This document shows, one piece after another, positions 1 through 64,000 of a stretch of 64,000 nucleotides of DNA. The notes below the pieces were generated by a model. The model made no database searches. It saw only the letters and a program-made list of their open reading frames with translations, and was not told the origin of the DNA. The stretch lies in contig OZ024766.1 of NCBI GenBank assembly GCA_964016885.1, forward strand, positions 1,178,001 through 1,242,000. Reading direction: 5' to 3'. How positions within the stretch are numbered: the first letter of the stretch is position 1; the number at the start of each line of letters is the position of its first letter. This DNA comes from Eledone cirrhosa (lineage: Eukaryota). Position numbers and translations under genes: made by a program.

Positions 1-48
1 GTACTTTGGTGCGTTATTGTCCATCTGGTTCCTTACCACATTTCCTTC

Positions 49-88
<40 letters not shown>

Positions 89-168
89 TATGTATATATG
101 TGTGTATATATATATATATATATACAGATATATGTTTATATATATATATATATATGTATACATGGATA

Positions 169-209
<41 letters not shown>

Positions 210-220
210 GTTTATATATA

Positions 221-274
<54 letters not shown>

Positions 275-282
275 TATATATA

Positions 283-414
<132 letters not shown>

Positions 415-555
415 AAAGGATCGATCGACTTTCGTCAAATCGGACCAAGGAAACAATGTTTCCGTTGGTCTTTCCAGTACTCTCTATCGATCGCAACTCC
501 ATATATATATATGTATATATATGTATATATAGATATATATATATGTATATATATA

Positions 556-705
556 TGAAAATTGGTGGAAGCTGCGGAGTGGGTGGACCAAGAAAAACCT
601 GGGATGAGGTGATAAAGCCTGACCTTGCTCACCTACACCTCTCTAAGACAATGACACTGGATCGAGATCTTTGGCGCCATGCAGTTGTACAGAAGACCCG
701 ACTAC
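556..705 (+). mobile_element. RTE-clade LINE 3' end fragment
   Basis: Translates [20 protein letters not shown]...DRDLWRHAV, matching the RTE ORF C-terminal G-R-P-R-K-T-W...D-R-x-x-W-R pattern. Confidence 0.75.
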
Positions 706-863
706 CATTGCATACAAACCTACAGTCAGTTGGCACCCAACCGCCACAGCCTACCCCACGCTCCCTCTCCCGTTCTGTTCACTGCGTCGATGACGCAACA
801 GTCCACCCCGTAAGGTGGTGATGTAGGAGACACGGCGAAAAGTCACCAAGTCCAACTATAAAT

Positions 864-1010
864 GTGGTTGCTGTGAGGAAGGGCATCCAGCTGCAAAATA
901 CCTGCCAGAGACGCTTCCGAGTAAGCGTGGCATGGTCTCTGCAACAAATGGAACAAAACCGTCTAACCCATGCTAGCGGGGAGGATGGACGCTAGACAAT
1001 GATGATGATG
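864..1010 (+). mobile_element. SINE 3' portion with RTE-like (GAT)n tail
   Basis: aggaagggcatccagc...ccgtctaacccatgctagc...gatgatgatg; same family at 23165-23330, 23370-23530, 46600-46762, 58565-58730 and on minus at 29000-29160. Confidence 0.75.
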
Positions 1011-1084
1011 ATATATATGTATGTATATATATATATATATGTATATATACAGATATATATATGTATATATATAACATATATATA

Positions 1085-1118
<34 letters not shown>

Positions 1119-1151
1119 TATACATATATATATATATATACATATATATAC

Positions 1152-1212
<61 letters not shown>

Positions 1213-1439
1213 CATATATATATATACATACATATATATGTATATATATGTATACATATATATATACATATGCATATATATATATATATATATATTGAAA
1301 TGCGCATAATAAAATACATGGAACTCTTTTAACCATCTTTTGTTCTTATATATATATATATATATGTATATATATGTATATATATGTATATATACATATA
1401 TATACATATATATATACATATAAATGTATATATATATAT

Positions 1440-1782
1440 TTCGTTTCTGAATTTGTTTAGCAAGATTCTTTATCTGAAAACGTGTTGAAATCGATATTGT
1501 TGTACTTTGGGAGGGTCATGTTGCCAATAAGAAACACACGCACCAGTTGTTTCACTTCAATTTATTATAAATTAAATTTATAAATTTAAGAATTCATAAA
1601 TTTGCGGTTGTTTGGTCGGTTCCACAACCGAATGGTTGTTCATATATTGTCAAAGTTCTTTTGTCACACATTCTGTGACCTCTTCAGTGACTGGGGATTC
1701 TTTTCTTTGTTTTTGTGCTTCTCCTTTGTTCTGTCCTACGCCATCTTCAGAAGATGGCGTAGGACAGAACAAAGGAGAGGCA
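1440..1782 (-). mobile_element. Penelope-like terminal fragment with a degenerate hammerhead (1649-1691) and a short inverted 5' junction (hairpin about 1718-1781)
   Basis: Minus strand reads GUCA-CUGAAGA-GGUCAC...GUGAC-AAAA-GAAC-UU-UGAC; hairpin cctttgttctgtcctacgccatcttc/gaagatggcgtaggacagaacaaagg; homologous pieces at 42940-43120 and 47830-47964; flanked by (TA)n. Confidence 0.55.
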
Positions 1783-2095
1783 CATATACACATATATATA
1801 TATACATATATACATATAAATGTATATATATATATATATACATACATATATATACATATAAATGTATATATATATATATATATATATAAATGTATATATA
1901 TATATACATATAAATGTATATATATATATATATATATAAATGTATATATATATATACATATAAATGTATATATATATATATATATACATATAAATGCATA
2001 TATATATATATACATATAAATGCATATATATACAGATATATAGATATATACATATATATATACATATAAATGTATATATATATATATACATATAA

Positions 2096-2147
<52 letters not shown>

Positions 2148-2169
2148 ATGCATATATATATATATATAC

Positions 2170-2216
<47 letters not shown>

Positions 2217-2235
2217 CATATATATATACATATAC

Positions 2236-2282
<47 letters not shown>

Positions 2283-2356
2283 TACATATACATATATATA
2301 CATATACATATATATATATACAGATATATATATACACATATATATATATATACAGA

Positions 2357-2388
<32 letters not shown>

Positions 2389-2417
2389 CATATATATATA
2401 TATAGATATACATATAC

Positions 2418-2460
<43 letters not shown>

Positions 2461-2477
2461 TACATATACATACATTC

Positions 2478-2712
2478 CGATATCTTCATGGTGTGGACGT
2501 GGATGTCTTCAAGAATCATCTCGACACCCTTCTATCCTGGATCCCGGATCGGCCCACAGCACAGTAGAAAGGTAACCTAAGGGCAGCAGCAACAAACTCC
2601 CTCTTACAACAATGGCCAGCCAACACATGCTGGAGACAGAATGTGTAGCAACAAGGGTGGTGCCCCAGCATGGCCTCAGCCGGATGGCTGGAACAGGTAA
2701 AAGGGTAAAAGA
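2478..2712 (+). mobile_element. CR1/L2-like LINE 3' end fragment
   Basis: One frame reads [25 protein letters not shown]...RAAATNSL, resembling the C-terminus of invertebrate CR1-like ORF2. Confidence 0.55.
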
Positions 2713-2715
2713 GTA

Positions 2716-2746
<31 letters not shown>

Positions 2747-3294
2747 TATATGTGTTTATATATTTATATGTATATATGTATATATGTATATATATATATA
2801 TATGTGTTTATATATTTATATGTATATATGTATATATGTATATATATATATATGTATATATGTGTATATATACATATGTATATAAATATATCTGTTTATG
2901 TATATATATATATATAGATAGATATATAGAGATAGATATGTATATTTGTATATTTAAATATATATATGTGTGTGTATATATTTGTGTATACATACATGTC
3001 TATATACATATAAGTATACATATAAGTATATATATATGTATATATACATATATACATAGGTATGTATATATATATATATTCATTATATATTTATTTATAT
3101 ATATGTATTTACATGTATACATATATATATATATATGTGTGTGTACATAAATACATATATATACATATATACATATATACACACACAGATATATATATAT
3201 ATGTATATATATGTGTGTGTGTGTATAGGTATATATATATATATAGATATATACATATATATATATATATACACATATATATATATATACATAA

Positions 3295-3325
<31 letters not shown>

Positions 3326-3342
3326 CATAAATATATATATAC

Positions 3343-3389
<47 letters not shown>

Positions 3390-3390
3390 C

Positions 3391-3441
<51 letters not shown>

Positions 3442-3508
3442 CATAAATATATATATACATATATATATGCATATATATATATACATATATATATGCATAT
3501 ATATATGC

Positions 3509-3543
<35 letters not shown>

Positions 3544-3969
3544 TACATATATATATGCATGTATATATGTATATATATATATACATATATATATATGTAT
3601 ATATATACATATATATATGTATATATATACATATATATTGTATATATATATACATATATATATGCATATATATATATACATATATATATATACATATATA
3701 TGTACATATACATACATATACATATATATACATATGTATATATACATATATATACATATTTACATATATTTACATATATATATGTATTGTATATATGTAT
3801 ATGTATATATGTATATATATATATATGCATATATATATATATTTGTATATATATATGTATATGTATATATATATATATGTATATATATATATGTATATAT
3901 ATATGTATATCTATATGTATATCTATATATATATGTATATATATGTATATATATATGTATATCTATATA

Positions 3970-4022
<53 letters not shown>

Positions 4023-4139
4023 GTATATATATATGTATATATATATATATATGTATATATATATGTATATCTATATATATATATGTATATCTATATATAT
4101 ATATATGTATATATCTATATATATGTATATATATATGTA

Positions 4140-4170
<31 letters not shown>

Positions 4171-4405
4171 ATATGTATATATATATATGTATGTATATAT
4201 ATGTTATAGTGTATATATATATATGCATATATATATATGTATATGTATATAGATATATGCATATATATAAATGTCTATATATATGTATATATATATATAT
4301 TTATGTATATATCAATATATCTATGTATGTCTCTCTATATATATATATACCTATATGTATATGTATATATATATATATGTGTATATATATATGTATATAT
4401 ATATA

Positions 4406-4478
<73 letters not shown>

Positions 4479-4575
4479 ATATATATATATATATATGTGT
4501 ATATATATATGTATATATATATATCTATATATATCTATATGTATATATATATGTATATATATATATCTATATATG

Positions 4576-4610
<35 letters not shown>

Positions 4611-4754
4611 CTATATATATATGTATATACCTATATATATATATATGTATATATCTATACATATATATCTATATATATGTATATATATATATGTATATAG
4701 CTATGTATATGTATATATATATGTATATATATATATATGTATATGTATATGTAT

Positions 4755-4788
<34 letters not shown>

Positions 4789-4791
4789 ATC

Positions 4792-4822
<31 letters not shown>

Positions 4823-4823
4823 C

Positions 4824-4854
<31 letters not shown>

Positions 4855-4968
4855 CTATATATATATATCTATATAGATATATACATATAGATATATACAT
4901 ATAGATATATACATATATATATATATATAATATATAAGATCAAAAGATGGTTAAAGGAGTTCCATGTA

Positions 4969-5035
4969 TTTTATTATGCGCATTTCAAAAACAAACATCA
5001 TCATGCAATAATATTTGTGTTTTCATCAGATAAAA
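4969..5035 (-). ncRNA. Minimal type I hammerhead ribozyme (family A, left arm of palindrome)
   Basis: Reverse complement reads UUUUAU CUGAUGA [stem II] GAAA UGCGCA UA AUAAAA; core intact, stem I UUUUAU/AUAAAA. Confidence 0.85.
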
Positions 5036-5146
5036 CAGGAGAACATGATATGAAGGCTAAAAAACACTTGTTGATAGTGCAGTTTTAAATCAACATCAAC
5101 TGCACTATCCACAAGTGTTTTTTAGCCTTCATATCATGTCCTCCTG

Positions 5147-5213
5147 TTTTATCTGATGAAAACACAAATATTATTGCATGATGATATTTGTTTTTGAAAT
5201 GCGCATAATAAAA
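5147..5213 (+). ncRNA. Minimal type I hammerhead ribozyme (family A, right arm)
   Basis: UUUUAU (5147-52), CUGAUGA (5153-59), long AU-rich stem II, GAAA (5196-99), palindromic stem III AUGCGCAU, AUA triplet with cleavage predicted after 5207, AUAAAA. Confidence 0.88.
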
Positions 5214-5644
5214 TACATGGAACTCCTTTAACCATCTTTTGATCTTATATATTATGTATACTCCAGTCCTACAAACTGTAGAGTGCTTCTTATCTGATAT
5301 CTGCATTGCTTTATTGTACTACAATAAAACTCACCTCCTACATATATATATATATATATATACACATATATATATATATATATATATGAATACATAAATA
5401 TATATATATTATACATATATATATATATATGAATAAATAAATATATATATATTATATATATATATGTATACATATATATTATATATATATATATATATGC
5501 ATATATATGTACATATATTTATACATACATGTACATATATTTTTACATACATTTATATATATATATACATAAATATATATACACATACATATATAAATAT
5601 ATACCCATATATAAATATATACCCATATATATATGAATATATAC

Positions 5645-5689
<45 letters not shown>

Positions 5690-5790
5690 AGTGTATAAGC
5701 CTGTAAATAAAAATATAACCCTGTCAATACATCTCAAGACATGAATATTTATACAAAATAATACAAATATATATAATTCTATAGACTTAC

Positions 5791-5897
5791 CTTACAGCCA
5801 GTAATTGAATGACTTGCCAATTCCACACGTGCAAATGTTCCTTTGCCCAAGGTCCTTCCATAACATAACGACCAATGCATTGTATCTTCTTTCCCAT
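5791..5897 (-). CDS. Probable first coding exon of a CAMK-group (AMPK/SNF1/MARK/SIK-related) Ser/Thr kinase, with an apparent 1-nt frameshift
   Basis: gccATGG start at 5897; MGKKIQCIGRYVM then, after adding one G at 5858-59, GRTLGKGTFARVELASHSITGCK (Gly-rich loop GxGxFxxV); followed by donor GTAAGT at 5790-5785. Confidence 0.75.
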
Positions 5898-6456
5898 GGC
5901 TAACTTTATTTATACAGGTAACTCTTCCCTTCTTCTATTCACATAATAACCAACCATTTTTCATTCAAATTCATATAATATTAGTTGTTTTTTGTTTTGG
6001 TTTTTGAAAAAAAATCAATTTTTCAAATAAATAAAGCACCTTTGCTTATATATAATATATATAATAGCTTTTTTTGTGTGTGTGGAGGTAGGTTTCGTAC
6101 CATGTACGTTCCTTGGGGAAAGAAATTGGTGTGTGAGGGTTTGTTATTTTTCTCGTTTTCTTTTTCAATTAATTTGTCCCCTTTTTTTATGTCTCTCCCT
6201 TAAGTCCCTTTTTGGGGGGGAGGAGGGGGGTACAATGTACCTTCCTTTGAGAAGGAATGAGCGTGTGAGGGATTTTACCTTTCTTTTTATTATTTATTAA
6301 TTCATAGCCCCATTTTTTTTTATGTCTCTCCCTTAAATCCCTTTTTCCAAAAAAAATAGGGAGTCGGGATTTTGGTGGGGCAGTGGGGGTATGGGGTATT
6401 TCCTGCTTTTTCTCTCTCCTGTGTGTATATATATTATATAATCCTGTATCCGTTAC

Positions 6457-6490
<34 letters not shown>

Positions 6491-7181
6491 GTTGTGTTTT
6501 GTATTATTATATATTGTCTCCAGGATATATTGTATGCATGTATGTATATAATATATATATATGTGCGTGTATATATACTTTATATATATATTTATTCATA
6601 TAATATTTTTATACAATTAATTCCGTCTTCATTTCCCAGGAATCTGGTCAAACGAGTAAAATATAAATAAAGTACATCACCATTGTTTAAATATTGAGTA
6701 CTCCTTTCTCTTTATAAATAGATCCCATCACAATCCTTGTACTTCTGAACAATACTGTATATATACACACACATACATGCATATATATATATATATGAAG
6801 TCGACAGATTTTTTTATCAACCAACTTTCATCATATATATATATATATATATACATATATATATGTATGTATGTATGTATACACACAGGTTTTTTTATAG
6901 TCCGACCTTCCTCTCGTCTGCTCCTTTGAAATATCTCTATATATATCGTCTGCTTATGTTTGTATAAATCCTCTTTGTGAAAAAGAAATTTTATTTAAAA
7001 TATTTTGATATCTTAATATATATATATAATATATATATTAATTTTTATTCATATTATAATTATTATTTTTCTATTATGACACTCAATATATATATATGTG
7101 TGTGTAATATATATATTGTTTTATTTCATAAGCTATGTGTATTTATGTACAGGTATGCATATGTATATAAATATATATATG

Positions 7182-7212
<31 letters not shown>

Positions 7213-7533
7213 TTACACACACACACATATATATATATATATTTATATATATATTGATAATTTATATTGCTTTTTTGAGAAAAATTCATTCATAAATGTG
7301 TGTGTAGACGTGTATGTGTGCCTGTGTATATATAATATACATATACATATATATACATATATTATATGTATATAGAGTTGATATTTTTTAAAGATTTTTG
7401 CTTCAAATATAATGGTTTGTGTGTCTTTGTAAGTATATATGCATTAGTATGTGAATACATACATATATATATATATACATATATATATGTGTGTGTGTAT
7501 GTGTATATATATGTATATATATATATGTGTTGG

Positions 7534-7568
<35 letters not shown>

Positions 7569-8109
7569 GTATATATATATATGTATATATATGAGAGAGA
7601 GAGAAATATATACTAGAATCAGATTTCAACTTAATGGGTATATAATCTTTATGTGTATATTTCTAGAAGAGGGGGGGGAATATATTTTGTCTGTGTCTGT
7701 CTTTTTGTGTATAGTATATAAATGTATATATGCATGTCTTTCTCTTAATATATATGTGTGTATAATATATGTGTATATATATGTGTGTATATATATATGT
7801 GTATATATATATATGTCTATATATGTGGAAGTTTGCAGTGTGGTGTGTATGTATATAGTATATATATGTATGTATATATATATGTGGTGTTTTACAGTAT
7901 GGTGTGTGTGTGTGTATATGTGTATGTGTATATTTATGTGGTATTTTACAGTGTGGTGTGTGTGTGTATATATATGTGTATATATATGTGGTGTGCGTGT
8001 ATATATGTGTATATATATATCGTATCTTGCAGTATGGTGTGTGTGTATATAAATGTGTGTGTATATATGGTATTTTACAGTGTGGTGTGTGTGTATATAG
8101 TGTATATAT

Positions 8110-9597
8110 ATGTTTATACAAATCCCTATATTTAATCCGTCCTATGTGCGCGTGAACAAATGTTTTCCCATCACTCCATTTTAGAGGTATTTGAAGCTGT
8201 GTATTAATTCTGCTCAGATAATAACTCCAATGGTTGACATCTTTCAGAGCAACCACCCCCCTAGAAAACATTTTTAATAATGGCTACATGCCTCCACTGA
8301 AATGGCTTTTTCTCTGCTTATTGTGTTTGATTGTTACACACAGAATCTAACCAGATATATCTTGTCGTTGCTGTCCATCCATAATGAACGCAGTCTATAT
8401 ATATATCGATCTGTTTCCTTGATCTTAGTATAGAGAAATAAAACTGAAAACGTGAATATGTTTTTGGTTTTGTGTCGTTCAATCTGTGTGATAACTTGGT
8501 CATACAAGCTTCTGGTTGTATTTAATATGACTGGGGATATTTTGGCCAATAATGTTGTGGGTATTTCTGATAATGTTGGGGATATTTTGGGCAATAATGT
8601 TGTGGGTATTTCTGATAATGTTGGGGATATTTTGGGCAGTAATGCTGTGGGTATTTCTGATAATGTTGGGGATATTTTGGGCAATAATGTTGTGTGTATT
8701 TCTGATAATGTTGGGGATATTTTGGCCAATAATGTTGCAGGTATTAGTGATAATGTTGGGGATATTTTGGCCAATAATGTTGCAGGTACTAGTGATAATG
8801 TTGGGGATATTTTGGCCAATAATGTTGCAGGTACTAGTGATAATGTTGGGGATATTTTGGCCAATAATGTTGTGAGTATTTCTGATAATGTTGGGGATAT
8901 TTTGGGTTTTTTTTTTATGGTTATTTTTGGTATTGTTTGAGATAAAGTTTTTGATCGGGTCGGGGTTATTTTTGATCTGGTCGGGGTTATTTTTGATCTG
9001 GTTGAGGCTATTTTTGATCTGGTCGGGGCTATTTTTGATCTGGTTGGGGCTATTTTTGATCTGGTTGGGGCTATTTTTGACGTGGTTGTGGTTGGTGCAA
9101 ATCGTTTTGATATAACACATGATTCACTGAAGATTTGTGATTCATGTGGGTCATGTTGATGATGGTGATGATGTTGATGAAGCTGTAGTAGTGATGGTGA
9201 TGATGGTGATGGTGGTGGTGGCAGCGATTGTTTTCCTTGTAGTGTTGTTGATGATGATGATGATGATAATGGTAGTGGTACTGGCAATGAAGATGACAAC
9301 AATGATGATGATAGTAGTGGTGGTGGTAGTTGTGGTAGTTGTGATGATGATGGTGGTGATGATGATGATGATAGTGGTAGTGGAAGTAATAGTAGTAGTG
9401 GTGATAGTAGTAGTGGTGGTAGTAGAGGTGGTAGTAGAGGTGATAGCGGTAGTAGTGGTGGTGGTAGTAGTGGTAGTGGTGGTGATGATGGTGATGATAG
9501 TAGTAGCGGTGGTGGTAGTAGTAGTAGTAGTGGTAGGGGTGGTGATAGTGGTGGCGGTGATAGTAGTAGCGGTGGTAGTAGTAGTCGTAGTAGTAGA

Positions 9598-9645
<48 letters not shown>

Positions 9646-9820
9646 GGTAGTTGTGTCAATGAAACTATATGAATGTTTTGCTGCAGTAGCTGTTGTAGTT
9701 GACCAAATGGTACAATTACAAATACTACTACTACTACTACAACTACTGCTAACAGTGGTAATACTACTACCGACGCTTTCTGTCGTGTGTAAATTATGAG
9801 GAGAAGGGCATGGTAGGAAC
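8110..9820 (-). CDS. Possible low-complexity coding region (Ser/Thr/Pro/His-rich plus 7- and 15-aa repeats), frame uncertain
   Basis: ORF 8334-9977 spans most of it; repeat units are multiples of 3; non-repetitive peptide-like stretches at 8110-8520; no recognisable domain. Confidence 0.25.
8533..8905. repeat. 45-bp tandem repeat, about 8 copies
   Basis: Unit ggggatattttggccaataatgttgtgggtatttctgataatgtt; open in several frames (15-aa repeat). Confidence 0.9.
8948..9080. repeat. 21-bp tandem repeat, about 6 copies
   Basis: Unit atttttgatctggtyggggct; reads KIAPTRS or QIKNSPN on minus. Confidence 0.9.
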
Positions 9821-10620
9821 TATATGGTGAAGACAGTAGTACACAGTCGCTTGTTATATATGTGTGTGTGCGTGTGTCTGTGTGTGTGTCGTGTGGATGC
9901 GTGCGTGTACGCGTACATGTAGCACAAGTGTGTGTGTGTGTGTGTGTATGTGTGTGGTGGCTGAGCTGCGTGTGCATGTGTGTAACACACAGAAGGGAGG
10001 GTGGGGGTTGGTGCGACTACGACATACCGTGTGTGTGTCGATGTGTGTGTATGTGGGTGTGTGAGGATGTGTGTGAAGACGTGTGAGGATGTGTGTGTGT
10101 GAAGATGTGTGTGTGTGAAGATGTGTGTGTGTGGATGTGTGTGTGTGTGTGAGGATGTGTGTGTGTGTGTGTGAAGATGTGTGTGTGTGTGAAGATGTGG
10201 ATGTGTGTGTGTGTGAGGATGTGTGTGTGGATGTATGTGTGTGTATGGATGTGATGTGTGTATGAGAGAGTGTGTGTGTGTGTGTGCGAGAGAGAGTGTA
10301 TGAAGATGTGTGTGTGTGAGAGAGTGTGTGTGTGTGTGTGAGAGAGAGTGTGTGTGTATGAAGGTGTGTGTGTGTGTATGAAGATTTGTGTGTGTATGAA
10401 GATTTGTGTGTGTATGAAGATTTGTGTGTGTGCTATTTTTTCTTTTCAAATATGTAGGTATATATATAGATATATGTATATATATATGTATATATATATG
10501 TGTGTTTATATATATATATATATGTGTGTGTGTTGAACAGTTCACATATTTTTTAAATATATATTTTTTCTAATATATCCAAGAATTGCAGCTACATACA
10601 TATATATATATGCATGTATG

Positions 10621-10651
<31 letters not shown>

Positions 10652-10907
10652 ATGTATATATGTATATATATATGTATGTATATCAAGGTAAAAGTGGTGA
10701 ATCCAATTTTGAGAGAGTATATCCAGGTTTTCCAGACATCAAGAGACAAAGCATGTTGTTGTTGTTGTTGTTGTCGTCATAAATAGATCCACACACACAC
10801 ACACACGTATTATATATATATATATAAATTATATATATATATTTTTTATATATATATAAATTATATTATATTATATAAATTATATATATATATATATATA
10901 TTATATA

Positions 10908-10940
<33 letters not shown>

Positions 10941-11440
10941 GGTGTGTGTTCCTTCAGAAGCAGATGACGAAGATGGTGATGATGATGATGATGTCAATGA
11001 TAAATGCAGAAGACAGCCTGTTTTAAAACGTAAGCACTTGCTGTTGTTGTTGCTGCTGTAGTAGTAGTAGTAATAGTAGTAGTAGTAGTAGTAGTGGTAG
11101 CAGCAGCAGCAGCAGCAACAACAGCAGTAGTAGTAGTAGTAGTTAAATCCTCCGTGGTGGTTGTTGTTGTTGTTGTTGTGTTGTCTTTTGATCAACAGAG
11201 AGAGACAGAGAGAGGAAATGACAGGGTGGGGGAGGGGATATCTAGCCCCCCCACAAAAAAAATTAGATAACGACCCCTAGGTACGTAACGACGAAGCGAA
11301 GGCGTTCCAACGTGAATGAAACAGGCAGGTGCTTGTAATGGTGGAGGTGGTGGTGTTTGCAGTTGAGGTAGTGTTTGTGTTGGTGTAAATTGTGTTGTTG
11401 TTGATGATGATGGAGGTGTTATTGTTGTTGTTGGAGGTAG

Positions 11441-11471
<31 letters not shown>

Positions 11472-11810
11472 GGTGATAGTGTTTGTGGAGGAGGTGAAAG
11501 TGTTGTAGTTGCTGTTGTTGGTGTAGTGTTGTGAATGTATTATGTGAGTAGATATTAGAGTGACTCTGTTGTGTTGTTCAACAATAAAAGCAAGGGAGAA
11601 ATGGCAGACCTGAGAGGTAGTGTTGTGGTGGTAGTGTTGTGGTGGTGGTGTTGTGGTGTTGTTGGTGTTGTGGTGGTGGTGTTGTGGTGGTGTTGGTGTT
11701 GTGGTGTTGGTGTTGTGTTGGTGTTGTGGTGGTATTGTGGAGGTGTTGTTAGTGGTGGTGCTGTTGTGGTGGTGGTGTTGTGGTGGTGTTGTGGTGTTGT
11801 TGTGGTGGTG
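9160..11810. repeat. Trinucleotide (GTA/GTG/GAT/GTT) and (GT)n simple-repeat field
   Basis: Directly visible. Confidence 0.9.
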
Positions 11811-12227
11811 TAGTGTAGTGAATGTATTATGTGAGTAGATATTTAGTAGATATTAGTGTGACTGTGGAGTAGATATTAGTAGATATTAGTAGATATTAGT
11901 AGATATTAGTATGCCTGTGACTGTGTTGTCTTGTTCAACGATAAAACCATAAAACCAAGGGAGGAATGGAGAGGAATGGCGGAGGAGACAGGATCAGGGT
12001 TAAGAAAGTCGCTCTGAATTCATAGCAGGGTTCACTAACTTCCATTTAAGTAATCGTCCAAATCCTGTTGAAATTTTGCAGGCATTGACATAGTTTCTTG
12101 TGGTTCCTGCGTCAGTAGCTCCAACTACACACAGTTCGATACAAACGCCGATCATTTTTCTTCCATTCCAGAACGGCGAGAAACTTCGATCGATTTTTTA
12201 AAACTGTTCACCTCCCCTTCCTCTCGC

Positions 12228-12344
12228 TCTCCGACTGTCACTCTTACTGTCTCTATTAATCTCCCCCTCTCTCTCTATATATATATATATATTTCTTTCT
12301 CTCCATCTCCGACTGTCACTCTTACTGTCTCTATTAATCTCCCC

Positions 12345-12376
<32 letters not shown>

Positions 12377-12928
12377 TTCTCTCCCCCTCTCTCTCTCTAT
12401 ATATATATATATATCTTTCTCCCCCCCCCCTCTCTATATATATATATCTTTCTCTCCCCCTCTGACTGTCACTCTTACTGTCTCTATTAATCCCCCTCTC
12501 TCTCTATATATATATCTATCTTTCTCTCCCCCTCTGACTCACTTTTACTGTCTCTATTAATCCCCCTCTCTCTCTATATATATATCTATCTTTCTCTCCC
12601 CCTCTGACTGTCACTCTTACTGTCTCTATTAATCTCCCCCTCTCTATATATATATATCTATCTTTCTATCCCCCTCTGACTGTCTCTATTAACCCCCCCC
12701 CCCCTCTCTATATATATATATATATCTCTCCCCCTCTAACTGTCTCTATTAATCCCCGCCTCTCTCTCTCTATATATATATATCTCCCCCTCTGACTGTC
12801 ACTCTTACTGTCTCTATTAACCTCCACCTCTCTCTCTCTCTATATATATATCTATCTTTTTCTCCCCCTCCGACTGTCACTCTTACTGCCTCTATTAATC
12901 CCCCCCCCCTATATATATATATATATCT
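12228..12928. repeat. Roughly 60-75 bp compound minisatellite with variable (CT)n(AT)n core
   Basis: Repeated gactgtcactcttactgtctctattaatccccc, about 10 copies. Confidence 0.85.
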
Positions 12929-13099
12929 TCCTCTCTGTGTGTTAGTAATAGAGAGAGAGGAAGGGGAGGAACAATCTCTAACACTATCTATCTAACTCAC
13001 TCCTTCTCCCTCTCTCTCTATATATATCTGTCTCTTTCTCCCTCTGTTGGTGACTGGGAGAGACTGAAAGAGAAAGTGAAACAAAAATGGACGAGTATG

Positions 13100-15352
<2,253 letters not shown>

Positions 15353-15588
15353 ATGTTTGGTTGAAAGGAAGTACGTTATTAGGGAGGAATTAAGGAGAGA
15401 TACAACTAACACATGACAAAGATAAGCTAAGGGGACATAACTCAAATGCACCAATGACGTAATTTAAAAAATTAGGTCAGTTATATTTGGCCAGCTGCGC
15501 TGCGTCCGGGGTAAAAACCTTACTGTTCCTCACCTAGGGACTCCACAATCTCCCTCCATCTCTTTGTCAGGTACTTAGTATAGTTTAA

Positions 15589-16915
15589 CCCTTTAACATT
15601 TACTTTACTCTATATATACTATTGTATTTTCACAATAAAGGCTTTACCTCACATAACATTTATATTACTCTATATATACTATTGTATTTTCACAGTAAAG
15701 GCTTTACCTCACATAACATTTACTTTACTCTATATATACTATTGTATTTTCACAATAAAGGCTTTACCTCACATAACATTTATATTACTCTATATATACT
15801 ATTGTATTTTCACAGTAAAGGCTTTACCTCACATAACATTTACTTTACTCTATATATACTATTGTATTTTCACAATAAAGGCTTTACCTCACATAACATT
15901 TATATTACTCTATATATACTATTGTATTTTCACAATAAAGGCTTTACCTCACATAACATTTATATTACTCTATATATACTATTGTATTTTCACAGTAAAG
16001 GCTTTACCTCACATAACATTTACTTTACTCTATATATACTATTGTATTTTCACAATAAAGGCTTTACCTCACATAACATTTATATTACTCTATATATACT
16101 ATTGTATTTTCACAGTAAAGGCTTTACCTCACATAACATTTATATTACTCTATATATACTATTGTATTTTCACAGTAAAGGCTTTACCTCACATAACATT
16201 TATATTACTCTATATATACTATTGTATTTTCACAGTAAAGGCTTTACCTCACATAACATTTATATTACTCTATATATACTATTGTATTTTCACAGTAAAG
16301 GCTTTACCTCACATAACATTTATATTACTCTATATATACTATTGTATTTTCACAATAAAGGCTTTACCTCACATAACATTTATATTACTCTATATATACT
16401 ATTGTATTTTCACAATAAAGGCTTTACCTCACATAACATTTATATTACTCTATATATACTATTGTATTTTCACAATAAAGGCTTTACCTCACATAACATT
16501 TATATTACTCTATATATACTATTGTATTTTCACAATAAAGGCTTTACCTCACATAACATTTATATTACTCTATATATACTATTGTATTTTCACAGTAAAG
16601 GCTTTACCTCACATAACATTTATATTACTCTATATATACTATTGTATTTTCACAATAAAGGCTTTACCTCACATAACATTTATATTACTCTATATATACT
16701 ATTGTATTTTCACAGTAAAGGCTTTACCTCACATAACATTTATATCCTATTGTATTTTGGGGGGTAAATGCTCTACCTCACATAATATCGAATCTACGAG
16801 ATTTTGATATTATGTATTTTGAGAACAATACCTTAACATCAGTATGCGTAGCCAGTTACAGCTGGTTTGAACAGAAAGAGGTGAAAGAATTCTGGCCAGT
16901 TTAAATGCTAAAGGG
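15589..16915 (+). mobile_element. piggyBac-type non-autonomous element (MITE) carrying an internal 60-bp tandem array
   Basis: TTAA|CCCTTTAACATT ... AATGCTAAAGGG|TTAA; TTAA target duplication at 15585-88 and 16916-19; unexpanded copy at 42307-42516. Confidence 0.85.
15601..16740. repeat. 60-bp satellite, 19 near-identical copies
   Basis: Unit tatattactctatatatactattgtattttcacartaaaggctttacctcacataacatt; only two variable sites. Confidence 0.98.
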
Positions 16916-16989
16916 TTAACGCGGAGATCCCTCTATAATTGGACTGGTTTTACACCCACCACTCATGATATCACTTCCTGTTCATTTAA

Positions 16990-17156
16990 ATAATTGTTTC
17001 TACAAGGCCAGCAATTATCCCAGTGTATTACTGGTACTTTATTTTATCGACCCCGTAAGGAGGAAAGGCAAAGTTAACCCCGGCGGGATTTGAACTCAGA
17101 TCGTAAAGGGGCATAACTATGCTAGAAAGCATGTCAGACCATCTACCGATACTGCC
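16990..17156 (-). mobile_element. tRNA-derived SINE with Nin/Deu-like central domain
   Basis: Reverse complement of gagttcaaatcc (B box)...gcctttc.tccttacggggtcgataaaataaagtaccag; other copies 19277-19410, 25623-25790, 25997-26135, 27447-27622, 28725-28895, 57103-57315. Confidence 0.8.
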
Positions 17157-17159
17157 GAG

Positions 17160-17640
17160 GCAACAGTAGGCACCCTTGGCGGAGACCGACCCCCACATTG
17201 AATGGTTTCAATTTAGCACCATTTATCCGAACACATATACTCGGGCATTCATACAGAGATATCAGGGCAACAAGAAGCTGACAATCAATCCCATACTCCT
17301 GCAGAACCTTCCCGAGCAGGTCCCGAGAAATGCAGTCATATGTCTTCTCAACGTCAACAAAACAAGAATATACTTCTTGGCAATACTCCCAAGATTTCTC
17401 AAGTACCTGCCACAGTGTGAATATTTGGTCGGCTGCACTGTATCTAGGGAGAAAACCACACTGTCCATCAGCTAGCTTGGACTCGGCAATCTCCCTGCAT
17501 CTCTTTGCCAGACGCTTAGTATAGACTTTACTGGGGGAGGCTTAACAAGGAGATCCCTCTGTAATTGGAACAATCTCTCTTGACTCCCTTTTTGAAAATT
17601 GGGATTATCACTCCCTGTTGCCATTGCTTAGGTACCTTTC
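17160..17640 (-). mobile_element. RTE-like LINE reverse transcriptase fragment
   Basis: Minus frame CFVDVEKTYDCISRDLLGKVLQEYG...VRINGAKLKPFNVGVGLRQG (RT motifs FVDxEKAYD and GLRQG). Confidence 0.85.
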
Positions 17641-18094
17641 CAGAGATCCAAGCCACTGGGCTACACACAAATCAGCCAGTATTCTTAGAGATCAACAAGG
17701 TATTCTCTGCCCCTCACGAGGATGTACATTTCTGAAGAGAGGAGAATCCAGACCCATTCCTGGTAGCAGGTGTAGAGGAGGGCTTCTTATTACGAACTCC
17801 ACTGATGGTCTGCCAGAACACTTTATTTGCTGATCTGAAGTCTGATTCCAGCTTAACCCCAGTCCTCCTATGTCTTATCTTTTACTGTCTCTGCTGTGAT
17901 TTTTCGTGCCTGATTATATCTCAAGTGCAGAAGGAGGACTTATTTCTAAGCCAAGCTTTGTAAGCCTCTTTCTTTGCTCAGATGGTATTTTTTACCTCTT
18001 GATTGAACCATGGAATCTTCCAGGCAAAACCAACCAGCAAGAAACCCATGCTTGGATGACATCCATGAGCGTGGCTTTTATATATATAAAGTTA

Positions 18095-18372
18095 GATACC
18101 GAAGCCATGGTATCTAGAATAAGGATGAGTAGGAAGAAGTTTAGGGGGCCGCTTCCTCTGCTGACAAAGAAGGGCTTCTCCCTGCGTACGAAAGGTCGGT
18201 TATATGATGCCTGTGTGAGATGCGTGATGTTGCATGGTAGTGAAACATGGGCAGCAACTACAGAGGATATGCAACGGCTGGAGAGAAATGAGGCAAGCAT
18301 GCTCCGTTGGATGTGCAATGTCCAAGCATAGATGAGTTGAGAGAGAAACTGAATATAAGAGGGATAAGCTGT
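18095..18372 (+). mobile_element. RTE LINE post-RT fragment
   Basis: KGRLYDACVRCVMLHGSETW...LERNEASMLRWMC. Confidence 0.85.
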
Positions 18373-18507
18373 AGTGTGCATATATATATATATTTTTCTC
18401 ATCTTCCTTGCTCAGTCCACTATTCAGCAAGGAAGATGGGGAAAGGAATTTACCTCTTAATTTTAAATCTTTAATTCTTATTAATTCTTTTTAATTGTAA
18501 TACTGAA

Positions 18508-18552
18508 CATTTGATAAGATGAATTTTACTAATACATCGAAACCGGTAATAC
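18508..18552 (+). ncRNA. Degenerate hammerhead relic (family E)
   Basis: UUGAUAA (two changes from CUGAUGA), stem II GAUG...CAUC, GAAA CCGG UA (palindromic Penelope-type stem III). Confidence 0.45.
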
Positions 18553-18997
18553 TTTATATACATTATATACTTTATATACATTATATACTATATATACACT
18601 TATATACATATACTTTATAAAACTCCTTAAAAGAATTGTCCCCCTCATTTTTTCAATAATGTCACTTTGACGAATTAAAGAAAGGAAAAAAAAGAAAAAC
18701 AGACCCTAAAATATATTTTCCGTGCTATTTCCAGCTTCACCTTTTTTCTATAAACACTTTTGTATAGAACCTTACTTCCCTTTTCTAATATATATATATA
18801 TATACACACTTACATAAATGTGTGTATGTATATATATGTGTGTATGTATATATATAAAACACACATAGCATATAAGGAGAGAGAGAGAGAAAGCAGTGCA
18901 GTCAGCTGTGACATCTCTCCTAAATACTTTAGAGTGTTCAAGCAAGTATGACACACTGAAAGCTATTAAGCCAAGGTACATATATTATTTATACTAA

Positions 18998-19190
18998 AGG
19001 CGGTGGATTGGCAGTATCGGTAGAGGGTCGGACGCCATGCTTTGCAGCATAGAGTCACGGCCCTTTACGGTCTGAGTTCAAATCCCGTCGAGGTTAACTT
19101 TTTGCCTTTCATCTTTACAGGGTCGCTAAAATAAAGTACCAGTAATACACTGGGTAATTTGCTGGCCTTGTGCCAAAAGTAGAAACAGTT
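18998..19190 (+). mobile_element. Near full-length tRNA-derived SINE (Nin/Deu-like domain)
   Basis: ggcggtggattggcag head, gagttcaaatcc B box, gcctttcatc...gtaccag domain, ggccttgtgcc...gtagaaac tail. Confidence 0.8.
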
Positions 19191-20289
19191 ATTTATACTA
19201 TTGCTATAGAAGCAGCTTTCCCTTTACTGTGTGGTAGGGACGAGCCCCCACACAGTAATCAGAACAATATCATTGATAATTGTTTCTACTTTTGGCACAA
19301 GGCCAGCGATTAACAGTGTATTACTGGTACTTTATTTTATCGACTCCGTAAGGATGAAAGGCAAAGTTAACCTCGACGGGATTTGACCGTAAAGGGCCGT
19401 GACTATGTTTAGAATCCCGAGCAACGCCAAGCCATTCTGCTAGTATTATACTAAAACATACAGTATATTACTACAATAAACATACAGAATATTACTATAA
19501 ACTTTATGTCTGAATTTAAAAATATATTTAACACACACAAAGGGCCAAAGGGAGAGAATCAAAACGTAAAATAATAAGAATTGTCTCCCTTACTTTAGTA
19601 AAAAAAAACAAAAATACGGCGAAAGAACCTTGCCACCACACAAGAACTGGCCCATGATCAGAGATGGAAGCAGTTGGTACAACCTTTAACCGTGCAGGGC
19701 TACAACGCCCCCCCCCCCCCCCGGAACATCCAAATCTCTCTTATATCAACAGAACCTAATCTCAGTTTGACAATCGCCACCAATGAATGCGAGAAAGTTC
19801 TCCAGGAAAGTTAACCAGGAATCCTTTAAAATCTTCCCACCGAAGTTAACAAACAACTTACTAGATCTACCAACTCATAATGTTATAATATAAAATTAAA
19901 TCAAAAATGTTTTTAACACTACAAATGAAGTCATTCTTTTCCTTATTTTCAAATATACCTAACTGTACCAAGGATCTCACACATTTTCCAATATATATAT
20001 AACCTGTTAGTTTATTCGTTGCTTTGGTATTGTGTGTTAGGTTTTGCCTACCACAATGTCAAATTTGTCAAGCTATTTAAACGTATGTTGCTAACTCATT
20101 CATATTGTAGGTCGACTTTGCTTGCCCACAGCCAAAGCTTCGATTTTACTAAGCTTCCACAAATATATATATATCCATAGTTTCATCAGGGAAATGGCCA
20201 TGTCCCACCCCTGCAAGGCTAACCCCTGTTGTCTTCTACAGAGTTATAGATATGTATATTTACAGGGCTGCTTTGTTCTTTGAGAACAT

Positions 20290-21000
20290 TTACATGAATT
20301 TAGTAAAAATTGCATAAGTCATGAAAGAAGAGCTTTATTTGAAAAAACCTTGTCATGAATAATGTTGAGTCTTCTTGACAAATCTTCTCAATGAATCAGC
20401 CATTAGTATCGATGACTCCTTCAATACAAGGTCTGAAATGTTAACATGCCCGAATCAGTTGATTTTTATTTATTTTGTACATTGTGCTAGTTATGGCAGA
20501 CTTCAGGGTTTTTATAATGTTATGGAGGTGTTGATTGACTTCCCTCTTGACTACTCTCCATATGTAGTAGTCTAACAGATTCGGGTCTGGAGAGCTAAGA
20601 GGCCATATGTTTAGGCTCGTGTGATCATAGAGATTGTTACTCTTTCATTCTTCAGTCATCTTTGTCTTATGAGATGGTGTAGTCTTATTGTTAAGGTTAT
20701 GGTCTTCCTTTGTCCACACTCTCTATCAAAGGCTTCCTTCTCTGGAAAAAGATTTAATATTCACAACCATCTGTCTATTTGTTTTCTGATGAGAATAAAG
20801 TTAATCTAGCTTGTATGTTTACCTGATAAAATGGCTGGTTTATATCTTAAAGTTAGTGTTGCAAATGGCTAAGTCATTTGGATCACAGAACTGTAGGAGT
20901 CAAGCCATACCTCTAGCCATCATGTATTCCAAGAGAACCATTTTGGTGCTACTCAACATGTCCATTAAATTTAGTAGCGAGGATGAGGAAATGTTTGTCA
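20290..21000 (-). mobile_element. Decayed RTE LINE endonuclease region
   Basis: Minus strand gives LLQFCDPNDLAICNTNF...INFILIRK, like the RTE APE motifs LLEFC...L.I.NT.F and IDYIL; many stops. Confidence 0.6.
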
Positions 21001-21267
21001 CTTGTCATTGATGCCTTGGGACATTTTAGGCAAAACCATGACTATTTCAGACACTGATCTTATGATGTTATTGAGGGGTCTTCAATCTCATCTTTTAAAC
21101 ATTTACTATGGATGACATGTTGTGAATGCTGGTTATCAATGTTGGATATTTAAATTCTGAACCAGTTCTGACAATACAAAAACTTCTGCCATTTCTTTGC
21201 CATAATTTTCTCAAGTCTATTTTCTTTAATCTTGTTCTTTCTTCGCTGGACAGATTTGTAGCTTGGA

Positions 21268-22651
21268 GATCAGAGTCATTCCAGGTAAAGCCACTACTTC
21301 TCTGAATTGAGAGATCACAGCTCTGATACTATGGACATGTGGTTAGAATGTCTCAGGAAAGAATCACTGGAGAGTCACTCCAGGTAGAGCCACTACTTCT
21401 CTGAATTGAGAGATCACAGCTCTGATACTATAGACATGTGGTTAGAATGTCTCAGGAATCATTGGAGAGCCACTCCAGGTAGAGCTGCTACTTCTCTGAA
21501 TTGAGAGATCACAGCTCTGGTACTATAGACATGTGGTTAGAATGTCTCAGGAAAGAATCACTGGAGAGTCACTCCAGGTAGAGCTGCTACTTCTCTGAAT
21601 TGAGAGATCACAGCTCTGATACTATGGACATGTGGTTAGAATGTCTCAAGAAAGAATCACTGGAGAGTCACTCCAGGTAGAGCTGTTACTTCTCTGAATT
21701 GAGAGATCACAGCTCTGATACTATGGACATGAGGTTAGAATGTCTCAGGAAAGAATCACTGGAGAGTCACTCCAGGTAGAGCTGCTACTTCTCTGAATTG
21801 AGAGATCACAGCTCTGGTACTATAGACATGTGGTTAGAATGTCTCAAGAAAGAATCATTGGAGAGTCACTCCAGGTAGAGCTGCTACTTCTCTGAATTGA
21901 GAGATCACAGCTCTGATACTATGGACATGTGGTTAGAATGTCTCAGGAAAGAATCACTGGAGAGTCACTCCAGGTAGAGCTGCTACTTCTCTGAATTGAG
22001 AGATCACAGCTCTGGTACTATAGACATGTGGTTAGAATGACTCAGGAAAAATTACTGGAGAGTCACTCCAGGTAGAGCTGCTACTTCTCTGAATTGAGAG
22101 ATCACAGATCTGGTACTATGGACATGTGGTTAGAATGTCTCAAGAAAGAATCACTGGAGAGTCACTCCAGGTAGAGCTGCTACTTCTCTGAATTGAGAGA
22201 TCACAGCTCTGATACTATGGACATGTGGTTAGAATGACTCAGGAAAGAATCATTGGAGAGTCACTCCAGGTAGAGCTGCTACTTCTCTGAATTGAGAGAT
22301 CACAGCTCTGATACTATGGACATGTGGTTAGAATGACTCAGGAAAGAATCATTGGAGAGTCACTCCAGGTAGAGCTGTTACTTCTCTGAATTGAGAGATC
22401 ACAGCTCTGGTACTATGGACATGTGGTTAGAATGTCTCAAGAAAGAATCACTGGAGAGTCACTCCAGGTAGAGCTGCTACTTCTCTGAATTGAGAGATCA
22501 CAGCTCTGATACTATGGACATGTGGTTAGAATGACTCAGGAAAGAATCACTGGAGAGTCACTCCAGGTAGAGCTGCTACTTCTCTGAATTGAGAGATCAC
22601 AGCTCTGGTACTATAGACATGTGGTTAGAATGTCTCAGGAAAAATTACTGG
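21268..22651. repeat. 99-bp satellite, about 14 copies
   Basis: Unit ccaggtagagctgctacttctctgaattgagagatcacagctctgatactatggacatgtggttagaatgtctcaggaaagaatcactggagagtcact; period measured 21574 to 21673. Confidence 0.97.
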
Positions 22652-22952
22652 ACTAGATTTTACAGGTAAAACCAATGAGCAGGTGACCTTGAGGTAGAAC
22701 CCGAGAGAGTTGGTTGCATTCATGAATATGGCTGGTCTCGGGGATTCAGCCGGATCTGTGAGAGATGGTTGCTTCTGACAGGACCCTCTAGAAGGAGTGT
22801 TTGAGGACTCTTCCCCCTCCCAACGACGCCCTCAGGAACACGTAACCTGGCCACTGAAATGTGCATAGTACTTACAGTAATAACATTTCAAGGAATACAA
22901 CCTGTTCGCCTCCTGTCATTTTACCCTATAATATATATATTATATATATATG

Positions 22953-23330
22953 AGGCACATGGCTTAGTGGTTAGAGCATTGGCCTTGCAATCGAAAGGTT
23001 GTGAGTTCAATTCTCAGACCAGGTGATGTGTTGCAAGACACTTTATTTCACATTGCTCCAGTTTACTCAGCTGTAGAAATGAGATGATAGGGACTGGGTT
23101 CCCTATCATTCCACTGCAAAGTGGTCGTGGAGGTGCCATGGAAAAAAAAAGCATGCAGCACTCACTGTAAATGTTGGTGTTAGGAAGGGCATCCAGCTGT
23201 AGAGATCAAGCCAGAATCAGTTCCCGTATGAGCAAGACAAGGTCAGCCGACTGGACACTGCCCACAACAGGACAACCCGTCTAACCCATGCTTGCGTGGA
23301 AGAACGGATGTAAAATGGTGATGATGATAT
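22953..23330 (+). mobile_element. tRNA-derived SINE with CORE-like centre and RTE-like tail
   Basis: tggcttagtggttagagc (A box), gagttcaattc (B box), caagacacttt...cactcagctg-type core, (GAT)n tail; close copy at 46322-46762. Confidence 0.8.
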
Positions 23331-23646
23331 GAGGTAACACGGGAAAAAGCTCCCAGTCTACACTGTAAATGTGGTTGGTGTTAGGAAGGGCATCCAGCCG
23401 TAGAAAACCTGCGAGACAGTCCTATGCGAGCGAGACACGGTCACCCGACCAATCTTGCCTCACGTGGGAAATCTCCGTCTAAACCCATGCTAGCGTGGAA
23501 GATGGACTTTAAATGATGGTGATGATGATGATATGAGGATTTTTAAAATGGACAGTTTTGTTTCACCAAAAGGGAAACAGTTTCAGTGCGGCTGCTAACA
23601 ACTATGACAACCAGTAAACAACATGCTATCACACACATATACGTAT

Positions 23647-24846
23647 TTATAATCCTGTATGAATACGTATATGTGTAGCTAATTTACTTTTTTGAGAGAA
23701 TGATTTACCACAGATGTCACAGTGATGTGGTTTTGCTCCTAGGTGAGTATATCTGTGTTCATTTAAATGACTTTTATGAGAAAATGATTTACCACAAACA
23801 TCACAGTGATATGGTTTCTCTCCTGTATGGACTGATTTGTGTGTGTTCAAGTTACTTTTCTGAGAAAATGATTTACCACAGACGTCACAATGATATGGTT
23901 TTTCTCCTGTATGAACTAGTTTGTGTTCATTTAAGTGGCTTGACCGAGAAAATGATTTATCACAGACAACACAGTGATAGGGTTTCTCTCCTGTATGAAT
24001 GCATTTGTGCGTAGTTAAGTTAGTTTTCTGAGAAAATGATTTACCACAGATATCACAGTAATGTGTTTTCTCACCTGTATGGATATATTTGTGTGTAGTT
24101 AAATTTCCTTTATCAGAAAATGATTTACCACAAACATCACAATGATATGGCTTCTCTCCTGTATGAATATATACATGTTTAGTTAAACCAGCTGCATGAA
24201 AGAATGATTTTCCACAGATATCACAGCTGTGTGTCTTTTCTCCTGTATGAATACGTTTGTGTGTAGATAAGGTACCAGTCTGTGAGAATGACTTACCACA
24301 GATATCACAGTGATATGGTTTCTCTCCTGTATGAATATGTTTGTGTTTAGTTAACCCTGCTGCATGAGAGAATGATTTACTACAGATATCACAGTGATGT
24401 GGTTTCTCTCCTGTATGGATATATTTGTGCTTTTTTAAGTTACTTTTCTGAGAGAATGATTTACCACAGACAGCACAACAGTGTGGCCTCTCTCCTTTAT
24501 GAATAGAATTGTGTGCAGTTAAGTTACTTTTTTGAGCAAATGATTTACCACATGTATCACAGAGATATGGTTTCTCTCCCGTGTGAATATGTTTGTGTTT
24601 CGTTAAGTTGCCTTTATCAGAGAATGATTTCTCACAGATATCACAGCTATATATTTTCTCTCCTGTGTGAATACGTTTGTGTGTTATTAACCGACTACTA
24701 TGAGGGAATGATTTACCACAGGTCTCACAGTGATATGGTTTTGCTCTGGTGTGAGAATGTTTATGTTTTGTGAGGCTATCTTCTCGGGAGAATGATTTAC
24801 TACAGAATTCACAGTCGTATGATACTGTTCCCACTTCCTTTGACAT
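23647..24846 (-). CDS. C2H2 zinc-finger protein ZF1, 14 fingers, 399 aa from the first ATG
   Basis: Tandem CxxC...HxxxH units with TGEKP linkers; single coding exon; acceptor at 25114; no KRAB/SCAN domain visible. Confidence 0.93.
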
Positions 24847-25219
24847 CTCTTCAGGTAAAAAGGATAAATCTGAAAATGAGGCTAATTCCTTTGTAAATTC
24901 CTCCAAATTTAATAAGAATACAATACCTTCTTGTACACTTTCCAGATACTGAAGAGGAGAAATTTTTCTAGAAATATCACACAGTAGTTTATCAAATATT
25001 TATATAAAAAGATTTATATGAATATTATGTAAAATATTTCCTTGGTCTTTTCAAAGCCGATATTGAGGATCTATCTGAAGTTAATCTCACTTCAGTCATT
25101 GTCAGTTGATATTCTGAAATAATCAAAAGAAAATAAGATATAGAGGAGAATATTTTAAAAAGGTGTGATTCAATAATGCAGGTTACACAATAATTGTATA
25201 TATATATATATATATGTGC

Positions 25220-25335
25220 ATCATCATCATCATTATCATTTTACGTCCGCTTTTCCCTGCTTGCAAGGGTTGGACGGGTCCTATTCAGCACAGCATATCT
25301 CCACTTGTCACGGTCCTTCATCATCTCCTCGGTGT
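25220..25335 (-). mobile_element. RTE LINE extreme 3' end
   Basis: TEEMMKDRDKWRYAVL...KRT then (GAT)n; similar to 49790-49975. Confidence 0.75.
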
Positions 25336-26401
25336 ATTCTCTAATGTGTCTTCCTATGTATTCTCTAATGTGTGTGTGTGTGTGTGTGCATTCATTAGGT
25401 ATGTTATTAAATTCACATACACATCTATACATACATCTACATATTTAGCAACTGACCAAAAATAAGGTGAAAAGCTATGCATGTATCTGTGTGCATGTAT
25501 GGAGATATTTTGAAATAATTATGAGAAAACAAAACAACATTTCTTCATATTTATAGTATACTAATCTGAATAAGAACAGCAGTAACCTGGTCAACGCCGG
25601 GTGATTCAGCTAGTATATATTATAATTGTTTCTACTTTAGGCACAAGGCCAGCAATTACCCAGTGCATTACTGGTACTTTATTTTATCGACCCCGTAAGG
25701 ATGAAAGGCAAAGTCAACCTCGGCGAGATTTCAACTCAGATCGTAAAGGGCCGTAACTATGCTGGAAAGCATGGCGTCTGACACTACCATATATTATAAT
25801 AAAAGCGAATGTGTGTATATATAAGATTCATTACACTTGATTTATTAAACAGAAAACTTTGTTTTGTACCATTTTCCTATCTAAAATACTACAATTAGTT
25901 GTGAATCCTATAATAGCTAGAGTATGTTACAATGTTCTGAAGGTAGTGAACAACATAGTTGAATAGATGAAGGTAATTTAATAAAAACAGTCATAATAAT
26001 TGTTTCTACGTTAGGCACAAGGATGAAAGGCAAAGTTATCCTCGGCGGGATTTGAACTCAGAATGGCAAGGGCCGTAACTCTATACGTCAAAGCATGGCG
26101 TCCGACCCTCTCCCAATACTGCCAATCCACCGCCCTAAAAACAGTCATAATAATAATATATTTTATATCACATATAACATTAGAATCTAGCTATTGTAAA
26201 ATAAGACAACATTTCAGTTTAGAAGTATTTTCCTGTATATAAAAGTGATGAGAAAGAATTATCTTTGTCCAAAGTTGTTAAATACAGAGCGACCAAATAA
26301 ACCGTCCTTCATTTCAAATACTTCAAAGAATCTGGACTGAGCTTAATTATCGCATTAATGTTTGCCGAGAAATAAAAGGGACAGACATCCAGTGTCTATG
26401 A

Positions 26402-26845
26402 CAGTTATGGGCAACCTGTGGGCTGCAAAGCTTTCTGAATGGCTCACTTAAGTCACCTAAGTGAAATCTTTCTGATTTTTTTATCCCAACTTTTCTGTCG
26501 TAATTTATCTTTCTATCATTTTTACGATCGAGGAAAACATGTACGAATTCTGAAGAAACAAATCAAAACAACCCGAGTTACCACCCTTATTTTAATGTGG
26601 GCACGAATGTAAATTAGTGCTTGCGGCTCACCTGATGATGAGCCACATCTCATGTGCACCCCCCGGATGATGGGCTATATCTCATGTGGCCCTCCTGATG
26701 ATGAGCCACATCTCATGTGGCCCACCTGGTGATGAGCTACATCTCATGTGGCCCACCTGGTGATGAGCTACATCTCATGTGGCCCACCTGGTGATGAGCT
26801 ACATCTCATGTGGCCCGCTTCTCGAAAAAGAGTTGCCCATGCCTG
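26402..26845. mobile_element. hAT-like MITE with an internal 31-bp tandem repeat
   Basis: TIRs cagttatgggcaac / gttgcccatgcctg; 8-bp TSD gtctatga/ttctatga; unit gtggcccacctggtgatgagctacatctcat (26627-26815), inverted paralogue at 57945-58220. Confidence 0.75.
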
Positions 26846-27075
26846 TTCTATGACGTCAACCAATACCACAAGAACCTTTGGTAGCTTATACAACTGTAGC
26901 TACCAATATTGTAAGAATATTCATTTAAGTTTTCATATTATAAGTATTTGAAATCAAGGAGTATTTTTGTGGTCGCCCAGTATTTTTACTTGTATATAAT
27001 TTATTTATCAATAAAGGCGATTCTTTTCATCATTTTTAAAAGCTCAAAATCCTATAATTACTGTATCATTGAAAG

Positions 27076-27408
27076 CAGGGGTCTCGTTTGCCTTCAAAAT
27101 GTGAGGGAGACAAACCAACATTTGTTGGTCCTTAAAGGGGCATGTTAGTATTACTTAGGGAGATTTTCCCCGGACCCTATCACATAAGTAACATTTTACA
27201 CTAATTAAATTTTATATATTCAAATGAAGTTCAGATATTAAAAAAAAAAAAGTTTAAAAAGAATTTATTATATCAAATAAACAAAATATAAAACATAGAC
27301 GTTTGAATAAATTGGGAAAAATTAGGGGAGACAAAAGAGGGTTTGTGCCCCGTTCCTGAAAAAGTGGAGGGGACTTGTCTCCTGGTAGCTCCTGAAACAA
27401 GGCCCTTC
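27076..27408. mobile_element. hAT-like MITE
   Basis: caggggtctcgttt ... gaaacaaggcccttc with 8-bp TSD attgaaag/gttgaaag; partial copy 40990-41220; inverted copy about 57353-57685. Confidence 0.6.
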
Positions 27409-27665
27409 GTTGAAAGGTTCACATAATTCTATTATTTACAAACAATAAGGTGGTGGATTGGCAGTATCGGTAGAAAGTCGCAGCATAGAGTTACAACCCT
27501 TTACTGCCTTTCATCATTACGGGGGTCGATAAAATGAAGTACCAGTAATACACTGGTTCGAATTAATCAACTTTCCCCTCACCCCCCAAATTACTGGCCT
27601 TGTACCATAACTAGAAACCATTATTTACACACATTATTATAGACTTGAAGTAAATCTAAACTTAC

Positions 27666-27800
27666 CCTCTTCACATGAAATTAATTTGTTGTCTTCTTAT
27701 ATTTTACTAAACAACCAAAGAAATAATCTCCATGTTGTTAAATTAGAAATTTCCACCCAATTAACGCCAGAGGAAGTGCTTCTCGCCAACCATTTGACAA
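27666..27800 (-). promoter_or_regulatory. Putative 5' non-coding exon and promoter of ZF1
   Basis: Donor GTAAGT at 27665-27660; GGAAGT ETS-like motif near 27771; exon conserved in inverted copy at 56680-56769. Confidence 0.5.
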
Positions 27801-28165
27801 CAGTAAAGCTAGCTTGCTATTTTTAGCCGTAGAAATACGTATCTGTGTCTGTATATATGTACTGCACCGATTGCGTTATTATTTCTGTTTACCTTATACA
27901 TACATACATACATATATATATATACATATATATATATACACACACATATATATATTAGCACCCCGAACGTTTAATTAGGAATATACTCAGATATTTCCTA
28001 ATGTTTGTTGAGTGAGTTGGAATTTGGCCGGAGTATCGCTATTAGCTTTCTCCGTTCATGTATTTATATATATATATATATATACACATATATATATGTA
28101 TATATATATATACACATATATATATGTATATATATATATATACACACACATATATATATACACAC

Positions 28166-28198
<33 letters not shown>

Positions 28199-28251
28199 TA
28201 TATATATACACACACACATATATATATATACACACATATATATATATACAC

Positions 28252-28284
<33 letters not shown>

Positions 28285-28297
28285 CATATATATATAC

Positions 28298-28348
<51 letters not shown>

Positions 28349-28601
28349 CATATATACATATATATATACATATATACATATATATATACATATATATACA
28401 TACACATATATATATATTTATAATATATACATGTGCATGTTTGTGTTAAGTATTTCCGAAGAAAAGCAAAGGTAAAAAGAGTGCTCTATGTACAGAACAG
28501 AGCTATTTAGTTAGAAAGTGAACAACACAAAATATAACTAATCCATTACCAAAGGTTTCTGGATCCCAGACAATATTAATATATGTCTAGATCGTTCAGA
28601 T

Positions 28602-28669
28602 CTTTGTCTGATGAACGATCCAGACATATATTAATATTGTCTGGGATCCTGAAACATTTGGTAATGGAG
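28602..28669 (+). ncRNA. Hammerhead ribozyme candidate (family B) in an inverted repeat spanning 28542-28668
   Basis: CUUUGU CUGAUGA [GAUCCAGACA...UGUCUGGGAUC] GAAA CAUUUG GUA AUGGAG; stem I relies on G-U pairs; the opposite arm is truncated within CUGAUGA. Confidence 0.65.
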
Positions 28670-29527
28670 TTCTTATATATCATATATATATATATGTGTG
28701 TGTATATATATATATGATATATATAATTGTTTCTACTTTTAGCACAAGGCCAGCAATCCCCCAGTACATTACTGGTACTTTACTTTATCAAACTCTGTAA
28801 GGATGAAAGGCAAAGTTAACCATGGTGGGATTTGAACTCAGAACGTAAAGGGCCGTAACTCTATGCTGCAAACATGGTGTCTGACCCTCTACTGATAGGG
28901 AAAATTATTGTGTACAGTGCTCAGTTACACTACAATATATGATTCTGACACTGTTTATGGCAAAACATTCTTTTTGAGTCTGTCCAGGTGTTTTATCATC
29001 ATCATAGTTTAATATCCATCTTCTACGCTAGCATGGGTTAGACGATTTTGTCCCATTTGATGCGGGAAATCGTTGGGAGACCATGTCTCGCTCGTACGGA
29101 AGTGTCTCTGGCAGGTTTTTTTACAGCTGGATGCCCTTCCTAACACCAACCACATTTACAGTGTGGACTGGGAGCCTTTTTACCGTGTCTCCTACACGAC
29201 CACCTTACAGTGTGAACTGGGACCCTTTTTACCGTGACTCCCTACCTGTTAGTTTGCCTGCTATCCCACTACACCTCGTGTAACCAAGATCTGCATTGTG
29301 TAGATTTTATTGTAAATTTCCAGGTCGAATAACACATCGCATTCATCCTTAGGAGTTACTAATAACACCAACCATGGACATGACAATGAAACAACAAACC
29401 AAACATGTACCTGTCGAGACAGAAACCAGTGATACCTACTAAATAATTGTCTGGCTATAAACCTAATCTAGAAGTGTGAGGTCCAAACCCATAATTCCAG
29501 ACACATATACATCCGGTTCACATACAC

Positions 29528-29730
29528 CCATCTCTGAAACCATACATCGGGGTCACATACGCAACATTGAAGGCTCATCTCTGCAACCATACATCGGGGT
29601 CACATACGCAACATTGAAGGCCCATCTCTGCAACCATACTTCGGGGTCACATACACAACATTGAAGGCCCATCTCCGCAACCATACATCGGGGTCACACA
29701 CACAACATTCAAGGCCCATCTTTGCAACCA
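29528..29730. repeat. 47-bp tandem repeat, about 4 copies
   Basis: aaggcccatctctgcaaccatacatcggggtcacatacrcaacattg. Confidence 0.85.
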
Positions 29731-30664
29731 CAAGAGCACCTTCAATGACAGGAACAAGCAATCATGCACCAGACCAGTGGACTTTGTATAGAGACTCAGA
29801 CTTAGAAACCGGGTTCAGGTTGTACTGGAGGTTGGTTAAGCATGCAGCACTACAATCTCTGGCTTTGAATGGCCAAAGATGCATTATGCTAAGGGATACC
29901 GGGTCCCTCAATTATACACTACAACAAGGAATGTTGGTGTTATCAAAAATATATTCAAGAAGACAACTATCAGATATGAGAAAGACTTTAATTCCACCTA
30001 AAAATAAATTTTTAAAATGGAAAGTAATATTTAAAGACTGTAGGGTTAAGGGTTTCCTTGTGATGTTAGTGGACAATAAGTTTTTATTTGTAAGATGAAG
30101 GACATGTTGGATTGCATAGTTCAAAGGTTTCTCTCTAGAGTGTGAACTTGGTTGGTCTTGGGGATCCAGCCATATCAGTTGCTTCTGACAGGACCTGCTG
30201 GAAGGAGGGTTTGGGTGTCCCCAGTTGCTTCTGATAGGACCTGCTGGAGGGAGTGTTTGGGTGACCCCAGTTGCTTCTGACAGGACACACTCGAAGAAGT
30301 GTTTGAGGATTCTGACCCCCACGACCCTCTCAGGTATAAGTGGGTGAAGAAGACCTCTTAACATCCCGTAATGATTTAGCAGAAATTATCTAAAATTAGG
30401 TTTGTTAGTAGACCCCAACTGAAGCAAGATGGTTAGATAACATCCATGAGCTTGGCTGGTCACACTTGGAGAATGCAGCAGGATCAGTTGGAGACTATTG
30501 CTTCTGACAGGACCCACTGGAAGAAGTGTTTGAGGATTCTGTCCCAAACGACTCTCTCAGGAATAAGTGGGCAAAGAAAGGAGCTTTTTCCACCAGTGTG
30601 TGTTCCTTTATACTTAGTTAAATCACTGCTTCAGACAAAATATTTCGCACACATTGCTCAATGT

Positions 30665-31882
30665 TTAGGTTTTCTCCAAGTGTTTTCTTTTATGTATAGT
30701 TAAATAGCTGTTCGTGACAAAGGACTTCCCACATGTTTCACAGTGGTAGGGTTTCTCTCCAGTGTGGTTATGCATGTGTACACGTAGATGATAATTCTGA
30801 GTGAAACACTTTCTACATATTTCACAACGATAAGGTTTTTCTCCAGTGTGTGTTCTTTTGTGGACAGCTAAATGAGTGCTTCTGACAAAAGATTTCCCAC
30901 ATGTTTCACAGTGAAAGGGTTTCTCTCCAGTGTGTGTTCTGATGTGTACAGTTAAATCATTACTGGAACGAAAAGATTTCCCACATATTTCACAGTGGAA
31001 GGGTTTGTCTTCAGTGTGAGTTCTTTTGTGAAGAGTTAAATAACTGCTTTTGATAAAAGATTTCCCACATGTTTCACAATGGAAGGGTGTCTCGCCAGTG
31101 TGTATTCTTTTGTGTGCAATTAAATCTGTGTTACTGATATAAGATTTCCCACATGTTTCACATTGAAAGCGTTTTTCTCCCCTGTGTGTTCTTTTGTGAA
31201 CTAGCAGATAATCATTTTCATTGAATGTTTTCCCACATGTTTTGCAGTGGAAGTGTTTATCTCCATTATGACTACGCATGTGGCTAACAAGATTGGAATT
31301 GCGAGTGAAAAATTTCCCACATGTTTCACAGTGAAAGGGTTTCTCTCCAGTGTGTATTTTTTTATGTCCAGTTAACCGACTTGTAGAGACAAAAGATTTC
31401 CCACATATTTCACAGTGAAAGGGTTTCTCTCCGGTGTGTGATCTTTTGTGTATTAAAAGACTATAATTTACAGTGAAAGACTTCCCACATATTTCACAGT
31501 GGAAAGGTTTCTCTCCAGTGTGGCTCCGTATATGTCTGACAAGACTAATTTCCCAAGTGAAAGATTTCCCACATATTTCACATTGGAAGGGTTTGTCTTT
31601 AGTGTGTGAGCCTTTGTGTGTGGATAATTCATCTACTGAAGAGAAAGTTTTCCTACAAATCACACAGCTATATTCAGGAATATTTCTGTGTAAAGATCCT
31701 TGTTCAGTACATGTTTCACTAGGTAAAGGTTTCTCATCACTGTATGTCTGCGTAACTGTATCTATATTGGTAGAAACAGGTGTTTTAGAAATGTCCATCT
31801 CACCACTGTATGTCTGTGTAACTGTATCTATATTGGTAGAAACAGGTGTGGTATAAATGTCTAAGTGTTTAATGTACTCCAT
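30665..31882 (-). CDS. C2H2 zinc-finger protein ZF2, 12 fingers, 405 aa from ATG (MEYIKH)
   Basis: Tandem FHCEICGKSF...HTGEKP fingers; N-terminus paralogous to ZF4; duplicated TPVSTNIDTVTQTYS segment. Confidence 0.93.
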   Translation of the reverse strand: MEYIKHLDIYTTPVSTNIDTVTQTYSGEMDISKTPVSTNIDTVTQTYSDEKPLPSETCTEQGSLHRNIPEYSCVICRKTFSSVDELSTHKGSHTKDKPFQCEICGKSFTWEISLVRHIRSHTGEKPFHCEICGKSFTVNYSLLIHKRSHTGEKPFHCEICGKSFVSTSRLTGHKKIHTGEKPFHCETCGKFFTRNSNLVSHMRSHNGDKHFHCKTCGKTFNENDYLLVHKRTHRGEKRFQCETCGKSYISNTDLIAHKRIHTGETPFHCETCGKSFIKSSYLTLHKRTHTEDKPFHCEICGKSFRSSNDLTVHIRTHTGEKPFHCETCGKSFVRSTHLAVHKRTHTGEKPYRCEICRKCFTQNYHLRVHMHNHTGEKPYHCETCGKSFVTNSYLTIHKRKHLEKT

Positions 31883-32596
31883 ATTATATATATATATACA
31901 GGTGTCCAAGAAATTATTAGTTGTATGACTGCGTGCGTGTAGTCTTAATAATTGTTCACCACGGAGTGTAAAGAAGTACACAATATCTGCTGTGTTAACA
32001 ATACAAATAATACGTACTTTATATTTCAAGTCCAAGTGTAAAGTCAAGAAAGACCAGGAAAGCTAATTGTTCAGATGTTGGTGATTTAAACCTATTTCTC
32101 ACTGTCCTGTAAAATGTGGAACAACCAATTCACGATGTAGCGTAGTTTCTCATGAAATGAAATATTTAATCATGTAGGAGATGGAACACCTACCCTGGAA
32201 CATGTAGCTCACTCTGTTATCTACAGAATATTAACTTTCACCTTAACATGAGATAATTACCACACAAGATATAATTAGATTAATTAAAGTTATAATTAAC
32301 ATGCCAGATACTCGGTGTCGTTGGTAATACTTCACTCCCCTTGACACCGGTGTCGTACGTTAAAAGTCCCTGATATAATTTAATACCTTCAGTTATATCA
32401 ATTCACAACACCCGGTAAAACAAACAACACCACCCAGTAAAATAAATTATTAAGTATGAACGAGGCTGTCTCTTACCTTGTTACTTGATGTGCTAGAAAT
32501 AGCGGCTAAAGCACACTCTATTGTCTTAAATCAAAAGAAAAACGCAACTGAATGCATGTATGTGTGCTTATATATGCTTGTGTGTGTGTATGTACA

Positions 32597-33704
32597 TCTG
32601 CTATGTAAATGACAATTTCTGTCTGTGTGTGTAACCAGTTGGCGCCTACACCAGTGATCCGATCCTGATGAAACTTTACACACAGGAGGTCAATATTCTG
32701 AGCAAGATAGGGGTTCCAAGCTGGTGATGCAAATTCTAAGTGTGACCCCACCATAGCTATATACAGCTTTAAATAGATAGCTGGAGAGCGGCTGACAGAG
32801 GTCTTTCTGAGTGATGCTAAGACACACTCGGCCTTCTTGGCAATTTTCAAGACATGCTTTGTCCAACACAAATCGCTGCTGACCATAATGCCCAGGTCAC
32901 GTTCACAAGAAGACTTCTTGGTATTAGTGTTGTGGAGGGAGTATGTGGACACTGGGTTTTTCCTCCCAAAATGCATTGTTTGTACCATTTAATTTTCGGT
33001 CCCTATTAATACGTATGTGTGTTAGGTGTCCTGTCGTTAGACGGATAGGAGGGTACAGCTTTACCTCCTTGGGTGTGGTGTGTCATTGCCTGCTCTGTCT
33101 GCTAGAGATGGTCCTTGCGTGGTAGTTACTCTGGGGGTGGGGGTTATTGTCAATAGGTGTTAGTAAAGGTGTAGATTATGCAGTGTCAAGAAAAACAAAG
33201 AATATCGTCTATCCTGAAGTGCTTTAGTGTTAACATAAATACTTATTACAGCTCTGCCTTGACTTCACCTTACTCATTACAAAACATACCAATGAATATG
33301 TCATGCAGGATATTTTGGATTATAAGTTCAAAATTTAATCATACACAGCAAAGGATGCTCTCAAATAGATTTTCTCTTATTCTACTCTCATTGTTTTTTT
33401 TGTTTGTATACAACTGTTTTCATTACAACTTTTTGTACTTTAGCAAAACTGCCTGTTTTTTTACAGATTTGCAACGTTAGTTGTCTTTAATCATTTGTAT
33501 AACTACATCCTGTTCAGTGTTTTCCTTCATTATCAACATAGTTTTATGTGTACAAAGATTGCACTAAATATTCGTTTGCATTAATTATTGAAGACTTCTG
33601 ATTATTTTGACAGGTTGGGGACAAATAATGTTCTTCTTTTACTTCCTAGCTGTATATTCTTAGCATAATTTCAAACCCCGAGCAACGCCAGGTAAATCTG
33701 CTAG
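32597..33704 (+). mobile_element. Non-autonomous Helitron-like element interrupted by a LINE fragment
   Basis: 5' A|TC...tctgtctgtgtgtgt...ccgatcctgatgaaacttt; 3' cccgagcaacgccagg hairpin then CTAG|T; similar 3' ends at 19415-19443 and 25586-25613. Confidence 0.55.
32688..32990 (-). mobile_element. CR1/L2-like LINE RT C-terminal fragment
   Basis: MHFGRKNP...ERDLGIMVSSDL.W..H...LY..MV.SHLEFASPAWNPY. Confidence 0.85.
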
Positions 33705-34387
33705 TACAAAATAAAAGAATATTTGAAGAAATAGTTTTGTTGAAATTTCAGTTTATTTTTAATATTTACAAACAGTAGTGAGATTAGAACCTACAATACT
33801 GGGGTTCACAGTTCTGTTGATAGAAATATACAGATAAAGAGCTGATATTCTGGAGAGCTAGATTTGAGCCTTTTCTCACCTTATTTTTAATTAAATACTC
33901 TATTTTAATTAATTAATGACAAATCTGGAGGAGTTTAGTAAAATTTATTTCATTACTAAGAAAGTAACTTAATGAAGGTTCTTATATTAAATAGGAAATC
34001 TGTATTTCAATTAAATAATTTACAAAAAATTATTAATTATTACATTACTAAGATAGTAAGTTAACATTTACTTCTGATATAAAACTATATCTAAAGATAT
34101 CAATCTAAATAGGAACCCTTTCAACTGGGTGGTTTTATTTAACATTCCCAGAGCTGGGTCTGCTAAATTTTATTATTTCATTAAAAAAATTGTAACTTAA
34201 CATGACTTGTGTTGCAAGATTTTAATTTAAATAGCAACCCTGTACTATGGGCATTAGGTTAGAATGTCTCAGGAAAGAATCACTGGAGAGTCACTCCAGT
34301 GATATGGCTTCTCTCTGGTGTGAATACGTTTGTGTACAGTTAAGTTACCTAACAGAGAATGATTTACCACAGATGTCAGTGGTATGG

Positions 34388-36766
34388 CTACTTTCCAGTG
34401 TGAACACGTTTGTGAATTGTTACGCTACTCAACTGAGAGAATGATTTACCACAGACATCACAGTCAAATGGCTTCTCTCCTGTATGAATACGTTTGTGCA
34501 AAGTCAATCCAGTAGTTCTAGTGAAGGATTTACCACAGATATCACAGTGATGTGGCTTCTCTCCTGTGTGAATACGTTCGTGTCTATTTAACTTCGTTTT
34601 TCCAGAGAATGATTTACCACAGATATCACAGTGATGAGGTTTCTCTCCTGTGTGAACATATTTATGTGCAGTTACGTGACCTAACTGAGGGAATGATTTA
34701 CCACAGATATCACAGTGGTATGGCTTCTCTCCAGTGTGAATACGTTTGTGAGATGTTAGGCTACCAACTGTAGCGAATGATTTACCACAGATATCACAGT
34801 GATATGGCTTCTCTCCTGTATGAACACGTGTGTGAGTAGTCAGATTATTACGAGAGTTGAATGATTTACCACAGATGTCACAACGGCATGGCTTTGAGTG
34901 ACCAAGTTTATGTTGATATAATGTAGCATTTAAAGAGAATGATTTACCACAGATATTACAGTGGTATGGCTTCTCTCCAGTATGAATAAGTTTGTGAGTT
35001 TTTAGCCAACTTTTATGAGAGGATGATTTACCACAGATATCACAATGATATGGCTTCTCTCCCGTATGAATACGCTTGTGTTTAGTTAACACATTTTTGT
35101 ATGCGAATGAATTACCACAGATATCACATTGATATGGCTTCTCTCCTGTATGAATACGTTTGTGTGCAGTTAATACTCTGTTTGTTACAAATGATTTACC
35201 ACAAATATCACAGTGGTATGGCTTTTCTCCTGTATGTATCTGTTTGTGTTCCTTTACACCACCAAGTGTAGAGAATGATTTACCACAGATAACACAGTGA
35301 TATGGCCTCTCTCCTGTGTGGATACGTTTGTGTGTTATTAACACACAATTTTCAGAGAATGATTTGCCACAGATATCACAGTGGTATGGCTTCTCTCCTG
35401 TATGAATACGTTTGTGTTTAGTCAATCCAGATCTTTGAGTGAAGGATATACCACAGATATCACAATTATATGGTTTCTCCCCAGTATGAATTCTTTTGTG
35501 AATGGTTACGGAACTATTTACAGAAAATAATTTACCACAAATATCACAGTGGTATGGCTTTTCTCCTGTATGAATACGTTTGTGTGCAGTTAGGGTCGTA
35601 TTTACAGAGAATGATTTACCACAGGTATCACAGTGGTATGGCTTCTCTCCAGTGTGAATAATACGTTTGTGAAATGTTAGGCTACTATCTGTAGTGAATG
35701 ATTTACCACAGGTATCACAGTGATATGGCTTCTCTCCTGTATGAGAACGTTTGTGTATAGTTAATACAGAACCTTTAGAGAATGATTTACCACAGATATC
35801 ACAGTGGTGTGGCTTTTCTCTTGTCTGTAAACATGTGTGGTCTTTTAGAGAACTTGACCTATAGAATGACTTATCACAGACATCACAGTGATATGGTTTC
35901 TCTCCTGTGTGAATACGTTTGTGTATAGTTAAAGAATATATTAAAGAGAATGATTTACCACAGACATCACAGTGATGTGGTTTCTTTCCTGTGTGAATAC
36001 GTTTGTGTGTATTTAAAGAATATAAAAAAGAGAATGATGTACCACAGACATCACAGTGATATGGTTTCTCACCAGTGTGTAGACGTTTGTGCAAAGTTAA
36101 TCCAGTATTTCCAGTAAATGATTTGCCACAGATGTCACAGCGAAAAGGCTTTTCTCCTGTATGAATACGCGTGTGCATTTTTAGCACGCTATATTCTCTA
36201 AATGATTTTCCACAAAAGTCACAGTCATATGGCTTCTCTCCTGTATGAATACGTTTGTGGAATTTTAATTTATTTTCAGAGAATGATTTACCACAGATAT
36301 CACACTGATATGGCTTCTCTCCTGTATGAGTACGTTTGTGCAAAGTTAATCCAGTATTTACAGCGAATGATTTACCACAAATATCACAGTGATATGGCTT
36401 CTCTCCTGTGTGAATACGTCTGTGTCTAGTTAATTCAGTTTTTATAAAAAATGATTTACCACAGATATCACAATGAAATCGCTTCTCGCCGGTATGAAAA
36501 CGTCTTGTGTGTTCGGGTAGGCCACTCTTGCTAGAGAATAATTTACCACAGATATCACAATGATATGGCTTCTCTCCTGTGTGAATACGTTTGTGACAAG
36601 GAAGTGCTCCTTTTCTTGAGAATGATTTTCCACAGATATCGCAATGGTATGGCTTCACTCCTGTATGAATAGGTTTGTGATTGTTTAGGTTACCCTTTGT
36701 ATAGAATGATTTATCACAGACATCACAGTGATATGGCCTCTCTCGTGTAAGACTATGTTTGTGCAT
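34388..36766 (-). CDS. C2H2 zinc-finger protein ZF3, about 28 fingers, 792 aa from the first ATG
   Basis: Tandem [10 protein letters not shown]...HTGEKP; finger 11 lacks its last His; acceptor at 37246, donor at 40319-40314. Confidence 0.93.
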
Positions 36767-37480
36767 AGTGAATCCAGTACTTTCAGAGAATGATTTACCA
36801 CAGATATCACAGTTGTATGAGGTACAAATCAATCACAAAAGATTGATACCTCCACAATTTCTGTCTCACTACAATACTCAATTTACTAGTATTTAATACC
36901 AGAAATTATAAACTAGTGAGCCTTTCTAGAATTATTTTACTGAAGTTCTCTTGAGTTGTGTAACCAGTCATTGAGATGATACTCTAGATGTTTGTGTCCA
37001 CCATGATACTTTAGTTAAGAGTTAAATAACATAGCAAACAATCTTGTAGACATTCCATTAAATGAAGTAGAAAAACTGCTGTTATCAATCTCAGTTTAGA
37101 TGAAATATTTCCCAGTAATTCCTACGATAGATTTATATAACCAGGGTTATATCTGTCCTGTATCTTCCTTTAGAGTTTAAAAGTTGATAAATACTGATGT
37201 CTTTCAAGTGAAACCTATCATCTTCCGCCAATGTTATGAGATACTCTGAAATAATAAAGAAACTGTATGAGACAAACTTAAACTGTAAAGAAACTATACA
37301 TATTATGCAAGTTACACTGGAGGTGAGTCTAGAAAAATAGACCTAAATTAATTTAAACTGATGTAAGACTATAGTTGCAATCCCTGAAAATGACCCGAAG
37401 TGGAAATTCCTGCTTTTAGGGGTAGTTCAGAATCTCAAAAGTCAATGTGTGACAATTTGGAAATCGTGAAACCCTTTATC

Positions 37481-37670
37481 ATTTACATTACTCTATATAA
37501 ACTATTGTATTTTCACAGTAAAGGCTTTACCTCTCATAATATCTCACATAACATTTACATTATATATACTATTGTATTTTCACAGTAAAGGTTTTATCTC
37601 ACATAACATTTACATTACTCTATATATACTATTGTATTTTCACAGTAAAGGCTTTACCTCACATAATATC
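37481..37670. repeat. Short array (about 3 copies) of the 60-bp MITE-derived satellite, no TIRs
   Basis: Same unit as 15601-16740; lies in the ZF3 intron. Confidence 0.9.
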
Positions 37671-37679
37671 TTTCAATTG

Positions 37680-38640
37680 ATCTAGATGAAATGCAGTTTG
37701 GGTTTGTGTAAAAGTACCACAGACGCACTATTCCTTGTACGGCAACTACAGAAGTACCTAGTTAAAAGTAAACCCCTCTACTTAGCTTTTGTAGACCTGG
37801 AGAAAGCCTTTGGCAGAGTCCCCCGCTTCATTATCTGGTGGGCTCTTAGAAAACTAGGTGTAGATGAATGGCTTGTGAGAGCTATACAAGCCATGTATAA
37901 AGAAACAGTCAGTAAGGTTAGAATTAACAATGAATATAGTGAAGAATTTAGTGTAAAAGCTGGTTTCTTCAAGGCTCTGCCCTTGGCCCCTTCCTATTTA
38001 TTATTGCCCTTCAGGCTATAACAGGAGTTTAAGACTGGCTGCCCATGGGAACTTCTATACACAGATGATCTAACTCTCATAGCTGAATCTATGTCTGAAC
38101 AAGAGAAGAAATTCAAAACATGGAAGCATGCCCTAGAATCAAAACGCCTTAAAGTTAACTTGTCTAGGACTAAAGTCCTAGTATGTAGAAAGGAAAATAG
38201 GGCACAGGTGCCCTCTGGGAAATGGTCATGCTCAGTGCGTAGGAAATGAGTAGGTAGAAATTCCATTTTATGTCCCAAATGCAAAGTATGGGTACATAAA
38301 AGATGTAGTGGGATCACAGGTAAGCTATCTAAGAACGTAGACTTTATATGTGGCCGATGCTCAGGTGCAATAAGTAGCAAATGTCCACAGGATACTAGCT
38401 CCTTCTATTGCCCAGATGGTTCTATAGAAATAGTGGACACTTTCTGTTACCTGGGTGACAAAATCAACAGTGGTGGCGGGTGCTCTGAAACTACAGTAGC
38501 CAGAGTCAGAACGGGGTGGAAAAAGTTCAGAGAGTTTATACCGCTGTTGGTCACAAAAGGTTTCTCTCTAAAAATGAAAGGCAGATTGTATGATGCCTGT
38601 ATACGAACAGCAATGCTACATGGCAGTGAGACATGGGCAT
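37680..38640 (+). mobile_element. RTE LINE RT pseudogene fragment
   Basis: STTDALFLVRQLQ..LYLAFVDLEKAF, LLYTDDL, FCYLGD...LHGSETW; frameshifted. Confidence 0.92.
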
Positions 38641-38855
38641 TGTGTCCTCCATACACAATGCCCATGTAGCATAGTAATGTGTAATAGTAAGTAGAATAAA
38701 AAAACAACCCAGATCCCCTCAGGGAAATGGCCTTGCTCAGTATATAGGAAAGGTGTTGGTAGAAATTCCATCCTCTTCCCTAAATGCAAACTATGGGTAC
38801 ACAGGAGATGTAGTAGGATCTCAGGAAGTCTAGCAAAGAATACAGGCTTTTTACC

Positions 38856-39110
38856 ATGACCACTTTACAGAGTGGACTGGGTGTTTTTTGGTGTGACACC
38901 CACATGACCACTTTACAGTGTGGACTGGGTGCTTTTTGTTGCGACACCCACATGACCACTTTACAGTGTGAACTGGGTGCTTTTTGTTGTGACACCTACA
39001 TGACCACTTTACACGGTGAACTGGGTGCTTTTTGTTGTGACACCTACATGACCACTTTACAGTGTGGACTGGGTGTTTTTTGTCATGACACTTACACTAC
39101 CACTTTACAG
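38856..39110. repeat. 48-bp tandem repeat derived from an internal SINE segment
   Basis: catgaccactttacagtgtggactgggtgctttttgttgtgacacc; related arrays at 58388-58560 (reverse, running into a SINE tail) and 59089-59295. Confidence 0.8.
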
Positions 39111-39594
39111 AGGAGGAGGGGGGGGTATATATTCTTCAGCCTGTGCCCGAAAGAAGTTGAGTTTTCTACTGCATATAATATAAAGAGAGAAATAAAACCC
39201 AATTCAACACTTAGTACATCAATTAAGGTTACACAAGGGTCATTGGAAGTTTTGGAGGTAAGACACCACATTCACAGCATTACCATAGTTGATGGCGAGG
39301 CCAAGATACTGGAACAGCCAAGCACCCTCACTGGGATCATAGTCTGACACCTCAGTAAGGCCAGGTGTTGGCGTGGCTTAGATACTGGAACAGCCAAGTA
39401 CCCTTACAAGCACCACCTGACTCTTTGGTAAGGTAGGGTAATTGGATAGGCTGTGTAGCCGGTTAACCCTAACGTGAGGCAACACGCGCGTATCGCTATA
39501 GGGTTTCACTAGCCCCTTCCTTCCTCATTCATTACGTGTGTGTGTATGTAATAATTATTTTGTATAATTTGTCTATGAATATGTATGAGTAGAT

Positions 39595-40280
39595 GTGTGT
39601 ATATGTATGTAGGTTTACACCTCTTGTCTATATATTTACCTGTAAGTGTATATATATGTAGGTTTACACCTCTGTATGTCTATATATTTACCTGTAGGTG
39701 TATATATACACCTCTGTATGTCTATATATTTACCTGTACATGTGTATATATATATATACACCTTTGTTGTCTATATATTTACTTGTAGGTGTATATATAC
39801 ACCTCTGTTGTCTATATATTTACCTGTAGGTGTGTATATATACACCTTTGTTGTCTATATATTTATATATACACCTGTTTATATATTTACCTGGTGTATA
39901 TATATGTATATACACACCTCTGTTGTCTACAAATTTACCTGTAGGTGTATATATACACCTCTCTTGTCTATATATCTACCTCTGTTGTCTATATATTTAC
40001 CTGTAGGTGTATATATATACCTCTGTTTATATATTTACCTGTAGGTGTATATATACACCTCTGTTGTCTATATATTTACCTGTAGGTGTATATATATGTA
40101 TATATACACCTCTGTTGTCTATATATTTACCTGTAGGTGTATATATATATACCTCTGTTGTCTATATATTTACCTGTAGGTGTATATATACACCTCTGTT
40201 GTCTATATATTTACCTATAGGTGTATATATATGTATATATACACCTCTGCTGTCTATATATTTACCTGTAGGTGTATATG
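39595..40280. repeat. Minisatellite (acacctctgttgtctatatatttacctgtaggtgtat)n
   Basis: Inverted relatives at 47075-47545 (61-bp unit, about 7 copies) and 49563-49675. Confidence 0.9.
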
Positions 40281-40319
40281 TTACTAACAGACAGGGAGAA
40301 GTAAACATCATTTACTTAC

Positions 40320-40601
40320 ATATTCGGCAAAACTGCTTCTAAAACAATTATTTTCTCGTTTCTATCACATTCGTTGCTATGTAGTTATATACACTATATA
40401 TATTATATATATATATATACATACTATATATATATATATTATATATACACACTATATATATATATATTATATATACACATACTATATATATTATATACAC
40501 ATACTATATATATTATATATACACACTATATATATTATATATACACTATATATATTATATATACACACACTATATAGATATATACTATTAGCTGTGTAGT
40601 T

Positions 40602-40633
<32 letters not shown>

Positions 40634-40755
40634 AAGAAGTATTGATACGTCTGAGACTTAGAAATTTCAAGTCACCTGATGGCGGAAGTAAACGTCTGAA
40701 CGAACATGCGCATTACAAATTAATTATTTAGTGCGGGATTACTGGAAGTGGAACT
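40320..40755 (-). promoter_or_regulatory. Putative 5' exon and promoter of ZF3, possibly bidirectional towards ZF4
   Basis: Donor GTAAGT adjacent to 40320; CGGAAGT and GGAAGT (ETS-like) and CATGCGCAT (NRF-1-like) at 40683-40750; exon conserved inverted at 49455-49529. Confidence 0.5.
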
Positions 40756-40781
40756 CTCTCTCTCTCTCTCATACACACACG

Positions 40782-40823
<42 letters not shown>

Positions 40824-40957
40824 GAAATAAATATGGTTTTATAAATATAGTTTCCATTTGTTAATATATTGTATTTTTACTCCAAAAATTTGTTGAGTGC
40901 TTTATATTAGTTATAAAAATATTTGCTTGTTGTATCCCAACAAATTAAATATAACTT

Positions 40958-40989
<32 letters not shown>

Positions 40990-41479
40990 GGGCCTATCAC
41001 ATAAGTAGCATTTTACACTATTTAAATTTTATATATTCAAACGAAGTTCAGATATTAAAAAAATAAGCTTAAAAAGAATTTATTATATCAAATAAACAAA
41101 AAATAAAATATAGACGTTTGAATAAATTGGGAAAAATTAGGGCGACAAAAGATGGTTTGTACCCCGTTCCTGAAAAAGTGGCGGGCACTTGTCCCCTGGT
41201 AGCTCCCTGACACAACCCCTTGTGTATATATATATATATAAATGAAAGGTATAGAAAGTATTGTAGCAAGAAGCCAATAGTATTACATAATATATATTAC
41301 ACACACATATATATATATATATTTAGAGAGAAAGAGATATAATAAATTTTTATTTTATCCCCACTCTAGAATCAAAAGATCGTCGGCCCTCTGCTATATT
41401 ATTGTCTAGCTCTACACCTCCATACTGACATGGACCTAAACATCGAGTGCTCCCCTGGGTGAACCTACAGTAACACTCC

Positions 41480-41628
41480 CTTTCACTGCTCGCAAGTGTT
41501 TTTTAAGCTTCATATCATGTCTCCCTATTTTATCTAATGAGAACGCAAATATCATCCCATGATGATATTTGTTTTTCAAATGCGCATAATAAAATACATG
41601 AAACTCTTTTAACCATAATTTGATCTTA
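41480..41628 (+). mobile_element. Decayed copy of the family A hammerhead-bearing element
   Basis: Homologous to 5100-5248 but core reads CUAAUGA and CAAA; ends in (TA)n; a further truncated copy at 1295-1348. Confidence 0.8.
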
Positions 41629-42022
41629 TATATATATATATATATATACATACATACAGTCGAGTCCGCTTAAGAGTATACCCTCGGGAATGGAAAATAG
41701 TATACTCTTATCCGGACTAAGTAAAAATATTCCATAGTATTATTATTTTGAGTCTTTCAGTGATTAAAAATCGCTTTATTATCGTTTAAAATGCATTTAT
41801 AAGTAAAAAAAATGAAGGTTACACCAAAAAATTCAACAAGAATTATTGCAAATTATAGATAAATGAAGCAATATTTCAACATATTGGTATGCAATTTTTA
41901 TTTCCTAAAAATAGTCCAAAATGCTTCTTTGCACTCGATTGCTCGCAATTTTTATTTCAATCAATTCCTCCATCTCAGACAGAGTATAATTTCTAAACTT
42001 TCAAACGATTGCTTCATATAGG

Positions 42023-42164
42023 TAGGGCCGTCTTAGCAGCATTATAGGCCCCCGGGCAAAGCAGAGCACTGGGGCCCCTACCTACACAACCACTCACAGG
42101 AATAAAAATACAAATGGGGCCCCCGGGCAACTGCCCAGCGTGCCCATACGTTAATACGGCCCTG
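42023..42164. mobile_element. GC-rich hAT MITE nested in the pogo-like MITE
   Basis: TIR tagggccgtctta / taatacggccctg; perfect 8-bp TSD CATATAGG at 42015-22 and 42165-72. Confidence 0.88.
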
Positions 42165-42306
42165 CATATAGGACCGTACAGTGAACAAAGTATTCCTTCT
42201 TTTCCAGAGATCTAAAATATTGATAAATGATTAAAGTTATGTTAGGTACCTAAGCACATTCGTATTATAAATATAAAAATAATACATACTAACCTTTCTA
42301 CTTTAA

Positions 42307-42516
42307 CCCTTTAGCATTCAAACCAGCCAAAATGTCTCACCTCTTTCTGTTCAAATCAGCTGTAACTGGCCACTCATACTGATGTTAAGGTATTATTCTC
42401 AAGATAAATAACATCAAAATCTCATAGATTCGATATTATGTGAGATAATTACCTAAGATAAAGTGTTTACTACCAAAATACAATAGTATATATAGAGTAA
42501 TGTGAATGCTAAAGGG
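42307..42516 (-). mobile_element. piggyBac-type MITE, unexpanded 210-bp form, nested in the pogo-like MITE
   Basis: TTAA|CCCTTTAGCATTCA ... TGAATGCTAAAGGG|TTAA; homologous to 15589-16915. Confidence 0.9.
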
Positions 42517-43798
42517 TTAAATTGCTTTTAGAATGGTTGTATAAATGACATCATCGCATTTCATTTTGAATTGTTATAAAATGGTTATGTTACATTATAA
42601 GCCCAATTTACTTTACCCTATTCATTATACTTATTCCGACTAAATTATATAGAAAATATGTAAACGGGAATTGATTATGCTATACTCTTAAGTGGACTCG
42701 ACTGTATATATATATATAATAATAATAATAAATTTGAAGACTAAAATCCAAAGAGGGCTCGATAAGGATAAATATATATCAAATATATAAGAACCGTAGA
42801 GCAAATATTTATTAAATATATAAATATATATATATATATATCAAGATAAATTAACGGAGCCATAGGCTCTCGTTATTCCCTGTGAATTATGTGCTCAAAG
42901 AAAAAGGAATCCTGTGCTCTTTAAAATACAATATGTAGAAAAGGGTCATGTTGCCGATAAAAAGCCACGTACCTGTTAGTTTTCACTTTAATTTATTATA
43001 AATTTCCAGTTGCTTTGTTGGTTCAATAACCAGAACGTTGTTTATATTTTGTCAAACATTCTGTGATCTCCTCAGTGACTGTCTTTATTTTCTGTGACCC
43101 TCCTTTGTTCTGTCCTACATAATCTTGTTTTTGTGTCACAATAATTATAGCTGTGCTATTAACAGATACTCGAGTTTGGTTGGGTTCTGTTTGAATTGGC
43201 TGCTATTTCTAGCACATCAAGTAACAAGATAAGAGACAGCCTCGTTCATACATAATAGTTTGATTTACCGGGTGTTGTAAATTGATATAACTGAAGGTAT
43301 TAAATTATATCAGGGACTTTTAACGTACGACACCGGTGTCAAGGGGAGAGAAGTATTACCAACGATACCGAGTACCTGGCATGTTAATTATAACTTTAAT
43401 TAATCTAATTATATCTTGTGTTGTAATTATCTCATGTTAAGGTGAAATTTAATATTCTGTAGATAACATAGAGTGAGCTACATGTTCCAGGGTAGGTGTT
43501 CCATCTCCTACATGATTAAATATTTCATTTCATGAGAAACTACGCTACATCGTGAATTGGTTGTTCCACATTTTACAGGACAGTGAGAAATAGGTTTATA
43601 TCACCAACATCTGAACAATTAGCTTTCCTGGTCTTTCTTGATTTTACATTTGGACTTGAAATATAAAGTACGTATTATTTGTATTGTTAACACAGCAGAT
43701 ATTGTGTACTTCTTTACACTCCGTGGTGAACAATTATTAAGACTACACGCACGCAGTCATACAACTAATAATTTCTTGGACACCTGTGTATATATAAT

Positions 43799-45628
43799 AT
43801 GGAGTACATTAAACACATGGACATTTCTAACACATCTGTTTCTACCAATATAGATACAGTTACACAGACATACAATGATGAGAAACCTTTACCTAGTGAA
43901 ACATGTACTGAACAAGGATCTTTACACAGAAATATTCCTGAATATAGCTGTGAGATTTGTAGGAAAACTTTCTCTTCAGAAGATGGATTATCCACACACA
44001 AAGGCACACACACTAAAGAGAAACCCTTCCAATGTGAAATATGTGGGAAATCGTTCGCTAAAAAATCTCGACTTGTTTACCACATACGAAGTCACACGGG
44101 AGAGAAACCCTATCACTGTGAAGTATGTGGGAAGTCTTTTACTCAGAATACTTATCTTATTAGCCATATACGTATTCACACGGGAGAAAAACCTTATGAG
44201 TGCGGAACATGTGGAAAATGTTTTGTTACTAACACCAATTTAAATTTACACAAAAGAACACACACAGGAGAAAAACCTTTCCATTGTGAAGTATGTGGAA
44301 AGTCTTTTGGCAGAAATAATGACTTAAATAGTCACAAAAGAATCCACACCGGAGAGAAGCCATATCGTTGTGAAATATGCGGGACATCGTTCACTCATAA
44401 TTCTGGTCTATATATGCATATACGTACTCACACTGGAGAGAAACCTTTCCACTGTGAAATATGTGGGAAAACGTTTGGTAGAAGTAGCGATTTGACTTGT
44501 CACAAAAGACGACATACTGGAGAGAAACCCTTTTGCTGTGAAGTATGTGGTAAATCTTTTATCACAAGTTTTGATTTGACAAAACACAAGAGAACTCACA
44601 GTGGAGAGAAAACTTTCAGTTGTGAAACATGTGGAAAATATTTTGGATCTAAGGGAGATTTGTCCATACATAAAATAACACACACTAGAGAGAAACCTTT
44701 TCATTGTGAAACATGTGGGAAATATGTCACCTCTAAGAGAGATTTATCAATTCACAAAAGAACACACACAGGTGAAAAACCTTTTGTTTGTGGAATATGT
44801 GGGAAATCTTTTTGTGTTAATTCTTCATTGATAACTCACATACAGAGCCATACTGGAGAAAAAGATTTCTTCTGTGAAATATGTGGGAAATCCTTTGCTA
44901 TTAACACTCATTTAATATTACACAAAAAAACCCATGCAAGAGAAAAACCGTCTGATATTGAAATAAGTGAAGATTCGTTTGTCACTAGTGGTCGTTTAAC
45001 TGCACAAATAGAACAAAACTCAGACGAAAAGATTTTCCCTTGTGAAATTTGTGGGAAATCATTTGTCGAAATTTCTAAACTTAATAGACACATAAAAACA
45101 CACAGTGGAGAGAAACCCTTCCCTTGTGGAATATGTGGGAAATCTTTTACACAGAATTCTAATCTTATAAGGCATGTGCGTAGTCACACAGGAGAGAAAT
45201 CTTTCCACTGTGAAGTATGTGGAAAATCTTTCACTGAGAAATCTAATCTTGTTAGACATATACGTAGCCACACTGGTGAGAGACCTTTCCACTGTGAAAT
45301 ATGTGGGAAAACTTTCACGGAAACTACCGGCCTTTTAGTTCACAAGAGAACACACACAGGAGAAAGACCTTATTGCTGCGATATATGTGGCAAATCCTTT
45401 GTGAAAAGTAGTGATGTAATTGTCCACAAACGAACCCACACTGGAGAGAAACCCTACCACTGTGAGATATGTGGCAAATCATTCGTGAAAAATACTGATT
45501 TAACTGTCCACAAAAGAATACATACCGGAGAAAAACCTTTCCACTGCGAAATCTGTGGGAAATCTTTTATTATAGGCAATCTTTTAAATAGACACAAACA
45601 AACAACACATCTGAGGGAAACCTTTTAA
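43799..45628 (+). CDS. C2H2 zinc-finger protein ZF4, 19 intact fingers plus 1 degenerate, 609 aa
   Basis: Tandem C2H2 fingers with TGEKP linkers; unit 13 (SDIEISEDSFVTSGRLTAQIEQNS) has lost all four Zn ligands but keeps its spacing. Confidence 0.95.
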   Translation: MEYIKHMDISNTSVSTNIDTVTQTYNDEKPLPSETCTEQGSLHRNIPEYSCEICRKTFSSEDGLSTHKGTHTKEKPFQCEICGKSFAKKSRLVYHIRSHTGEKPYHCEVCGKSFTQNTYLISHIRIHTGEKPYECGTCGKCFVTNTNLNLHKRTHTGEKPFHCEVCGKSFGRNNDLNSHKRIHTGEKPYRCEICGTSFTHNSGLYMHIRTHTGEKPFHCEICGKTFGRSSDLTCHKRRHTGEKPFCCEVCGKSFITSFDLTKHKRTHSGEKTFSCETCGKYFGSKGDLSIHKITHTREKPFHCETCGKYVTSKRDLSIHKRTHTGEKPFVCGICGKSFCVNSSLITHIQSHTGEKDFFCEICGKSFAINTHLILHKKTHAREKPSDIEISEDSFVTSGRLTAQIEQNSDEKIFPCEICGKSFVEISKLNRHIKTHSGEKPFPCGICGKSFTQNSNLIRHVRSHTGEKSFHCEVCGKSFTEKSNLVRHIRSHTGERPFHCEICGKTFTETTGLLVHKRTHTGERPYCCDICGKSFVKSSDVIVHKRTHTGEKPYHCEICGKSFVKNTDLTVHKRIHTGEKPFHCEICGKSFIIGNLLNRHKQTTHLRETF

Positions 45629-46321
45629 CTTACAAATCTAAACATTTTATTTTATTCAGTTAACATTAAAATATGTTTTAAATATACTAGCAGAAAAACG
45701 ACCCATCGGGTGGGTTTTCTGCTAGCATCTGTAGTGTGTATATTGATATTATACACACATATATGCATGTAGATATGATACGTCAAATAAAATCGTAATT
45801 GACAATATACACAGAAATTGGAGAGAGACTGTGTTACCCTGTCTTCTGTAATCAGTAAAGTAATCCATGATACATTTAAAAAAGATGATATTATATATAA
45901 ACTGGATTACGGTGAAATGTTATGAAAACAAAAAAAGGAGAAAATTAGCGACAGAAATATCAACGTTATGATATAACAATGTAAATATATGGATGTTTAT
46001 ATAAGTGATATTATATAGTGTATGTTATATCTTAACTGGAAGTATTGACATTTAAACATTTTAAAGAAATGAATCTTAAAATAAGCAATCATTATATATA
46101 AGAATATTTATATTTAATCAACAGCTACAAAATTTAGTAGATAAATTATGTAATATTCATTTATTATTTATTCTAAGTAATCCAACTTATTTTACTAATG
46201 GGATAAAAAAATATAAAACGGACACAGTCCCACACTTCTCTCTTTATTATATTATGATACATAAATTTTAGGAAAATATATCTTCAAGATAGCTATAATA
46301 AAAATATAATAGTATATTGAA

Positions 46322-46762
46322 GGCACATGGCTTAGTGGTTAGAGCATTGGGCTTGCAATCGAAAGGTTGGGTGTTCAATTCTCAGACTGAGTGATGTGTT
46401 GTTTCCTTGAGCAAGACACTTTATTCCACATTGCTCCAGTTTACTCAGCTGTAGAAATGAGATGATAGGGACTGGGGTCCCTATCATTCCACTGCAAAGT
46501 GGTCGTGGAGGTGCCACAGCAAAGAAAGCACCCAGCCCACACTGTAAAGTGGACATGTTGGCTCCACGGAAGAAAAGCACCCAGCACTCACTGTAAATGA
46601 GGTTGGTGTTAGGAAGGGCATCCAGCTGTAGAAATCAAGCCAGAATCAGTTCCTGTATGAGCAAGACATGGTCACTTGACCGGACACTGCCCACAACAGG
46701 ACAACTTGTCTAATCCATGCTAGCGTGGAAGAACAGACGTAAAATGGTGATGATGATGATGA
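46322..46762 (+). mobile_element. tRNA-derived SINE with RTE-like tail
   Basis: Same family as 22953-23330. Confidence 0.8.
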
Positions 46763-48031
46763 AACGCCATAGAAAAGGGGACAACTCAGTTTCACATCAT
46801 ATCTTGAAAATATATTTTCTTAAAATTTATGTATATATTTAAAAGGAAGAGGTTATGTAGCTGGTCCTGGTAAAATAGATTCCCAGGCTATGTAGCCGGT
46901 CATGATAAAATAGACTCAAAGGCTACAGAGCTGGTAAGAGTGTCAGATGCCATGAGTTGCGGCCCTTTACGGTCTGAGTTGAGACAATTCGAAATCTTTT
47001 CCACCATAAATTGTTAAAAAACTAAAATCATTTAGTTATCCACTGGTAACGTATGTTAGACTTTAGTTACATACACACATCTACAGGTAAATATATAGAT
47101 ACAGACAACAGGTGTAAACCTACATATATATATACACCTACAGGTAAATATATAGACATATACAGACCACAGAGGTGTAAACCTACATATACATACACCT
47201 ACAGGTAAATATATAGACATATACAGACCACAGAGGTGTAAACCTACATATATATACACCTACAGGTAAATATATAGACATATACAGACAACAGAGGTGT
47301 AAACCTACATATATATACACCTACAGGTAAATATATAGACATATACAGACAACAGAGGTGTAAACCTACATATATATACACCTACAGGTAAATATATAGA
47401 CATATACAGACAACAGAGGTGTAAACCTACATATATATACACCTACAGGTAAATATATAGACATATACAGACAACAGAGGTGTAAACCTACATATATATA
47501 CACCTACAGGTAAATATATAGACATATACAGACCACAGAGGTGTAAACACATATATACATAAACACATATACTCATACATATCCATAGAAACATTGTACA
47601 AAATAATTATTACATACACACACATATATGCAATGAATGAGGAAGGAAGGGGCTGGTGAAACGCTATAGCGATACGTGTGTTGTCTTTCTTTAGGGTTTA
47701 CCGGCTACACAGCCTACTATTATTATTGTTAACTGAATAAGATAAGATTTTTAGATTAAAAAACAACTGAGAAATCTTTTTATCAACCAAGAACGAAAAT
47801 TTATCATTGACAGTCTATATACAATAAAAAACGAAACAGCTTTCACAATATATAAACAACCTTCTGGTTATTGAACCAACCAACAGGAAATTTATAATAA
47901 ATTGAATTGAAAACCAACAGGTGCGTGTGTTTTTATTGGCAGCATGACCCTCCCAAAGTATAACTGTGTGTATATATATATATATTAAAATACAAATATT
48001 AATAAAATAGATGTTCTTTTGATCTATTAAA

Positions 48032-48082
48032 TTTTATTATACATATTTCAGAGGTACAACAGTACGTCCTCATCAGACAAAA
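48032..48082 (-). ncRNA. Minimal type I hammerhead ribozyme (family C, left arm)
   Basis: Reverse complement reads UUUUGU CUGAUGA GGACGUAC UGUU GUACCUCU GAAA UAUGUA UA AUAAAA. Confidence 0.85.
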
Positions 48083-48179
48083 TATAATGATACATGACAT
48101 ACCCTGAGATGTTAAATGGAGACTACCTTGATTAAATCTTAACCATTTAACATCTCAGGGTATGTCATGTATCATTATA

Positions 48180-48230
48180 TTTTGTCTGACGAGGACGTAC
48201 TGTTGTACCTCTGAAATATGTATAATAAAA
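48180..48230 (+). ncRNA. Minimal type I hammerhead ribozyme (family C, right arm)
   Basis: UUUUGU CUGACGA GGACGUAC UGUU GUACCUCU GAAA UAUGUA UA AUAAAA; cleavage predicted after 48224; differs from the left arm only at the variable N7 position. Confidence 0.85.
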
Positions 48231-48874
48231 TTTAATTGATCAAAAGAACATCTATTTTTTTAATATTAATAACTCTAGAAAATTATTAACTGTAGAGTGC
48301 TTCCAATCTACTGTAAAACTCATTATTTGATGTACTCATTGAATCTTGTTTAACTCTTTAATATATATATATAGGAAAATGTTCAATACCCCGACGGCAG
48401 AACTCAAGCCGTTTCGACGGCTATTTCTGGACTTCGTAGTCCAGAAACAGACGTAGATACGGCTTAAGCTCTGCCGTCGGGGTCCTGAACCTTTTCCTAT
48501 TACCCACTCTACTACCCTAATTATTGAGTACTCTGGTGCGTTAAGGTCCCCCTGGTTCCTTACCACACTTCCTTCGTTATATATAATATATATATACACA
48601 AATTTGCGTATATATTTATATATATATACAAACGTGTATATATATATATATATATAAATACACAAACGTGCATATATATATATATATACACTTAAACGGG
48701 GTTATATATTTATTTATATACTAAAACGTATATATATGTATATATATACACACACACAAACGGGGTTATATATTTATTTATATACTACAACGTATATATA
48801 TGTGTATATATATACACACACACGAACGTGTGTTTGACTTAATGTTCACTTCTAGTAGTCCTTTGTGCAAAACC

Positions 48875-48996
48875 AATTTGTGACGCGCATGCGCGACCGG
48901 ATGCGTATTTCTCCCGCCAGAAAGTGACATCATCTCCCGGAAAATACTTAATATAGAATATATATATACACAGAGATATTGACGGTTTTAACTTAC

Positions 48997-49033
<37 letters not shown>

Positions 49034-49159
49034 CTATATCTATATATATACACATCTATATCTATATATATACACATCTATATCTATATATATACACATC
49101 TATATCTATATATATACACATCTATATCTATATATACACATCTATATCTATATATATAC

Positions 49160-49196
<37 letters not shown>

Positions 49197-49529
49197 TATA
49201 TATATATATACATCTATATATATATATATATACATCTATATATATATATACATACATCTATATATATATATACATCTATATATATATATATATACATCTA
49301 TATATATATATATATACATCTATATATATATATATATACATCTATATATATATATATACATCTATATATATATATATATACATCTATATATATATATATA
49401 CATCTATATATATATATAGAGAGAGAGAATATATATATAATATATATAGTGTATATAACTACATAGCAACGAATGTGATAGAAACGAGAAAATAATTGTT
49501 TTAGAAGCAGTTTTGCCGAATATGTAAGT
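48875..49529 (+). promoter_or_regulatory. Putative promoter and 5' exon of ZF5
   Basis: CpG-rich patch with GCGCATGCGC (NRF-1 consensus) and TTTCTCCCGCC (E2F-like); donor GTAAGT at 49524; acceptor tattatttcag ending 51341. Confidence 0.55.
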
Positions 49530-49789
49530 AAATGATGTTTACTTCTCCCTGTCTGTTAGTAACATATACACCTACAGGTAAATATATAGACAACAGAGGT
49601 GTATATATACACCTACAGGTAAATATATAGACAACAGAGGTGTATATATATATATATACACCTACAGGTAAATAGATAGGAGGGGGGGGGGGTATGTTTT
49701 TTTAACGTAATTGAGTATTGAGTAAGAAAGATATTAATATTCAATAAATAATATTGTTGTTTTGAATTATATTGATTCAGTAGTTTCAT

Positions 49790-50480
49790 TTTCATCATCA
49801 TTATCATATGTCCGCTTTTCCCTGCTTGCAAGGGTGGGATGTGTCTTATTCAGCACAGCATCTCTCCATTCGTCACGGTCCTTCATCATCTCCTCGGTGA
49901 GCTTCAGCAATTTGAGGTCTGCTTTCACCACCTCTGCCCGTGTTTTTCGTGGTCTTCCTCTACTGCGTCTTCCTAAATTCCTCACTATAGTCATTGATAT
50001 ACACTAACTTTGTCGACTGCTCCCTTATACATGGCTTGTACAGCCTTCACAAGCTATTCATCTACTCCTAGTATTCTAAGAGCCCACTAAATGATATCAT
50101 GGGGGACTCTGTTGAAAGCTTTTTCCAGATCGACAAATGCTAGGTAGACAAATGCTACTTTTAGCTAGGTACTTTACCTGTAACTACCTCACAAGGAAGA
50201 GGGCATCAGTGGTCCTTTTGCCTGGTACAAACCCAAACTGCATCTCATCTAGTTTCACCCGGTCCCTAATCAACTGTGCTATAACTCTTTCTGTTACTTT
50301 CATGACCTGGTCCATCAGCTTGATACCTCTATAGTTTCCTCTATCTAGTGCATCACCTTTACCTTTGTAGCAGTTGACAATGATGCTGCTGCACCAATCC
50401 TTAGGTATGACACCTTCTAGTATTACCTGGTTAATAATACGTGTGGTTATAGTGTGACCTACTGACCCAGATGCTTTCAG
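49790..50480 (-). mobile_element. Internally deleted RTE LINE (RT N-terminal part joined to the 3' end)
   Basis: KGKGDALDRGNYRGIKL..., AFVDLEKAF, and RGRPRKT...DRDEWR tail. Confidence 0.88.
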
Positions 50481-50608
50481 TGTTCGTATCCTTGATTGCC
50501 TTACTTACTACACTGCTGCTGACTTGTATTGCTGGCCACTCTATAGGGTCCACTTGGGGTAGGGTCTCTTTCTCCCATGCATTCTCCTCATTTAATAATC
50601 TTTTTTCT

Positions 50609-51108
50609 CAGCCTTTACTGTGAAAATACAATAGTATATATAGAGTAATGTAAATGTTATGTGAGATATTATGTGAGGTAAAACCTTTACTGTGAAAATA
50701 CAATAGTATATATAGAGTAATGTAAATGTTATGTGAGGTAAAGCCTTTACTGTGAAAATACAATAGTATATATAGAGTAATGTAAATGTTATGTGAGGTA
50801 AAGCCTTTACTGTGAAAATACAATAGTATATATAGAGTAATGTAAATGTTATGTGAGATATTATGTGAGGTAAAGCCTTTACTGTGAAAATACAATAGTA
50901 TATATAGAGTAATGTAAATGTTATGTGAGGTAAAGCCTTTACTGTGAAAATACAATAGTATATATAGAGTACTGTAAATGTTATGTGAGGTAAAACCTTT
51001 ACTGTGAAAATACAATAGTATATATAATGTAAATGTTATGTGAGATATTATGAGAAGTAAAGCCTTTACTGTGAAAATACAATAGTTTATATAGAGTAAT
51101 GTAAATGA
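50609..51108. repeat. Array (about 8 copies) of the 60-bp MITE-derived satellite, reverse orientation
   Basis: Same unit as 15601-16740; lies in the ZF5 intron at the position paralogous to 37481-37670. Confidence 0.92.
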
Positions 51109-51299
51109 TAAAGGGTTTCATGATTTCCAAATTGTCACACATTGACTTTTGAGATTCTGAACTACCCCTAAAAGCAGGAATTTCCACTTCGGGTCATTTT
51201 CAGGGATTGCAACTATAGTCTTACATCAGTTTAAATTAATTTAGGTCTATTTTTCTAGACTCACCTCCTGTGTAACTTGCATAATATGTATAGTTTCTT

Positions 51300-54200
51300 T
51301 ACAGTTTAAGTTTGTCTCATACAGTTTCTTTATTATTTCAGTGTATCTCATGACATTGGCGGAAGATGATAGGTTTCACTTGAAAGACATCAGTATTTAT
51401 CAACTTTTAAACTCTAAAGGAAGATACAAGGCAGATATAACCCTGGTTATATAAATCTATCGTAGGAATTACTGGGAAATATTTCATCTAAACTGAGATT
51501 GATACAGCAGTTTTTCTACTTCATTTAATGGAATGTCTACAAGATTGTTTGCTATGTTATTTAACTCTTAACTGGTGGACACAAACATCTAGAGTATCAT
51601 CTCAATGACTGGTTACACAACTCAAGAGAACTTCAGTAAAATAATTCTAGAAAGGCTCACTAGTTTATAATTTCTGGTATTAAATACTAGTAAATTGAGA
51701 TTTGTAGTGAGACAGAAATTGTGGAGGTATCAATCTTTTGTGATTGATTTGTACCTTGAGAAAGGAACACATAAGGAGAACCTGATCCAACTGTGATATC
51801 TGTGGTAAATCATTCTCTGAAAGTACTGGATTAACTATGCACAAACATAGTCATACACGAGAGAAACCATATCAATGTGATGTCTGTGATAAATCATTCT
51901 ATACAAAGAGTAACCTAAACAGTCACAAATTTCTTCATACAGGAGTGAAGCCATTCCATTGCGATATCTGTGGAAAATCATTCTCAAGAAAAGGAGCACT
52001 TCCTTGTCACAAACGTATTCACACAGGAGAGAAGCCATATCATTGTGATATCTGTGGTAAATTATTCTCTAGCAAGAGTGGCCTACCCGAACACAAAAGA
52101 CGTTTTCATACCGGCGAGAAGCTATTTCATTGTGATATCTGTGGTAAATCATTTTTTATAAATCCTGAATTAACTAGACACAGACGTATTCACACAGGAG
52201 AGAAGCCATATCGCTGTATTATCTGTGGTAAATCATTCGCTACAAATACTGGATTAACTTCACACAAAAGATTTCATACAGGAGGAGAGAAGCGATATCA
52301 CTGTGACATCTGTGGTAAATCTTTCTCTGGAAATAGTAACCTAACAGCTCACAAACGTACTCATACCGGGGAGAGGCCATATCAGTGTGACATCTGTGGT
52401 AAATCATTCCCTACAAATTCTGAATTAATTAGGCATAAACGTACTCATACCGGAGAGAAGCCGTACCACTGTGATATCTGTGGTAAGTCGTTCACTGCAG
52501 ATAACGGATTATCTTTGCACATGCGTATTCATACAGGCGAGAAGCCATATCATTGTGATATCTGTGGTAAATCATTCACTGTAGGTAGTGGATTAAGAAC
52601 ACACAAACGTACACACACAGGAGAAAAACCATATCACTGTGATATTTGTGGCAAGTCATTCTCTCAAAATGGTGTATTGAAAGTACACAAATGTATACAC
52701 AGAGGAGAGAAGCCATACAGCTGTGATATCTGTGGTAAGTTATTCGCATCAAGTACTGGATTAACTAGACATAAACATATCCACACAGGAGAGAAGCCAT
52801 ACCACTGTAATATTTGTGGTAAGTCATTCCGTAGAAATGATGGATTAATTACACACAAGCGGGCTCACACAGGAGAGAAGTCATGTCACTGTGATATCTG
52901 TGGTATGTCATTCTCCACGATTGCTTGCTTGACTAAACACAAACGTATTCATACAGGAGAGAGGCCATACCACTGTGCTATCTGTGGCAAATCATTCTCT
53001 CAAAATTGTGTGTTAATAACACACAAACGTATCCACACAGGAGAGAGGCCATATCACTGTGTTATCTGTGGTAAATCATTCTCTACACTTGGTGGTGTAA
53101 AGGAACACAGACAGATACATACAGGAGAAAAGCCATACCACTGTGATATTTGTGGTAAATCATTTCTTAGAAATAGAAGATTAACTGAACACAAACGTAT
53201 TCATACAGGAGAGAAGCCATATCACTGTGATATCTGTGGTAAATCATTCACACAAAATTCTGTGTTAACTGAACACAAGCGTACTCATACAGGAGAGAAG
53301 CCGTATCATTGTGATATCTGTGGTAAATCATTCATTAGAAGTAGTCGGGTAAAAGTTCACAAATTTATTCATACTGGAGAGAAGCCATACCCCTGTAATA
53401 TCTGTGGTAAATCATTCTCTACAAATGCTGCATTATCTCAACATAAACTTGTTCACTCAGGGTTAAAGCCATCCCGTTGTGACATCTGTGGTAAATCATT
53501 CAATTGTAGTGGTCAATTGACTACTCACACACGTGTTCATACAGGAGATAAGCCATATCGCTGTGAAACCTGTGGTAAATCATTCACTACAGTTGGTAAC
53601 CTAACATCTCACAAACGTATTCACACTGGAGAGAAGCCATACCACTGTGATATCTGTGGTAAATCATTCTCTGTAAATAGTAACTTCGCTGCTCATAAAC
53701 GCACTCATACAGGAGAGAAACCACATCACTGTGATATCTGTGGTAAATCCTTCTCTCAAAAAGAGCAGTTAAATAGACACAAACGTATTCACACAGGAGA
53801 GAAGCCACATCACTGTGATATCTGTGGTAAATCTTTCACTAGAACTACTGGATTGACTTTGCACAAACGTATTCATACAGGAGAGAAGCCATTTGACTGT
53901 GATGTCTGTGGTAAATCATTCTCTCAGTTGAGTAGCATGACAATTCACAAACGTGTTCACACTGGAAAGTAGCCATACCACTGACATCTGTGGTAAATCA
54001 TTCTCTCAGGTAACTTAACTGTACACAAACGTATTCACACCCGAGACAAGCCATATCACTGGAATAACTCCAGTGATTCTTTCCTAAAACATTCTAACCA
54101 CATGTCCATAGTATCGGAGCTGTGATCTCTCAATTCAGTGATTCTTTCCTGAGACATTCTAACCTAATGCCCATAGTACAGGGTTGCTATTTAAATTAAA

Positions 54201-55581
54201 ATCTTGCAACACAAGTCATGTTAAGTTACAATCTTTTTAATGAAATAATAATTTTAGCAGACGCAGCTCTGGGAATGTTAAATAAAACCACCCAGTTTAA
54301 AGGGTTCCTATTTAGATTGATATCTTTAGATATAGTTTTATATCAGAAGTAAATGTTAACTTACTATCTTAGTAATGTAATAATTAATAATTTTTTGGAA
54401 TTGCAATACAGGGTTCCTATTTAATATAAGAACCTTCATTAAGTTACTTTCTTAGTAATGAAATAAATTTTACTAAACTCCTCCAGATTTGTCATTAATT
54501 AATTGAAATAGAGTGTATTTAATTAGAAATAAGGTGAGAAAAGGCTCAAACCTAGCTCCTCCAGAATATCAGCTCTTTATCTGTATATTTATATCAACAG
54601 AACTGTGAACCCCAGTATTGTAGGTTCTAATCTCACTACTGTTTGTAAATATTAAAAATAAACTGAAATTTCAACAAAACTATTTTTTCAAATATTCTTT
54701 TATTTTGTATGTGTGGCTTAGTGGTTAGGTTGTTGGTCTTTCAATGATGAGAGTTTCATTCCTTGACTGGGTTGTTAATTTATTTTTCAGCAGGGCACGT
54801 CCTTACATGTTATTTCTCATGATAGGGCTAGGGTCCCTATTGTTAAAACACTTAAGAATCCTCATTGGGATACAACCTTGTAAGATGTCAGTTAGACCTT
54901 CCTAAGTGAGAGCTGTAACATATATATGATAGGACGGGGTCATGTATCTTAAAAACACTTGTAAAATCTATGAGGACAGCTAAATCTATAAAGGTGTGCG
55001 GTAACAATATGATTGAAATGAGATTCCCTAACCTTAAAACAGCCAAGAAATCTCATTTGAGATGCAGCTACACCTACATTGGTGTGTTGTAAGAACAGGA
55101 TAGGATTAGGGGCCCTCTCATTAAGTTGAGAAACCTCATAGAAGGTCAGTTGATGGGACTTGCACCAGCTAACCGATACAGGTGTGTGTTGTAATTAAAA
55201 TATGAGAGGACTGGACTCCCTATCATTAAAACACCTGAGAAACCTCATATGAGAGACAATCTTTACAGAGGCCAGCTACATATACTTAACTGTTGTAACA
55301 ACATGAGAGAACTGGGGTCTCCTATCATTAAAACACCAGAGACCTCATGGAAGGCCAGCTAACCCTACATAGGTGTATACTGTAACATGATATACAACCT
55401 GTAAGGATAAATAAGTAGGTAAACAACCCCATTAATGTGTTTATAAAGGATCAAGAAACCTTTAAAAGGGGTCATTGATTTTAATTTGGTGATGGGAATC
55501 CAGCTGTAGAAACTTGCCAAATAAAGAGTCGATAGAACCCTTAATCTGTATCAAAGACATGACAACTTCCCTAGTGTTGGT
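51300..55581 (+). repeat. Direct segmental duplication of the ZF exon and 3' flank; partner 59772-64000 runs off the window
   Basis: Near-identical 5' UTR and 3' flanks; 33705-37670 is an inverted partner of about 50930-54710. Confidence 0.92.
51837..53972 (+). CDS. C2H2 zinc-finger protein ZF5, 25 fingers, 711 aa
   Basis: Tandem C2H2 fingers; paralogue of ZF3 (inverted) and ZF6 (direct). Confidence 0.95.
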
Positions 55582-56402
55582 GACGTGATATAATACACCC
55601 AGTACACTCTGTAATGTGGTTGGTAATAGGAAGGACATCTGGCCGTAGACACTATGCCAAGATAGAACACATAAATGGAAGGTGTTTATCCTTCACAATA
55701 CACATTTTGACATCTTGAAAAATGCTAGAAATAGTAGCAAAACATTCTCAATATGTCTTAGATAATGCTAATTATAGTGTTGTAAAAATTACACTTTACT
55801 ATATATTCAATATATGACGTTCTCGTTGTAATCTACATACTCTAATGTGCATCTCTGACAATTTTCAATACAAAATATAAATTATTGAGAAAGTTATGAG
55901 GAAATAAATGTAGAAGCCTAACTATTTTTGAATCGAAATCAATTTTACTGCCAAATATTAGTCACGTAAGATTTACTTCCCTTTGAACATTACGTAATTT
56001 TTTTTTTTACCCTGCGCTAGGAATCGCACCTGGTCAGCCTACATGCTAGAAATAACAGCCCAATGTTCCTCTTTGTTTCGTCTTAACTTTCTTAATAATT
56101 CATTTTTTGTTCGTTTGTTTTTTTGCAACTAAATATATTTTATTAATAAAAATCAAAACAATGGTAAACAAATCTCAAATAACAACAACACTCTTTTGTG
56201 AGGCTAAACTCCACCAAACAGGGAGTATGTTCAGTTATTATTACAACAATATGACCCTCCCAAGTATAACAATATTTGTTTCGACACACGATTTCATATC
56301 AAAAACCTCGCAAAACAAATATATATTTTATATATATATATTCCAAGGCTCTGATACCATCAACACTATAAACACAGAGCTGGCATATCTAAGAACTGAC
56401 TA

Positions 56403-56458
56403 ACTGCCTGATGAGGTCATAGCCATTCAATGGCTATCATCGAAATATATATAGCAGT
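56403..56458 (+). ncRNA. Minimal type I hammerhead ribozyme (family D), intact
   Basis: ACUGC CUGAUGA GGUCAUAGCCAU UCA AUGGCUAUCAUC GAAA UAUAUA UA GCAGU; 5-bp stem I, long stem II, palindromic stem III AUAUAUAU; cleavage predicted after 56453. Confidence 0.9.
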
Positions 56459-56679
56459 AAATAAAGGATTATAAGTTCATGCAATTGACTTATGTTTCGT
56501 CACTATATATATATATATATATATACACACACATAGGGAAAAAGAGAGGATTTACGAATTTCAATGGCTTAAGAAAGAAAGCTAGCTCTATTTGTTTATT
56601 GTGACAAGATACGAATCTGTGGCTAAAGAATAAAATAGATCAACGTTAATGGCGGAGAAAGGTGAAAAAATTTTTGAAA

Positions 56680-58220
56680 TTTTTAATTTAACAACATGGA
56701 GATTATTTCTTTGGTTGTTTAGTAAAATATAAGAAGACAACAAATTAATTACATGTGAAGAGGGTAAGTTTAGATTTACTTCAAGTCTATAATAATTGTT
56801 TCAACTTTAGGCACAACGCCAGTAATTTGTCTATAATAATGTGTAATAATTGTTTCTACTTTAGGCACAAGGCCAGCAATTATCCAGTACATTACTGGTA
56901 CTGTATTTTATCGACCCCGTAAGGATGAAAAGCAAAGTTAACCTGGGCGGGATTTGAACTCAGATCGTCCCTTTACGATCTGAGTTCAAATCCCGCCCAG
57001 GTTGACTTTGCCTTTCATCCTTACGGGGTCGATAAAATACAGTACCAGTAATGCACTGGTAATTTGCTGGCCTTGTGCCTAAAGTAGAAACAATTATTAC
57101 ATAATGGTTTCTAGTTATGATACAAGGCCAATAATTTTTTTTTTTGGGGGGGGGGGAGTTGATTAATTCGAACCAGTGTATTACTGGTACTTCATTTTAT
57201 CGACCCCCGTAATGATGAAAGGCAAAGTTAACTTCGATGGGATTTGAACTCAGACCGTAAAGGGTTGTAACTCTATGCTGCGACTTTCTACCGATACTGC
57301 CAATCCACCACCTTATTGTTTGTAAATAATAGAATTATGTGAACCTTTCAACGAAGGGCCTTGTTTCAGGAGCTACCAGGAGACAAGTCCCCTCCACTTT
57401 TTCAGGAACGGGGCACAAACCCTCTTTTGTCTCCCCTAACTTTTCCCAATTTATTCAAACGTCTATGTTTTATATTTTGTTTATTTGATATAATAAATTC
57501 TTTTTAAACTTTTTTTTTTTTAATATCTGAACTTTATTTGAATATATAAAATTTAATTAGTGTAAACTGTTACTTATGTGATAGGGTCCGGGGAAAATCT
57601 CCGTAAGTAATACTAACATGCCCCTTTAAGGACCAACAAATGTTGGTTTGTCTCCCTCACATTTTGAAGGCAAACGAGACCCCTGCTTTCAATGATACAG
57701 TAATTATAGGATTTTGAGCTTTTAAAAATGATGAAAAGAATCGCCTTTATTGATAAATAAATTATATACAAGTAAAAATACTGGGCGACCACAAAAATAC
57801 TCCTTGATTTCAAATACTTATAATATGAAAACTTAAATGAATATTCTTACAATATTGGTGGCTACAGTTGTATAAGCTACCAAAGGTTCTTGTGGTATTG
57901 GTTGACGTCATAGAACAGGCATGGGCAACTCTTTTTCGAGAAGCGGGCCACATGAGATGTAGCTCATCATCAGGTGGGCCACATGAGATATGGCTCATCA
58001 TCAGGAGGGCCACATGAGATGTGGCCCATCATCAGGTGGGCCACATGAGATATGGCTCATCATCAGGAGGGCCACATGAGATGTGGCTCATCATCAGGTG
58101 GGCCACATGAGATGTAGCTCATCATCAGGTGGGCCACATGAGATGTAGCTCATCATCAGGAGGGCCACATGAGATGTGGCTCATCATCAGGTGGGCCACA
58201 TGAGATGTGGCTCATCATCA
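56680..58220 (+). repeat. Inverted duplicate of 26627-27752 (ZF1 5' exon and intron start)
   Basis: Identical short ORF translations at 26948-27148 and 57613-57813; shared donor at 56764. Confidence 0.92.
56844..57099. mobile_element. Head-to-head SINE palindrome (arms about 120 bp)
   Basis: ...gggatttgaactcagatcgt|cccttt|acgatctgagttcaaatccc... Confidence 0.88.
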
Positions 58221-58904
58221 CACATACACCCACTGACACACATACACTCTCACATATACAAAGACAGACATACATTCACGCAGACACACACACAACCTGG
58301 TAAATAATAGAAGCTCTGGTAGCTCTGCTAACTTTTTACACTTCTTCTTTTATCAAACTTAAGCTACTAGCTTAATAGTTGTGTAGCCCCACAGAAAAAA
58401 GAACCCAGTCCACACTGTAAAGTGGTTATGTAGGTGTCCCAACAAAAAAAACCCAGTTCACACCGTAAAGTGGTCATGTAGGAGTCACAACAAAAAACAC
58501 CCAGTCCACACTGTAAAGTGGTCATGTAGGCGCCACGGTAAAAAAGCACCCAGTACTCTCTGTAAATGTGGTTGGTGTTAGGAAGGGCATCCAGCTGTAG
58601 AAATCAAGCCAAAATCAGTTCCCATATGAGCAAGACATGTTTAGCTGACTGGACACTGCCCACAACAAGACAAGCTGTCTAACCCATGCCAGCATGGAAG
58701 AATGGACGTGAAACAGTGATGATGATAATGATATAAACAGGCACATATTCATAGGTATATGTGTGTGGGGCGTCCGCCTTAACCAGTTTTGCTCGATGAC
58801 GGAAAGAGCCAAAATAATCTAAAGAATTAAAACAACTCAATAATCAGAAGTATTTATCAAGGAAAAAATAGACAAAAATATACCTATTTTTCCTTCAAAG
58901 TCCC

Positions 58905-59088
58905 GACTGCAGTTTTGCTGAATCCGTTTGCAGCAATTTATGCACTATAGAAATGCACCATCGGTTACAAACACGTCAAGAAACAGTCCTTTTTGAGGGG
59001 TATCTTCATAAGCCTTATCAACCTAACAGCGATGCTGCACTTCTATGGTGCATAAATTGCTGCAAACGGATTTGGCAAAACTGCAGTC
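58905..59088. mobile_element. Foldback/MITE-like element with arms of about 55 bp
   Basis: gactgcagttttgctgaatccgtttgcagcaatttatgcactatagaa ... ttctatggtgcataaattgctgcaaacggatttggcaaaactgcagtc. Confidence 0.7.
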
Positions 59089-59340
59089 ACACTTTACCGA
59101 GTGTACTGGTGTATTTTGTCATGACACCAGCACTAGCACATTTCAGAGTGTACTGTGTGTATTTTATGATGACACCAACACTCACTTTACAAAGTGTACT
59201 GGGTGTATTTTGTCATGACACCAGCACTTCCACTTTACAGAGTGTACTGGGTGTATTTTATTGTGACACCACTACTACCACTTTACAGAGTGTATTTTAT
59301 TATGTATAATTACAGAGTGTATTTTATTATGTATATTTAA

Positions 59341-59744
59341 CCCTTTAGCATTCACATTAATTTGTCAAATGTCATGTTTATCTGTTCACATTAATTGAAG
59401 ATAAATCACTAATATTGTCTTTTGTTTCTTGTTTATTTTGAATGTCGTTGAGTGTAAAACCTTCAGAGTCGGTCCCACTACTTTCACAAGCCATGTTGAT
59501 ACACACATAAAATCTGTTCTACTTTCAACGTTAAAAAAACACGTTGTTTCAAGTAGTTTCACTGTATTAAGTGTTAATTTTCGTGGTAAAGGCCTAATCT
59601 CGCAGTAATCTCGAATTGACGAGATTTTGATGACAGTATTGTTTATTTTGAAAATGATATTTTAGTGTGGGTCTTGTTGGCTGGTTTTGGCCAGTTTGAA
59701 CAAATAAAGGGGAAATAGTTCTGGCCGGTTTGAACACTAAAGGG
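59341..59744 (+). mobile_element. Divergent piggyBac-type MITE relative
   Basis: TTAA|ccctttagcattcac ... ggtttgaacactaaaggg; right TSD degenerate. Confidence 0.65.
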
Positions 59745-60315
59745 TTTTTAAACTTTCCACTGTTGAATCTCTCCAGTTTAAGTTTCCTGTTTGTCTCATA
59801 GAGTTTCTTTATTATTTCAGAGTATCTCATGACATTGGCAGAAGATGATAGGTTTCACTTGAAAGACATCATCAGTATTTATCAACATTTAAACTCTAAA
59901 GGAAGATACAGGACAGATATAACCCTGGTTATATAAATCTATCGTAGGAATTACTGGGAAATATTTCATCTAAACTGAGATAACAGCAGTTTTTCTACTT
60001 CATTTAATGGAATGTCTATAAGATAGTTTGCTATGTTATTTAACTCTTAACTGGTGGACACAAACATCTAGAGTATCATCTCAATGACTGGTTACACAAC
60101 TCAAGGGAACTTCAGTAAAATAATTCTAGAAAGGCTCACTAGTTTATAATTTCTGGTATTAAATACTAGTAAATTGAGATTTGTAGTGAGACAGAAATTG
60201 TGGAGGTATCAATCATTTGAGATTGATTTGTACCTTGAGAAAGGAACAAATAAGGAGAACCTGATACAACTGTGATATCTGTGGTAAATCATTCTCTGAA
60301 AGTACTGGATTAGCT

Positions 60316-62445
60316 ATGCACAAACATAGTCGTACACGAGAGAAGCCATATCACTGCGATATCTGTGATAAATCATTCTATACAAAGAGTAACCTAAACA
60401 CTCACAAACCTATTCATGCAGGAGTGAAGCCATACCATTGTGATATCTGTGGAAATTCATTCTCAAGAAAAGAAGCCCTTATTTCTCACAAACGTATTCA
60501 CACAGGAGAGAAGCCATATCATTGTGATATCTGTGGTAAATCATTCTCTAGAAAGAGTGGCCTACCCAATCACAAACGTATTCATACCGGCGAGAAGCCA
60601 CATCATTGTGATATCTGTGGTAAATTATTCACTACAAATTCTGAATTAACTAGACATAAACGTATTCATACCGGAGAAAAGCCGTATCGCTGTGATATTT
60701 GTGGTAAATCATTCGCTACAAATACTGGATTAACTTCACACAAAAGATTTCATACAGGAGAGAAGCCATATCACTGTATCATCTGTGGTAAATCTTTCTC
60801 TGGAAGTAGTGAACTAACATCTCACAAACGTACTCATACCGGAGAGAAGCCATATCAGTGTGACATCTGTGGTAAATCATTCTCTAGAAATTCTGCATTA
60901 ACTAGACATAAACGTACTCATACCGGAGAGAAGCCGTACCACTGTGATATCTGTGGTAAGTCGTTCACTGTAAATACCGGATTATCTTCGCACATGCGTA
61001 TTCATACAGGCGAGAAGCCATATCATTGTGATATCTGTGGTAAATCTTTCACTGTAGGTAGTGGATTAAGAGCACACAAACGTATACACACAGGAGAGAA
61101 ACCATATCACTGTGATATCTGTGGTAAGTCATTCTCTCAAAATGATGTATTGAAAGTTCACAAACGTATCCACACAGGAGAGAAGCCACACAGCTGTGAT
61201 ATCTGTGGTAAGTTATTCGCAACAAGTACTGGATTAACTAGACATAAACGTATTCATACAGGAGAGAAGCCATACCACTGTGATATCTGTGGCAAATCAT
61301 TCTCTGAAAATTCTGTGTTAATAACACACAAACGTATCCACACAAGAGAGAGGCCATATCACTGTGTTATCTGTGGTAAATCATTCTCTAGAATTGGTGG
61401 TGTAAAGGAACACAAACGTATTCATACTGGAGAGAAGCCATACCACTGTGCTATCTGTGGCAAATCATTCTCTCAAAATTCTGTGTTAATAACACACAAA
61501 CGCATCCACACAGGAGAGAGGCCATATCACTGTGTTATCTGTGGTAAATCATTCTCTACAATTGGTGGTTTAAAGGAACACAAACAGATACATACAGGAG
61601 AAAAGCCATACCACTGTGATATTTGTGGTAAATCATTTCTTACAAACAGAGTATTAACTGCACACAAACGTATTCATACAGGAGAAAAGCCATATCACTG
61701 TGATATCTGTGGTAAATCATTCAGACAAAATTCTGTGTTAACTGAACATAAGCGTACTCATACTGGAGAGAAGCCGTATCATTGCGATATCTGTGGTAAA
61801 TCATTCATTAGAAGTAGTCGGGTAAAAGCTCACAAATTTATTCATACTGGAGAGAAGCCATACCCCTGTAATATCTGTGGTAAATCATTCTCTACAAATG
61901 CTGCATTATCTCAACATAAACTTGTTCACTCAGGGTTAAAGCGATACCGTTGTGACATCTGTGGTAAATCATTCAATCGTAGTAATCATCTGACTACTCA
62001 TACACGTGTTCATACAGGAGATAAGCCATATCACTGTGATATCTGTGGTAAATCATTCACTACAGATAGTAGCCTAACATCTCACAAACGTATTCACACT
62101 GGAGAGCAGCCATACCACTGTGATATCTGTGGTAAATCATTCTCTGTAAATAGTAACTTCGCTGCTCATAAACGCACTCATACAGGAGAGAAACCACATC
62201 AGTGTGATATCTGTGGTACATCCTTCTCTCAAAAAGAGCAGTTAAATAGACACAAGCGTATTCACACAGGAGAGAAGCCACATCACTGTGATATCTGTGG
62301 TAAATCTTTCACTAGAACTACTGGATTGACTTTGCACAAACGTATTCATACAGGAGAGAAGCCATTTGACTGTGATGTCTGTGGTAAATCATTCTCTCAG
62401 TTGAGTAGCGTAACAATTCACAAACGTGTTCACACTGGAAAGTAG
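60316..62445 (+). CDS. C2H2 zinc-finger protein ZF6, 25 fingers, 709 aa
   Basis: Tandem C2H2 fingers; acceptor ends 59820; paralogue of ZF5 and ZF3. Confidence 0.95.
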
Positions 62446-64000
62446 CCATACCACTGACATCTGTGGTAAATCATTCTCTGTTAGGTAACTTAACTGTACA
62501 CAAACGTATTCACACCCGAGACAAGCCATATCACTGGAATGACTCTCCAGTGATTCTTTCCTGAGACATTCTAACCACATGCCCATAGTACAGGGTTGCT
62601 ATTTAAATTAAAATCTTGCAACACAAGTCATGTTAAGTTACAATCTTTTTAATGAAATAATAATTTTAGCAGACCCAGCTCTGGGAATGTTAAATAAAAC
62701 CACCCAGTTGAAAGGGTTCCTATTTAGATTGATATCTTTAGATATAGTTTTATATCAGAAGTAAATGTTAACTTACTATCTTAGTAATGTAATAATTTTA
62801 GTAAATTATTTAATTGCAATACAGGGTTCCTATTTAATATAAGAACCTTCATTAAGTTACTTTCTTAGTAATGAAATAAATTTTACTAAACTCCTCCAGA
62901 TTTGTCATTAATTAATTGAAATAGAGTGTATTTAATTAGAAATAAGGTGAGAAAAGGCTCAAACCTAGCTCTCCAGAATATCAGCTCTTTATCTGTATAT
63001 TTATATCAACAGAACTGTGAACCCCAGTATTGTAGGTTCTAATCTCACTACTGTTTGTAAATATTAAAAATAAACTGAAATTTCAACAAAACTATTTCTT
63101 CAAATATTCTTTTATTTTGTATGTGTGGCTTAGTGGTTAGGTTGTGGGACTTTCAATGATGGGGATGAGAGTTTCATTCCTTGACTGGGTTGTTAATTTA
63201 TTTTTCAGCAGGGCACGTCCTTACATGTTATTTCTCATGATAGGACTAGGGTCCCTATTGTTAAAACACTTAAGAATCCTCATTGGGATACAACCTTGTA
63301 AGAGGTCAGTTAGACCTTCCTAAGTGAGAGCTGTAACATATATATGATAGGACGGGGTCATGTATCTTAAAAACACTTGTAAAATCTATGAGGACAGCTA
63401 AATCTATAAAGGTGTGCGGTAACAATATGATTGAAATGAGATTCCCTAACCTTAAAACAGCCAAGAAATCTCATTTGAGATGCAGCTACACCTACATTGG
63501 TGTGTTGTAAGAACAGGATAGGATTAGGGGCCCTCTCATTAAGTTGAGAAACCTCATAGAAGGTCAGTTGATGGGACTTGCACCAGCTAACCGATACGGG
63601 TGTGTGTTGTAATTAAAATATGAGAGGACTGGACTCCCTATCATTAAAACACCTGAGAAACCTCGTATAAGAGACAATCTTTACAGAGGCCAGCTACATA
63701 TACTTAACTGTTGTAACAACATGAGAGAACTGGGGTCTCCTATCATTAAAACACCAGAGACCTCATGGAAGGCCAGCTAACCCTACATAGGTGTATACTG
63801 GAACATGATATACAACCTGTAAGGATAAATAAGTAGGTAAACAACCCCATTAATGTGTTGATGAAGGATCAAGAAACCTTTAAAAGGGGTCATTGATTTT
63901 AATTTGGTGATGGGAATCCAGCTGTAGAAACTTGCCAAATAAAGAGTCGATAGAACCCTTAATCTGTATCAAAGACATGACAACTTCCCTAGTGTTGGTG

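What the first reader, a model, noticed from the sequence alone, without database searches (positions are those of the whole stretch)
47995..48267. Second, unrelated divergent hammerhead palindrome
Seen: arms of about 125 bp around a 23-bp spacer, each with a complete core (CUGAUGA on minus, CUGACGA on plus), stem II GGACGUAC/GUACCUCU and self-complementary stem III AUAUGUAU. The sequence is unrelated to family A but the architecture is the same. Inference: inverted ribozyme pairs are a recurring product of the insertion mechanism, or a non-autonomous hairpin element class.
Basis: partly seen in the sequence, partly recalled or inferred. Interest (0 to 1): 0.75.

Follow-up and report, generated by a model that had tools for sequence, protein, structure and literature searches.

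The report
Penelope stub copied from its promoter
This mirror-image pair of ribozyme motifs is the short remnant of one insertion of a common Penelope-type jumping gene, a layout already described; its copies so often begin at one base behind a TATA box that they likely mark where the element's RNA starts.

Summary
The palindrome is real: 125-bp arms, 3 mismatches, 23-nt spacer, one type I hammerhead per arm. It is not a separate hairpin element. It is the end of a Hydra-clade Penelope-like retroelement (PLE) with at least 1,359 end copies; longer copies carry RT and GIY-YIG upstream. The insertion spans 47982-48361, between TA/TG runs. Breakpoints vary (53 distinct among 58 compact palindromes). 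77 of 81 head-to-head pairs join a short end to a long end bearing a 98-nt tail, as here. Head-to-head PLE copies with a one-sided tail are published, including a Hydra element with hammerheads on both strands, and this scan noted the layout before in other families of this genome. Added here: 5' ends pile up at one base (window 48122; 20 of 64 copies in a fresh sample), the A of a TCA initiator 31 nt behind a TATA box and 5' of the ORF. Short palindromes are therefore likely run-off cDNAs primed from both ends of a cut near the mRNA's 5' end. Fold-back of one cDNA fits poorly. Family A looks like a sister family, not unrelated. No RNA data or cleavage test; ribozyme activity is unshown.

The parts
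47982..48361 (.). Whole insertion: two head-to-head 5'-truncated copies of the terminal repeat (pLTR) of a Hydra-clade PLE
   Evidence: (row L001: minus arm r-48..+89, gap 2, plus arm r-69..+187)
47982..48119 (-). Left arm, from the family's short end (r+89) back to r-48
48031..48083 (-). Type I hammerhead motif, core CUGAUGA from 48076, predicted cut after 48038
   Evidence: activity not tested
48120..48121 (+). 2-nt filler (AG) at the inversion junction
48122..48361 (+). Right arm, from the inferred transcription start (A+1, r-69) to the long end (r+187); private 14-nt deletion near 48267
48179..48231 (+). Type I hammerhead motif, core CUGACGA 48186-48192, predicted cut after 48224
   Evidence: activity not tested
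48268..48361 (+). Tail present on one arm only (98 nt in the family); in tandem copies it continues into the 5' UTR and ATG of the ORF
47965..47981 (.). Left (TG)n(TA)n target flank
48362..48373 (.). Right (TA)n target flank

Best explanation
The palindrome is one insertion of a Hydra-clade Penelope-like retroelement, made of two 5'-truncated copies of its hammerhead-bearing end joined head to head, and it likely arose when both ends of a cut in a TA run primed reverse transcription near the 5' end of the element's RNA. Shown: family membership, variable junctions, two fixed 3' ends used one per arm, TA targets, shared variants between arms, and a pile-up of 5' ends at one base. Inferred: the RNA starts at that base (TATA at -31, TCA initiator); the two fixed ends are internal RT start sites whose TTTAATAT words pair with the nicked (TA)n; one cDNA ran off the RNA's 5' end (right arm), the other stopped 21 nt short (left arm); the two cDNA ends were joined by microhomology or filler. 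The hammerheads are likely passengers in the stub: it lacks the TATA box, and read-through RNA is predicted to lock both into one 125-bp hairpin.
For: Copies: 483 exact matches to a 33-nt ribozyme word, 587 to a 3' word, 1,359 to the +1 word. L035 and L031 show inverted end, RT, GIY-YIG, ~1.8-kb 3' UTR and sense hammerhead. ORF motifs RWR, SDKT, YRDD, CxCx5C, CxxC, CxH match the Hydra diagnosis (PMC8557442 section 11). Of 212 arms, 86 end at +89 and 89 at +187. 77 of 81 divergent pairs are short+long (p 1e-18 against 50:50); 158 of 171 exact ends are followed by (TA)n; arms share 52 variants against 5 (max 11) for shuffled partners. 53 distinct breakpoint pairs in 58 compact palindromes; 27 overlap, 3 blunt, 28 filler. 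5' ends: 49 of 208 in -75..-66 (4.9 per nt) against 0.08 per nt upstream and 0.69 downstream. Fresh sample: 20 of 64 copies start exactly at A+1 (counted by eye); TATAWA at -31/-30 in 30 of 39 read-through copies. In 3 tandem copies the long end runs on about 60 nt to the ATG. In 57 directly joined pairs the short arm reaches further 5' in 29, the long arm in 14, tie in 14.
Against: No RNA, cap or cleavage data; the start site is inferred from DNA alone. A strong RT stop or an RNA processing site at the same base would give the same pile-up. Family A shows a similar pile-up at TCA but no TATAAA at -31 (by eye). An extra G before A+1 (cap copy) is ambiguous: 6 G, 5 T, 10 C among 21 untemplated cases. 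Shared variants could come from later arm-to-arm conversion; 268 variants are unshared, and a few pairs differ at sites that mark subfamilies (L166, L174, L058, L080, L202), which may mean two templates or two insertions. 46 of 212 arms had no detected partner and 8 neighbours were not divergent. No pair in the hammerhead shows a two-sided change and the hammerhead is not the lowest-energy monomer fold (-1.6 against -7.3 kcal/mol). Samples lean to young copies on contigs C1 and C2. No protein tree against the published Hydra set was built.
Confidence: 0.8

Rival explanations
1. A discrete non-autonomous hairpin element (MITE-like or retrozyme-like) that moves as a palindrome.
For: 5 of 58 compact palindromes share the breakpoint pair -69/-67 and 2 share -69/-68; PLE proteins can act in trans on pLTR-flanked DNA (PMC3846280, passages).
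Against: 53 distinct junctions of 58; the repeated ones sit at the inferred start site and occur with either arm as the longer one (rows L087, L024, L189 against L067); lengths run from 205 nt to over 6 kb; no tandem array here; the stub has no TATA box.
Confidence: 0.05
2. Self-priming or fold-back: one cDNA, or an antisense RNA as proposed in PMC3846280, snaps back and copies itself.
For: Arms share variants; a 7-bp natural hairpin spans -75..-56 in the young subfamily; the published model explains head-to-head geometry.
Against: Fold-back of one cDNA needs the tail-bearing arm to be made first and reach furthest 5', yet the short arm reaches further in 29 of 57 pairs and in 6 the long arm starts beyond +60 with little or no overlap; the pile-up lies at the edge of the hairpin loop, not at its base; the hairpin is lost in the oldest subfamily while TATA and TCACT stay. 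The antisense-RNA version was not tested directly.
Confidence: 0.1
3. Same insertion mechanism, but the pile-up at 48122 is an RT pause or RNA processing site, not a transcription start.
For: No cap evidence; family A lacks a canonical TATA at -31; 39 of 64 copies read through the site.
Against: TATA at -31/-30 is kept while the sequence between it and TCACT changes among subfamilies; breakpoints are about nine times rarer per base upstream than downstream, as expected if one template class ends there; TATA plus TCACT was noted in a rotifer pLTR.
Confidence: 0.2
4. Assembly fold-back artefact.
For: No read or contig in the four laid runs spans the stretch, but they show fixed differences from it and are short.
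Against: The arms differ at 3 bases, by a 14-nt deletion and by a one-sided tail, and obey the same short+long rule as 76 other pairs.
Confidence: 0.01

Closest known systems
Hydra clade of C-terminal EN+ Penelope-like elements (Craig et al. 2021, PMC8557442; seen: passages, section 11, supplement files S1/S2 and parts of the protein file and Fig. S7), e.g. Hydra-1_Obim, Penelope-13_HM
   Same: RT then GIY-YIG; RW[K/R], DKT, CxCx5C, CxxC, CxH; (TA)n targets; sense hammerhead near the 3' end; inverted 5'-truncated copy; tail at one end. Penelope-13_HM is listed with an inverted copy and hammerheads on both strands.
   Different: Not Hydra-1_Obim itself (different hammerhead sequence). RWR rather than RWK. 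About 1.8-kb 3' UTR makes it longer than the typical <3 kb. Tail 98 nt, not 30-40. The paper's passages give no count of end pairing or of 5' ends.
PAc, Poseidon element of Anolis, in vitro (Frangieh et al. 2024, PMC11167929; seen: main text, parts 1-2 of 4)
   Same: Both strands cleaved and extended; two internal RT start sites bounding the tail; AT-rich targets; hammerhead cleavage not needed for insertion.
   Different: There the start sites lie 111-118 nt into the ORF; here both lie in the 5' UTR and carry TA-like words matching the target.
Adineta vaga Penelope families (Arkhipova et al. 2013, PMC3846280; seen: passages)
   Same: Head-to-head pLTRs with palindromic junctions; TATA plus TCACT initiator in the pLTR; optional tail.
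   Different: That paper favours self-priming on an antisense template; the end and breakpoint counts here favour priming from both target ends.
Minimal and short-stem-III PLE hammerheads (Cervera and de la Pena 2014, PMC4209133; seen: parts 1-2 of 4)
   Same: Type I topology, long stem II, palindromic stem III; pairs on opposite strands 100-700 bp apart were reported in Schistosoma.
   Different: The young subfamily here has G-U instead of G10.1-C11.1; older ones keep G-C.
Animal non-LTR retrozymes (bioRxiv 10.64898/2026.07.22.740005; seen: part 1 of 5)
   Same: Type I hammerhead, PLE origin.
   Different: Retrozymes are tandem direct repeats without coding capacity; this stub is inverted, single-unit and part of a coding family.

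Membership tests
EN+ Penelope-like element | Single ORF with PLE-type RT and C-terminal GIY-YIG endonuclease linked to this end | tested here: met
   absent from the stub itself, present in longer copies; Pfam gave no match at cut-off, so identity rests on motifs and on likeness by eye to Hydra-1_Obim
EN+ Penelope-like element | pLTR in partial tandem and inverted 5'-truncated copy | tested here: met
   tandem in L155, L157, L077; 81 divergent pairs
EN+ Penelope-like element | Tail at one end only | tested here: met
   77 of 81 pairs short+long; length 98 nt rather than 30-40
Hydra clade | RWK motif, DKG changed to DKT | tested here: met
   RWR in L145 and L150; DKT in L145, L143, L150
Hydra clade | CxCx5C linker; CxxC and CxH at the EN end | tested here: met
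   L146 has all three, L145 the linker; no CX2-5CxxC in 4 of 4 ORFs
Hydra clade | (TA)n insertion and canonical hammerhead | tested here: met
   158 of 171 ends; core intact in 150 of 168 arms
Hydra clade | Phylogenetic placement with published Hydra proteins | not tested
   published sequences were only read in the supplement; no tree was built
Neptune clade | CX2-5CxxC linker zinc finger | tested here: not met
   definition
Type I hammerhead ribozyme | Core CUGANGA, GAAA, UH with stems I-III | tested here: met
   97.9% of cells paired across 13 distinct copies; one-sided changes keep pairs; a 12-nt insertion falls in loop 2
Type I hammerhead ribozyme | Compensatory two-sided changes | tested here: inconclusive
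   0 of 19 pairs; copies too alike
Type I hammerhead ribozyme | Self-cleavage | not testable with these tools
   needs an assay; monomer fold predicted weak, stem III self-duplex -2.2 kcal/mol
Non-LTR retrozyme | Tandem direct repeats of a non-coding hammerhead unit | tested here: not met
   single inverted pair; coding family

The most novel reading that the evidence does not exclude
The short hammerhead palindromes of Penelope-rich genomes are the PLE counterpart of retroviral strong-stop DNA: one RT-endonuclease complex cuts both strands of a TA run, primes at two fixed sites in the 5' UTR of one mRNA, and both cDNAs run off its capped end. Their junctions would map PLE promoters and RT start sites to the base from assemblies alone, and would settle the origin of head-to-head copies in favour of two-ended priming over antisense self-priming.
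Probability: 0.5. Interest if true: 0.55.

Novelty: new member of a known kind. Interest (0 to 1): 0.33.

Why it matters
As an object it is ordinary: one of more than a thousand stubs of a known class. Its use is as a record of mechanism. How PLEs make head-to-head copies is still open in the papers read. The near-strict pairing of a short with a long end, the shared variants between arms, and the pile-up of 5' ends at a TATA/initiator site give a model with base-level predictions (RNA start at A+1, RT starts at +89 and +187) that the existing in vitro PLE assay and CAGE could test. It also warns that such hairpins, which score weakly as microRNA precursors, are transposon remnants.

Tried and rejected
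Rfam found no hammerhead: none among the 150 listed of 259 window-wide hits nor among 14 local hits. The repeat finder was swamped by TA repeats. Pfam and PDB sequence searches did not name the ORF at cut-off (best GIY-YIG E 0.039, on a different element in L037). My first label 'Neptune' (note) was dropped after the motif check. An early reading that the hammerhead is antisense to the ORF was wrong: that ORF belonged to the inverted partner. A splice acceptor before the pile-up (TTAG/G) was rejected as not conserved. Pile-up at the ribozyme cut site: not seen. Cap-derived G: ambiguous. The automatic read-through classes were misled by the local hairpin, so starts at A+1 were counted by eye. 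Most 'diagnostic' discordances lie at +76..+85, an AT-rich end prone to alignment error, and were not used. Sequencing runs: no RNA holder listed; four laid runs hold related copies and do not span the locus; neither is used as evidence. Family A DNA alignment alone is borderline (score 61, shuffles 34 +/- 6, max 66 of 1,000). Paper searches listed nothing whose title or abstract start points to PLE 5' ends piling up at a start site; only six papers were opened, subscription papers are missing, and supplements other than that of PMC8557442 were not read.

Full report
Observation. The palindrome is as described: 125-nt arms at 47995-48119 and 48143-48267 with 3 mismatches and a 23-nt spacer. 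A motif scan of both strands of the window found five hammerhead-like motifs: 48186 (+), 48076 (-), the family A pair at 5153 (+) and 5029 (-), and 56408 (+). The predicted cut after 48224 is right. Rfam did not report a hammerhead.

Family. The window lies in a 3.0-Gb, 1,796-contig animal genome; a cephalopod host is my guess from composition and one Argonauta hit. The arm is a dispersed repeat: 483, 587 and 1,359 exact matches to three words of 30-33 nt. Positions below are relative to G8 of the core (r0 = window 48191). Longer copies lead upstream through about 1.8 kb of 3' UTR to a GIY-YIG endonuclease and an RT in the same sense as the hammerhead (L035, L031). Open frames reach 750 aa. 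Motifs RWR, SDKT, YRDD, CxCx5C, CxxC and CxH, without the Neptune finger, match the Hydra clade (PMC8557442 section 11). That paper's supplement lists Penelope-13_HM with an inverted 5'-truncated copy and hammerheads on both strands, and one octopus family with a different hammerhead. Opposite-strand hammerhead pairs 100-700 bp apart were already reported (PMC4209133). So the layout is known.

Breakpoints. From the 162 of 202 then-held loci with coordinates entered (L123-L162 left out), 212 distinct arms reaching the 3' region were mapped: 83 divergent pairs within 7 kb, 46 singles, 8 other adjacencies. Two pairs in a duplicated segment (L082) were dropped, leaving 81 pairs and 208 arms. 3' ends fall at +89 (86 arms) or +187 (89 arms). 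77 of 81 pairs join one short with one long end; 158 of 171 exact ends are followed by (TA)n. The window copy obeys this: short end at 47982, long end at 48361. Among 58 compact pairs there are 53 distinct breakpoint pairs, with 27 overlaps, 3 blunt joints and 28 fillers. In 69 pairs with at least 40 nt of overlap the arms share 52 variants against 5 for shuffled partners, with 268 unshared. That points to one source element per insertion, or later conversion.

The pile-up. 5' ends are not random: 49 of 208 lie at -75..-66, 20 at -69 exactly, with 0.08 per nt upstream and 0.69 downstream. In 60 new regions picked by the +1 word, 20 of 64 copies start exactly there (by eye). Base -69 is the A of TCACT, and TATAAA begins 31 nt before it. 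TATAWA sits at -31/-30 in 30 of 39 read-through copies while the sequence between varies among subfamilies. In three tandem copies the long end continues about 60 nt to the ORF's ATG. The inferred mRNA therefore reads: +1, hammerhead, short site, long site, ATG, ORF, 3' UTR, second pLTR. Priming in the 5' pLTR gives cDNAs of at most 158 or 256 nt that run off the RNA's 5' end; priming in the 3' pLTR gives long copies. The window's right arm is a complete run-off copy (48122-48361); its left arm stopped at -48. A TATA/TCACT pair was noted in a rotifer pLTR; the Drosophila Penelope promoter is TATA-less (PMC2377424, passages). Family A shows the same short/long ends and a pile-up at a TCA, without a canonical TATA (by eye).

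Mechanism. PAc in vitro cuts and extends both strands from two internal sites and does not need hammerhead cleavage. Both fixed ends here carry TTTAATAT, which could pair with a nicked TA run (inference). Fold-back of a single cDNA would make the tail-bearing arm the longest at the 5' side; instead the short arm reaches further in 29 of 57 pairs, the long in 14, 14 tie, and 6 barely overlap. Two-ended priming followed by end joining fits best. It is inferred from DNA only.

Ribozyme. The core is intact in 150 of 168 arms, and in 67 of 81 from loci fetched by a word outside it. Subfamily changes keep pairs on one side and a 12-nt insertion falls in loop 2, but no pair changes on both sides. The monomer fold is weak, as for PLE motifs thought to work as dimers. 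Only 3 of 208 5' ends lie near the cut site. Both arms of L154 carry the same core mutation, which fits insertion without cleavage, or conversion. Read-through RNA of the palindrome is predicted to be one long hairpin that hides both motifs.

Family A. It shares stem I, a 16-nt tail word and end behaviour; 5 of its 30 loci hold pieces matching this family's protein, two at 49-50% over the endonuclease (contiguity not checked). It looks like a sister family, though the DNA alignment alone is borderline.

Earlier notes of this scan describe the same head-to-head layout and two-ended priming for other families in this genome. I reached the PLE reading before seeing them, and they are not counted as support. 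Look-ups by this sequence and by promoter words returned nothing.

Verdict. Real, ordinary in kind, a new family of a known clade. The one addition is the pile-up at a likely transcription start, which makes the origin of such palindromes testable. Interest 0.33.

Noticed in passing
window 4930-5340: Family A palindrome: same short/long end rule, (TA)n flanks, 5' pile-up at a TCA, endonuclease pieces in the flanks of some copies; likely a sister Hydra-type PLE family.
   Followed up: partly
window 48372-48570: A second, smaller inverted repeat of another abundant family (4,905 first-look candidates) abuts the right TA run; possibly another PLE-type stub, no complete hammerhead core seen.
   Followed up: partly
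window 47816-47962 and 56253-56272: End of a further repeat family (ending near a GGGAGGGTCAT word on the minus strand) sits beside TA runs here, in L035 and beside family A copies L208 and L230; several TA-targeting elements seem to cluster.
   Followed up: no
window 56402-56460: Single type I hammerhead motif (core at 56408) with a TATAAA about 40 nt upstream, ending in a TA run; a third family.
   Followed up: no
window 29406-29809: Weak, broken match to a PLE GIY-YIG endonuclease.
   Followed up: no
window 56840-57100: Another near-perfect palindrome, about 260 bp, of a common repeat without a hammerhead core in the scan.
   Followed up: no
L143, L144, L150: Older subfamilies carry a 12-nt insertion in hammerhead loop 2 that extends stem II; many older copies keep the canonical G10.1-C11.1 pair.
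   Followed up: partly
L071 and L082 (contig C1): Two neighbouring palindromes of this family are duplicated together 330 kb apart, a segmental duplication or assembly duplicate.
   Followed up: no

What the first reader, a model, noticed from the sequence alone, without database searches (positions are those of the whole stretch)
56343..56505. Intact solo hammerhead about 230 bp upstream of the putative ZF6 first exon, same strand
Seen: the cleanest ribozyme in the window (ACUGC/GCAGU stem I, long stem II, AUAUAUAU stem III) in a 160-bp island bounded by (TA)n on both sides. It lies between the 3' flank of ZF5 and the 5' exon of ZF6. Inference: if active it could cut ZF5 read-through transcripts and separate the tandem genes. 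It may equally be a neutral recent insertion.
Basis: partly seen in the sequence, partly recalled or inferred. Interest (0 to 1): 0.7.

Follow-up and report, generated by a model that had tools for sequence, protein, structure and literature searches.

The report
Penelope retrotransposon tip carrying a hammerhead
The hammerhead-shaped RNA motif is real, but it is the 162-base end piece of a jumping gene with thousands of near-identical copies in this genome, sitting in a TA repeat between two zinc-finger genes, and on its own it likely cuts poorly and likely does nothing for those genes.

Summary
The type I hammerhead is there as described (56403-56458, predicted cut after 56453). It is not locus-specific. 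[quoted passage not shown] The genome holds 1,516 exact copies of the 54-nt ribozyme. The island sits in the (TA)n tail of a second repeat, is duplicated 8.4 kb downstream, and is absent from 38 of 38 other paralogous zinc-finger first-exon modules. Stem III is a palindrome suited to a dimer; the active monomer fold has probability about 0.0003. 2,766 copies cross the cut site; at most 41 TA-joined copies start there. A gene-separator role is unsupported, but no RNA data were available. Unexplained: 685 copies start at one point about 169 nt from the 3' end versus 690 that pass it, possibly the element's transcription start. This scan already noted Hydra-clade hammerheads elsewhere in this genome.

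The parts
56343..56504 (+). 5'-truncated copy: last 162 nt (pLTR tip) of a Hydra-type Penelope-like element
   Evidence: 98-100% identical to at least 40 dispersed places; 95.7% to the 3' end of full-length copy L155, 98.1% to L156; family 3' end at TCACT then (TA)n in 29 of 30 position-sampled copies
56403..56458 (+). Type I hammerhead motif: stem I 5 bp, core, long stem II, palindromic stem III; predicted cut between 56453 and 56454
   Evidence: cleavage not tested
56445..56452 (+). AUAUAUAU palindrome: 2 bp plus tetraloop as monomer, 8-bp helix III as dimer
   Evidence: active monomer -10.9 versus MFE -14.7 kcal/mol; active dimer -34.4 versus two monomers -29.4
56347..56381 (+). Predicted 7-bp hairpin at the 5' edge of the island, just inside the family's truncation hotspot
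   Evidence: whole-island z-score only -0.55
56460..56465 (+). AATAAA inside the element, 6 nt after the cut site; function untested
56319..56342 (.). Upstream (TA)n tract (target site; also the tail of the repeat on its left)
56505..56525 (.). Downstream (TA)n tract (target site)
56200..56320 (+). 3' fragment of a second, unrelated high-copy repeat ending in (TA)n; the island is nested in its tail
   Evidence: (44 matches listed, 1531 candidates)
56575..56763 (+). Conserved putative promoter / non-coding first-exon module of the zinc-finger genes, GT donor at 56764
   Evidence: (40 matches, 78-100%); no RNA evidence
51786..53972 (+). ZF5: C2H2 zinc-finger frame, 25 fingers, ends 2.4 kb before the island
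60265..62445 (+). ZF6: C2H2 zinc-finger frame, 25 fingers

Best explanation
The island is the last 162 bases of a Penelope-like retrotransposon with thousands of copies in this genome, likely pasted into a TA repeat as an aborted reverse-transcription product, and its hammerhead likely serves the parent element as half of a dimer and has no job at this locus. [quoted passage not shown] Inferred: the endonuclease nicks (TA)n, the RT primes at a fixed point in the element RNA, copies through the hammerhead and often stops about 169 nt in. In the parent, two hammerheads (one per pLTR) would pair through their palindromic stems III and release a unit-length RNA that may circularise, as Cervera and de la Pena proposed. 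This copy landed in the TA tail of an older repeat in the ZF5-ZF6 spacer and was then duplicated with the spacer. It lies upstream of the putative ZF6 first exon and lacks the leader motif that follows the family's 3' ends, so it is likely inert.
For: Copy number: 1,516 exact 54-mers and 2,766 exact 32-mers, 0 for the reversed controls. Position-sampled copies: 29 of 30 end at the same 3' base; 5' ends are 160-171 nt in 12, 179-462 nt in 8, 764 nt or more in 10. Full-length copies with direct pLTRs of 511, 214 and 243 bp; an unbroken 803-aa frame with RT-like and GIY-YIG motifs. Inverted 5' arms and an 84-90 bp one-sided tail in 25 of 30 junction-bearing loci, the PLE features described in PMC8557442. 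Monomer fold disfavoured, dimer favoured; single minimal PLE hammerheads showed no cleavage in vitro in PMC4209133. Core positions mutate about as often as the rest: 9 of 341 versus 106 of 2,788 aligned bases in 33 arms. 0 of 38 other paralogous promoters carry the island. No head-to-tail arrays of the short unit.
Against: No RNA evidence either way. This copy is within one change of the family majority where 4-6 are expected (P 0.015-0.07), although it was picked for being clean. Same-strand hammerhead-like motifs of other families outnumber opposite-strand ones 8 to 2 upstream of paralogous first exons, with none in the first 1.5 kb downstream. An axolotl hammerhead with a 2-bp helix III and tetraloop still cut 22% in an hour as a monomer (PMC7229834). 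The RT has no Pfam or PDB sequence hit; its assignment rests on motifs compared by eye.
Confidence: 0.88

Rival explanations
1. The insertion arose as above but is now used by the host: it cuts ZF5 read-through RNA (weakly alone, or as a dimer with the identical copy 8.4 kb downstream or another transcript) and shields the ZF6 promoter.
For: Same strand, about 120 bp before the conserved first-exon block. Intact core, at most one change from the family majority. A second identical copy flanks ZF6, so one long transcript could hold two. 8 same-strand versus 2 opposite-strand motifs of other families upstream of paralogous first exons.
Against: 31 of 38 paralogs have no intact same-strand hammerhead in 1.5 kb upstream, and 10 of 38 carry one with a mutated core (CAGAUGA). 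The upstream regions are rich in the (TA)n target and the hits are not independent; 8:2 is not significant. Six AATAAA precede the island. Active monomer probability about 0.0003.
Confidence: 0.05
2. The ~169-nt hotspot is the element's transcription start. Short copies are run-off cDNAs of the 5' end of the uncut precursor, so each carries the internal promoter, and this one would act as an extra upstream start for ZF6.
For: 685 copies start at the hotspot versus 690 passing it; another ATAT word 50 nt downstream gives 7. Junctions spread over a few bases only. Drosophila Penelope has an internal promoter in its pLTR that can drive downstream genes (PMC2377424 passages). The hotspot resembles an initiator (recalled consensus, not tested).
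Against: The three measured 5' pLTRs of full-length copies are 214, 243 and 511 bp, not 169. Only 4 of 30 tail-bearing copies start at 164-169. This copy starts 7 nt inside the hotspot, so it lacks the initiator-like bases. No RNA data.
Confidence: 0.05
3. The 162-169-nt unit is a self-propagating non-autonomous element (solo retrozyme or SINE-like) that uses the parent's enzyme.
For: The short class is about half of copies that reach that point, and it holds the whole hammerhead.
Against: No head-to-tail repeats with a spacer of up to 30 nt. Short and long copies share the same alleles, with none private to the short class in 60 loci. Junction bases differ between short copies. The short unit lacks the 10-mer found 27 and 20 nt beyond the two 3' ends.
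Confidence: 0.04

Closest known systems
Hydra clade of C-terminal EN+ Penelope-like elements, e.g. Hydra-1_Obim, Hydra-2_Amil, Hydra-1_Ajap (Craig et al. 2021, PMC8557442; sections 3, 11, 12, passages and supplement parts read)
   Same: RT then C-terminal GIY-YIG; DKT; CxCx5C linker; no CCHH; CxxC and CxH around the conserved E and N; type I hammerhead near the 3' end; (TA)n target; pLTRs, inverted arms, one-sided tail.
   Different: RWR instead of RWK; unit ~3.9 kb (published ones generally under 3 kb) with a ~1.3-kb 3' UTR; tail 84-90 bp (30-40 bp in that paper's general description); hammerhead sequence unlike that of Hydra-1_Obim, so a different family.
Minimal / dimer-type PLE hammerheads (Cervera and de la Pena 2014, PMC4209133; parts 1-2 of 4 read)
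   Same: Long helix II, 5-bp helix I, small palindromic helix III, G10.1-C11.1; mostly found as single motifs of truncated PLEs.
   Different: Low sequence diversity here (roughly 3-4% per copy), more like the D. virilis case; no unpaired base is needed at the 5' end of stem II.
Animal non-LTR retrozymes (Cervera and de la Pena 2020, PMC7229834, passages; Li et al. 2026, bioRxiv 10.64898/2026.07.22.740005, part 1 of 5)
   Same: Short, AT-rich, non-coding, type I hammerhead, related to a PLE pLTR.
   Different: No tandem units found; the sequence is the co-linear end of a coding element.
Penelope of Drosophila virilis, pLTR internal promoter (Schostak et al. 2008, PMC2377424; passages)
   Same: The pLTR could hold the start site and promoter.
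   Different: Different clade; no promoter or intron shown here.

Membership tests
Type I hammerhead ribozyme | Core CUGANGA, GAAA, NUH with stems I-III in type I order | tested here: met
Type I hammerhead ribozyme | Reaches an Rfam hammerhead model score | tested here: not met
   no hit at gathering score or at E up to 10 in 54000-60000; the 2-bp stem III and long stem II may explain this (inference)
Type I hammerhead ribozyme | Self-cleavage at the predicted site | not testable with these tools
   folding favours a dimer; no RNA run listed
EN+ Penelope-like element | Single ORF with RT and GIY-YIG endonuclease | tested here: met
   803-aa frame in L155 (its N-terminal RWR motif lies in another frame); weak Pfam GIY-YIG hit E 0.0054 on the L009 fragment; no Pfam hit on the whole frame
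EN+ Penelope-like element | pLTR from partial tandem, 5' truncation, inverted arms, one-sided tail | tested here: met
Hydra clade | DKT in place of DKG | tested here: met
   HADKT
Hydra clade | CxCx5C linker, no CCHH, CxxC and CxH around E and N | tested here: met
   against section 11 of PMC8557442
Hydra clade | N-terminal RWK motif | tested here: inconclusive
   RRMRWR in L032, L034, L155 (read by eye); homologs show RWK or RWR
Hydra clade | (TA)n insertion and canonical hammerhead near the 3' end | tested here: met
Hydra clade | Length generally under 3 kb | tested here: not met
   unit 3,863-3,904 bp; a descriptive trait in the paper, not a diagnostic motif
Hydra clade | Groups with published Hydra RTs in a tree | not tested
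   published proteins were seen in the supplement and compared by eye only
Naiad clade | N-terminal endonuclease, DKA, no canonical hammerhead | tested here: not met
   endonuclease is C-terminal, DKT, hammerhead present
Non-LTR retrozyme | Tandem units each with a hammerhead | tested here: not met
   0 head-to-tail junctions with spacer up to 30 nt
Host-domesticated ribozyme | Locus-specific and conserved across paralogs or species | tested here: not met
   absent from 38 of 38 other paralogs; thousands of copies elsewhere; other species could not be examined

The most novel reading that the evidence does not exclude
The sharp 5' boundary shared by about half of the copies marks the start site of the retroelement's uncut precursor RNA. 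Short copies are then run-off cDNAs that spread an internal promoter plus a dimer-gated ribozyme into TA tracts, and in the zinc-finger clusters such same-strand pieces from several families have been kept upstream of first exons because they start or stop transcription between tandem genes.
Probability: 0.06. Interest if true: 0.65.

Novelty: new member of a known kind. Interest (0 to 1): 0.2.

Why it matters
At this locus it matters little: it is an ordinary retroelement fragment. The family is of modest use to PLE specialists, because the role of the hammerhead in EN+ PLEs is still unclear (PMC8557442) and thousands of young copies give countable footprints. Copies almost always run through the cut site (2,766 versus at most 41 TA-joined starts there), which fits an uncut or re-ligated template. 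About half stop at one sharp point 169 nt from the end, which I did not find described in the papers read; I ran no search aimed at it. If that point is the transcription start, it would map the precursor RNA from DNA alone.

Tried and rejected
Rfam: nothing at gathering score in the window, no hammerhead at E up to 10 in 54000-60000. ARAGORN: no tRNA, so no tRNA-derived SINE head. RNA runs: no RNA holder listed; two contig runs of one sample laid on 55600-57300 gave no usable ends or empty-site allele because repeats are skipped. Pfam and PDB on the 803-aa frame: no hit. 343 homologs at E <= 1e-20 were found but almost none is named; 13 of the 120 listed were aligned. Naiad was my first guess and was rejected on domain order. 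LTR-retrozyme reading of the PBS-like word at 56347-56359: rejected, since it lies inside the PLE pLTR and no LTR structure was seen. Microhomology with (TA)n as the sole cause of the 169-nt hotspot: rejected, control ATAT site 7 versus 685. A footprint of hammerhead-made 5' ends: not found; of 41 TA-joined hits, 15 were examined and 6 were true starts, 7 TA expansions, 2 internal deletions; that pattern only sees TA-joined starts. Twin hairpins beyond the 3' ends: single-sequence folding of six 81-nt stretches gave one z of -2.1 and five near 0; only the repeated 10-mer was confirmed. PLE-mediated duplication of ZF6 between its two island copies: rejected, the 98%-identical spacer with intron is duplicated at DNA level. 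One search fetched an unrelated paper (wrong id). Literature searches run; none listed a paper whose title or abstract start concerns a hammerhead separating tandem zinc-finger genes. Supplements of the bioRxiv preprint could not be seen and might list this family.

Full report
Observation. Stem I is 56403-56407 / 56454-56458, the core 56408-56414, stem II 56415-56441 and GAAA 56442-56445, with an AUA triplet and a predicted cut after 56453. A strict descriptor gives 5 hits in the window and 0 in each of 100 shuffles. The other four are two back-to-back pairs at 4967-5215 and 48031-48231 with different sequences. Rfam does not detect any of them.

Fold. Stem III is the palindrome AUAUAUAU. In one molecule it gives 2 bp and a tetraloop; that active fold scores -10.9 kcal/mol against an MFE of -14.7 in which the core is paired away, probability about 0.0003. 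Two molecules form an 8-bp helix III: -34.4 against -29.4 for two monomers, although the cofold MFE (-37.2) still pairs the core away. This is the dimer-type architecture described for metazoan PLE hammerheads, where a single minimal motif showed no cleavage and dimers low cleavage (PMC4209133, parts 1-2 of 4). An axolotl motif with a 2-bp helix III cut 22% in an hour as a monomer (PMC7229834 passages), so weak activity is possible.

It is a dispersed repeat. In the 3.0-Gb own genome the island matched 40 places at 98-100% among the 40 of 174 candidates scored. Exact counts are 1,516 for the 54-nt ribozyme and 2,766 for a 32-mer across the cut site, with 0 for reversed controls. In 30 copies taken in positional order, 29 end at the same 3' base before (TA)n; 5' ends lie 160-171 nt upstream in 12, 179-462 in 8 and 764 or more in 10. 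The window copy is 56343-56504.

The parent. Of the first 30 loci, 10 continue into a shared upstream sequence and 4 reach a GIY-YIG frame on the same strand. Full-length copies have a direct 5' pLTR (511 bp in L032, 214 in L034, 243 in L155) and a unit of about 3.9 kb. L155 holds an unbroken 803-aa frame with RT-like motifs and the endonuclease; its N-terminal RWR motif lies in another frame (read). Pfam and PDB give no hit on it; 343 mostly unnamed homologs share its motifs. DKT, the CxCx5C linker, absence of CCHH, CxxC and CxH, the 3' hammerhead and the (TA)n target match the Hydra clade (PMC8557442 section 11). By eye the protein follows the published Hydra-1_Obim, Hydra-2_Amil and Hydra-1_Ajap sequences (supplement), but its hammerhead differs from Hydra-1_Obim's, so it is another family. 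No tree with published sequences was built. That the host is an octopus-like animal is an inference from the zinc-finger arrays and earlier notes, not tested.

Insertion footprints. 166 places carry the pLTR-leader junction. Of 30 examined, 25 end 84-90 nt beyond it, often as one arm of an inverted pair. So there are two fixed 3' ends, each followed in the parent by the same 10-mer at +27 and +20 (4 of 5 copies examined). Earlier notes of this scan proposed hairpins there as a start signal; single-sequence folding did not support hairpins. The window copy lacks this leader. Ten of the 25 tail-bearing copies also hold more than 169 nt of 3' sequence, which implies a circular or tandem template (inference).

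The cut site is crossed. Against 2,766 crossing copies, 41 have a long TA run joined at the cut site; of 15 examined only 6 were true starts. The template is therefore likely uncut there or re-ligated. This does not measure activity, since a ligated circle gives the same picture, as proposed in PMC4209133.

The hotspot. 685 copies start about 169 nt from the 3' end and 690 pass that point; a similar ATAT word 50 nt downstream gives 7. Short and long copies share alleles in 60 loci, junction bases vary and no head-to-tail arrays were found. I favour repeated independent stops at an RNA end or structure. A transcription start is one candidate, since Drosophila Penelope starts in its pLTR (PMC2377424 passages), but full-length 5' pLTRs are longer than 169 and only 4 of 30 tail-bearing copies start there. 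This remains unexplained.

The locus. ZF5 ends at 53972, 2.4 kb upstream, with six AATAAA before the island. The island sits in the TA tail of another high-copy repeat. The spacer is duplicated 8.4 kb downstream at 98%, with an identical island. The putative first exon is a module shared by at least 40 places. None of the 38 non-duplicate paralogs carries this island (two flags were matches to a different element). Seven of 38 have an intact same-strand hammerhead-like motif of another family within 1.5 kb upstream (6, plus L117), 2 have an opposite-strand one, 10 carry a core-mutated one, and none has one in the 1.5 kb downstream. Across the family, core bases mutate about as often as flanks (2.6% versus 3.8%). 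No RNA run was available.

Verdict. A real hammerhead motif on an ordinary, truncated Hydra-type Penelope-like insertion; likely dimer-dependent and likely inert here (0.88). New family of a known clade; interest 0.2.

Noticed in passing
window 4967-5215 and 48031-48231: Two back-to-back hammerhead pairs of other families, also with palindromic stem III; they look like inverted PLE-type ends.
   Followed up: partly
window 56200-56320; L145-L154: 3' fragment of another very abundant (TA)n-ending repeat; longer copies carry CUGAUGA and GAAA boxes about 200 nt upstream, possibly the rearranged hammerhead type noted elsewhere in this scan.
   Followed up: partly
L122, L127-L132 and L158, L167, L170 (G000:C27 about 3.10-3.17 Mb): Tandem zinc-finger paralogs carry a same-strand hammerhead-like piece with a mutated core (CAGAUGA) about 190 or 1000 bp before the first-exon block.
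   Followed up: partly
38 paralogous first-exon modules, L115-L132 and L157-L176: Hammerhead-like motifs upstream lean same-strand (8 to 2) and none lies in the first 1.5 kb downstream; TA runs are also mostly upstream.
   Followed up: partly
window 56347-56359, minus strand: Resembles the plant initiator-Met primer-binding site (recalled, no call); it is part of the pLTR and probably chance.
   Followed up: no
window 56842-57101: A 260-bp near-perfect inverted repeat made of two arms of a very abundant repeat, in the putative first intron of ZF6.
   Followed up: no
window 54136-56968 versus G000:C27 about 1240550-1243360: Very recent tandem duplication of the ZF spacer (98-100%); an assembly or haplotype artefact was not excluded.
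   Followed up: partly
G000: Related Hydra-type families at 50-70% protein identity have several open frames of 850-890 aa, so some relatives may be intact.
   Followed up: no
window 56640-56660 and paralogs: AATGGCGG is conserved in the first-exon module, like a YY1 site (recalled), which would fit a start-proximal position.
   Followed up: no
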